Below are positions 1-64,000 of a stretch of 64,000 nucleotides of DNA, piece by piece. Positions within the stretch are counted from its first letter, which is position 1; each line of letters starts with the position of its first letter. The position numbers and the translations under genes are program-made. The notes under the pieces are model-generated. The model saw only the letters and a list, made by a program, of their open reading frames with translations. It did not search any database and had not been told where the DNA came from. The stretch is from contig ADNK01000542.1 of NCBI GenBank assembly GCA_000320545.1, forward strand, positions 1 through 64,000. Reading direction: 5' to 3'. This DNA is from Bigelowiella natans CCMP2755 (Eukaryota; Protista; Cercozoa).

Positions 1-3000
1 AGTCCATTAAAGGTGGAAGCTGGGCATTGACCAGCAGGTAAGTATCTTAGTTTCCTCTGCGGCTTCAAGTCATGGCTTTATACTCTCCTTTTGTAGGGCT
101 GTACTTGGCCTCAGCTGCTGTGCAGGCCCTGCCCCACACCCGTATGATCTGCTGGTCTTGGGTAAGTACAGCAGCCATACCTAGCTTAGACCAGTCTGTC
201 CATAGGGTAGCTGGTCTAGTAGTGTCTAGCTTTAGCATTCAATAGGGTGTTGCTGCATAACTTTATTAGGTTATCGAAGTGGGCATCAAGGCCAGCCTTG
301 GCCCACACCTTAGCGAAGCTGAGGCCTACAGAGTTCTCCTTCCGGTAAGCAGTAGTAAAAGCAGCTGCAGTCCTAGCGTAGGTAGGGGAGAACCTACGTA
401 GTATCCAAGCTGCAGTCTGCAAGAATGACTTTAACTCCTTTGCATTCTTAGGTTTAGGGGCTTGCTGTAGTGCTGCTACTTTCTCGGGGTTTGGGGTGAT
501 GCGGCCTTGCTCCAGGTAATATCCACACCACTTGATTCTTGTAGCTAGGAATGTACACTTCTGCAGTCTAATAGTAAAACCGAAGTGTGCAAACCTAATA
601 AATATATTTTCCAGGAGGAAGATCTGAGCGACGACTGTGTTGGTACATATTATGTCATCATCCACATACACAAACACAAACACCCACAACACAGACGCCA
701 TCCCATCATGTGTGTATGCCCTGTAGTTCTGACTACTGAACGCATCCCCTGATATGCTTAGGCCGTAAGGGAATACGACGAAGTGCCACTTCCTGTGCCT
801 GCTGGAGAACGCGGTAATGGGGCGGGAGGTTTTGTGGATGGGTGTCTGCATGTATGATTCATTTTTATCTAGGGAAGAGTAGTATTTGTATCCTATGACG
901 TGTTCAATAACGTCATCTATCCTTGGTGTAGGTGTCTGGATCCTCTTTATTACTCGGTTGTGGCGGATGAAGTTGTGCGCCAGGCGGAAGAAAGGGTAAG
1001 TAGGTTTCTTAGCTAGCACATGTCTCACGTTCCATGGTGAGTTGCTTGGCTCTATCTTCCCTTCCTTTGCCCATTCATTGATCTGCCACTCTATCTTTTC
1101 CCAGTCCGCTTCCGGTCGCCTATGTTCTGGGTCATTGATGATGCACTCTTCGTATCCCTTCTTTAGCTCGATCTTTACTGGGGTAAGCTTGCTGGAGGGC
1201 TTCGTCGTCGGCTTGGTGATGTCAGAGTACTTCTCGTTTAATATTTTATTAATGTACTTTTTGCCTTTGTCGATATCCCAATCATCAGCTGGGGGGGTCT
1301 TGTCCAGTAGCTCCGTTATCTGTCGGATGGTCTTGCCGGGGTTCTTCTTCCGTAGCTCGGTAGGTGTAGGTAGCTTGTTGTCCGCTAGGTCCATAAACTC
1401 TAACGCATTAACGCTTGACTCAGAGGTCCACTCGTCAAGCCGTATCATGTTCTGGCTGATGGTCCTGCCTGACTTCTTTGGCAACTTAGCAAAGTATATC
1501 TTGTGATTGTAGAATGATATGATCCCCCCTAATTTTTCTAGGGCATCCTGTCCGAGGAGTAGTTCCATGGATAAAGTCATGGCTACTCGGGTCTTGATTT
1601 GGGTCTCCGCGTCGCTGCCAGGTATCTGTAGCTTTAGCATTAGCTCACCGACGGTCTTCATGGAAGAGCTTCCGTCTGCTTGAGCATATTTACGTTCTTT
1701 CTTAGTCACTTGATCCAATAGTCCTAACCTTCTTACTGTGCTTAGGCTTATGAAGGACTTCGGCATGCTGCCACTATCCCAAAGGGCAGGTAGTTTCTTG
1801 TAGTCTCCGTAGCTGTCTTTAACTTTAACCTTGGTCATAGCAACTTTGATAGTCCTGTTAGCGTCTTCGTCATTAATGTTGCATACTCCTAAGTTCTTTA
1901 TGTCGTCTAGGGTCATGGGCTTGTCTTGGTCCTGCGTTGCTGGTACTGCTGTCTTCGTCGGCGCCTGCTTAAGGTGATCTAATATTCCGTTTATCTGCTG
2001 CTGTATAGCATTGATACTGTTCTGCTTTTTGTTCTTATATTTATTGTTCTTCCCGTTGTTGCTGCCTTGCCATTTGCTGTTGTTATATCCTTGTCCTCTG
2101 CCTTTCTTTCTCTTTAACTTCTCGTAGTGTTCGTTGAGCTGCCTGATCGTCATCCTGGGTCGTCCTTCTTTCCTGTCTCTGCAGTCTTTAGCGGTGTGTT
2201 TCCCTTTACGTGAGCAGTATCCGCAACGTCGGTTACCTTCCCTGTCCTTGTACCAGTCTCGCTGCGGCTTAATAGCGTTAATGTTTCCTATGCCAGGTAC
2301 CTTAGGGCTGGTAAACTTGCGGTCCTGCTCCTGCTCGCGTAGGGATATAGCCTGCACTGCTGCCTCCATCGTGGTGTAGCCTTTCTCCGTAACGTAAGTG
2401 GATTCCTTTATCTTTAACTTGAACTCTTCAAACCTTGCCTGATCATCACCTGTGTTGTAATTAAAATCATGTAGTTCGTCGATCATATCCTGGAAGCGCG
2501 TGGCAAAGTCTCTAACAGGTTCTCTCTCATGCTGCATCATTGCTCTGTATTTTCTAATAGCCTGGGGTAGGGAGTTAGCATCCTGTTCATTTACAAAAGC
2601 CTTCATTATCGCCTCAACGTCTCGTAGCCCACTAACTGTAGTGTGTATTTTCTCTAGCTGCCTGATCCGGGTCCTGCCTGTCTCGTAAAGGTCCATGGCT
2701 TGCTTTATTATAGCTAGCCATTTGAGCTTGTCGTTTTCGGTGGGGTTAGGGGTAAAGTCGCAGAGTATACTCCTAGCGTTCTTCCACCACCTCCTTGCCT
2801 CACCTCTTTTCCCGTTGTATTTCGTTATCATAACCGGTGCTGTTTTAACAGACATGAACTGGGTGTTCCGCTGTACCGGCTGCTGCTGCTTGACGGTGCT
2901 CTGGGTCGTCCCCCGCGAGGCGCCCAGACCCCCGTCGTTCCTAAACAAAGCTGCCCACTCTGGAGGTAAGTCTGCTTCGTAATCCATGATGTCCTGCATG

Positions 3001-3332
3001 ATAGCTGCCCAAACATCATGTGTCTGATACTTGTATTCTATCGATACTTTCAGTTTGGCGTAGTTGCTCGCCCTGGGTCGCAAGGCTCGTAATGCCATTA
3101 CGACCTTCTTGCTTTCGGCGGCCACGTCCTCGTCGTCCGCCTCGTAGAAGTTCTCCAGTGCCTCTGCTGCTGCATCTGCTTTCTTAATCCCGGGTGCTGG
3201 TCCCGGCGGTGCCTGTGGAGGTGTTCCTCCTCCTTCCTTAGCGTCCGTATCGCCCTTCCTTTCCTGTTTCTGCTCGTGCCCTTGCACGGCCTGCGAGCCA
3301 AAGTCCTGCTGTTCTTCTAGCTGCTGTGACAT
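1..3332 (-). mobile_element. Ty3/Gypsy-like LTR retrotransposon gag-pol (Gag-zinc knuckle-protease-RT-RNase H); runs off the window edge, frameshifted in the RT/RNase H region
   Basis: Intronless 1038-aa ORF 3332..216 contains a knuckle CGYCSRKGKHTAKDC, protease motif ALWDSGS and RT motifs (SPWN, YYSSLD, PYGL, YVDD, KCTF). An RNase H segment continues in another frame from 238: MLKLDTTRPATLWTDWSKLGMAAVLTQ...EAKYSPTKGEYKAM. PR-RT-RH order fits Ty3/Gypsy. No integrase is visible in the window. Confidence 0.88.
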
Positions 3333-3409
3333 TGTTAGTCAAATCGTTTCCCGTGTGTGGAAGCCAAAGGTTGTTGCGCGTAAGGTGTTCACAGGCCGAG
3401 GCGCTACGT

Positions 3410-3697
3410 GCACAAGTAGGCAGGGGGGGGGAAAGGCACGTTTGCTTCCTTTTGAAGAGTTGTGTTTATTTTTATTAAAGATTATATTTTTATTAAATCG
3501 TGCACTGCGTAATCATTCGCGAAGCTTTCGCGAATGCCGCCGCACGTGGGGCAGCACACTTCCGGTGTGCTGCCATGAGTCCCGCCGGAACCCACGTGCC
3601 TATGCTGTATTAATATCTACGTTATCTATATTCTATATCCGCGACAACCCCTTTGTTGTCGCACGTGACTTGTGCCCGCGTAGTGGTACGCGCTACA
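3410..3697 (-). mobile_element. Candidate 5' LTR/leader of the retroelement; boundaries uncertain
   Basis: Directly upstream of gag. On the minus strand it starts TGTAGCGC (~3697), contains hairpins, then an AT-rich TATA/AATAAA block (3466-3496), and ends ..TGTGCA. No second copy is in the window and no clear PBS. Confidence 0.3.
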
Positions 3698-4328
3698 TGC
3701 TGGCATGGGAAAATTCCCACTGCTAGACTGGAAGCTGTGTCACGCAGTATGTCACATTGCAGCCACAAATCGATCTGATCGACACACAACACTAGAATCG
3801 AACATCGCACGCGCCAAACCTAGAAACAGATGCACCAATCGGCTAGCCCAAAATGAGCTGTGTGTCTGTCACCGCGTGACGTCCATTCTCGCGCGATGCT
3901 GAGCGAAACTCAGATAATTTTGTTGTCTACTTCTCGTTCAAATTTCACAACAGTTATCTGCACGCACGTATATACAGGTATGGCGCATCGGCTTGGGAAA
4001 AGAGTTGCCGATTCTACTTGCTGAGCAGGTTTGGACAAGCATAATATGTGCTAGCACATGCCTAGCGCACAACATATGTGCGTTGTGTCCATCGCATGCG
4101 TGAACTTTGCTGCTATGTTTGTTGTCCTGGATGTTGAACAAGTGAGATTTATTTTTATATGACTTTAAAATATTCTCATTCCATGCAAAGTTCAAAATTC
4201 AACAGGACTGCATCAACATGTTATGAGTTCCACTCGCTTAGCAATGTGAGAAACAAAACAGACTGAATGCAGTAGTATCCCAGGGACGAAAATGCGCACT
4301 ATTAGATCCATCAGGAAGAGAACTGCCG

Positions 4329-5324
4329 CTAGTTGTCTTCAGAAAATTTATGCCTAGATGAAAGCGACATCGATTTCTTTCAGTGAATACGAAACAAGGG
4401 CATACATCATTTATGTGCCGCAATGGCAGAATGTCAGAGAGATTGTGAACATACCCACAGTTCGGGCAGGTGTAAAAACATGTCTGTCCCTCATCCACTG
4501 AACGCATTTGTCGGGTGTAAAACTCCATTTCGCCGTGATAGTCGCAGGTCGGGCATCGCATATCGTCAACCTTTGATAATCCATCATTGTCAGTAAATGG
4601 AATACGATTAATGTGTTTCATCTTTACCGTCAGCACAAGTGAAAGCTGCATACCTTGGCAAGTTCTGCCTCTTCATCCTCGTGATCTCCTGCTTCTGCGG
4701 CAGCTGCTTTGCTAGCCACGACGGCAGAGAGGGACTCTGAGACCAGGTGCACACTGTCGGCCGCTGCAACAGCAACAGGAACGGAGTGGAAGATGAGCAA
4801 CAATCAATATCCGGAACAGGAAATAGAAAAAGCGAAGTGATGAGAAATGAAACACAATATGGATGGCTGGAACGATATATTCGTTTTTATTCAAAATTAT
4901 TACACGAACCTTCCCCGAGAAGGACAACGTTTCCACAGTGCATGCATCGAAGAATACCATCTTCACCAGGCAGGCCCAGAAGGTTGTGACATACATTGCA
5001 GAAGAGCGGTAATCCCTGCAATTCTTCCCCCTCTTCTCTAGTAGTCGTAGCCAGTGGGTGTCGCAGAGGTGTCATCATCGCCGTTTTACTTTCTTGATTT
5101 GGAGAGGAAAACGTCTTCTTTTTTTTAATCTTTTTGCTCTTCTTCTGCTTCTTCTTCTTCTTTTTATTAATTTCGTTGCCGCCATCATTTTTTTTTGCAT
5201 CCAAATGTATCCGCTTCCTCTTCGGCTCTTTTTCTGAAGACGACGACGATAACGAATTCCCTTTTTTGGTAAGAGATTGTTTCTTTCTTTTATTTTTGCT
5301 GCTTTTTTTCTTGTCCTTCTTCAT
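4329..5324 (-). CDS. RPA12: RNA polymerase I subunit RPA12 (ZNRD1), 4 exons, possible Lys-rich N-terminal extension
   Basis: Exons 5324-4910, 4763-4654, 4570-~4455, 4353-4329, all GT-AG. N-ribbon FCNVCHNLL...RCMHCG. C-ribbon [44 protein letters not shown]-x-T matches RPA12 rather than RPC11/TFIIS (DEPMT). Confidence 0.88.
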
Positions 5325-5502
5325 CTTGGAAATAGCGTTTTCCTGCTGATTGGAATGTATAAAATATTCATATGCAAATGTAATTACATATCTCTGTGCA
5401 TATATTTAGTTTAATAATTCCACACAGTACATCACACATGATTCACACACTTGAACCACACACACACACACACCAATATAAAACACAGTGAGGTGTGTTT
5501 TA

Positions 5503-5571
<69 letters not shown>

Positions 5572-5657
5572 TTTATATTTTTAAACTTAAGAACCGTTTG
5601 AGTCCCCATAGAGATTGAAAGCTGAAAAGGAGCGCTGGCTCACGCACGAGAGTGGGA

Positions 5658-5696
<39 letters not shown>
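5503..5696. repeat. (TG)n and (GA)n microsatellites in the RPA12/SF3B4 divergent region
   Basis: (TG)n at ~5503-5568 and (GA)n at ~5662-5696, read directly. Confidence 0.95.
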
Positions 5697-5698
<2 letters not shown>

Positions 5699-6276
5699 TT
5701 TCTCTCCCACTAGACTCTGTATATCCTTGACTCGCCCTATTGATAGATAACGCTGCGAGCCTCCTGTGATGAGACAAATAAATGAATCAGTCCATGATTG
5801 ATGGATGCGGCATCGAACAGGAACTGTAAGGGTTGTAGGGAGGGGGTTGGGGGGGGATGCGCGGCGGTGGCAACCCACAGGCAGCAGCATGAAGGGCTCA
5901 AATTCGAACGAGCACTAACCCTAGAAACGATCAGGGTCCATGAAATCGACCGTAGTCTTAATGGTCCCCTCCCTCCTGTTGCTCCTGGTCTGGTCCGTCC
6001 TGCAGGAGAGATCTAGTTCCGTGTGAAGGGGGAAATGTCGTCGTCTTTCTTCTCGGTTATTAGAATTCCGGGATTAGTGATAATAAAGGAGGTAAATATC
6101 ATGCGACAACCTTTCCTGCGCCTAAATCCAAGATAGCGGGGGTCGCGATCCAAAGCTCAAAGAAAGAGGAGGAGAGTGCGCACGCAGGATCTCAGCGGGG
6201 CTTGGCGAGGAGAAAAGGAACACGTTTTTGTACCAAACTTGCACCTTATCGATCTTGAAAGCAGCGGCTTCCGAGG

Positions 6277-7997
6277 ATGAGCCGTCGAGATAACCATGTG
6301 AGAATTGGCAAAAAAATGCGAAGACGTTTTCTTTTTTTGAGCGCTTCATGAGAATCAGCTTGTAGGAAGCAAGATCGGCCTTGGTCCCTCTGTATTTACC
6401 TTCATTTCTTTATCTTAGGAAAGAAATCAAGAGGCCACGGTATGGGTCGGTGGATTGGAGCCTCAGGTAACAGAAGAAGTTGTGTGGGAGCTCATGCTTC
6501 AAGTTGGACCAGTAGTAAACGTTCACATGCCCAGAGATCAAGTCACAACAAACCACCAGGTTATAGCATTGTCAAGGATATTGGCATTCCGTTCCCTAAT
6601 GTTACATGTCTCTCGATAACATTTGTATTCGTAGGGATACTGCTTTTGCGAGTTTAGGGGCATCGAGGATGCAGATTACGCAATTCGAGTCCTCAACATG
6701 ATAAAGCTGTATGGAAAACCGATCCGGGTGAATAAAGCTTCCAAGGATAAGAAGGTAGATATTAATGCTCTGAAAACGTCACCCGCTTTTCCAATTGGAC
6801 CATGTTATTTACTCATCCATCTATCCATACTAAAAAGGAAAACGAGATCGGCGCCAATCTGTTCATTGGGAACCTAGCCCCAGAAGTTGATGAGAAGCTG
6901 CTTTTCGACACCTTCTCGGCGTTCGGTTGTGTTCTTAGCGCAAAAGTGATGATGGATCCGGATTCAGGGACTTCGAGGGGGTTTGGCTTCGTGAATTACG
7001 ATTCATTTGAGGCTGCAGATGCTTCAATAGAGACGATGAATGGGCAATTCTTTTGCAACAGGTCGGTATTACAGATTACATCCACCCCGAAAGCAAATAA
7101 GAAAAATAATAATAATTGTATATCTTCCTATGTCGTAGATCCGTGGCTGTGTCATATGCCTACAAGAACGATGGAACGAAAAGTGAGAGACACGGTACTG
7201 CGGCAGAGAGACTTCTGGCAGCGAACAGAAGTGCGCAGGGAATGGTAATATATTGATATAAATGGAAAGTCGATCGAGCCACTTTTTCACATAGAATATA
7301 CTATCGTAATGTAACAGGGCTCGAGCACTTCGAGCATTCAGAGAAAACCAGCATTCGCACTGCCTCAGATGATGAACACCTCCTTCAACTCTGGCCCTCC
7401 AAATCTAGGGTGAGCACTTTATTCTGATCATAAACGTGTGCCAATCCAGAAGAAGCAGCCATGTGCACAAACAACAAACCCTGAAGTAAATTTTGAATTT
7501 CTTCTCAGACGCCCTCCTCCAATGGCACGGCCGCCTCCACCACCACTCCCACAAAACAGGATGATGGGAATGCAGCAACGGGGTCCGATGATGATGCCCC
7601 CTCCACCTCCTAATGCCTTTGGTAGAGGACCACCACCACCACCCCAAAATATGGGAAGGGGTCCGATGGGAATGCCGCCACCCCCACCACCTCAAATGGG
7701 GGGGCCCGGTATGGGCCGACCACCCATGAACATGGGAGGAAGGCCACCTATGGGAATGGGAGGACCTATGGGCATGCGCGGACCAGGGCGACTTCCACCT
7801 CCCCCCCCCCAAATGGGAAACAGAGGTACTACTACCAACAACTTCTTATACATTATATGATGCACTGTCTTTGTTCGAACCTAACTCTTCTCTTCACCCA
7901 ACTCGAAGGACCACCCCCCCCGCCAATGCACCGACAAGGGCCACCTCCTGGAATGCCGCCCCCACGACCACCTCCAGTGCCTATGCAAACACAGTGA
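6277..7997 (+). CDS. SF3B4: Splicing factor 3B subunit 4 (SAP49): two RRMs plus Pro-rich tail, ~8 exons
   Basis: Spliced reading MSRRDNH|[40 protein letters not shown]...|GYCFCEF...[25 protein letters not shown]|...[26 protein letters not shown]...|[13 protein letters not shown], then a PPPM/G tail. Stop TGA at 7995-7997. Confidence 0.95.
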
Positions 7998-8884
7998 GGC
8001 TGCAACGTATTGCGAACCGTTTCTTCGTTGCCGTGACAATTTTTTCGGAGAATTGCACAGCTGGGTTGGTTAATGCGCCGACTGCCCACACAAATTCTAC
8101 CTGCTAGATGTGCGTAATTGTATCGCAGCTTAATGTAGTCAGAAAAAAAATTCAAGCGTACGCAGGCACTATTATTATTATTTTCTTAGCAGATGTTATG
8201 GCTAATGAAGTGGTGGGAAAAAATATATCTTGGCCGTTCCAATTGAACGATGCCTGCGCAACATGCAACACTTTCGGTCGTAGTTAGCTCCGAAATGCAG
8301 CTTAATGGTGGGGAATCATGTGAATGGCTGGCATGCACAATGTATGTGTGCACGATCTATTTCGGATTTGCGCGGCTATGTTCTAGTGTTGGTGGATGGA
8401 CAGGACATGAGGATTCAGTGGATGGCTAGTAGCTAGCTCTACTACTAGTCTAGAGCTAGCAGAGAGCTAGATGGGTGTGATGCAATGGCAAACATGAGCG
8501 CTGATCAAAATGAATCGCAGATGCAACAGCGCAGAACAACGCCTGCATCGGTAGTGTGTTTGCATTACAATAGACATGCGTACATATTATGTGTATTACA
8601 TGTACTGTGTCCATGGTCATTTGCGAGCGCAGCGTGCAAGGGCACAGCACACAGCCAGTCACACGCACAATTGGTGCGTGATCGATTGGAGTCGATCAAT
8701 CTAGCAATCTTCAACCGTTGCTGCCAATCGACAATGAACAGCGGCATTGTGGAAATGCTCCACGTCTCCAGTGAAGTTCAAAAAATTGCAGCCGCCTGCT
8801 TGCTAGCTTGCTCCAGTGCTGGCCACACACACGTCTTGACGTGCATCGCACATGCCACAGCTGTGCTGTCTAGCTGTGGATGCG

Positions 8885-8887
<3 letters not shown>

Positions 8888-8922
<35 letters not shown>

Positions 8923-10084
8923 GATGTCTGGCCCTGACCAATTGGCCCTGACAAAACACCATCGGCGCTCATGACCACCACAGTTGCTCCTCCGTTCATT
9001 CTTCCCAGCTCCCGGCTCATTCTCCGAACAATGAAGCATGAACAATGATGATGAACTGCATTTCCAAAATGCAAAGACATTTGCAGAAACGAAACGCGCC
9101 TCGAACTAACTTCAGTGAGGACTAACCAGTGAAACCAAAAGGAATCAAGAACGGCATTCTAGCCATTCCTCCATTCCTAGTTTCATTGTCTTTGGTGCCT
9201 GATCTAGCTTTGCCAACTTTAGGACTGTGACTTCTCTTTGCTTTCTTCACCCCGAAGTCCTCCGACAACTTCCTGCCTAATTCTGCCGAACAACTCCACC
9301 TTCTCATTTCCCTAAAAAACGGTTCCCGAACAGCCCTGCGACATGGATGATACGGCCAAAAAATACTCGGAACCAAAAGGAAGCAGGTTCCTCTGAGCCA
9401 GCGGAGCCCAGCGGGAAACGCTATCAGATTTGACGCTGCTTGAGAGGAATCCTCGAAGTCGCAGGGAGATAAATGCATGTGATTTTGATAAAATACCCTA
9501 ATTCGTGGTCAGGCCACGTGTGCCATCATACTCGGCACACCTCTTTGTGGGGGAGAAGAGGGCTTCTGGACAATGTTCTGTCATGTTCCCCTCTTTCGCT
9601 CCGAGGAGATGCGATACGTCGAGGTGTCTGTCGTTCGTGAGAAGGTCGGTAAGGTGCCCTGTTATTTCTTCCGCTGATCTAATCGATTGCTCCATTTGCG
9701 CTCAGGCCCGGCAGCTTCTGGGTGCTCTGGGTCTACGTAACCTGGTTCACATTATCCCCTCAAATGATGGCAATGAAGGCAAAGCAAATGAATTGAAGGT
9801 ATGGATTGCTAAAGTTTATGGATCGCTAATGCTTAGATGTGCTGCGTACTCATGTTGGCTTGTTTCGCGAAATCATACCACGCAGTCCTACTTTGTTTGC
9901 GGGAATGTGTCAATATCACCATCTTTCATCACCGCCATCATCGTTGTCGCCATCATAATTTAAGGAGTTGAAGAAACGTATTGTTGGATGTTCGGAGCGA
10001 CGTAAGCTCTTGAAAAGGCTGGAGGTAGTTATTTCATTCATGGAGGTGTACAGTAGTAACCGAGTTATCGTAGAAGGAAGCAGT

Positions 10085-10146
<62 letters not shown>

Positions 10147-10148
10147 GT

Positions 10149-10227
<79 letters not shown>

Positions 10228-11091
10228 CAGGAAATAATAGCACGGTTCAACATAAAGTTGTCGGAGCTTCGAAATGATGACGAGGACGAAGATCCAAACA
10301 CGATGTTGGGAAATGCCCCACAACAACAACAAGAAGAAAACCGACGACGAAGACGACGACGTCGATCCCAAACGCGTAGCTGGTGGTCGAGAGGGGGAGC
10401 AAACGAACGTAAACACAGCGGAGAGGATAGCTTTGATGAGGAAATTGGCGCGCCAGAAGGTGCTTTTGGAAGAATGGAGGAAGCCTCTGATGCCACGGCC
10501 GCCGTTGAAGGCACAATGATGATCCCGATGAGGAGTATGCGTAGATCGGGAGCATCATCATCATCATCATCATTATCATCATCATCAATGCGAAGGCGGA
10601 GGAAGAACATCGAGAGAGACACATTACAGGTGCTGATGCATGATTGGCGATGGCAATGATGGCGGCGTTGTATTGTCAGTGGTTAAGAAGACTATTAAGG
10701 GGAGAACTTGAAAAGTGAACGACGAGGAAAGCGATTGCATCAATCATACGTTGATACCTTGATAGTGAAATAATGCTAACCCTACGTGCTGCTGTAAAGG
10801 AATTCGACGAGGAAATCAGGCCCCTGGAGAGCGAGATCGAGCAGAACCTCAAATCCATTCGTGCTTTGCGAGCTCAGGTAGAAAGCAGCCTCGGATAAGT
10901 AGCGTCTGAAGGATTGATGAAAGAGTCTCTGTCATAATTACGTACAGAAGACATTGGCAAAAAGAGCGACACACCGTTATCAATGTATATATCAGGAATC
11001 TCGTTATCGCGAAGCGCAAGCTGTCTTGACGCAGTGTTCGCAGGAGTATCTTCATGGCTTGGAGGAGGTGTGGCACATATGCTTTTACACG

Positions 11092-11132
<41 letters not shown>

Positions 11133-13269
11133 GGTAGTGGTGGTGAAGCTAGGTGGTTGGTAGTTTGAGTCCTTTGAACATACCGACATTTGTGTTTATC
11201 TATCGATGTAACCCAAAAACTGGTGTCATCACTATGGCCTCGTTATTATCATCATCCGCGCTATGCTTTCCGGGTGCTGCAGGGCTACATATCGAGGGGA
11301 GAGGAGGCCGCAAACAGAGGCAAAGAGCATCAAGATGACGATGCGTCCCGAGGCCTGCTTTTGAGTGAGGATAATGATGGCGAAGACAGGTTTTCGCGGC
11401 ATAATTGATGATGATTCAACGATCATGATGAGGATGATGAGGATGATGATGTTGATATGATGCCTGGAATCTCAGCGCACTGTCATATCGTAGGTTCGAG
11501 TACAAAAGGGGGGGGCGCGACGGTGGGCTGCTGTCATCAGCTTCTTCCCATGATCGAAAGCACAGAAGGGGGGAAGGTGATGACGAGAAGAATGGCAGCA
11601 GGAGAGCCAGATCTACAATCGACGTGGAAGTTGACTTATCCCACCTTTTTGTATCTGTCTCCCACGCAACTTCCACCCGTGATCGTCGCTCGGCCAGGTC
11701 ACCTTGGTTGCTCATCATCACTAACACTTTTACTTGCAGAGGCACTATTGGTGACCTGACTCCCCTCGACTAATACTCTTTCAAGATCGGTCGGGGATAT
11801 GATGGAGGCGGGCATATCGCCTTCTTCTTCTTCTTCTTCTTCATCCTCGTCCTCGTCGTTTTATGCGACGATGTGCGGGATCGTGCTGAGATGGAAAGAA
11901 CCCCTCCTACGCACAATGGCGTACAGGATATCCAGGGGAAACGCAATTTGCAGGTGCGGTTGTAATCTCCCTCCCCCCCCCCTCTCCAATAACGAGCATA
12001 TTCACCATCCCCTCAAATCTTACTGTATGTGGACTATGGTGGCACAATGGCGACGGCCTCACAGGTTTGAGGGTTCAGGCGAAGTGTTCTTCAATGAGGA
12101 GATGGTACGAGTGTAGATGTTGCTGTGCCGCTGCATTGTTTATTCAATCGCCTAGATGATTATGAAGGAGGAGAGGGGGGAAGAGGGGGAGCGGGTGGAG
12201 GGAGAATTCAGACCCTAACATTATCTACTCCTTATCAATTCGCCTATAAAATATAACTTGAAGAACGCCCCATCATCATCATCATCATCATCATCACCAT
12301 CAACATCTTCATCATCATCATCATCATCACCACCACAGGTAGGAGAGGAGGTGGAGAAGAGCATATTCACTATCATCACATCGGGTCGTGAGATTCCTTC
12401 CAAGCTCGCAAAGGTGAGGAGAGAGTTCCTGCTACAACATGTAGTACGATGTTTCAGTGGTCAAAACCATCCGAAACGGCTCCAAAAGTGTCCTGCTCCT
12501 CATCATCCTCCTCCTCCTCATCCTCCTCCTCCTCCTTCACACATGGCAGCATGCATGTGCCGTCCGCATTCGTGCACACAGCTACTTGAAATTATGGCAC
12601 CTTACTGCTACTACCACTACTACCTGCTTTTACTGCTGTTCAGATCGTAAAGCTGGCTGGTGGACGCCTCTTTAACATTCCGAAGAGTAGCTCCGCGACA
12701 TTGCTATACATTGCTAAGGTAGTTGAGGTTGGTAGTAGCGATGATGCGGGGATGGTGGATGGACGCAGAGACATCGTGTGTCTAGAGAGGAAGAAGCGAG
12801 GAAGAAGAAGAAGATGATGATGATGATGACGATGGTGATGATGAAGAGGAAGAGGGAAAATGAACAATGCAGATAAAACGATGATTCACATCTGAAGAGC
12901 GTGTAAGGGACGGGAGATATGCTGCTGTTAACATCATACGGCATTATCATACACAGCTGAAGGAAGAAATCGGCCGCTTTCAAGATGTGATAAAGAGAAC
13001 CAGATGGCGACTGCGCCGGCTGCTCCGACGTCTAGCAAACCCGCACTCCAACGAGAGGCACCTTGCCAGCGTCGATGACGGTGGTGATGACGGCAATCGA
13101 AATGCCTCTCTGGTGAAGTACTGGCACTACCGATTGGAAAGAGAGCGGCTCATATCTCAGGCCTTGATGAAGTGCAGGTCGTTGTCGTCGTCTCTCTGCA
13201 CGTTTATGCTTTTGAGTAGATCTCTCCCATTTTCATGCTCACATGGAAGAAATCGAGATCTCTCTCTCT

Positions 13270-13315
<46 letters not shown>

Positions 13316-13375
13316 AGAAGCAAGATGCAGCAGCATAGGCCTGATGACGATGATGAGGATCTTTTTCCTCATAAA

Positions 13376-13406
<31 letters not shown>

Positions 13407-13641
13407 GTATGATGATGATGGTATGATGATGATGATGATGACGATGAAGGAGGAGGGAGGAGGAAGAACTTGTGTTTTCTTTATTCTTATTATTTTCCTG
13501 AAAGGCAATCGATAGCACTTCTCAGCTTTTCAGGATGGGTGCCTAAGTCGAAGGTGAGAAGAAGAAGAAGAAGAAGAAGAAGAAGAAGAGGCAATTACAG
13601 AAGACAGAAGAGATACAAGGACATTCCGATGATACACACCA

Positions 13642-13678
<37 letters not shown>

Positions 13679-13904
13679 CGATGATTGTGAAACTACACGG
13701 CTATAACTAAAATGACAGCTCACACGACAACATCTACCCACCACACACACACCCACACACACACACACACACACGCAATATAAAACATAATCAGATTGCA
13801 AGCCTTCATAGTTGCGTGGACCCTTTTACCGATGGGGATTCGAGAGTTGTGCTGCATATACAAGGTGCTGCTGCTGCTGCTGCTACTGGTGGTGGTGGTG
13901 GCAG

Positions 13905-13953
<49 letters not shown>

Positions 13954-14016
13954 GGTTGCTTACGATAATGATGACGACGACTTCGACAACAACAAGAACA
14001 ACTATAATGATAATGG

Positions 14017-14050
<34 letters not shown>

Positions 14051-14493
14051 AGTGGTCGTGATGATAGTGATTTGTCGCAATGGCTCTTCCTCGTTGCCAC
14101 TTCATCCAATTTCACCCGTCCTTCCAACAAATCGTGCTATCACGTACCCGAATACATAAAAAGGCGAGGATGATTTCAAGTCCGGAGGACTGATGAGAAC
14201 AGGGAGGAAAGGTAATCAGCATCGAAGCAACTTACAGAGAAGAAAACAGTTCCAAACGACCTGTGCTCGAATGATTGATTGCTGTGACAATAGTCGCCTG
14301 TTCTTCCTGCAATCCAGTAGCAGTAGCGAGAATGATGACGCATTGGTTTTCTTACACCTGCACGAGCACTCAGCACAACTCGTATCGAGCATCATATGTA
14401 CGCATGCAATCGTCGTTCAAGATGACTCGTCGCGGCGCTCGGCCCGATCTCATGCCCAAGTTCTTCTCGCAAATATATATTTATATGAATTCT

Positions 14494-14539
<46 letters not shown>

Positions 14540-15431
14540 TAATATATGTGATATATTTATGATGTATACCCTGCGATAACTGGGCAAAGCAGGTGAATCT
14601 GTTGTTCCTCCGACCTACTTCAAGGTGGTTTTGTTGTGCGTGCTTCCTGTATCGTCAATATACTAGCAAGGCAGTCTTCGAAATACTCCGTATATTACTT
14701 TTGCCCTCCTCGCTTGACGACGCTGCTTTCTCAATCAGGTGAACAAGTGGACAAGTCCGTTTCAGAGCATCGTGGATACCTATGGAATCGCCCGCTATCG
14801 AGTACTGTGCTATGACACTTAAAAAACCGAACAGGGGGAGAGGGGAGAGGGGAGGGGGGGGATATCCTGCTGCTTCTGCCAATACTGATGCGTGATATTT
14901 TTCTCAAAAACAATCTCCCACTAAAGGAGGTGAATCCGGGAGCCTTTACAATCGTAACCTTCCCCTTCACGTTCGGAGTCATGTACGGTGCGTGTGGAGT
15001 AGCGTATGGAGAGATCAGAGTTGTCCACGAACAACAGAGACGGGGGGAGATAACAAAAGGAGTAAAAAGAAGGAGGGGGGCGGGAAGGGGGGGGGTAGAA
15101 GGAAAAGGGAGGGGGGGGGGGTGGGGGAAGCGTGGTAGATACTGTCCCAGCAGTGTACAAACGTTTCTTTGCAGCCCGCCTCTCTCCTCTACATGCTCAG
15201 CCCCTCTTTTGCACATAAATTATACGACGGCGGTGACGATTCACTGCCGCTGCCTCACCATGTGTCTTAGGTGATATGGGCCATGGATTCCTCTTGATGG
15301 TCGGAGCTTTATGGCTGATATGGAGCGAAAAACGACTGTTGAAGGAGGACCTTCGGGGACAGCTGCCAGAGCTGCTTGCTTACCCGTTTCATGCGAGATA
15401 TGCTCTCCTTCCGATGGGGTGGGAGAGTAGC

Positions 15432-15462
<31 letters not shown>

Positions 15463-16696
15463 TAGCTGCGATAACGATGATGAGGATGATGAGGATGACG
15501 AGGATGATGATGATGATGATGCTTATGCTTTGAATGCAACGAATTCCAAAGACCATACCGACGATGATGACGACGGTAGTGTACGTTGAATGATGGCTAT
15601 AAAGAAAATCCTCCTCCTTGCTATTTGTCTGATGATGCAGAGTCTTCGCCCTGTACTGTGGGTCGATCTACAACGATTGCTTATCGGTAGTAACAACAAC
15701 ATCCAACAGTGCTGACGTTACTTTCAGCTGTACAGCACTTTGGAAAATTTCCGCTAATTGGACACTCACCTCCCCCTCCCCCCCCCCCCTTCCCTTCATG
15801 TCCCCTCAGGTCCCCCTCCCGCTGTTCAATTCGAGTTGGGTACAAAGGGCAAATGCGACGTATGCAGTAGCTGCTGGCTTTTCTCCATCATCGTTCATGG
15901 GGGCGGCTAATAACAGCTCATCCTCCTCGTACATACCGTATCCTTACGGTGTCGATCCTGGTACTAAGCTGTGAAACAGGGAGGGGGGGGGGGGGGGGGG
16001 GGTAGACAGAAAGTGTGAAGTATGCGTTGGGGCAATAGATGGAGGCGTTCAATCAGTGATTTCTTGTCATCTCCTTGATGTATCCCAACCCTCCTTCCTT
16101 CGTTGCTTCACTTCTGTGTGCATTATCATCATCATCATCATCATCATCATCATCGTCGTCGTCATCATTATCAATGCTGTATACGCACAAAATAATTACC
16201 ATCAAATGGCCACAGGGTGGTATCATACCGAGAACGAGCTTGCCTTCTTCAATTCGTTGAAGATGAAGATGTAATTAGTAGGAATAGTAGTAGTAGTAGC
16301 AGCAGCAGCAGCAGCAGTAGCACAATCTCCCTGTACCCCCAAAACCGAACGACCGATCCAAAGCTTCATGATAGCCAATTACTGCATCGCATTCTTGATC
16401 GTTAATCTTCTGCCAGAGCGTTTTTGATGATGTTGGTTTGGTGTATTAAGGTCCGTTATCTTCGGCGTGACACATATGATGCTCGGGATTTGCCTCTCTG
16501 CTGCAAACCACGGTATATCAATCAATCCCTCCTGTTGTCCTTCCTCCTCCTCCTCCTCCTCCTCCTCCTCCTCTTCCTCACCCTTTGAGCGTGATAAGCT
16601 TCTCCATCGTCTTGCTACTGAGCATTTGATGACGACGACGATGATGATGATGATAAATCAAATTATGATGATGATGACGAACGATGACAATGATGT

Positions 16697-16734
<38 letters not shown>

Positions 16735-17268
16735 CACTAGTTTACTTCGGGGACAGAATCAGTCTTTGGTGCGTGATAAGATAAAAAGCAGAGAGAATGA
16801 GAAATAAGAATGATGCAGATGCTTAAAACTCTTCCAAACCGCTGTCAAGTTGTTTGCTAGAGAGCTTGATAGTAGGAATGCGGCAGAAAAATTAAAGGAG
16901 GGCACAATAAATAATGCTAACAGCAGCAACACTAGGGATTGTAGTAGTGCCTTTTTCATTCTTACGTCTATTTCTTGTAATTAAGTAGAAGATATCAGAT
17001 GCTGTAGCAATATAATTCAAAACACATTAGCAAGGATGGGGGGGGGGGGGGGGGGGGTTGAACAAAGGTTGATTTGCTGGTGGTGTTATTAGCATGCTCT
17101 CTGTGATGTTGTCCTCCTTCTCCTCCTCCTCTCCTCCTCCTCCTCATCATCATCATCATCACCATCACCATTGTAGGTGGGAATGGGTTCCTCGAGTGCT
17201 TTTCATGATGTCAACCTTTGGGTAACTAACTACTACTACTACTCCTTCTCCTCCTCCTCCTCCTCCTC

Positions 17269-17299
<31 letters not shown>

Positions 17300-19599
17300 G
17301 AGAGCCGTAGTAGTCATCATCATCATCATCATCATCGTCGTCGTCGCCATTGTTCTTCTTCTTCTTCCTCTTTGCCATTGACGTATCCTCATTATCATCC
17401 ATGCAATGCATACCACCACCACCACACTTGGCAAAGGTACATGTGCTTCATGATCGTGTACAAGTGGACGGTGGACTATGGCTGCCAAAACGGGTGAGAG
17501 AAGACGAAGGAGCGCGCGAGGGGGGGAGAGGAGAGCGACGAGGGTTAATCGGCTGTTCGCAACAGCGATCGAGGGCGCCATGTATGAATATATATATCTA
17601 TATATTCATACATGTATATGTTATACAGCGACGGCGAGCATTTGACGTGTCCAAACGGCCAGCCTCCCTCTTTGATCCAAACGATGATTAAGATGTTCTT
17701 GTCGCCAGGCAACGTGGAGAACCCACTGTAATATGATGATTTGCATGCGGAAAGTCTGCATTACAACTTCTTCATCCTCCTCCTATACGACGTACAATGC
17801 AGCAGCACCAAACAGATCAGCTTTCTCATTGAATCGAGACGTATTTATTTCTCTTCTACCTCCGTGCCCCCCCCCCCCCCGTCCTCTAGCCCCTCCCTTT
17901 TTGGTGCACTTGTGATTTGATGTCATCTTGTTCCGCTGATATCGATGTTTGCTTTTCCCTGCTGTCTGTCGTGTATGTTAGATATGAGGGACAAGCAGGA
18001 TTCCAAGTAATAAAAACATAAAATAGTGTACAATAGAGTAGCAATTATCGTGGTGAAACCACAGATGATTTTCCACATCGTGACGAGCCCTGGGGGGGGG
18101 GGGGGGGGGGGGGAGTCGATAGTCAGTGTGGAAGTATGAGTCGTGGTGGTTTTGACGATGATGAAGATGATGCTGCAAAGTTGATATATTGGTGTTGTAT
18201 TGCTGCTGTAGGTGTTCTTAATCTTGGTGGCACTTCTCTCGGTCCCCGGTAGGAGCAGTAGTAGTAGTAGTAGTAGTAGTAGTAGTTTCTTTTTATATAT
18301 AATCCCTCGCCTCTGCTCTGCTTGCAATGATGCAGTGAGGCAGCAGCAGGATACGCTTTTCGTGCGTGTGTGTGTGTGTGTGTGGATGTTATATACGTTT
18401 CTTATCTGCAGTGTTTTCATCTCAGTGATGCTGTTCGTCAAGCCTCTGATGCTAGTGCGGCGCAACGGCCAACAACATCGACGGGGGAGGGGGAGAGAGG
18501 ACTATCAAGTACGATCGATGAATGAATGATCATCTGAAAAATGTCAAACACGCTACCTAGTTGGTGTGGGTGGTGGTGGTGGTGGTGGTGGTGGCACATA
18601 CCCTGCAATGAGAATGAAATGGAGACCTTCGAATTTGATTTCCAGGCGATATGTAGTACCGAGGATAGATGCTTCTCTCTCTCTTCCGTCTGAGAGAACT
18701 TCGCTTGCCTTTTCCCACCACTTTCCATTCTCACCCCCCCCTCTCTGAACCATCTATCAAAGGCGATAGGAGGAGCTGCCGATGATAACTCATGGAGCGC
18801 CTTAACGCCTGGAATCAACAATGAGGTCCTTCATCAAACATGTATATATGTGCTCTCTTCCCCTCCCCTTTTATAAAATACAAATTGCGATGGAGATGAT
18901 GGGTAACAGTCCCTTCCACTGCCGACAATTGAAAGGAGGGGGATGACGAAGAGAAGAAAAGCTTTTCTGGCGAGCGAGACCACGACGATGATCACGAGGT
19001 GCTATAGAGTTTGCGCACATACATAGTGATAGGAAGAGTGGTGGTGATGGTGGTGGTGACGTTAGATAATAGATACGCCGCCGCTGGATTTAGCTGATAC
19101 CTCATATTAACGTTCTATGCACTGAGTCTACAAATCGTCTGGATCAATAGGAGGCGGAGAGCTTCGCAGAAATGCTGATACACTCAGGAATACACACGAT
19201 TGAATTCGTGCTCGGGTTTGTTATGCCTATATCTTCTCTTCTGCTGCCACGCGACAACCTGTAGCCCCCCTCCATACTTTGCGGCGGCGATGATACTACC
19301 GAAAAACATCTGTGATTTCTGGTCCCGAGACGCGTTGTTGTTGAAGAGCCCAGATCATATAAATCTTCATCCTTCTTCCTCCTCCTCCTTCCTCCTACCT
19401 CTCCCATTTCTTCTTCTTCTTATTATTATAATTATTATTCTTTTGTTCTCTCATTAGGTGCGTCTCGAACACCGCTTCATATTTGAGGTCAGTCACAGTT
19501 GTGGGGGGCGCGGTGGGGGAGAAGGGAGAAATTAGAGAGAGAAGAGAGAATTAGGGAAGGGAGAGGATACAAGGAGACATTGTTTCATTCTTGCATTAT

Positions 19600-19633
<34 letters not shown>

Positions 19634-19776
19634 CTATCAACATCATCATCATCATCACCATCATCATCCTGCTTATTCTTGTCTTGGGGGCATGCATTAG
19701 TCTTTTAATAACAAAACCGATTGGCTCCTTCACCGCGTGCATGCATTCACGCGTCGTGCATGTGTGTTCTCTAATC

Positions 19777-19814
<38 letters not shown>

Positions 19815-19942
19815 GTGGTCTCAATGATGACCTGTTTGCTATTACTACCATAGGTTGTGGGCGCTCAGTTTGGCTCATGCACAACTTGCCAAGGTTTTTT
19901 GGTCCAAGTTCATCATCGAGGTAGTAGCAGAAAGAGATGGGC

Positions 19943-19980
<38 letters not shown>

Positions 19981-20157
19981 CCTATTCTCGCTAGTACCGC
20001 TGAGGGTTCTCTCGCTCGCTCTACACTGTCGTGTTCTTCTTCGTCGTCATCTCGTTAGTCTTCTGAGGCAATATAAAAGCACCCATTCCGCTGCCGTAGT
20101 AGCAAAGCAGCGATCTTCCTCCCTTATTCTGAATGAATGATCATCACCCCCATCCGC

Positions 20158-20214
<57 letters not shown>

Positions 20215-21977
20215 TGTGTGTGTTTGTGCTCGTGCATCAGTACGGTGTAGGAGGGCAGAACCCTATCTTCATCATAGGCGGATATAGCGTTTGGTTCTTC
20301 GCCACGGTTGCCGTCCTTCTGTGTATGGTACGTGCGAAGAAGCGCACAAGCAGCAGCACACGCTATAATAATTACCGGCTTTGAAAGAGAAATATGAAAG
20401 CAATGTACACTGTGTTAACGTTCCGCGCTCGCGCGAGCGGTTACGATATATAGCTGGAAATGAGACAGAGAACTGACCGCATTTCGCCTCAGGATCTTCT
20501 CGAGTGTTTCCTACATGCCCTTCGTCTGCATTGGGTCGAATTTCAGGTCTGACTTATCACGATGATGCAAACGCTGCCAGCACAAAGCAACACCGATAGG
20601 TTTATCGCTGATCGTATGTTAACTCTTTCCCCCAGAACAAATTTTACAACGGAGATGGAATCAAGTTCAAGCCTTTCGAGCTTCCCATAAGCGCTGAAGA
20701 ATTTAGGGCCAGTGACGACTAAAAACATACAGATCGCTTCTTCCAAGTGTGGCATCATGCATAGAAGCAACGATGATATAGACAAATTACATTGTAGCCT
20801 TTACAATCGTGCACGTGTGTGCGTATGACTGTTAAGCTATATGAATGATTTTTAATACTGCTCTAGTTTTCATCTAGTTTATCTTTTCCTGCAGGAGGAT
20901 AGCTACTGCGAGATCCATTTGCTCTCGTTCGCGAGTCGCATGCCATGCCTATGCTTTGTTTGGTGCCATCGTGAGGGAAGATGTGTGCAGCATGTAAGAT
21001 TGCTATTGAATTATCAACTAAATTAATTAAAGCGATCTGCTTATGCATGTGCGATAGAAACTGCTTAGTCGCGTGCCTAATGTCGCGTACATTGCTAGAT
21101 TGTGCAGCGAGTGTATAAGTTAATTTCTAGATGTATTGTTCGCAGTCTTACTAATGCACGCGCGCAGGCTGGCAGGATGCACGATCAACATCATGCACAC
21201 AGCTAGACAGTGCACTTTTGAAGTGTGCTACGTACATGTAGCAGCTACGTACGAGCACGACACATGTTGCATGGCATTGCATACTACAAATTCAATTTTG
21301 TGAAAATTTATTCATTACATATCTCGCATGCGCTGTCGCGCATGCTAGCATGCGTACACCTATACTATATCTAGCTAGGTAGCGGCGTGTTGCATGCAGC
21401 AACATGGTGTGATACAATTGACAGAAGCATAACAATCAGTAATGCATCCGTTTCATGTAAGCTATGACGAACATGCTCATGTGATTCTCATCACGTCTAT
21501 CTGTATTGACATGTTGCTTTTACATATAAATATTCACATCCGACTTGTACATGCATGCCAGGCTGTACATGTCTCGTTATCATTACACTCCCTTGCTCAC
21601 GTGGTATGCTGCTTGCGCCAGCTTGGGCATTGCTATGGCTGATTAAAAGCGACAAACATTATTAGAATATCACGCTCGTTGGATTGAATATTAGAGAACA
21701 CCTCACCTAGATTTTCCTTCACAGCTTTCGGCCTCCCCTGATAAATGCACAATCGTGTACAATTACCTTCTAATAATTCCCTTTTTTCATGCAAGAGGGC
21801 GACCGCAAAGTTGACTCAGAACCCCCCCCCCTTCCCCACGATTGATGATCGATATTGGCTACCACAACGTACCGGGAGATTGAACACAAGCGTTCGTTTC
21901 CGACTCCCGGCCACAGCACGAGACAGCAGAGAAAACGGCTCAAACCTGAAGCAGCGGGGGGAACGTGTGATCCAACG

Positions 21978-22031
<54 letters not shown>

Positions 22032-23493
22032 AACAAGCAAGCACGAAGCAGCTACTTGACGACGCTCCATGCGATACTGTTGATGATGGAACACAGTGTC
22101 CTTCGTCGTGGTTTTTGGTTAAACAACTTCCGTCCAAATACCTTGTAGCTTCTAGGGTAATACATGCCGCCAACGCAGTTGCCATCTTGTCTAATACTGG
22201 AAAAAATTATGATAAATCACACGAGTCAATCGAATGATAAAAGCAGGGCAGCCCTTCTGGACGAAGCAACAACGCATTTAGGCAATGATCGGCGTTCGTA
22301 GCTGCTTTTCCCCCGTAGCGCTCATATTTCTACATTAAGTGTCTGGTTGCTGGCTAAGATGACAATCAGCAAATGTCGCAAGTCTGCACAAATCTTTTTA
22401 TTTTTGTGCTTTGATGCTGCTCTCATATCGAATATGAAGAAATGAAATCGCTCCATGCTCTCTTAAAATCGGACTTTTATCCTCCAAAAATCAAAGCAGA
22501 AACACGAACTATTTTTTCCTTGAATTTCTGTCCTTCGGCACCGCTAGCCATCTGCCGTGTTGCGCGGGACAAGAAATCGACTATCACTGTGCTTTTCAAT
22601 GCCGCCATAGGCAACCCTTGAGGCCTTCGGTTTCAGGAAAAAAAATGAAGCGAAAATAAGGAAGAAGACATTGCATACCTTTCTTTGTTGCTTCTGGTGT
22701 TACATCGCGCTTCGCAAAGCCAGTTCCCCCAGTGGTGAGAATCATCGTGGGCGCATCGTCATCCTTCATATCTGCCCAAGCTCGAATGGCCTCGGATATG
22801 CTACTTTCGTCGTCTGGAACAATCTTTGGTAGAGAATCAGCACAGCGTTATTGCATTGTGCACGTGAGGAGTCTTTGCCATTGCAGCAGCTGATTCTATC
22901 GTTATATAACCGATAATAGACTAGTGATGTGTGTTACTTATGATGGCACCTTCTTGGCGATTACGTGGACGGCATTCCCCGACTCTGAGGCATACTGGGA
23001 GGAAAAACAGCACAAGGAGTGCAACATCAGGAACGCAGCTTGACGATGCGAAGAGGAAGAAGAAGAAGAAGAAGAAGAAGAAGAAGAAGAAGAAGACAGA
23101 GAAGGGGGAGGAGGAGGAGCAGTAGCAGTAGGAAGAGGAGTGATTGTTATTTTCTCTAGTATCTTCTGCTTTCTTAGAAGAAAGTGCGGCTTATAATGCG
23201 TTATGCTGTGCTGTTCATCGAATCATCCTCCTTAACCTTGATCACTCCGGATTCTACTGCAGGCCCTGATTGGTCTTCGTAAGTTCCTTCTGATGCTCGA
23301 TCACTCACCGTCAAAACTGCAACGCTAAGAATGTGGAGAAGGGGGAGGAGGACAAAAATTGGGACCAGATTAGGATAATGATGAGCATGATGACAACGTG
23401 ATGATGACAGCGATCATGATAACGGCGACGATACTTATTGAGGATGGAAAAGATGAGCCATACCTATGTACCAACCACATGTACACACAAACA

Positions 23494-23532
<39 letters not shown>

Positions 23533-25050
23533 CACACACAGGCAGGCATATGGATGTGTAGCTATAGGTGGGGAAAAGCACACGCGACGAGCTGCACTTC
23601 TCATCTTTCCACAGGAAGAATGTAGAGATATGAACAACATTAGCAGCAGCAGCACCACCACCACCACCACAACTACTACTACTACCGAATTTTGAAGTCA
23701 GAGGGAATTCGAGCAGGGTGCCTCGTCATTCCGACACATTCTCCGAGTATCTGATTCATTGTGCTTGCCCCTCCCGTTGTTGTTGTTGTTGCTGCTGCTG
23801 CTGCTACTGAGGCTGCTACATCGTCGGTGGAACGACAGCACACGTCCGACAAGTTGTTCCCAGGATGAGCTGCCGGTCTAGAAGATGAGGATGATGATGC
23901 TGCTGCTGCTGCTGATGCTGATGATACCGTTGCTGCTGTCCTTGCTTGTGATGATGTTGTTGTTGAATTCGGCTTATTCTTTTTTTCCCCACCGCCTCCC
24001 CTTCCTCCATCCTTTGGCTTCTTCTTTTTCGCGGCTTTTGCAGCCTGCAGGAAAGAGGAAAGGTTAGCCTCCCTCACCCCAGAGAAATCATCACGATAAT
24101 GATATATCCGTCATAGTGAGAACGAACGTCTTATTGTGTGCGACCTGCTCAACTTCGGGTGGATGGGAAGCGTGAAGAGTAGCCGTGCTCTTGTACAACT
24201 TCATCTGAGGGAATAATTAACACAACAAAGGATCCTAAATCTGTTCTTCGCCCCCCCTCCCTCCCATATGTAATATCCACATCGTTTATGCTGGAGGTGA
24301 AGCATATCACTATTTTGGAATAATCACCTCAAGCAACAGTCGTTAAAGTAGCTACATTTGCATAATAAACGCAGCAATCATAGAAATGTTGGTATATGTA
24401 CGAAAGGCACACACCTGCTCATCAGTCGCCTTTGCCTGGAACTTCTTCTTCCATTGATTGTATTCCATCCCATAAATTGTATGCAGGCACTGGTTATAGT
24501 CAGCGGCTCCTTTGAAGCGTAGCCTTCCCGCGAAGATCCACTAGCAACAAGTGAACAGCATTTTCCCGTCAGTAAACGATGCCTTCACGTCGTTCGCTTG
24601 CAAGTTTCAAAACCAGATACGGAGGCAGGGAGGGGGGCGAGGAGGAGGAGGAGGAGGGAGAGGAGGAGGAGGGAAGAAAATACCTTTGAGAGACAGTTGC
24701 GACAAAATCCTGCTAGGTTCATTTGGTCGATATTCTATCGGGTATATGATCATTTGACATAATTAAAATTGCAGCATTGGAGAAGTAAGTCATCATGAAT
24801 TTTGACGACGTTCGATTTCCACATCCTTACAAATCCTCATCATCATCACATTTCCATCTATAATCCATCTTAATGATACTAGTATATCTTATTAACCCTC
24901 GCTTCCCTCATCATCATCATCATCATCCTCATGAAGATAACCAGCATTTACATCTCATTTCCGGAAGCCAGCCCCCTCGCTCCCTCCTCCCCCACCCCCC
25001 TCCCGACTTATCTTCCTCCCCTTCTTCTCCATCTCCTCCATGACCAACCT
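8888..25050. repeat. Microsatellite-dense block: (TG)n, (TA)n, (GA)n, (CAT/GAT)n, (GTA)n, (GAA)n and poly-G in most introns
   Basis: Examples: (AT)n 10087-10144, (GT)n 10151-10224, (GAT)n ~13375-13440, G-runs 15983-16002, 17038-17057 and 18092-18113, (GAA)n ~23050-23095. Confidence 0.95.
9573..20722 (+). CDS. ATP6V0A: V-type H+-ATPase V0 subunit a, roughly 35-38 small exons
   Basis: Conserved motifs occur in order across exons: LFRSEEMRYV (~9590), RISRGN, GWVP, PPTYFK|VNKWTSPFQSIVDTYGIARYR|EVNPG..FPFTFGVMY|GDMGHG, PYPYGVDP, NELAFFNSLKMKM, IHTIEFVLG|CVSNTASYLR|LWALSLAHAQL, FLHALRLHWVEFQ|NKFYNGDGIKFKPF. Stop TAA at 20720-20722. The start codon is approximate. Confidence 0.93.
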
Positions 25051-25156
25051 GGACATCCGTCCGAGCCTGCATATGCTTGACAAGTTGCTGGAAAGCATAT
25101 GCCTGTGCTCGGATCTCCGCGAGTTCATACTGTGATGAGCTGTTTTCGTTCGCCAT
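21583..25156 (-). CDS. Fusion protein: N-terminal DUF1244 (CRNC) + low-complexity linker + MogA/Cnx1G-type molybdopterin adenylyltransferase domain, ~12 exons
   Basis: Exons 25156-25049, 24734-24684 and 24540-24415 give [23 protein letters not shown]|[17 protein letters not shown]|[22 protein letters not shown] (DUF1244 pattern). Downstream exons give IR|[21 protein letters not shown]..|[24 protein letters not shown]..|[18 protein letters not shown]|[10 protein letters not shown]|..KGV*. Splice phases are compatible throughout. Confidence 0.87.
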
Positions 25157-25504
25157 CTGTACATGGTTGTAAACACCGCCGCTCATAATAGACAATGGCT
25201 CTACGCAACAGGGAATTCCAGTGTAAACCTTGTGAAGAGTGGTTGCAAGGAGTTTGGAGAGAGAACGAAAGAAGGGGCTGGCCTTGCTCGAGTGTCGCGT
25301 CCGGTCGTCTTCTTTACTTGCTGTACTCCGATGCAAATAAAAGGCAAAAGTGTGAATATTTTCTATCATACGTCATGATATTTTCATTGTCGCAGGATTC
25401 AAAACCTTCAATTTGTAGATGTTAAGGTAAATTGGAGACAGATGGATCAATTTAATACAAATTTGCAGGTTCTCAACAACTTTAACATATTATAAGCAAT
25501 CTTA

Positions 25505-25586
25505 GACGCCTTGTCCGAGCGGTTAAGGAGAATGACTAGAAATCATTTGGGCTTTGCCCGCACAGGTTCGAATCCTGTAGGCGTCG
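25505..25586 (+). tRNA. tRNA-Ser (anticodon AGA)
   Basis: Acceptor stem GACGCCT/AGGCGTC with G discriminator. Anticodon arm AATGA-CT-AGA-AA-TCATT (AGA at 25538-25540). Long variable arm GGGC-TTT-GCCC, T-loop GGTTCGAATCC, oligo-T Pol III terminator at 25590-25595. Confidence 0.97.
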
Positions 25587-25713
25587 ATCTTTTTGCTACA
25601 TTTCCAACTCGTGTGATCTTTGGTTACGACAGCTCTTGCTGGCATATTTTGCGTTGTTCGTAGGGCATTTTTGCACTATTTTTTACAACGCTCAATCCCG
25701 GGACTGCCAGGGA

Positions 25714-27087
25714 ATGCCCCCCTGCCCTTCACTGTGCATGGACGTGTACTGCCCCCCCTTGAGGATGGTCCTCTTTCCAATTCTTTTGCAGTGTTTTTGG
25801 ATGGCGGATAGCCACAGTGTGCCGGTACGACGTAGTAGTAGCATAGTTTCTCGAGCAAAGGTGGGCAATGCTCCAAGAATTATGAGATCTATGGGGAACG
25901 AAAGAGCTCGAGATGCTGTTACATGGATACCTCAAAGCTCTGTTCAATCCCAGGATTGTGAAGCTGGTCCTAAACATTTTCATTAATGTTCCTCAATTTT
26001 ATTCTGATTTTCCCTACTAATACCCAAGTCGCGAGCGTGGTACGGGCAGCAGGAAGCAAATTTGGCGAGGCCTTTGGTTCAGAAGACGAAATTTTGGCCA
26101 GGCAGTTCTTGTTTGACAGGAAAGGAGATGTTCAGGTTAAAATCGCTCCTAAAACTAACTTACAAAACATATTATGACTAAAATTTAATAGTTAATATAT
26201 CAATTTCTCTCAGGATGCTTCCGAGAAGCTGAAACGGGCAGTTGAGTGGAGACGAGACTTTGGACCTGCCCCGATTCCAATGTAATAGTAATCCTGGACA
26301 TCTTAATCCTCTACCGCTGAACCACTTCACATATATTTATAGGGAAATTTACAGAGATGAAGAAATAAATTCCGCAAAATGCTTTCTGCATGAATCGTTC
26401 GATAAGGAGGGCAGACCAGTTGTCGTAGTGAACGTTCGAAACCACGTAATAGGAGAGTATCCCCAATCGTCATCCCAAGCTCTTTGCGTGGTAGTATCCG
26501 ACGACACGAACGTTTTAAAATAAATAATGACTGATGTATATAAAGTAAATTGATTTTAACCTGAGTATCATTTTTCCTAAAGGCAACAATCGAGAATGCA
26601 CTTCAGAAGATGGAGGATCCTAATGGCCAGGTGGCGAATTTCTGCTGTTAACGAATATCATTTCTCAATGTTTGTATACTATTCTCAGTTAGCGGTCATT
26701 TTCAACTTGAACGGTTTCAGTTTACGTAATGCAGACTTCAAATTCGCGAAATTTTTAGGTCGTTATTTAAAAAATTATTACTTCCACCGTAGCCGCGTCA
26801 TCTTTTATTCTTCTCAGTCCAAGCTCTCTACAAGTATTATCCTCAAAGGCTAGGAGCAGCATATTTTATCGATGCGCCAATTCTCTTCCAGGTGTGACTA
26901 CTAAGTACGGCTTTAAAAATTGTCCTTCATCTTTATTTTTTTCCTCTTTCCTTCCAACTACTTTTAGGGCCCGTGGCGAATTGTGAAACCATGGTTGCGA
27001 CGATATGCAAGTTTGGTCTCTTTCGTGAGGGCTGGTGATGTATCAAAACTCTTTGCAGAACCAGCACACGCTCCAAAATTATCATGA
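25714..27087 (+). CDS. Sec14/CRAL-TRIO lipid-transfer protein, CPSFL1-like, with putative plastid leader, ~8 exons
   Basis: FLFDRKGDVQ|DASEKLKRAVEWRRDF, DKEGRPVVVV, IFNLNGFSLRNADFKF, YKYYPQRLG..IDAPILFQ|GPWRIVKPWLRRYASLVSF. From memory this closely resembles plant chloroplast CPSFL1. The N-terminus is hydrophobic then Ser/Arg-rich; start approximate. Confidence 0.8.
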
Positions 27088-28127
27088 GAGCTTAATTGCA
27101 CACAATTTCAAGTGCGGGGTCTTATTCTTGCATGTACAGTAATTTACGGAGTGTCATTCAACGACAGCACATTATCCATAGCCCTACGATACATATACAA
27201 AGTAGAAATATCTAGAGCTCTTAGCTATGTTTATACAGCCCTTGGCATCAGCCAAACCATTAACTTTAGCTGCTATTTAGTATCATCTAGTCATAGCTGT
27301 CTACATCGTATCGTATCGCCGATACAAAATTTCATTTTAATAGCATGCTACGTTCTACTACGAGATGCCGTTGAATGGGTTGTTTAACCTTCATGCACTG
27401 ACCTGTTATACTGTAGATTACACTTGCGCGTATATATACGCGTACATGCATCGGCGAACAGATGTATATATCGACATGTACATGCTGTCAGTTGACATAG
27501 CATAAATTCCAATAATTTGCTTGCCCCCGCGACATCTAGACATGCTAGCATGCACCGCTAATCTAGCTAATGCTAGAATGTAACTCATCGAATGAGTTCG
27601 GTAAATGTCAATGCACGCGCAGCTAGATAGCGCAGTCAGAAAATGGTTTCAAATCATCATAGGATAAAGGTAACCTGCCCTCATATATATATAGCAGACA
27701 TCAATTTATTACAAATACTTTACACAAATGCATTGGCATGATTATTGAATAAGTTTAATTGATTGATTACATCCGTCTTACAAATGCATTATCCTGCAAT
27801 ATGTACGAGACAGCGTACATTTGCTTACACGTGCACATTTCCGACAAGGTGTGATTTTGCGTTTGATAGCATGCTTATGCATCATTGAAATGTAGGAACT
27901 AGTAGAAAGATTAATCAGCATGATTTATGTTCATGGTAATTCGCAGAGCTACCAGGCTCTATACAAGCCTCCAGTAGAAACAACATCAACACGTCTGACA
28001 GCCTTTGATCAATTCACAATTGATTTAAATCAGACCTCACATAATGCTTTTGATTTTGACGTTATATTCATTATTAATTTCAGGGAGAAGACGATGATCC
28101 AGCTCGATTCTTGAATAAGTTTCATTG

Positions 28128-29006
28128 TCATCTTAATGAAGATGTAGCCAAATATGTGTGCACAAGATGCGATGGGATGCGGGATGTTATTCGAGAAACT
28201 AGTTCGCTTTTCTCTATGCAGTCGTTGTATGGGACATTATTAAAATTCAAAATCCTTTTCAATACTCTTACAGGAAGAGAGCTAAGGATTTCCCGAACAA
28301 CATCTTCCTTTTGCTCCGAATCCTCTACACTCTTGGTCTCATCAGTTTCCATTGCTTCGACAGAGGTACATGATCTATCAAGATTTGAATCTACAGTGGA
28401 ATTTTGATCACTAGATCCTAAATCTGAGGAAGATGAAGGGCAAGAACTGGAGTTTGCATTTGTAGCTTTGCGGTCAACATTTGCACGGCAAAGAGGACAG
28501 GTGTTGTGTTCTTTCAACCATGGCATGCAACAATCCTTGTGATATGTGTGCTTGCAAGGAAGTTCGATTACTTCATGGTCCTTTTCGTAGCAATCTTGAC
28601 AAATTGCGCACTTTTGTGATGTGATCGGATCGCTCTCAGTCACTTTTCTCACTGGCATAGCATTTACTGCCTCCTTTGAAGCAGGTGTCGCAGTTGGCTG
28701 TCCTTGAGGATCCATCGCTCGTGCCCAAAATTCTCTTGCTTGATCCGACATAGGTCCAAGACCTCTTAACCCTGTAGCCAAACCGGCTTGAAAAAGTTGC
28801 TGCAGCATCTCATTGTTGACTTGACCTGCATTACCGGAAGGACCAGTCGGAAATACAAACTGCACTTGAACAAAGGGGACAAACCGGAAATGCGGTGGTT
28901 GCTCCTGGTGCTGGTTCTGGTGCTGCTGCTGTTGGTGTTGCTGTTGTTGCTGGGGCTGGGGCTGGGGCTGTGGTTGTGGTTGTGACGATTGGGGCTGAGC
29001 TGACAT
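28128..29006 (-). CDS. RING-H2 E3 ubiquitin ligase (RNF126/RNF181-like) with C-terminal SAP/HeH-like motif; coding region intronless
   Basis: PASKEAVNAMP, then CAICQD..LPCKHTYHKDCCMPWL..HNTCPLCR. C-terminal LPVRVLKRIL..VPYNDCIEKSELV. Q/P-rich N-terminus. Confidence 0.88.
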   Translation of the reverse strand: MSAQPQSSQPQPQPQPQPQQQQQHQQQQHQNQHQEQPPHFRFVPFVQVQFVFPTGPSGNAGQVNNEMLQQLFQAGLATGLRGLGPMSDQAREFWARAMDPQGQPTATPASKEAVNAMPVRKVTESDPITSQKCAICQDCYEKDHEVIELPCKHTYHKDCCMPWLKEHNTCPLCRANVDRKATNANSSSCPSSSSDLGSSDQNSTVDSNLDRSCTSVEAMETDETKSVEDSEQKEDVVREILSSLPVRVLKRILNFNNVPYNDCIEKSELVSRITSRIPSHLVHTYLATSSLR

Positions 29007-29334
29007 CGTGAAGCGATTCCGTTTGGATTATGGGCGAGACGTCCATGCTGAGCTGGAAGGAGTGACAATTAAGCGGTGGGAAGATATTTTTAACAAGTCT
29101 CACCAAAGAATTCCAATGCTTTTTATCATGTTTCGGAAACCAGAAGCTTCCTTTCCTTTATCATTTCCCGAAGTAGTCCAGATTTCCTTCTCGAAAGCCG
29201 GAAAACATGAAAGGAGCCAAAAACGATGAAGTTCAGTTGTCGCAGCTTCTGACACCCAAAAATAGAACTTTCCTGCAAATTCACAACGAAAATCGGGATT
29301 CTTCAGAAAACCTAGGAAATCCCTGCGGAAACAA

Positions 29335-31684
29335 ATGTCGAAAGCGCTCGCAGTATCTCGCACGGAACTGTTCACGTTAAGACGACAACAAGGGGTACTC
29401 CGTTTATTGAAGGAAGTCATCTGTCATTTTTTGCATACGACACCAATTAAGGGATGTCGTAGGTGCAGGAACACAAACAGCATAGAGGGTATGCAACGTG
29501 CTGCTTCGACGAAGGTATCGTTCAAAACACACACAAGTCAAGCATTCTTGGGGTAGATAGATCTAGATCTTGTGCATGCAGTGCATGCACCATGTGACAT
29601 AGTGTGCTAATGAATGCATGGCCGATGATGTGGGCTTCATTGTCTGAGCAACTTCTGACCAACTTGCAGGTAAACTTGCTTCTCCAGTAAGAAAACACGA
29701 TGCAAGGTGAGATGAATGCTGTGAAGATTGTTGATGACCTGCTCACTTTTGAAGGTGATATTTTCAGTTGATATGAAGAACACCCGCGAAGAGAAGGACA
29801 GCATTGGTCCTGTTCTGGTTCCTGCCAACAAACTTTGGGGAGCACAGACGCAGAGATCTTTCCAAAACTTTAAGATCGATACGGCACGTTCGCGCATGCG
29901 CGACCCGTTGATTCATGCATTCGGTACTTTGAAGGCTGCTTGTGCTACAGTCAACAAAAAGATTGGCAAGCTTGATGCTAAGATTGCTGATGCTATCATC
30001 CAAGCTGCAAAAGAGGTTTCGGCCGTTCACCCATCATCGTTGTCTACAATCTGATTGCCCTCTCTTCGCAGGTGGCAGAAGGTAAGCATGACGACGAATT
30101 TCCATTGGTCGTATTTCAAACTGGTAGCGGAACGCAGACAAACATGAATTCCAACGAAGTCATCTCCAACCGTGCCATTCAAATTCTGGGCGGTGTGGTA
30201 ATTTCGAAACCTTAAACTACCGAAATATGCTTTGTGTGGTGGTGTACTGTGCGACATTAACAAAAACGTTTGTCGATCAGATCGGCTCCAAGAAGCCGGT
30301 GCATCCGAACGACCATGTTAACAAGGGCCAATCGAGGTTCCAACAAGGATCACATAGCATGCGAATCAACCAATCTGATTTTTACGATATCCGATCAGCA
30401 ACGATACTTTCCCGACCGCAATGCACATTTCTGCAGTGACTCAGGTATATATACCAATGCCCGTCCCTTTTTTCATTTTGACCAAATCGAAACTAACATC
30501 TGAAACAAAACATCACTATCCCGTAGATCAACAAAGTGTTGCTTCCCGGACTCCAGAAGCTGCACGCAGCGCTTGATAAAAAGGCAAAGGAATTCAAGGA
30601 CGTAATAAAATGCGGTCGCACCCATTGGCAGGATGCAACACCGCTGACTCTCGGACAGGAGTTTGGTGGTTATGCCCAGCAGATAAAGAATGCAATCGGC
30701 CGGGTTGCATCAAGTATGCCTCGTCTATGTGAGCTTGCGATTGGAGGCACTGCTGTTGGAACAGGCTTAAATACCTCCAAAGGTTGGAGCGAGGCGATGG
30801 CGAAACAAATATCCGAAATGACAGGGTACCCCTTCACTTCCGCGCCGAACAAATTCGAAGCTTTGGCGGCGAGCGATGCTTTGGTTGAGATATCAGGTGC
30901 ACTGAACACTATTGCATGCTCTCTGATGAAAGTCGCCAACGACATCCGCCTCCTGAGCTCCGGGCCAAGATGCGGTATTGGTGAAATCAGTTTACCTGCC
31001 AACGAGCCTGGTTCGAGTATCATGCCTGGAAAGGTTAACCCTACGCAATGCGAGTCATTGACAATGGCTTGCTGCCAGGTAATTGATTTCATATACGCGA
31101 CCGTGAGCTATGATGATGGGACATCGGGAAGAAAATATTCGGAACATGCCGATGATATTTGTTAGCAGATCCTCATCAGTCTTCTTTTTATTTAAAAATA
31201 ACGTGGAATTTCTGTACGTTGATGATGTTTGAAATGTTGCTGCTCTTTGTAGCAGTGTTTGTAAATACATTTATAATATGCAAAAAAATACACAAATAAT
31301 AACACACAGGTTATGGGTAATCACACTACGGTGAGCATCGCTGGTTCCAACGGGCATTTTGAGCTTAATGTTTTCCGCCCAGTTATGATCAATGCGGTTT
31401 TGCAGTCTATCCAGCTCATCGGAGACGCATCTACATCTTTCTCAGAAAAATGCGTTGAGGGAATCACTGCCAACAAGGAGCGAATTAGCCAATATCTCAA
31501 TTCGAGCTTGATGCTCGTCACCGCTCTTAGTCCTTATATAGGCTATGATAAGGCAGCAAAAGCCGCCCATCACGCACATCATCACAACTTGACACTCAAG
31601 GAAGCTGTCGTGCAGTTGGGGTACGTTAAAGAGGAAGAGTACGCCTCGAAAGTTGATCCATCAAAAATGATCTCCCCAAAATAA
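29335..31684 (+). CDS. fumC: Class II fumarate hydratase, probably mitochondrial, ~8 exons
   Basis: [69 protein letters not shown], signature [15 protein letters not shown]. 5' exons are less certain. Confidence 0.96.
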
Positions 31685-32632
31685 GAATGATAGTTTGTTT
31701 CGATGGAGGAGGTGAATGGAGTCCTTGACCATGACCTCGTGTTAAAGAATAACGTTCAGCAACTGTTTACCTTACATACAGTAAACTTTGCATGAGTAGA
31801 AATTCGGCAAAGTTTCATGCAAGTACCAGCCACGACATTCGCATCGTATGAGGTCTAGCAAGCACTGCCGCGTCGAAAGCATGTAACAATGCGTGCACTA
31901 CTCAGTACCATCTATTACAGGTCATGTGCAATTGCAACGCTCAATGTGCATTCCATACATGCTGCTACAGCTGATATACCAACTAGACTATCTATGCATG
32001 CTTGCATGCGAGTGGTTATGCATGCATAGTGGTTATTTATACTCGAGAAGCCAGCGTGTATATCAGCTAAATCAGTCACACGCGCTACTAGGCTAGCACG
32101 CCGAGTCGTCGCTAATAATGGACATGATACCTAGCTAGCTTAGATGTGCACCTGCTACTACGTATCGTACGTACCTTATTGGCAGTCGTGCTAGCTAGCT
32201 AGCGTGGCTCGTCTGCGAAGTACCTCTGCTAGTATATACTAGCTGATGTACGCATTGCAGCGATACTAGAATAACCAGCATCTAGCTAGCTAGAGGTGTG
32301 TATGCACTAGCGCTAGACTAAGCGGTGCATGTAGACAGCTACACATTATGCTTAGCCAGCTTCTAGCTAGCTAGCCTAATAGTGCGTCGTCAAGTATGTA
32401 ATACTAGTCGAACGCGTACATGCTTCCTGCTTGACACGGCCAGCGACATTGCAATAAGTGAACAGGAAGATTGTCAATTATCAAACAGCTGCTCGCAGTT
32501 TTTCTTGTTGTGACAATTTTTTGAAACTGTACGTGGCAATTTACAATGGCGAACTGGAAAGGGCTATTACAATAGCAGCTTAATCTATTTGCTCTCATCC
32601 ACTCATATATGTATATTTATATTATATTATAT

Positions 32633-33696
32633 TTAACCAAAAAACGATGACCACGTGCTTCCACCTCTCTTTGGGAGCCCCATCTTATTGAAGATGTCTT
32701 CAACATCATCAATACGCTGGAACACAAACAGAGTGCCCGCCGGGCTTCTACTAATCCTGAACTGAGAAACAGCAAGGTTTACAGCATCAAATCGATACCC
32801 AAAGAGCAGAACATACTCGTCAGATTGCTCACAACACCTGATCATCGGAACTAATGTAGGTGCAGATCTGAAGCGCTCTTGCTGGGGCGGGAATGCCTTC
32901 TTGCCCACCAGAATCAGCCTTGCGATAGATATATACCGGATATGTTATGCTATGCTTTCGGATAAGGTGTGCGTGTTGCTGACCTCAGTAACAATTTGGT
33001 CAACACCGGTGAACTTGCGGCCTTGCTCGTCTATTTTGTCAAGGAGGAAGATGCCTCTCATCTCGTTCTAATGATAATGGAAATACGGCTCAACAAAGAT
33101 AGGGCGTGGTGAATAAGAATTGACGCATCAGCACACCTTAATCTTTGCCCCTCCGAATACTTCAAGGATCTACTTTCAGAAAATTTGTAGATCATTTTAA
33201 ATCGATAGAGAACAACGCAACCGATAGCCGCGTTACCGCACCAAATTACCTCGACTGTTGCTGATGTTCCTTCAGGCTCCTCTTGGCTTAACGCTTGAGC
33301 CTGACCGGAAAGTATCATTTTAGAAGATGTAAAGAAATATAATCAGAGCCCGAAGCATCACAAGTCCATCCTTCCCGACGCTAGAATGATAGCGAGCACC
33401 ATGCTGAACTTGTGATTACACCACACACCTCCTCTACGGTTGGCAGTGAACGCAGAGCTTCGTTGAACTTCATGCTGGGCACATCCTCACTCCTGAGGAT
33501 TTGGAACCTAGCGGAGGGAGGAGGGGGAGATTTTTACGAAATGAATAATTCAACACTGCCTCCGGGATAGCATTCCAAACGGAAATTCGAGAGCCGAGGA
33601 AGGGGGGGGGGATGGAGCGAATGAGAGAAAGTAATGGCTGTACAGGCTATGAAGTTTGCTCCCTGGAGTTTTGGCAAGCCCTGTCATTCCTAAATC

Positions 33697-33735
<39 letters not shown>

Positions 33736-34465
33736 CATTGCAAAAGAGGCAGAACAATGGTTGCGATGTGCTACTACCGCCCATGTTCCTGTACTGTTCA
33801 CTAGTTGTAAATAGAAGTCTCCATCCACCGATTAGCTGGTCTGACTCATACTTCACGACACATGCCGTTCATCGATCAGCGCACGTTTTGCAAGATGTCC
33901 GCGGAATATGGATGAAAGGACAATGAAGATGACAAGGGCAGTGTTGATGATGATGGTGATGGTGGCAATGAACGATGGTGATAATGATGATGACCGATGA
34001 TGAGTTCAGAAAAAATACAACCTTGTATCCATACTGCATCTCCAAGTCTTGAGCAGCCTATACAATTCAGATTAAATATTTAAACTTTGTGCTTTCTAAA
34101 TTTTCAATAGAATTTTTCGATCAGAAGTATGAAACCTTTTCAATTCTGAGGTAAAGTTTCTTATCTTCGTCAGCGATACCGATCCCGCGTGAGTCTTTTA
34201 GAACCTTTTCATATTTTCGTTAGCGTCGGCAACGAGATGGACATCAAAAAGAGCGCGATATATTCGTTGAAAATAAATAAAGCAAACCAGTGCTAGCCGG
34301 TTGAACAGCTCTGCCTCTGTAGCATTTTCTACGACCTTCATACATGATAAAACACACGTGATTTGACTACGAGTAAATACTTAAACAATAAAATTATTTC
34401 TTCCCATATATCTCTGCTTTATTGACATTCACAAACATATACACCCAATTTATGTGTATATAAAT

Positions 34466-34529
<64 letters not shown>

Positions 34530-35046
34530 ACACACACACACACACACAATGTAGATGGATATAAGCATACGTATTTATATGTATGACGTAGATTCATATA
34601 CACGTTTTTAATTTCAGCAGTCATGCAATCGTTGATCACGACTAGAAGAGGAGTTTTAAAAAATGATAGATGAAACACCTGCTTGTAGTCCATCGCCTCT
34701 TTGACTCTCTCCTCCGCCTTTTCCTTAACAGCGGCGCTCGCATCGGGATCGAACACGAAGCTTAAAAGTGGACGACAAGGATTCAAAACATGCCCCATTT
34801 CGGTTTGACACAATACTATCTTTCCAACCTTCCGCGGAGAAAGTCTGGTTTTCCTTGGTCCTCTGCCCGGACTCTGCTTAAACGCCGATGGACACGAAGG
34901 GCTGCACGGCTTCTTCTACCTAGCCATCGGAATGAGGACGACGTCGCCATTGGAACGGAACTTCTTGCACGAATCGAATCGCAAAGATTATTAACACTGT
35001 AAGCTCCGACCAGCATCCCCAAAAGGGACAGGAGTGAGATCATCAT
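32633..35046 (-). CDS. PAP/fibrillin (plastoglobule) family protein with bipartite plastid leader, ~13 exons
   Basis: Leader MMISLLSLLGMLVGAYS followed by an Arg/Ser-rich transit-like segment ending SRVRA. Fibrillin motifs QLIGGWRLLFTTS (~33835-33800) and TYISSDDQ|FRISRSPAGTLFVFQR near the C-terminus. The true start may lie slightly upstream. Confidence 0.75.
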
Positions 35047-35530
35047 CAAGGCGAGTTTTGCGTTCCTCGGCCGGGGGGGGTTCTCAATGGAACCACAACC
35101 TGCCAATCAGTACGACGATCGATCGAGACAGGGCATTTTCCCTGACGTAAGACAGAAATCCTGGGCGATTCACTCTGTAAATAAATCCAATGTCGGAAGG
35201 GAGTGAAACAAGGTCGTTCTCCATAAATATCTACCTCGTTAATTTATCGGCAGATATTTTGCTGTTTTTCTTACGACCACACGACCACGCGGTTGGCTTA
35301 AAGCAATTGCAAGCCGGTACGTTTCCCCAAAAAATAATCTCCGCAAAGAGCGGCAGATTTACGCGGTTTCTTCCGCCGCGGTGTATTTTAGCGGACGACA
35401 ACAATAATGTCCAGTCGCATATAGAAAAACACAAGATATTTACATCGGAATTTCGCTGTTGGGAGAAAGCTCGTGTTCGTACCACGAGATCAAGCCGCCC
35501 CGCCCAGCCTCTTGATCACATTCCGAAATC

Positions 35531-36509
35531 ATGCTTACTTTCGCCGCTCCCCTTCTCCTCGCCGCCTGCACTTCTGCAGCGCCTTCTACTGTTGGCACCC
35601 GCGCCCGACTATCCAAAGCCATCACCCCTCAGGCAGTCAGACCGCAGTTCAACAACGCTATGAGGAAAGTTGTCAGGGACGTAAGCAGAAAAGCTGCTGA
35701 GGATACATGTAAGCTTCACTGGGAATTCACACTATTTCTATGAAAGTTTATGGCTGGACATCCCATTCATAAGACCACACTCCTTGCACACACAACGTTA
35801 GTACTAAATCCTTGTTGTACTACTTTCATCAGTGGGCCCAGGGACCGCACCATTGGGAAAGTTCTGGGATCCTGCTGGATTCACCAAGTAAGTAGTAATA
35901 AGTGGTCGCATTGATGTCGAATGTGCCTAAGAAAAGACGACTAATGAGGCGATACAAATTTTCTAGGGGTCTCTCACCAAATGAACTGAAGAAGTACCGC
36001 GAAGCAGAGATTACTCATGGTACTGTTCTTTTTTTATAACTCGTTGGTGGACTCCAAAAGAATTCAACCACTCAAATGATTCGGTAATTAATCTTCTTTC
36101 ATCCTCAGGACGCGTTTCTATGCTGGGAGTGCTAGGCTTCTTGACTCAAGAGGCTTTCCACCCTCTCTTTGGCGGTAACATTGACGGACCTGCCATCAAG
36201 CAATTCGATGAGATCACTAGGATGGCTCCTACTTTCTGGTACCCTGTCTTGCTCGCAATCGCTGTCGCTGAGCTCGGTCGTGCTCGCCTTGGATGGCAAG
36301 ATCCTACCAGCGGTGGAGCAATGTTTTCTCTCAGAGATGAATATGAGCCTGGAAACATCGGATTCGACCCACTTAACCTCAAGCCTAGCAACCCTACCGA
36401 CCTCGCTAGTATCAAGAACAAGGAGTTAAATAATGGCCGCCTGGCTATGCTTGCTCTTGCAGGCTTCGTGGCACAGGAGCTTGTCAACGGAAAGCCTATT
36501 CTTGGTTGA
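35531..36509 (+). CDS. LHCX: Stress-related light-harvesting protein of the LHCX/LI818/LHCSR clade, 4 exons
   Basis: Signal + transit leader. G.TAPLGKFWDPAGF, YREAEITH|GRVSMLG..EAFHPLFGGNIDGPAI, ELGRARLGW.DP, LRDEYEPGNIGFDPLNLKP, KELNNGRLAMLA. Confidence 0.93.
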
Positions 36510-37466
36510 GTGATTTCGTCCTAAAATCATGCTGCGATTATCAACTACTTGCAACTGAGGTGGAATTTTGTAGATTCACGCCAGTGCAACTATCACAGTT
36601 TTTCCTATAAACCTGTACTTGATGTATCCTGCGACATTATTTGACTAACAGAGTCACTTTTGAGTTTATCTAGTGGAACAACCGCATACTTGTAGGCCAT
36701 GCACGTAATATTCATGCCGCGGTGCAAGTATCTTGCATTGCTATGTGCAATAATACAAGAGAGAAACGAGGATATCTATGGGCGACACACATGTCATATA
36801 TTGCTTGTAAGGCACATGCTTTGACTAATGATAAAACTATGCTGCATTCAGCACATGACAACACATTGCATGTGTAGCTGCAGCACGCTAGCATCCGCCA
36901 CTTGTTCTGCATGGTTATATCACATTATTATGCATGAGCTATTATAGAGAGCAATTTGCTCTCACAACTACTTTTGATATGCAGTCTCATGCGGAGCAGT
37001 TCATATCAGCTCCGCACGATCATGAACAGAGCATACTTTTTTTTCTAACAAATGTCATCATTCATGCAATAATATGCATACACAACACATTCGATTCATG
37101 CAGGAGATTATAAAGATGTGAGCCTCTGTCACTGCCTCGCGCTTGCAACGTATAGATACACGTGTGATTATAGACACACGTGTGTCTAACGTGCACAGTA
37201 CACATGTACATGATGTGGACTTTGCATCCACAGTGCTTCAATGGGCCATGCATGCACGTACTCGGCACGTGACTTTCGACAAACTTGTTACTGATAAACT
37301 CATTACTAATCATGCTAGCATGCGAGTTATCTGTCACAGTGCACGCTCATCCGCTTCGTGCTAGCATGCCTTTTTATCTTTGTGAACCTTTTGCCCCACC
37401 GCTGACCATTTCGTCCCTGTGTGCATACCGCAGGTATCAATGCTGGATCAAATGATTGATAATGTG

Positions 37467-40400
37467 TTATCCCAACGCTAACCTTGCTCGATAAAATGCT
37501 TCAATCTCCGCGTCGGTGGAAGGATCCCCTGTGCCTGAAACTCGAGTGTTATTTCCCGCTGCTGCTGCTGCTGCTACTTCTGATGCTTGACCCCTTTTGT
37601 TCTCCGTCTCTTTCCACCATCTCTCGAAATCTCTTTGCAATCTGTGTGGAAGAAAATTAGTGTTGGGGGCTACTGGTGTCGTTGAATATATGTCGTAAAA
37701 AATGGTACTGTCTTCTTGTTTTCTCGAGCCCGTGCTGCAGATGCTCTATAGCTTGCTTCAGCTAAGATATGGCACCCATTAGATCACATCACTTCGACTT
37801 CAGAAAACTTCGTTGTGCTGCCGTTACTTTTTTCAGATGCAAAAATAGCTTTTTGTAAGAATCCTTCTCATCTCGCAACGTCTTCAGGTGCTGCTCCTAC
37901 GAAAGGGTAGTAATGGAAGAATTTACGATTACGATATATTGTGAAAATATGAGCCACCTCTGTCTCGTCAGGAGCTTGCTGATTTCCATTAGATGTAGGA
38001 GTGCCCTGCTCCCCGCTAATGTTCTGGACTCCTTGCTTCAACCGATACCTAAACAATGAAACACATCTCTGTGAATGGATGATACCCGTTTAACAATACA
38101 TTTCAATCAAGCTAGGGCCACTCGGATCTTTGGAGCACAAGTATGAAAGCATGTGCAAGCATTACTGTTGAAGGGTGATGGTGAGGCGCTTGATCATGTC
38201 CCGTTTTTTATTAATTTCCTAAGCGAAAATGCCAGCAGCGCGATGTCACCAACAACGGAGGATTCAGCATAAACATAGGGGTGAGCTGTATTCTAAGGCA
38301 CCTTCCCCACAGCTTGTGCCTCTGCATATTTGACTCTTAATTCATCCTTTTGCGACTCCATTGCCTAGCCATGACACACATATACGTTCAGTGTTGCTAT
38401 TCTGATAGTGGTGACAGGGAAGTAGATGAAGAAGAAGAAGAAGAAGAGGAAGAAGAAGAAGCAATTCATTCACTTGTGTTTGCTTGTAGGAAGCCTTGAA
38501 CTCGTTAAATGCATCCTGCCTTTGTTTCAAAGCAGTTTTATCTTCCTCCGCAATCTAATACCAAGCACACCAAAAACCCAAACCAGATATTGTGGTGTCC
38601 TTCACATCCGATTGTTCTGAATATAGATATACTTCGGATAATACCGAGATGCCAGCCGTTACACGCTCTATGATCCGGCTCCCGCCCTTCTGCTCATGGC
38701 TTTTGCGACCTGCCAGCCTTGCACGTGTTTTGGCCTCGGCGATTCTCTCTTCAACAGTGGAGGCTTTGCCATGGGTGCTGCTGCTGCTGCTACTAAACTT
38801 ACCTGACTTTAACATGGAAACTAGCATCTTTATTTCCGCGTCACGTTCCTTTATCGTTTGCCTCAATTGATCTATTTCCACGGATAATGAAGCAGAGGAT
38901 GATGCCCCTCCTTTCATCTTGCCAGTGGCCTTGCCACGTGCATGTCTTTGGTTCATCCTCCTTGAGCTGCTTTGACCAACCGGGAGTTTGCGGCCATGTC
39001 TCCAGCCGTTCCCTTCTGCTGTCTTATCAGAATTCTCCTCTTTATTCTCGATTGATGATAGGAGCTCATTTCGAAGTATGGAATAGCAGTGCCGAATCTA
39101 GTCATGAAGATCATCAGGATCATCACCACCACCATCATTATCATCATCATCATATCATCCTCTTTTGGGGAAGGGGGAGGGGGGGGGGAAGGGAGCTTAC
39201 AACTAGTTGTCAAGCGCGGATGTACAAGATGGCAAGATGATACTACTTTGGAAGGATGAGCAAACTCGATATTTTTGGTTTGGTCTTCAATGAAAGCACG
39301 AACAGCTGCTTCGCATCGGTCTTTTTCCTCGGCTGAGAGCTCACTGTCAGCCTGACACACCACCCCCCACCCCCCAATTATCCAAGTGTCAGCAAACATT
39401 CACACATGGCTCAATGAAGAAAAGAAATCGCACATCGAATTTGCTCTCTCCCTTCGCCACTGAAAGTGCTTCTTGCAACTGAGAATATGAACGACAAAAC
39501 AACTCAGCTTTGTCTAACTTTAGCCGTGTTAGATTTCGGTTGTAGCTCACTTCTTGAACTTGGTTTTTCAAGTTACGGATGAGAAGTTTCGGGTCGGTTT
39601 CCTCGTTCACACGGGCATTGTTCTGCCAAAAGGATGATCAACATGCATCGCAGTATTAATACATAAATAAATCAATAAATAAAATAAATGTGAGGCTGCT
39701 TATATTTACTGGATATACAATTAAAAGGGCAAACAGACTTTAATCATAGCCACTCTTTGCGCGAACTTGCACGTAGATATTGACTCATCGATGTTCGACT
39801 TCACCTGAACAAAATTTTCATGTTTGGCCAACTATTTCTTATCATAATTGTCGCGAATCGGATCTTCGATGCTTTCTGCTCCTCATTTACTCGTCATTTG
39901 CTTACCGGTGAGCACGTTGCTATCATGCATGTTTTGCAGTTTCCTCCAAGACTGTCCTTCAGCACCGATGTCATCACGCTGTTACGGTACGGTACGTGCT
40001 GCCTGATGTAACAATAGCAGAAACAACATCGTGATTTCAGTATTGATGCCATGCAGCCATCATCCCTGAACGAGGCCCATCCATCATTACAATTGTTGCG
40101 TTCATTGTATGGTACCTCCTGCCTTTTGACTTGTCGTGCAGTGCCACGATTACCTTCGTATTTGGCAACACAGCAGCACAAACGATTATCAAAGAATCAA
40201 TCGCTACGAGACCAGCATTTGTCAAAATTGTTGTACTTGCTCGAGGAAATGCAGGGAAAGGTTGATGTGACACGCTTCTGTGAAGATCTTGCCATTCACC
40301 TGCGAGTAGGTCGAACGCCAACTGGATGAGGAAGTTGTTAGAGGATTTTACACATTTGAAAGAATGACCTTTGTCTTTTTAGTTCTCTCGGAACCGGCCA

Positions 40401-42031
40401 GATCGACAAGATGGAGCTTGGACACTTTCACCTTCCCACCTTTTCCCCCAATCGGTCTGGATGCTACGCTAAGAGTGAATATGCCTGATCCCAAGCAAAA
40501 GTCTTGTGTGTATGACAAATCTAGGCGATAAGGATTACTTTGAAGACAAGTTGGATCTTACAGTGCGAACGAGAGGATTGATCGTTCATGGGCGTCGCGC
40601 AAATAACCCGATTTGTGTCCCCGACAAAGAGTAGATTCAACGCATCTTCTTTCGACGCTACGGGAAATTCTCCTTTTGATAAAAGAAACCGCAAAATGTT
40701 TTAGAACAATGTCTACGGGGAGCTCGAAAAGCGACGACCTATATTGGAAAGATGCACCCTTCCATCCATTCCTTCTCTCATTGAAACCTGAGGAAGAAGA
40801 AGAAGAAGAAACGAAGGGACCTCAGGCCACAGTAAAGTTGGCTTTCATAAATTTCTTTCCTTAGGAAGATCTTCCAGCGATTTTCCTTCATGATTTGGAT
40901 CCAGAAGATCGTATCTGCATACCATCACACCCTACTCAAAGACTGTTGACACCACATGCCGGTAGTAGCGCAAACGATCACCCGCTGTTATTGTAGATTT
41001 CTAGATAGGAGAGCTTGACTGTTGTCCTAGAAGAAGTTGAGGGAAATGTAAAGTTCAGGATAATTGAATGAATAATTTCAAAGCGAAATGGATTCATTCA
41101 ATATTAGACTGGTTGAATTGGTACCGTGTGTCTTTTTTCTTTGCCGCCTCTTCGAACACCATCTCTATCGTTCTAGGAATAATTCCTTTTGCGATAGTGA
41201 TAACACATTATGTTAATTGGCAACAGTACGCTTTCCATGCTGCACAACGACGACGATGAGTGGCAGCTTTGTAAGCAAGCCTTCTGCTGTACCTCTATCT
41301 TCATATCGCTCCGGGCCTCCTGTTATCGTGAATGTCTTTCCACTTCCCGTTTGCCCGTATGCGAATATTGTGCCTAAATAAGATAGCATCACCTTATGCT
41401 AACATATCACATGCCACAGGGAATGTTGTGGAGTGTGCAAACTCACCATTGTATCCTTCCATTACGCTCAAAATGATGTCCTTCGCTATTTTGTCGAACA
41501 CCTGCAATCATCTTACACATGGTACCAAGTCTCCCAAGATAAGCGAAGGTGTTTGATACCTCATGTTGTGCTGTCCTTTGATCGAAAACTCCGTCAAATT
41601 TGAACTGCAAAGGGCGTCAAACAATAATTTCACTTCTCCTCGAAGACAAAAGGCAAGAATTTCATGTGCATACTTTGTAGTCTTCTATGTTGTGATTGAC
41701 ATCGCGCCCTTCTTGTCGGTCCCTTAATTTTCAAAGCCATTTAGGACGAGAACAGCACAGCAAAAACAAAACCCATACCTGGGGACTTCAAAGTGTATTA
41801 CACTCGATTCTGAGTCCGTGCTGTACATATTCGAGGCCCGCTTGTGCGGCCGAACCCGGCAGAAAATCTGTACATTTGATATATTAGGCACGCCACACAC
41901 ACAGCCACATTTCATCGTCTCATAATGTGTCCCAAATCACATACGTCCACATGGATGGCGTGCCTGTCACATGCCTAGGTAAGGATTGTGCGCTGTAGTG
42001 TCCCATTGCAGATAACCTTGATAGTGCTCAT
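37467..42031 (-). CDS. KIF6: Kinesin-9 family motor, KIF6-like, many exons
   Basis: MSTIK|[52 protein letters not shown]|[34 protein letters not shown]-terminal [17 protein letters not shown] resembles the KIF6 tail. Confidence 0.9.
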
Positions 42032-42524
42032 CAAGAGTATATATGAGGCTCTTATCTGAAGTATTGGAAAAATATACGGAGCATGCACTGGGGAGCTGTG
42101 GCCCTCCCCCTTCTACTAGTCGACGTAGAGCCACCACCAACTGATCGTTCGTTGCCGTTACGAGTTGCTCTGCCGGTTACGTTCTAGTTTCCGAGATCTG
42201 TGATGTAAAAATAGCATCCCGAAAATATCTGAATAATTTTTACCAGTTCAATCATCCAATGTCCCACAACTCTTTAGAGAAATATTAGAGCTGAAACTTA
42301 CCTACGTCCAGTTGCAGGGATGAATGATTGTTGCGGAGATGTTGTAGCTGGCACGTTGTGTCGTACTCGCGAGTAACAACCCGTATTTTCCGCCTAAAAA
42401 AAAACGGAATTTGGCGTGCAAAATTCCGTCAAAATAAAGGGGATTTTGAGCGAATTTCTTCTGCTGAGCCAAAAAGATCCAGAGAAAGGGGCCTCAATAG
42501 TATCCAGATATCCCAAGTGAAATA

Positions 42525-43167
42525 ATGCTCGGCTCGCGTGTGCTCTTGCGAGGGAGGCAACTGACCCTTTCGTGGAGGCTTTTGCAAGGGTACATTAAAG
42601 GTTTTTGGGGAGTGCGTTGTGTTTATTGAATTACCCTGTACAATTTGGAATAGGGGCGCCATCAAAAGCGCATATCGTAATACCGCTGCCTGCGCTTTCA
42701 GCGCAAAAGCAACCCCGCCTGAACGTTTAAGTTCGGAAGAGTTGTCCTCGCATCTTAGCGAAATGTCTGAATGGAAGATGGCAAGTGACAAAGAAGCTAT
42801 TTGCCGTACTTTGATTTTTGAAGATTTTGTGGAAGCTTGGGGGTTCATGAATTCTGTAGCCCTCTGTGCAGAGAAGGTATTAGCCCTCCGAGCTCATTCA
42901 AATAGAACTTGAACACTCGAAATCTTAATCACTAGGCAAACCATCATCCGGAATGGTTTAATGTCTACAATAAAGTTGAGATCACCCTTAACACGCACGA
43001 CTGTGTCCCACCAGGAATCTCCAAGAAGGTAATCTCATTTTCAGATGAGGGGTTTCCCGAATGTACGTCATCACTGAAAACATAAAAATGAATCTGTCGC
43101 CACTTTTTTTTAGGACATTAAACTTGCTCGTGAGATTGACATTTTGGCTTCAAAGTTAAAGGCATGA
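42525..43167 (+). CDS. PCBD: Pterin-4-alpha-carbinolamine dehydratase with mitochondrial-type presequence, 4 exons
   Basis: [20 protein letters not shown]|[28 protein letters not shown]|DIKLAREID. The HHP...THD catalytic histidines are intact. Confidence 0.93.
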
Positions 43168-43681
43168 AGGACATGTCCAGATGCCAGGACAAAGTGAAAT
43201 TTCAGGTCGCCCATGCAATTGGAGTGCGAAGTCATCGATGCAAGATTGTTCCATTGATGCTGCTTTTATTTATATCTGGCTCACCTTAGTACAGACATAC
43301 CATTGTTGGTAGTATCTGCGTAAGTGGGATGAGAACAGGTGGAGAAGAGGCAGCGAGGTCGATCGAGGTGGAGAAGAGCAGATAATTCAAGTTCTATCAT
43401 ATTTTACTCGTATGTAGCTGGGCATCGTGCGTGTATACAGCAAATCAATTGATATGAGTTATCCTACAAGACTGACTATGATTAGAACAGGCTTTGTACG
43501 GCCACGCATATGTCAAATATGTATATTGGCGCATGCGCAGCACGTGCATTATTCATACATGGAACGCGCCCTCGCCCTATTTGAGCAACATGGCTTCAAT
43601 TATGCGTGATGGTGTCATGACTGAGACCGCACCAGCTGTGTTGTGGAAGCATCGTGCGCACAAATATTTATAAATATTTTT

Positions 43682-43714
<33 letters not shown>

Positions 43715-43918
43715 GTGTGTGTACGTGTACGTGTATGTGTATGATATCTTGACTGCATATGCTATGTTGCATACGTGTATGCTGCGGTCATGAACTTGGT
43801 GCATTTCGGCACGACGATAATGCGGTGTACTACTTGATCAAACTTGTTGATGTCTATTTATCGCATACATCGACCAATGTATGGCCAGCTCCCCATCCTG
43901 TAAAATCAAATGAAAACC

Positions 43919-45361
43919 CTATGGGGGAATTTCCTTTACTGTACGAAGTTGGACTAGCGATTTCGCTTGCCAAAAGGAACTGAAAATTAACACCAATCCT
44001 CCCAGGATTGCGATGATGGAACTGAACATGGATAATCGTACTGGTAGATCTGGGACATCAAGCTGCTGGCGTAACGTGACGCTCACCTATTCATCGAATT
44101 CAATACGTAGTGACCAATTGCTTTGATGCAATATTTGCGATCGGTATAAAAATACCTGTCCTACTGAGCCTGTAAACAAACTCATGGCTATTGTCGTTCC
44201 CAGACAAAAGGCAAGAAGATAAACACCTAGATAGCTGAAATTGACGACCTTTCTAATCCAATAGTTTAATTTCTACCTGCTGTCTGCCATGAAGGCTGCA
44301 TTAAAGCTGGCAAAAGAACTATGTTTCACGAAATGGGACTCCTATTTCAATGAGTGTTAAATTCCACCTGGTATGACTCCCATCAGGTGCCCCGTCCCGC
44401 TGAAGCCATGAAAAATTCCCTGAAAATGCCGCATAAAAATGTGAAGACCTAGCAGTTGCCGATATATAGCAAAACAACCGTGGCAATAACAGCTCGAGGC
44501 CCCAGTTGGTACGTGCGAGACATATGAGCATCGTACCTAAACAGTGGTAAGCATTTCAGCTCATGTAAATGCTATTTATAAATTCTATGACTCAACTCGT
44601 CGTGAGAATGTCCATGTCCGCTGGAAGAGCTCCTGAGAATTAAAATTAATTAATAATACTACGTTCATTTGGATGCGTCATGAAACAGACCCTGCATTCT
44701 GCGACGGCAGAGCTGACATTTCGATATCGTCATGTTTCTTATTCCGGTATTTGTAGTGCTCTCTTGTCCTAATGTAGGTGGGTTGATTAGGAACTTGTTG
44801 GACTTATATCTGACATCAGTTGTACTCTTTCAGTCCATAAAGCCCAATAAGGATGAGTGTGACTCCCACACCAGCCTCAAGAAAATCCGAAAGACTCAGG
44901 ATGTCAAATGAACTCTGCAAAAAACAACATAATTCACTTGGGTTAGTGGCTTTTCTGGGTGTAAGAAAACGCACAGCATTGAACGTTGTGGTACTTTCAT
45001 CGTGAAGGCAATGCCTCCCATCATGCTAGCACCGAGGCCGTGCCCTAGACCCCACAGCCCACCAACACGTCCAGAAACGTACCAAGGCTTACCCCTAAAT
45101 TGTTCAAGTAAATACTTGAAGGATCTGACGAATAAATATAACTACATGCACAGAGGAAGGAGCGCTGCCATATGATCTGGGCCTGAAAAAATATATATGG
45201 AAGTTCTCATTTCTTCAGAAATTCGCTGGAAAATCGAACACAGGAAACACACCTGTGATCGCATGAAGCCCTCCCGCAATCATTCCGGCAGCAAGAGCCG
45301 CAAAAATGCCTCCGTCGAGGGATTTTTCATCGTGATTTGTAGCCATTGTCTCAACTTCCAT
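43919..45361 (-). CDS. NiCoT/UreH-like (CGF-like) nickel/cobalt transporter, ~11 exons
   Basis: AGGLHAIT|GPDHMAALLPL, GGLWGLGHG, His loop GHGHSHDE, ATGIFHGFSG, YLLAFCLGTTIAMSLFT, about six hydrophobic helices. Not present in the ORF track because the exons are short. Confidence 0.82.
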
Positions 45362-45694
45362 GGAGTTGAATCGAGCTTGGAATGCTCTTTGCGTTCACGA
45401 TGCGAACTACGAGGCGCTAAGCATGCCCCTTTCGCTTTCGGCTCGAGAGATGTTATTGGATAGACAGATGACGACATCCTTTCTTGGTTGTCGTTGCATT
45501 GATATCCTCGAGGAGGCAAGGATGAATTACAAAATTTGCGAGTCTGCCTGCAAACTATGATGAGCGACAATACATACCTTGACCAAGGATGACACAGCAA
45601 ATACCTTCCCGCGCAAAAACATGCGATCCCTACCGAGTAAAAATTGGGAAATACAGGTGAGTTTCTGACTGAGTCAAGGATATTATTTGTCTAA

Positions 45695-47550
45695 ATGCAC
45701 CGAATTAGTACCCTTCTCGCCCCCAAAGGCTCCTCATCCGAAAATCTCCACAAAAAGGCTTTGGCGCCCGCTGTCTCTGAGGTAGGTGGAAGGACATCCA
45801 TTCTTAGGCACGGGTTTGGTCTAAATCACACAAGTAATATCTGCTTAGTTTCCTACCGTTGGCACGATATCATGGAAGCCTTCCTGGACGCCTACCCCCA
45901 CTACCAAAATGATAAGGAGAACATCGATCCGAACGTGATCAATATGCTGAGTAATTTGGACGATGAATTTGAAAAGCAATTAAAGAAGACCAGTAAGATT
46001 ACTTCTAGCTGCAGACGACGGTTCACAAGAAAAGGCCTCTCGCAAAGAAATGCACGGGTTCAGTTAGAATTTGCAACGCCACCCTCCCGTGATAGACAAC
46101 AACGACTTGGTAATGAATTTGATTCTGGGAGTAGAACAAAGGACCAGAGGTAGAACAACGAATATGATATAAATACATAATCATAAATTTTGATAGTTAC
46201 TGGTTATTCTGACAATTGAATACCTACTGGCAAGTAGGTTTCCGTTGAACAAAATTGACTCGGCAACTAGATTTGCTACGCTGAATCACGCATTTTCTTC
46301 GGCGAAGAAAGATGGCCCCAAGCCATCTTCAAGTGAAATCGGAGCTTCATGTGGAGTGGGAAAAGAAGACTTTTCGCGAGTCGGAACTGAAGTACAAGTC
46401 CTGTCTTCGGTAGCGAAGTTTACATTATTAAGTCGATCTTCTTTATTCATTATTCCTCTGTATCTTTTTCTCCTCTGCTCTGCAAGATTCTCTATGACAG
46501 AACTTCAAGTGTTGAGGAATGCAGTGATGTCCTTGGCTATATTCGGGACCAGATGAAGAACCTTTCCAATAAACCTCAACAGCTTGCAAGAGAGCTAGAA
46601 CCCTTGATTTCAAATCTGGGAGACCAGTTTTCAATAACGCGGAGCACTAAAGAGTACAAAGCTGAGGTACGGTCAATCCGAGCATGAATAAATAAATTAA
46701 TGTGCACAGATCATGCCCTCAAAACCGATTGTTATCCGACCGGCTCATCCAATCGATGTTAGGTTCTTCAACTAATGGAAGATCTGATCGATTGTCTTAA
46801 GGAAAACTGCAGGCCATTCCTCAAAAATGTAAAATGGCGTCTTCTCTCTTGCTATTCTTGATCCATTCTCACAAAAAATTTATTTCAGTGGAACGAGGCT
46901 CTTAATGAAGGTGTGCGTCTGGATACTGAAACTTCGATTATCCACTTAATCAATGCCAGAATTTTTCTAATTTGGGTGCAAATTATACATCAGGACAATG
47001 CCATGAAAATTGGTTTTCACGTAGATCTTTTGCATCTAAGGTCTGTTATCATTTGACCTTCAAACAAAAAGAGACATATTGGATCGTTTCGCTCATCGTA
47101 TTATAAAGACAGTAGAGGCACGATTTGATACATTTTCTGAAGATTCTCTTGTTCCATGTAAACAAAACCGATAACTAAGGTGCAGCAAAATTTTGTACCC
47201 AACGAATACGAAGCATTGGGCAGCGTTCAGAACGACAGAAAGAGTCTAGGATCGCTGAAGGAGAGGGTCGGAGTACTCATAATGGGGAAAGGCTGCTGTT
47301 AACTGATGATGTTGATGGTTAGGTTTCCCCGACGGATAATATTGTATCCGGTATGAAGGACCCTGAAATTCGTCAAACATCTTCTGGAGAACCTCATAAA
47401 TGTTTGAGATACCGTGGGACACCTCAGCCGACTTCGTCAGCTTCCTCGGAAACCAGCAATACGAGTTCTAGTAGCTTCAAAATCGGGAAACTTTCAATCC
47501 TTATTTTGATTTCATTGCTTTTAGTCGCACTATCTTTGCTGAAGATCTAA
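45695..47550 (+). CDS. Hypothetical multi-exon protein with KEN motif and C-terminal transmembrane anchor
   Basis: Open segments flanked by GT/AG sites, containing DKENIDPN. The last exon ends KIGKLSILILISLLLVALSLLKI*. No family recognised and the exon structure is uncertain. Confidence 0.45.
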
Positions 47551-48500
47551 ACACTCATTCCCATTATACTGAATTTTAAGACAGTAAATGAAGTAGGATC
47601 AATTTAAGTGAGCTATCAGTCGTTCGAAAGTTAGGAATGCGTTCAATAGCGTTCTATTCGCACGCACGGAAATTAGGATCGCACCTATAGTGCGCTGTAT
47701 GCATACAAAAAAGAATTGTCCGAATAATTTATTAAAAGGAATTATTTTATGTTGGATATTGGCGGATGCTGTGTGTAGTGTGCAACATATACAGAGAGAA
47801 ACAACGCTCTGCATATGGGCTTTCGGCTTAGTAGTGTAGCCATACGTGTGTGCACATGATTACTATGATTACGTTTGAAAAGCTATGATTCCTGCACGGA
47901 CGTGATGCGTATGCATTATGGCTATTACTCCGCCTTCGATGAGCGCGGAGACGCATTTGCATGCAGGGTATTTGTGGCGGTGGGTGCTGTCCCGCAAATA
48001 TGCACCAGCTACACCTGACTGTGAACTCGACACGCACGCTCGACGTGAAGTAAATAAGCGTAGTGCTTATAAGAAAACCGCATAGCAAATGTGTAGTTGT
48101 CTGCGCTGCCGTGCCATGGATGTAACTGTATACGGCGTATATGCGTTGCCAAAAAAATGATTAGAAGATTTAGCTTCGTCTATCTACTAGATCTACAGTC
48201 ACATGCCAAGCTAGCTAAGCGATTAGCGTGCATCTCTTCCTTGCCCTGTTGCTGACTATAGGCCAGTATGTCTATTCTTTTATACAAGATGATGACTGCG
48301 TCGCAGAGCTGTATAGCTGGTGTAATTTCTTGTGTCTATTACTGAATCGCTGCATCGCTGCCATATGCTATCCACTGTGGTTACATGTGTGCGCCATTGT
48401 AATTGGCAACACGTTGTCGATTCGTGATTGCGTGATGTCGACAACGAAAATAGATTTGATTATTCCATTAACATTATGGCGGCTTTCTTGCTGCTTTGTG

Positions 48501-50179
48501 TCATTCAGCTGTCTCTTTCAACATAGCTTTTCTGTAAGGCTCCATGTCCATTCCGAATTTAGAGTATCGCGCAGCTACAGCTGCAAGAGTAAATTTATTC
48601 CAGTACCTATGCCCCTTTTTCACACGACCAAACAAAGCATCATCAAGGCATTCTATGCGGAGACAATTTTTCGAGAGAAAACAAAAGTTCAATGATTCAC
48701 CGGTTCTGGGAATCCAAGGACAGTCCTTTGTGGAGGCAACAGGTTAGCGATTGTGCTTTCCAATCTTCGTTCAGGCCAACAAAGCAGATAGTTCCTTTTC
48801 GCCCACCCACCTTGCCAGTTGCCGATCCTAATTACCATTTCAAACCACGAGGCTCACCATCATTGTCATGAAGAGCATGGAAGAAAGAGTTGGCGTGAGT
48901 GAATTATTTGTGGGGAAAGCACCACTCGGCATCCTTCCTTCTGTACGTAATGTTCATCACATATCTCTGAGCTCCTGGCGTGACCCTTGTACCTCGGTGC
49001 CATAGGTCCTGTCTGAATTAGATGGCACACATCTTCGATGACGAAAGGATTTCATTGCTGATTTGTTCAATCAAGAGTAAATTAGCACATCGATTCTCAC
49101 CTATAGACAAGTAGACTTCCCTTCTTGTAACGAGTGCAAACTTCCCTTTTGTATAGGGATTGCCTGAACTTGTACACATCTGGATTCCTACTTCTGTAAT
49201 TCGTCTCAGCCATCTCGCGGTCGTTAATCCAATGGCCAGTTACTCCAGGGGTAAGCACTGACGCTCCAGGCGTGTATGCAGGATCTTCCTTCCCTTCTCT
49301 GAGAACAACAGCTGTACCTCCTGCACACTTTTCATAGTCGGAAAGGTATAGGATGAATGATACAGCGTCCGGGTTGTCCCAGTTAGAAGGGTGGACAAGG
49401 GTGTGCTGTATATGATAACAAGCAAATGTTAGCGCTCAATATCTAGTCACATATGTGTATGATTGAGCACATTTGGATAGTCGCAATGAATTCTTTGGTC
49501 GTGAGATTCTCTCGGTTTACGCTTTTCAAAACGTTTTTTGTCCACCCCCGTCTTCTCCCATGCTTCGGCTTGGGTCAGCCTGAGAGAAACGAATAAGCAT
49601 TACCTTCCGAATACTACATAGTGATTCGAAATAAGTAGCAAATACCGGACACAAGTTGTGCCCAGAAGTTGCTTGGCGATGCGGATGATGTCCATGTGAA
49701 CGGAGGCCTGATTTATGGATTTTGCGGGGCTCGGGAATCTGTGACAAGAAGACATTTCAGTTCAGAGAAATAGCGCGTGTGTAATAGGTACGTTAGCTCG
49801 CCCTCGATTCCAAATTTCGTTCCACCACCGCCTGATGTGCCAAGGAAAGTACAGCAAACTTAGTAAACGCTCCGATCGAAACACGTGTTAGAAGCACCGG
49901 CTATATCCCCGATTTCAGTCCTCCGTTCCCCCGAGCAAATGAAGAGGTTTATGAAAAATCAAAATTTGGAAGGCAATGAGGTTTCTGTTAGGATATCAAG
50001 ATTGTCTTCTACCTAAGCGATTCAACGAGTTGTTCCGAGAGCACGCCGGATAAGTGGAGCGCTCCTTTGGACCTCCACGTCTCCACTTGGTCACCACTAA
50101 GGATTTCTTTGGTTTTCCCTATTTTAGCCGGTTCAGGGTCGAAGAAGGACCCACTGCCAAGTGTCGCTGTGCTGGCCAT
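48501..50179 (-). CDS. PhyH-like Fe(II)/2-oxoglutarate dioxygenase, ~9 exons
   Basis: ILSGDQVETWRSKGALHLSGVL; facial triad RIHCDYPN|HTL ... DLWHRGT; 2OG-binding Arg in QRYVMNI. C-terminal QRTVLGFPEP|GHRYWN..LAAVAARY..MDMEPY. Confidence 0.82.
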
Positions 50180-50603
50180 TGTGGAACAGTGTTGAGGAGA
50201 TGACGACGTAGACCCCCACCCTCACAACAGCGTTTTCGGTCGTCCTTGATAGTGTTAGGATTCGCAGAACAAAATCGGCTGAAAAGGCCTGTCGTAGGTG
50301 GCTGATCGCCCATAGTAAAGAGGAAATTCCCCGCACAACTTCTTATGTTTTCTCGGGTTTTCTGTACATTTCGCCCTACTGTTTAACTGCTCTCATTTAT
50401 TAGCGGGCATGTTCATGTTGTCGTTCCAAGCTGATGATCTAGATCCTTCCTCGGGTTTATCGGCCTCAAACTCTTGTTAATTCCCTGCGACAACGTTCCT
50501 TGGATGTCGCATGCATACAAAATACCAGCAGTCTGCTAGGACGCCATTTGCAAGGCCTTTTCCCGAGAGATCTCACTAGACCCTCCCACGTCGTAGCCAG
50601 GGA

Positions 50604-52293
50604 ATGGGGGAGCCGGAATTTGTCGAGACCTGCGGCGACGGGGAGCAGCGCGAGCTTGGTGTTGGGGATGAGCAAAGTAAAGAAAGTTTCTACACACAGC
50701 GTGAACTTGGAGAGGAATTCTTCCGCAGACGCGTGCGAATTGCAGGGGCTGTTGTTATCTGCATTGGAGTTGCAATAATTGCTCTCACTGTGGTGCTTGT
50801 CAGCGTGAGTGGGGCAAAATCATTTAAAAGTACAAGCCAATCACGAAATCTTCAAAGTCCTATCGGTTGGGTTGCGGTTGTTGGTGCCGTAATACTGTTT
50901 GGATCATGTGGGATAATGTTCAAAGAGCCGCCTCAGAAGCAGCAGCCTGGGGATCATGAGGAGGAGGCACCCCGAACAAGCTCCCCACCCGACCCAGTTC
51001 TATTTCAGGCATTTAATGCCTGTGGTATTTTCACAGCTGCCATTCCGCTTCTGCTGTATGAAGTAGCGATGTGCGTAAAAGAAGGAGACTCTCCATTCCA
51101 TTTTTTCGATCCGCTTGGAATTGTGGGAGCAGTCGACATCCTTGTGATTTGCTACCTCGCAGCCCGCGCAGTACGCTTAATAGGCTATTCAACAGCACCG
51201 GCGATTTGGTCCGGTGTGGGAATGGTGACGGCTTTTATATGGGGACTTATAGCTTTTGGCGAGGAGGTGGCCAACATGTATCTTGCAACTGCAGCACTCT
51301 TGCTCTTAATAACAGGAGTTTTGAATGTTGCACGAATTAAGCAGCTATCCTCGCAATCCCCTTCGACAGGAGTAGACTCTGACCATCAGTATGAAGTTAA
51401 ACACCAGCTTGTTCCCGCCATCGTAGAAGAGGGAAAGGAGGTGAGGGAAATGATAAGAATCCCAACCACCGTCGTGTCAGATATTGGTGAAAACGAAGCA
51501 GAGGAAGGGAAGGAACGAGAAGAGGAGGGGGACAACACCAAGATGAGAGGGTGGACAGAGACAGAAAGCCTTGCAGAAAGATCTGTCATTAAGGGATCTG
51601 AAGGCGATCGACATCAGGATTCGTGCAGCGCACACGCGAGGAGTCTCACGTGCAGTAGTTCTGGAAGCATGCTGGGTGGCTTCGGATTATGTGTTCTGAC
51701 TGGACTGCTCGACGGATCTCTGATGGTATATCATCTTCCCTTGATTCCCCCAGTTATAAGGATTTTTCATATGACTTACCTGTTATTTTGTCGAACGCAA
51801 TCAGGTGCCGTATAAGATGCACTTGGCTGGCAAACGTAGCGTCACAGAAGAAGGCGAAAATTCTCTTAGAACAACGTTTGCGTATCTCGCGTCGTTCGGC
51901 TTAGGCGCTTTGATCACGATTCCATGGTTAGTTTTCCTGGCTTTTTGGCAGAGTCGTTGCGCTTTGCATCGTCAGAGGGGAGTCTCTGCCAACAACCAAA
52001 GTTTCTGCACCCATTTTGCCTCAAAGCTTCACCGGGCTGCTGTGCCAGGTCTGGTGACGGGTATCCTCTGGACAATGGGAAACTTTCTTTCTGTTCATGC
52101 AACCGAGTATTTAGGCATGTCAGTAGGCTTCCCTCTTACCCAGACTTGCATTCTTATAAATGCGTCCTGGGGAATATTCTTTTTCCATGAGATAGATTTG
52201 AGAAGTAATAGGGGTCAGCTTTTCAGGTTCCTACTGGCTCTGTGCACCATAATTGCGGGTGCGGCATTGCTGAGTCAGGCCGCTAAAGCCTGA
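50604..52293 (+). CDS. DMT-superfamily transporter, TMEM144-like, one intron (~51726-51805)
   Basis: Two hydrophobic halves separated by an acidic loop. IGYSTAPAIW..WG and LGMSVGFPLTQ..WGIFFFHEI motifs. Splice GSLM|VPYK joins the two ORFs. Confidence 0.72.
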
Positions 52294-52581
52294 ATTTAGT
52301 TGAAGTTGCTCACGAAGATCATGAAATCAATGGTGCATCATGAGCTAGCAATGCAACCAATTTGCAATTGCTGTATCCATTGTCACTGTATTTTGTAACA
52401 TAGCAACGCTTAGAACTGTTTAACTTTGTTACAAATGTGCTGGTTCGCACCCACTGTCCGCTCCGTGTGTGCTTTGAACAATAGACATTTATACGTACAC
52501 ATGATGCATGTAATGCACATAACATGTGCTGTGTCTATGTGTGATGCATGTAAATATGTATAAATGTGTATACATTATAAC

Positions 52582-52616
<35 letters not shown>

Positions 52617-53253
52617 ATATACTGTGTCTATGGTTTGAAGGCCGTGCGTGTGTGTGTTGACTGACGTTGTGTCAAGTCGAGATGCTGCGCTTCAAGTGAC
52701 CCATTACGTAGCTACTAGCAGCTTTGCATGCACGACAGGTTGCAGCACACTAGTCGCAACATCGCATGCATCGGTCATGAAGCCTCAAGTCTAGCACGTG
52801 CAGGACGGATGTACATCGCAAAGCCATGCATCAACAATGAGCTCGAGCTCCGACCCCATCCAATCCGCTTGCGAACATGCTGGCATGCATGAGCTGCATG
52901 TGCGTGTGGAATTCTGAACACATGCACACGAATGCTAGAATGACATGTCCAATGCACACAGCGCACTTTTGCACATGCACACATCTGTCTTTGCACATAT
53001 GATCGGAATCACACACACGCACGAATTCTACAATTCGCGCATGCATCGGACCCACCTTGCGCGCACGAGGTGCCTGCGACGAACGCAAGGCATTGGGATC
53101 CTCATTGTGTGCGATTGAAATTTGTTGCATTGACGTCACCAGATGGCACGTTGGGGGTCAAATCAAGATCGTTGGGCCTCCAGATTTGTTCCGGCACAAA
53201 AGCACGACCACACCAGGCAGGCATCGTTCTGCAAAGGACGAGCGAAAGCCAAC

Positions 53254-55075
53254 ATGAAGGCGGAGACGAAGAGGAAGAATGCGCGAGGAAGAAGCAACCA
53301 GAGAATGGTAAATTGCATTCAAATTGCAGACCCACGATCGCTACGAACAATGGCTTCCTCGTCCTCCTCGGTTGGTCGGTGGCTAGGCATCGTGGGCGTC
53401 CATTCTCACGCCATGAACACTTCTTGCACACTGTTCTCGCGTGTTAGTGACTGTCTTAATTTTTGGTTTACATGACTATGCCGTACCTCGTCTATTGTCC
53501 AACCTTTTGTTGATTTGGCCTTGTCGCAGATAGACAAAGCATGGTCATACCGAAATTGGAGTATCTCAATTAGAACGAATCCGAAATTCATACAGGGCGG
53601 TGTGGAACATCTCGCTCGGACGAATGATGTCCCGACGTAGGGCCCTTCTGTGAAAACGGGATCTTGCTTATCCTACTTCTGACTGACCACTGACTGCAGA
53701 ACAGAAGACAACAAACCTTAGTTTTAGGGAAAAGTCCCGTGGCCACCTTGGTTGTGATGGGTGCTTCTATCGTCACGGCACTGTGCCCTTGCAATAGAAA
53801 CCGAATTCTGCCTTTTGAGAGCAACAGCGAAATGAAAGGTACTGAATCTTACCTGTGTAACCCGCGATTCTACAAACTACTCGCAACTAAGGATGGAAAA
53901 CACCATTCACAGATAGCACAGAGATGAAGGACAGCACTTTTGAATGCTTGGTAATATGCTGTGATATGATTGAGGCACACGCCAAGAGACCCAAACCAGA
54001 AGGTAGCTCCACGGAAAACATAGCAAAAATAAATTTTGAGCATTCATGCACACTCTCAAATTAATCACAGAGGGCATCCTTCGCGTATCCGGACGCCATG
54101 CCTCCTGGAAGGCAACAATCGAAAAAATTCAAGATTCTCCCGATCATGCCAGGTATGAACGAGAGATCTGACCGCAACTATCCTAAAGCCTTCTTTAAAT
54201 ATCATCGTACAATTCATAACATATCCAGAAGCATATTGGCCGGTAGCCCTATTCACGATGTCAGTAGCATATTTAAGGAGCTCCTTCGTGATGTGCAGGT
54301 ATTGTCAAAGCTTTCGTATTTGTGGCATTATTTCCATTTTTCCAAATATGAACAGGATCAATGCGGAACATTGCTCACGAAAAAATGCTACCACCAATTT
54401 AAAGAGGTAAGTGCCAAGCCAAACCATCCTTACATGAACCGACATGCATTGCTCTGTTTGCAGGCGAAAAGCGTACAGCAAGCGAAGGAGGCTGTAGAAA
54501 AATTACCGACCAAGAATCGAGCTGTTCTTAGAAAGGTGGTGGCCAAAATTTTAAATTTCTCAGTTATTAAACGTTTGTTTTTCAGATGGTTGAGATGTTG
54601 TCTGTGGTATGTGCTGCTCCTCGTACTCGAATGACCCCTGAATCGTGCGCAATGGTATTACTTCGATTCCAGATGGTAGTATGAGCGTTCAACAAATTTA
54701 AAAACTTCATCGCTTACAGGTGTTGGCTCCAAACTTAGTCTTGAAATCAGGGTCCCAGGAAGAAATGCTTCAGCGACTTATCGCGAATAATATGAAGGTA
54801 ACTGCTTGACATCTCATATTCATAATATTTCTATATTACATTATGGGGTTTTATAATTTCGCGAGCTCGTTTCATTTGATCCTAACATAAAGGAGGCTAC
54901 ATTATTCCCACAACTTATATTTTATATTTTATTATATTGGTTCGTGTATGTGTAAATGTTTTTTGCTAAAAACTCACTTGCAATTGCCAAACCTACTATA
55001 AATGTGTGAATAATCCAGGGACTTTTCGAGCTTCTGATAGGACAGAAACGTGCCATCTTCACCACGTCTGAGTAA
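53254..55075 (+). CDS. RhoGAP-domain protein; 5' exons uncertain
   Basis: Arginine finger EGILRVSG, IHDVSSIFKELLRD, EKLPTKNRAVL, TRMTPESCAM|VLAPNL. Stop TAA at 55073-55075. Confidence 0.8.
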
Positions 55076-55641
55076 ATGTTTTCTACCTAATAACTGGTCC
55101 GTTCGTCTTGCATCGAAGAATTTTGATCAGGAGGGCATCTGCGCACAACAACCTCACACTATTCATCGTGCAATATCAATGAAAAGGAAACGACACACGT
55201 AACCTAGTATATTGATCTATTGAGCAGCGCGAAGACCATGCTGCGTTGCTTATATATTTCGAGATGTAGGCTCAATTCATAGAATCATTCAAGCTGTGTA
55301 CTACACACTAGCTGCTAGACTGTATAAATGAATGCGCGCGAACGAAAAGTAGATCGAACATGTGCATGGCGACCTTGCTAATAATGCTAGGAGCGCAACT
55401 CGTACGTCGCTTATGCGTTGCGCACGGCGGATCTGGCACAGATACCGTTAGCACTGCGCACTAGCTGTTTCAATGCGAGATGCTATAAGAACGCGGCATT
55501 GTGCTTTATAGCAACACGAATACAACATTACTGCTGAGTATAGCCGCCATGCCGTGTGCCGACTACTTGCACTATAAAAAAGCCAACTTGAAGAGTGCAC
55601 AATCAATGTCATACCATGAAAAACTGGTTGCCTGAAATGTG

Positions 55642-56162
55642 CTACAGTGATTCTGACTTCAGATGCTCTGTCAACTTGGCCAAAGCGCGAGATCTGATCT
55701 CGCAATAAGTAAGGAGAACGTTCAGAACAAGAATATTGCTGACAGTGTGCTCTTCCACCTGTGTGAGATTTGGTTTTTGTCAATATTGTTCATTTCCGCG
55801 AAGGTGAGACCATTGGACTCCTGTGGATGATACCAACTTTGAATTCCTTCAGATGAAATAAGAAATCTACAGGTAGTAGTACCTCGGGTTGGAAAATGGG
55901 GTCCCATCCAAAATCAGTGTCTCCTTTTGCTGGCACGATGGAGCCTGGACATCTCCCAACAAACGTGTGGATCTGTTCGAGCAGCAGGAGAGGGAGAAAG
56001 ATCATCACAGGTACTTAACTCTAGGAATGATGAAAATGATTAAGATGAAGGCAGCTAACCTTCTCACCCGGGGCCTTGCAGTAGCAGAATATGCACTGTG
56101 CATACGCGGACTAAGATAATGCATCCTTCGTTAAGCTTTAACAGAAACAAGTCACAACCAGG

Positions 56163-56199
<37 letters not shown>

Positions 56200-57294
56200 A
56201 AGAGACAGTTGGAGCGTGAATTGTAATGCTATTACTTTGTCTGGATAGGCCGCTAGTAGGTTGTTCAGCCCTTCGTGGCCTAACAATTTTTGTTGATTCA
56301 CCAATTAAGTGTTTATCCGAAGACTACTCGGTAAAATTACATGAAATACCTAGCTTTTGCAGAAACCATTTGATATAAACGCCTGATCATGTCAATTACA
56401 GATCGTGAGGCCCATTCAAATAAGCTCGGCAGAGAGGTGAGATTTTGCGACAGTCTCCATTCTAGAGGGACTACTATCCCTAATCCTGCTACTACTACTG
56501 TTTCGAGGGCAATGATGCGAACAACCAGGAAGCCCTTTGAGAGCATTGAAGCACAATGATGTGTCCTGGTAAACGTCGAATAGATAGTTTAGTTGAGGTT
56601 GAAGTACCACACACTGTGTTTATTACCTCTGTGATTACAGGGCCTTTGACCTGATCGACGGCCATTTTACACTTCTCCGTGGCGACATCGATCGGATCTC
56701 CTTGGAACTCGGGAATGTCAATCTGCTTGTTTAATTTATTTTTTAGAGATGATAATGTTGATGGTGACGGCGACGAAAATGGTGATATGATGATCATGAT
56801 GGTTACGGCAATGATAATGGATGGTTTTCGTACCTTTCTGCTTACGATTTCAAGTTTACCTGCAAGGATTGATCTGACCTAGTACGATAACGGGGACAGG
56901 ATTTCAAGGATATTTCGGGAATTTTCCATTATTTTTTTTAAAAAACCTCTTCTAGCTTCTTTGAATTTCCTGTGACGAACGTAAGGGTGGCATTGCCGCG
57001 AACTCCACCCCCTCTTCGGAGTGTATTTCTGGAAGACGATCGAAATCGCCAAGGGGACAGAGCAGTTGAGGCTGTACGAAAGCTAAACGAACGAGGGCGC
57101 GAGAGATGCATGGATGTAACCATGCTTCGGATATTACTTCCTCTCATATTTGTATTCCCCAGGAGTAAACACAGGAGAAATAGAGAAATTAAAGAAATGA
57201 AGAAGCAGCTGTAGCGGGTTGCCCTTGGACTGCGCGAGGGTGCTATTGCGTTGTACACGGAGGAAGCAGTGACAACAAATAGAGGTCCATCCAT
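55642..57294 (-). CDS. ITPA: Inosine triphosphate pyrophosphatase (HAM1 family) with long bipartite N-terminal leader, ~10 exons
   Basis: [13 protein letters not shown]|[12 protein letters not shown]|[13 protein letters not shown]|[29 protein letters not shown]|SRAL. Confidence 0.94.
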
Positions 57295-58034
57295 TAGATC
57301 ATTAGAGACAGAAGATCGACCGGTGAGACTTGCTGATAGTTGTCTAATGTGAGTTGGACAGCCACGGAGATGGGGGTGGGGAGTCCTGTAGACTACGACG
57401 GTGCTCCACTTCGGGATAACATGCGATTATTTCCTTGCGACATGTCTTTACTGAAAATGAAGTCGTCAAATGCAAACGATTTTAATTATCACTGTGTCTG
57501 ATACGAGATAAGATGCGGTTAGTTCCCTGCGACAACCATTTTCTGAATCTCTGAAATCGAAGTGCTTGCAGTTTCTGGTGCTTAAATTTGGCGTTACTAA
57601 ATTCTGCCGCGGATCGGGATTGTGTCTACGAGTTCTCGAGGTCCCTCTCTCTCCTGTGCTCTCTTTTCAGCGTTCAAGTATGGGGAGAAGCTGATATACT
57701 GATATATAAACGCATCGTATTCTTCTCTGGGTAGGTGTTCTCCCCAAATGTACTACTCGTAACCTTTATGAAAATGTGAATGTGTATTATTTGCTTAAAA
57801 TTCAAACAATACTTGATGTCCTTTGGTACGACTCAACAACAACGCACAGAGTAGCGAAACCATGAATACATAGTATTGGCGAACTTCTATCTTTCCTTAG
57901 ATACATTTCCATATGCATGAATATATTTATTGGACGTAATGCTTGATGATATTATTCTTTTTATTACATTCATGATCATTACAGCTTAAAATTTCAAAAG
58001 AACGTTCCATTTCGCAGTAAAAGTTGCAACTGCA

Positions 58035-59857
58035 ATGGATCGTCCAGAGACAAAGGCGCGCTCCCAACGAAGATTTAGCGAAGCTGCAGCCGCGTATGTT
58101 ACAGCTATAAATGAGCCTCTTTCGATGAAGGATTTCAAAGAAGAAAGGCCACGTTCAACATGCTGCCAAATACTGCAGATTCCTTGGCTACAGAAGAAGA
58201 TACGGCAGAAATTTCACCTCGACAACTGCTTCGAATGGGTTGTCTTCTTTATCGTGGTCGCTGCCATTCTGACGATATTCGTTAGCTATGCTGTGGTTCA
58301 AGGCAGAACTTATGTGCATGCTACAACAAATCCCACAGTGTCGGGGACCACCGTGAAGCTAAATGCCGGAGATCAGCATGAAATTTACAATTTGTTTACA
58401 TGTACCCGTGCTGGATATTCTGTAGACAATTATCGAGTGACTCTTAACAACAGGACGTGTGAGAGCAACAACGCAAGGTTGGCGGTTGGACGAGAAGAAG
58501 CACACACAAACAATGCACTACTTTCCTTATTCTACACACCACTTTCCTTATTCCATAATTTCTAACTTTTTAATTATTAACCCAGGATGATGATATTGGA
58601 TAGTGCTATTCAAGCGACGAAGCCGTATACTTGGTGTCTCGTTACCATCCAGCTTTTTACCAAAACGCAAAATGTGAATATTGTCACGAATACAGACTGT
58701 GCAATTTCTCCACCTGGCTGCAGTTTCGTGAAGGCCCCATCTAGCACATACGACTACACAGCATACTTTAACCCGAATCCTCTTTGTAGAGCCCAGCCTT
58801 ACTCGTGCACACCTACCCAACCATGTGTCTGTAGCTACCCTTGTTCAACACCTTCAGTCTCGAAATTCTACTATAAACAGCCTGGGAATCTAGGCCCTGA
58901 TACTATACCAACGTATAAGACACAACTCGACCCTATTGATATTCAAGCCGTCGATGGCAATTACTCTTGCTACTTCATGAACATTTTTGAAAATGAAAAC
59001 GAAGGAGGGCTCCCTCGTACTGTTGAAGACCCAACAAGCACTTCTCTCACAGGAGACGTAGTCCGCATCGATATCGACTTCGCAAATTACATGCCATACG
59101 ACGAATACAGGTAGAAGCATTTGTCACATATCTTCTATCACATAAAACAAATCTCACACTTTGCACCGTGCAACTCAGTCTCTGTAATGAAAAATGGACT
59201 ATCGTCAACTACCCGCCTACCAGGGACATCGGATCTATCGATTTGAACAACATCAAGATACGAAATTTATTTAACAGCGTTCGCAAATCTATCCAGCAAA
59301 GCACCGTGCGTTTCGTGCAATATCGTGATATTCACGGAACTGTCCGGAACACCGACTCTACCGTAAAATTCGTTGAACTTTACCCGTACCCCTCCTGGGA
59401 GGTCCAGCGCTACTTCAATAATGTATCTCTATACTTCGCACAGAACGATCTTCAGGTCGATGTGCCCACTTTCCAAGACCAGATTACGACAAGTATCTTC
59501 GCTTATTTCGGCGACCTATTCAATCTAGCCACGTCGTTAGTAGCGGTGATCTTCGGTGGCATGTTCTGCACGACTATTGCAACACCCATTTACTTTGCCT
59601 TTGGCCGTCGAGCACGTGCAGCGAAGAAAGCATATGAGAAAGAGACCGAAGCAGTATTGGATCACAAAGCAGCGACAAAGATGGCAAAATGTAGCCTAGG
59701 TAATCGGATATCAGAAATTAAGAGCATGCGGAGCTCTGGTGTGCTAGAACACAGCAATGTGCTGTCCGAAATGGACCTGCAACCTTATCCTACACATTGC
59801 AATGAAGATAGGACAGAGGCTGGAAGAGGCGATAAGTATAACCTACTGGCTGCATGA
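58035..59857 (+). CDS. Two-TM protein with large Cys-rich ectodomain (PAC/TMEM206- or ENaC-like architecture), 3 exons
   Basis: Exons 58035-58476, 58586-59110 and 59178-59857 join in frame. TM1 WVVFFIVVAAILTIFVSYAVV and TM2 IFAYFGDLFNLATSLVAVIFGGMF flank ~340 aa of Cys- and beta-rich sequence with N-glycosylation sequons. The gene model is solid; the family call is tentative. Confidence 0.7.
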
Positions 59858-60405
59858 TTCCACATGCTACTGTTCACTTCGCTATAAATTTCAGCGTGGT
59901 AGGTGCGTCTTGTGTTGTTGCTTTCTCACGCAGCAAATGTCTTCAAGTCATTAAAATGAATGTTAACGAAATTAATAGTCACATAATTAACTAATGCATC
60001 GCATGCCGTTGAAAAAGTACTGTGCAGCAGTCATGAAACTAAAAACAATGGTGGTGTGCATGTAAACATGTAATGCACGCGACAGCCGTCGCAGCAACAA
60101 TAAGCAAACCTTGCAACGTTTTGTCCTAGAGCCCAGTACAGTCGTTGCGCATTCGCAACGAAGCATCATTGTGTCTGCAGGCATGTTGTCAATGATAGTA
60201 TAATAGAACTTTCACAATGGCGTTGCGCGTAGCTAGATAGCGCCGTGAAGCATGCATAAAGGTTTTCTTCGATCCGCCATGGCATGCCATAACATGCGCA
60301 TGCATGCACGCATGTGCGTCGCTTTTCATTCGCAATGTGATAGCGGCTCATTGCTGTCTACGCTACGCCATGTCACACATGTTCTAGCTAGATGCTGGAG
60401 AGCTG

Positions 60406-60534
60406 TATATAGCCTTACAGGGCTATAGAGCGTACGGAGTTTAAGGCACACATGTTCTCTAAGACATATGTGGTTTATGGAACTACTTATGTTCGCACGT
60501 GTGTACGCTATATAGCCTTACAGGGCTATAGAGC
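60406..60534. repeat. 26-bp direct repeat with internal hairpin, two copies
   Basis: TATATAGCCTTACAGGGCTATAGAGC at 60406-60431 and 60509-60534; stem TATAGCC/GGCTATA. Confidence 0.9.
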
Positions 60535-60867
60535 TGACAGGCCTGCTCTTACTTTCCTTTCGCTATGCAAGCGCTGCATCATGCTTTGCATATAGCATCA
60601 TATGCTCTCGTATGTGGCTGGGACGCCTAAGCTTTTCATCCCTTTTCAGCTTCAACAACTGATCGGCTGTGTAGCGCTTGTTGGCAATGTGCATGTGTCT
60701 GCATCAAGATGAATATATGAAGGCTGCTCACGCACAAATGCACTCTGTGCAGCAAAATCTGACATCATGTTACACGCATCTACGTGCATGTGCAAAGAGT
60801 GACTTGTTCATTCCATCTCATAAAGGAAGGCAACCTGGTTTTCAGTCATCTCTTCCCATTCATTTCT

Positions 60868-61406
60868 CTAAGATCGGACGAACAATTCTGCTGCTGTTTT
60901 TCCTGCAATCTGGTCAAAATCCTTATCGCTCAAACCAACGGAATCTTGCCATGAGCGCAATGTTTGCACTGGAAACCAGAAGGGTAACGTCAGGAAGACG
61001 ATCACAATTAGTAGAAAACTACTCCAATGAAAGTAAGAGTACAAACCAGATGCGCAGTAGCCTCCATTTACGATAGCGAAAGGATAGTCTGAGCCCCACA
61101 TCAGCCTACCGAGCAAGTGTGTCACCATTATCATCATCCTTCAATATCAAGATAAAATCATGATGTACGACGTGAGGAGGGACAAAAAGCACCTGTTTGA
61201 ACCAAAATGCTTGAGCAGATCGTCCAATCGAGGCCTGAATGTTATTTCACCGCAAGAGTGTAAATATTCTCGTTATCAACGTAATCTCTGAAGATAATCT
61301 CCATATCGATTAATAGCGGGGAGGGGGAGAATGTTGTTGGTGTTGCGTAGGACGACGACGAAGCAATTGATCTAACGATGATGACGACGACGGTTATGAT
61401 TATTAC

Positions 61407-61441
<35 letters not shown>

Positions 61442-62132
61442 CAACGGTAACAAACAGTACTTGAGATCATTGTAAGGCTCTTCCTCGCCAGAGACCCGAA
61501 ACAAAGCCGACATTTTGACATAAACCTGGTAATCGTCAAGATCATATATCAGATGGATTGTTCCTGTACGACGTACGAAGCGATTAAGAACTCAAGAGTC
61601 ACAAGCGCTTGATAGCAGCAAACGAGGACGCTGTCAGCAGATAGTGCTCGATAAAGTCCTCAAACATTAGCAAAAGGATTCACAAGACAACTTGCGGGTA
61701 TTTGCTGAGAGAGAGGAGCTCCTTCCATGCCTCATCGGATACGCTGGTGCTCGGGTCTGTGCCTCCTGTGGCGGGTTGACGGAAGAAGCCTTTCCACAAT
61801 CCAAGGACAGAAGAACGGCAGAAGAGGAGAGAAGGAATCATGATTTCATTGGGGTGCTGCCGCCACATCGTTATTGTTATCATCATCATCATCATCATCA
61901 TCACCATCAACAACACGATCAACAACACCATCATCATCCGTCGTCATCTTCGGCATCCATCATCATATTGCTCTTTTCCACAGAGGCACAAAAAGCGTTT
62001 AAAAAACCAGCAGGAACACGCTTAAATACCCCAGTGATCGATTATCAGCTTTGTATCTGGAGAATGCTCCAAGAGATTCTGCAAACATCAAAAAAAGCAA
62101 ATGCTACTATATTGAATATATATGATATAGTG

Positions 62133-62167
<35 letters not shown>

Positions 62168-63459
62168 TGCATATATTCAGATCATAAACCTTGATGTCGG
62201 GCATGTGTTGGGGCAGCCCCTTGAAGCACATGACACCAACGGCCATTCCCTATGGCAGAGTATCATCAAACAATGGAAGAAGGCATCATGTAAGTTCGTT
62301 AAGAGCGTCGTATTCCTCCTTTTAGGAGGAGGCGGAAGCTGTTTTCCCTCCTTATTTAAATATCATTCAAGTTTTCTTTTAGATTAATTTCTTGAGTGAT
62401 GACCATTTCTCCAGCTTTAGCGTAAATTGCTTTCCCATTCTCATCTGACGGGTGGTTGTTATAGGCTCAGAATCAAGACCGAAGAATAGCTGCTGCTGCT
62501 GCATCATGCATTCATACGGGGGCATTTCATATCGCCCCCATCCATTATTAGATGAATCACTACACTGTGCTTGTCTCACCTGCCATACTGCCCTTCCATA
62601 GGTACGGATTGAACCTGTTGTACGTCAATCATCAAGCTATTTCTCCAACACCATCATCATCATAATCTTCGTTTCCACTCCCTCCTACTGCTTTCCTCCT
62701 TCTAATTCTGATTTTTCAGTCACCTGAGAGCTACGAATCCATCCTTTTTTAGGCCTCTCAGGTAGCCCTCTGCTTCCACCTGGGGTTGTGAACGAACACA
62801 CACAATAACGATAAAAGAAGAAGAAGAAGAAAAAGAATAAGACCAGATATCGAATATTATCGTTATTATTTGGAGTTGACAGCCGGTATCAATACTCTTA
62901 TTGTTGCGCTTGAGAGCAAGCAGCAAGAATCTTAAGAAGAGGAAGAGGGAAGAGGGAGGGGACAGAAAATGCTAGGTAGCAGCAGTAATAGACGAAGAAG
63001 AAGAAGAAGAAGAAGAAGAAGAAGAAGAAGGAGAATAGCGTTGATAAGAGCATCATTAATTGATGTACTCATTCAGTTGCAAGTACCGGATCAACGGAAG
63101 GATTTGCAAGAGCCATACCCGTGAAGAACTTGGGGTATCTGACATCGCAGCATCGATAAAATGCAAGGGGGGGTGGAGGAATGGAATGAGCTTCTCACTC
63201 CTCCATTGAATATCATCAATTTCACCGCTTGTTCACCACCTCGCGATCACAGAAGCGACGTACGAATGGTCGAATCTATAGTTTATCGGTTGGACAATAA
63301 GAGCTCCTGACACCTACAAAAAGGGGAAAGACGCAGCAAGTCATTTTCCATCCTCTACGTCGTTTCATCTGTGATGCACTCGTCATCAGTAGGCCTCTCA
63401 TGCTGGGAGATATGCGCCAACTTCTAAAGCCTTTCTGCTACTACCACTACTGCTGCTAC

Positions 63460-63493
<34 letters not shown>

Positions 63494-64000
63494 TCTACGC
63501 AATAACAATAACACAAGGCAACTGCATTGTTGATGGCTGCTTCATTGGGACCTGAGCGTTCTTCGCATTCGCAACGAACTTCTCAGCGTCGCAAATATTC
63601 CTCAGAGCATCAGGAGGCTCCTGATCACCAAGCGTCGTTTCTCAATCATGAGTCAAAGCAAATTCAAATCTGTGCCATTGCTGTTATTGATACGTGATTC
63701 TAGTAATGGTCCTTACGTTGTCATATGGATGCGGTTCTGTTCCATCGCCCCAAACGTGTATATGAGAGTCAAACGTGGCACTGACACCTGCTTTCCAACC
63801 CTTTTTCAACACCGCATACAAAGAAAAACAAGGCTGCATTAGCTCCTCTTTCCATACGCACATACCACCTCCTCCTCCCCCCCCTCCTCTTAGTTATGAC
63901 GATCATAATTCACCTTTTCCGCCCAAGCTCTAATTTCCTCCGCGCTCACGCCTTCGAATCTATTGTTATTCAAGCCCATGTCAGTAACCTATTGTGCGTG
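60868..64000 (-). CDS. Amidohydrolase_2 family (TIM-barrel metal hydrolase), 5'-partial, microsatellite-rich introns
   Basis: FDSHIHVWG, GALIVQPINYRFDHSYV, R|FNPYLW, VGVMCFKGL, IIDHWG, YVKMSALFRVS, FGSNR|LMWGSDYPF. Stop at 60868-60870. Confidence 0.9.

Follow-up and report, generated by a model that had tools for sequence, protein, structure and literature searches.

A DUF1244-MogA fusion gene in Bigelowiella natans and a candidate accessory module of the molybdenum insertase

Introduction

To our knowledge, the molybdenum cofactor (Moco) pathway has been regarded for decades as fully enumerated. Diatoms, haptophytes, dinoflagellates and other major marine primary producers need Moco for nitrate assimilation. 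The closest described systems to the protein studied here are Cnx1 of plants and gephyrin of animals and fungi, in which a flexible linker fuses a G domain (with the motifs TVSD, PDD, TGGTG and RDVTPEA) to a second, oligomerising domain, the MoeA-like E domain. Both proteins are organised by G trimers and E dimers. In Chlamydomonas CNX1G and in bacterial MogA/MoaB the G domain is found on a polypeptide apart from E, and a separate G polypeptide has been reported for algae and protists (PMC10385300, PMC13262936). Three evolutionary studies of the insertase, all recent, deal with E and G alone (PMC13262936, PMC11489736, PMC11733289), and there is no mention of DUF1244 as a third insertase domain in the searchable literature. 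A precedent for an insertase gaining an accessory ligand-handling domain is the archaeal fusion of MoeA1 to a PBP-like domain (PMC11733289), although its fold, its partner (E, not G) and its lineage are all different from those described below.

DUF1244 (PF06844) also occurs as a stand-alone bacterial protein, with the PDB entries 2o35 (SMc04008) and 3fyb. No functional study of DUF1244, PF06844 or SMc04008 was found in the searchable literature.

The locus analysed here lies on the minus strand of the window, the whole stretch of 64,000 nucleotides (positions 1 to 64,000 of contig ADNK01000542.1) from Bigelowiella natans CCMP2755. Its predicted protein resembles Cnx1 and gephyrin in the G-domain motifs and in the flexible linker to a second, oligomerising domain, but this partner is DUF1244 and not MoeA, and E is encoded on another contig (C1365). 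Like Chlamydomonas CNX1G, MogA and MoaB it carries G on a polypeptide apart from E; unlike them, it has about 200 extra N-terminal residues, comprising a complete DUF1244 and a conserved Cys motif. Identity to the stand-alone bacterial DUF1244 proteins is 55-60% over the whole domain of ~105 aa, with the CxxC and most polar residues invariant, but the bacterial proteins end after ..LHAxISGH and have neither the S-x-V-C(C) arm nor a fused enzyme. On a reading of the motif, the likeness to Atx1/CopZ MxCxxC metallochaperones and to thioredoxin-type CxxC proteins is one of local geometry only (G-[FM]-C-x-x-C at a helix start); the DUF1244 fold is unrelated and all-helical, and no membership in these families is claimed.

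Results

The locus is a single 12-exon gene model

The predicted gene runs from 25156 to 21583 and its 12 exons splice to 1197 nt, or 398 codons (Table 1). All 11 introns (68-482 nt) are bounded by GT..AG and the reading phases link without a stop down to the TAA at 21585-21583. An upstream in-frame ATG at 25186, 30 nt before the start of exon 1, could add 10 more residues. Exons 1-4 encode the full DUF1244, exon 5 a low-complexity linker, and exons 5-12 a complete MogA/Cnx1G domain. Because exon 5 encodes both the linker and the beginning of MogA, these two are physically tied.

Table 1. Exons and motifs of the DUF1244-MogA gene, in positions of the window
Feature	Positions	Strand	Content and evidence
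Exon 1	25049..25156	-	Start codon and N-terminal DUF1244 helix; aligns with P0010 residues 1-25
Exon 2	24684..24734	-	DUF1244 core with CxxC; PF06844 34.5 bits; P0010 identity 15/17
Exon 3	24415..24540	-	Second half of DUF1244; PF06844 38.2 and 35.9 bits
Exon 4	24145..24204	-	C-terminal DUF1244 helix; the stand-alone proteins of bacteria end here
Exon 5	23686..24044	-	Lys-rich, then Ala/Ser/Thr-rich linker; LSDVCCR; first G-domain residues (..SDFKIR)
Exon 6	23237..23324	-	Start of MogA domain; P0010 identity 18/24
Exon 7	22950..22994	-	Variable MogA helix; length suits the exon 6-8 gap in P0009; similarity weak
Exon 8	22679..22823	-	MogA catalytic core: IVPDD, TTGGTG, RDVTPEA; PF00994 42 bits
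Exon 9	22142..22196	-	MogA helix; per-exon alignment to homologues
Exon 10	21873..21945	-	MogA segment; P0010 identity 18/23
Exon 11	21707..21737	-	NLPGxP motif runs on into this exon; P0010 identity 9/10
Exon 12	21583..21638	-	C-terminal helix and TAA stop; aligns with P0010 residues 355-369 of 370
CRNC	24704-24693	-	CxxC motif, exon 2
SDVCC	23849-23835	-	Linker motif, exon 5
TVSD	23311-23300	-	Exon 6
PDD	22817-22809	-	Exon 8
TTGGTG	22736-22719	-	Exon 8
RDVTPEA	22709-22689	-	Exon 8

Profile searches of the gene were run with each exon singly, and two natural full-length chlorarachniophyte proteins, P0010 and the transcript-derived P0009 (from the Lotharella globosa transcriptome), served as full-length proxies. 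In per-exon local alignments each exon is colinear with both proteins. The exon 4/5 junction (..EVEQ/AAKAAKKK) is conserved in both, and the exon 5/6 junction (..FKIR/VAVLTVSD) lies within the colinear match. This exon-by-exon colinearity across both domain junctions places the match far beyond chance. The initial annotation had assembled about 12 phase-compatible exons into one frame, and splice sites, phases and homologues all agree with it; the junctions that it placed between 24415 and 23325 hold, with the trivial correction that exon 6 begins one nucleotide further on, at 23324.

Two neighbouring genes might have been wrongly joined in this model, which is predicted from splice sites and homologues: a stop could be reached by reading on past exon 4, and Met codons occur inside exon 5. 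The conservation of the exon 4/5 junction in P0009 and P0010 argues against such an error. Either this, or an incidental association in which DUF1244 has, for example, a GapR- or YbdK-linked function and the fusion is an inherited accident, is considered very improbable. As far as sequence comparison can establish it, the locus is one real eukaryotic algal gene of 12 predicted exons, in which DUF1244 is joined by a linker with an invariant Cys to a MogA/Cnx1G domain.

Both domains are complete

Exons 2 and 3 each score above the Pfam cut-off for PF06844 (27 bits). When aligned, exons 1-4 tile the complete bacterial DUF1244 proteins (~105 aa) end to end, and the invariant residues G-F-C-R-N-C, Y-G-M and W-K are part of this full-length colinearity. 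Exon 8 matches PF00994 (MoCF_biosynth, cut-off 26.6 bits) with 42.1-42.7 bits. The catalytic and substrate motifs of MogA (TVSD, the Asp of PDD, TGGTG, the Asp of RDVTPEA, and NLPGxP) were all found, in exons 6, 8, 10 and 11, and are invariant across 74 homologues. For the natural homologues P0009 and P0013, the two proteins queried, the best NCBIfam match is the molybdopterin adenylyltransferase equivalog NF006932 with 116 and 143 bits, under its cut-off of 158, and the domain model TIGR00177 gives them 92.5 and 105 bits, over its cut-off of 85.35. The MogA domain is a predicted molybdopterin adenylyltransferase. Pfam scores and motif positions thus agree with the domain content read at the outset from the sequence: DUF1244, a linker with SDVCC, and a complete MogA domain with GGTG and both Asp residues.

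The E domain is encoded elsewhere

A separate MoeA/Cnx1E gene is present in B. natans. In the whole genome MoeA_N matches only once, on contig C1365, away from the contig of the window, and the MoeA exons found there carry no G domain. The fusion gene does not combine MoeA_N and MoeA_C in the manner of Cnx1 and gephyrin, and nothing of this kind was found in the window. The initial annotation had proposed that DUF1244 stands in for the E domain. This was rejected, as MoeA is separately encoded on C1365 and other taxa hold DUF1244 and E in one polypeptide.

DUF1244 fusions are widespread in eukaryotes

The fusion family was first retrieved with exon 3 as the query. Among the 120 best relatives of P0009, 115 contain PF06844 and PF00994 together; these come from at least six eukaryotic lineages and many are derived from transcriptomes. 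More than 100 protein clusters with DUF1244 and MogA were found, in chlorarachniophytes, diatoms, haptophytes, dinoflagellates, pelagophytes, euglenids and diplonemids. Transcript-derived fusions of relatives come from Lotharella globosa, MMETSP and Trinity assemblies. In 11 clusters DUF1244 (D) is joined to MoeA (E), in the orders D-E, D-E-G, E-D-D-G and D-G-D-E (G being MogA). In contrast to Cnx1 and gephyrin, some protist proteins have DUF1244 as a third module in addition to E and G, as in the last three of these orders. In a prasinophyte the order is E-D-D-G, a hint that DUF1244 may once have belonged to Cnx1 itself and that land plants, animals and fungi may have lost it. The DUF1244 domains of eukaryotes are consistent with a single clade, regardless of whether their partner is G or E.

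The predicted window protein belongs to this family, being D-linker-G with S-x-V-C in its linker. The motif is present in all 74 fusions (74/74); its first Cys is invariant in every one of them, and S-x-V-C as a whole is invariant or nearly so. S-x-V-C goes with DUF1244, not with G. All 64 DUF1244 sequences compared keep the CxxC unchanged. An incidental association is at odds with the four fusion architectures, which involve both G and E, and with the transcript-derived fusions of a related alga.

In the bacteria sampled, DUF1244 is confined to MoeA-positive genomes

In a sample of 252 Alpha- and Gammaproteobacteria genomes, MoeA was found in every DUF1244-positive genome (110/110) and DUF1244 in no MoeA-negative genome (0/84). 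The pattern is the same in Alphaproteobacteria (87/87 and 0/47) and in Gammaproteobacteria (23/23 and 0/37), with one-sided Fisher p-values of 4e-25 and 5e-6, respectively, for genomes counted without correction for phylogeny. Two genes served as controls. GapR is kept in 17 of 20 listed MoeA-negative genomes and so does not track MoeA. The syntenic control FGase has an equal prevalence (105/151), yet it is present in only 81 of the 87 DUF1244-positive genomes (missing from 6) and occurs in at least 14 MoeA-negative ones. Both the behaviour of GapR and the complete containment of DUF1244, as against that of FGase, speak against an incidental link. Since DUF1244 was absent from 58 MoeA-positive genomes and from E. 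coli, Moco synthesis as such does not require it. In genomes of 1.2-1.8 Mb that keep MoeA, a single-copy DUF1244 is strictly retained; this housekeeping-like retention suggests that its role is constitutive.

Some bacterial loci lie inside Moco clusters

Neighbouring genes were called from all six-frame ORFs. The commonest neighbours of DUF1244 are GapR (33/83 loci), FGase, pyruvate kinase and YbdK, as an incidental association would have it. None of these is a Moco gene, and operon evidence for a Moco link is therefore sporadic. Some loci do fall within Moco clusters. In Caenispirillum the gene order is mobA-DUF1244-moaA. At one further locus DUF1244 overlaps moeB, is followed by an Oxidored_molyb gene and is divergent from mobA-mobB. 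In Azospirillum moeA adjoins DUF1244, and in another genome (G047) it lies immediately upstream. A 904-aa open frame in genome G176 was considered as a bacterial fusion and rejected; it contains DUF1244 only, at its end, and is a spurious open frame.

In pseudomonads, the initial annotation had expected DUF1244 beside folX, folE and folM, which proves half right. At the two Pseudomonas loci examined, from two species, folM (dihydromonapterin reductase, NF005066, above cut-off) is immediately upstream of DUF1244; folX and folE were not found beside it at either, and in one of the two genomes the single FolB/FolX-family match sits on another contig. The Rosetta-stone link between DUF1244 and Moco synthesis, first drawn from the window alone, is upheld and strengthened by the eukaryotic fusions, the bacterial co-occurrence and the loci in Moco clusters. 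Sequence evidence of this kind leads us to infer strongly that DUF1244 serves the Mo insertase step as an accessory module and does not substitute for E.

Structure and conservation

The AF2 prediction of P0010 has confident D and G domains, a linker of low confidence (pLDDT <50 at the Cys motif) and an undefined D-G arrangement. Predicted secondary structure places the CxxC at a helix N-cap. When an AF2 model of bacterial DUF1244 was searched with Foldseek and VIA-align, the sole matches were 2o35 and 3fyb, both with low TM, and no functional analogue emerged. This monomer model superposes badly on the crystal chains (TM 0.4-0.57), which is what a swapped dimer would give, and in SCOP the family is listed as an interlaced obligatory oligomer (PMC2954204). 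DUF1244 might accordingly be mainly an assembly module, an intertwined dimer tethered to the trimeric G (elsewhere to the dimeric E), which would build larger assemblies, pass MPT-AMP along from G to E and resemble in this the organisation of gephyrin and Cnx1. Its occurrence beside G, beside E, between both or ahead of each is consistent with this, and the separately encoded G and E of B. natans would benefit from a bridging element. However, roughly half of all residues do not vary among bacterial DUF1244 proteins, including the CxxC and many polar residues, which together with the invariant linker Cys is more conservation than a scaffold requires, and the stand-alone bacterial proteins are tethered to neither enzyme. 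Assembly as the main function is judged unlikely.

Proposed role of DUF1244

DUF1244 could be a thiol-based handler of an oxygen-sensitive Moco substrate. The helix-N-cap CxxC and the flexible S-x-V-C(C) arm would act together, keeping the MPT dithiolene or the pterin reduced, or loading and unloading a protecting metal, during MPT adenylylation by G and hand-over to the separately encoded MoeA. The initial annotation had suggested that CxxC and CC give the dithiolene metal or redox protection, a proposal to which the invariance of the first linker Cys adds one fact. The combined explanation, a real 12-exon gene whose DUF1244 is an insertase accessory acting as such a handler, is probable; the thiol-based mechanism taken by itself is doubtful. 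Also doubtful, with somewhat better prospects than that mechanism, is the broader proposal that DUF1244 is an unrecognised conserved component of the Moco pathway: a thiol or metal chaperone by which the MPT dithiolene is guarded or made ready at the insertase. On this reading it is present in aerobic Alpha- and Gammaproteobacteria, was acquired once by early eukaryotes and was kept as a third insertase module.

A helix-N-cap CxxC is also a common redox-switch geometry, and DUF1244 might be a sensor or regulatory domain (for redox, molybdate or another metal) that tunes the insertase without touching its substrate. Many Moco-making bacteria manage without it, and the oxyanion-binding PBP-like domain of archaeal MoeA1 indicates that insertases recruit ligand-binding accessories (PMC11733289). 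Neither a known sensor fold nor a ligand site emerged from the fold searches, and the strict retention in small MoeA-keeping genomes suggests a constitutive role instead; sensing is rated improbable.

Should DUF1244 prove to be a recurrent third module, a structurally solved family without a function (2o35, 3fyb) would gain a concrete and testable role. It would then also be explained why the G domain is "separate" in diatoms, haptophytes, dinoflagellates and other major marine primary producers, and there would be a candidate for what protects the oxygen-sensitive MPT dithiolene, or loads it with metal, on the way from MPT synthase to Mo insertion. Tests on the bacterial orthologues are straightforward, as their hosts (Caulobacter, Sinorhizobium, Pseudomonas) are genetically tractable.

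Exon structure and continuity of the fusion gene

With ~45% GC, microsatellites and short exons, the window is of eukaryotic origin; it belongs to an assembly of 91.4 Mb in 3736 contigs. Twelve exons with anchored ends were placed in it. All 11 introns (68-482 nt) are of the GT..AG type, and the exon phases chain stop-free over 1197 nt to a terminal TAA, which bears out the one-frame DUF1244-MogA gene of about 12 exons proposed in the initial annotation. The exons were searched one by one, with natural full-length homologues standing in for the whole protein. In Pfam, DUF1244 (PF06844; D in domain orders) matches exons 2 and 3 above the cut-off, and MoCF_biosynth (PF00994; the MogA/Cnx1G domain, G) matches exon 8. 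Exons 1-4 cover a complete bacterial DUF1244 protein, from the first helix to the C-terminal ..LHA.. helix, and all MogA hallmarks (TVSD, PDD, TTGGTG, RDVTPEA, NLPGRP) are present in exons 6-12. Exon 5, open throughout, encodes a linker rich in Lys and in Ala/Ser/Thr, then LSDVCCR and finally ..SDFKIR, with which the first strand of G is formed; a single exon therefore holds both the linker and the start of MogA.

Exon 3 alone, used as a query against 1.84 billion representative proteins, gave nine matches, P0001 and P0002 among them. Domain content was established for the other seven: six contain both DUF1244 and MoCF_biosynth, and P0003 is a 79-aa DUF1244-only fragment. P0009, one of the six fusions, comes from the transcriptome of the chlorarachniophyte Lotharella globosa. 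Another homologue, P0010 (370 aa), is nearer to the window gene, and in per-exon local alignments the window exons are strictly colinear with it. The junction flanks ..EVEQ|AAKAAKKK and ..KIR|VAVLTVSD are conserved in both P0009 and P0010. Judged from these sequences, exons 1-12 very probably form a single gene.

A further ATG, in frame and 30 nt before the proposed start, would add MSGGVYNHVQ; homologues begin near the downstream Met. GCA, ACA and TCA repeats are abundant in exon 5.

Coordinates of the window gene, its exons on the homologue P0010 (local alignment), and related loci
Feature	Location	Strand	Remarks
Window gene	window 25156-21583	minus	twelve exons
Upstream ATG	window 25186-25157	minus	in frame
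Intronic microsatellites	window ~23530-23490, 23110-23045, 22030-21975, 24670-24620		long (GA)n, (CTT)n, (CT)n, (CCT)n
Palindromic stretch	within window 20850-21560		GCATGC-rich, just downstream of stop codon
Exon 1	P0010 residues 1-25
Exon 2	P0010 residues 26-42
Exon 3	P0010 residues 43-85
Exon 4	P0010 residues 86-104
Exon 5	P0010 residues 106-176
Exon 6	P0010 residues 208-231
Exon 8	P0010 residues 252-299
Exon 9	P0010 residues 302-315
Exon 10	P0010 residues 321-343
Exon 11	P0010 residues 344-353
Exon 12	P0010 residues 355-369
Sole MoeA (Cnx1E) gene of the genome	contig C1365 ~28970-34220 (L006 ~1971-7218)	minus	multi-exon
FAD-synthase-like ORF	contig C3558:86200-87790 (L003:1207-2796)	minus	intronless, 529 aa
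Moco island L092	G212:C1:986500-991000		1.8-Mb gammaproteobacterium; mobA-mobB divergent from DUF1244-moeB-msrP-like

DUF1244 fusions across eukaryotes

The window gene is the only DUF1244 locus in the source genome. The initial annotation had suggested looking for a separate MoeA/Cnx1E gene, and one is present on contig C1365. It comprises N-terminal, central and C-terminal MoeA exons without a G domain, and none was found within 2 kb downstream. The idea that DUF1244 takes the place of the MoeA domain (E) is ruled out by this separate gene together with D-E fusions in other organisms, where the two domains co-occur in single proteins. The only other MoCF_biosynth match in the genome is a FAD-synthase-like ORF on contig C3558, whose N-terminal half is PAPS-reductase-like and whose C-terminal half is MoCF_biosynth/CinA-like. 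Human FAD synthase has the same two domains in the opposite order.

The same D-G architecture, whose absence from all other algae had been expected to tell against the reading, recurs: among the 120 top-ranking relatives of P0009, 115 have both PF06844 and PF00994 (Pfam). Sources include Lotharella, Diplonema papillatum, Eutreptiella gymnastica, Thalassiosira oceanica, Seminavis robusta, Mayamaea, Prymnesium parvum, a Pavlovales species, a pelagophyte, Pyrodinium, Alexandrium and Durusdinium. Many of these relatives originate from MMETSP or Trinity transcripts, and those fusions were therefore read from single mRNAs. Two to four tandem DUF1244 repeats precede G in P0004, P0005 and P0006 (diatom and metagenome D-G proteins).

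With the DUF1244-MoeA half of the diplonemid protein P0007 as query, DUF1244 was found fused to MoeA in eleven clusters. The Pfam domain orders are D-E (P0258, P0259, P0265, P0274), D-E-G (P0260, P0262, P0264), E-D-D-G (P0261 from the prasinophyte Cymbomonas, P0268, P0303) and D-G-D-E (P0007). The diplonemid insertase (P0007, P0092, P0259) appears to be D-G-D-E with two DUF1244 copies 98% identical; because the copies are so similar, Trinity splits it into D-G and D-E isoforms. In Hemistasia the C-terminal end of the D-G isoform is the beginning of a second DUF1244 copy, and D-G-D-E is therefore probably real there too. In a DUF1244 tree (105 columns) one eukaryotic clade containing both G-fused and E-fused copies is acceptable (AU p = 0.74), which weakly suggests a single such clade.

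When 74 D-G proteins are aligned, their linkers vary except for the motif S-[DNS]-V-C-[CG]; its first Cys never changes, and its Ser and Val reach at least 96% conservation. In its place dinoflagellates carry HS[NS]VCGQxC, and bacterial stand-alone DUF1244 proteins lack the motif. It is N-terminal to DUF1244 in D-E-G proteins, follows DUF1244 in a D-E protein, and lies between D and G in E-D-D-G; these positions tie it to DUF1244 and not to G.

Co-occurrence and gene neighbourhoods in bacteria

Among 151 sampled Alphaproteobacteria DUF1244 occurs in 87 and MoeA_N in 104; every DUF1244-positive genome has MoeA (87/87) and no MoeA-negative genome has DUF1244 (0/47). Sampled Gammaproteobacteria (n = 101; DUF1244 in 23, MoeA in 64) give 23/23 and 0/37. 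One-sided Fisher tests of the association yield 4e-25 and 5e-6, respectively, with genomes counted as independent and kinship ignored. DUF1244 is also retained in 1.2-1.8 Mb genomes that retain MoeA. As controls, GapR, the commonest neighbour, is present in 17 of 20 listed MoeA-negative genomes, and FGase, with the same prevalence as MoeA (105/151), is absent from six of the DUF1244-positive genomes but occurs in at least 14 that lack MoeA. An association of DUF1244 with the insertase step of Moco synthesis is well supported by comparative sequence data. One contig (L085 in G006) is labelled 'Candidatus Fonsibacter ubiquis' yet sits in a 3.5-Mb assembly, so mis-binning or mislabelling is possible. 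The 'Candidatus Fonsibacter' lineage is streamlined, with an expected genome far below that size.

The neighbourhood analysis envisaged in the initial annotation covered 83 loci. What turns up repeatedly near DUF1244 is GapR, FGase, pyruvate kinase, a MOFRL glycerate-kinase-like gene and YbdK. Several independent loci are Moco clusters. These include mobA-DUF1244-moaA in Caenispirillum salinarum and the island L092, where the DUF1244 stop overlaps the moeB start and an Oxidored_molyb (msrP-like) gene follows. The moeA gene is directly upstream of DUF1244 in genome G047 and adjoins it in Azospirillum, and a MoCoBD enzyme gene adjoins it in five loci. Of the folX/folE/folM linkage named for pseudomonads in the initial annotation only folM was confirmed, directly upstream in two Pseudomonas species; folX and folE are not at those loci. 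Many Alphaproteobacteria share a conserved block (L012-L091) with a YbdK-type carboxylate-amine ligase immediately upstream of DUF1244 in 13 loci, FGase further upstream in 27 and gapR immediately downstream in 33.

Proteins of the D-G type are already in public databases under automatic names, and the window gene is a further member of this existing, undescribed family. The searchable literature on DUF1244 holds mentions, none of them functional. Recent surveys of insertase architecture consider E and G only and term algal and protist G 'separate' (PMC13262936, PMC11489736, PMC11733289). That DUF1244 recurs as a third module, and that in bacteria it co-occurs strictly with MoeA, appears not to have been recognised before; the third-module idea lends itself readily to testing.

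Possible role of DUF1244

Structures of DUF1244 are available (2o35, 3fyb), and SCOP describes the family as an interlaced obligate oligomer (PMC2954204). In AF2 models the DUF1244 CxxC lies at a helix start, while the linker Cys motif has low confidence; no D-G docking was seen in the AF2 model, and fold searches with DUF1244 gave no functional analogue. A thiol-based role is the preferred proposal, at low confidence: during adenylylation of MPT by G and its transfer to E, the CxxC together with the Cys arm would hold the MPT dithiolene or pterin in the reduced state or would swap a protecting metal. The adjoining gene of the Glu-Cys-ligase family in the bacterial block may hint at thiol chemistry. 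The main rivals to the thiol-based role are that DUF1244 acts as a scaffold or as a sensor. Because many Moco-making bacteria do without it, DUF1244 must be an accessory factor and not a core enzyme.
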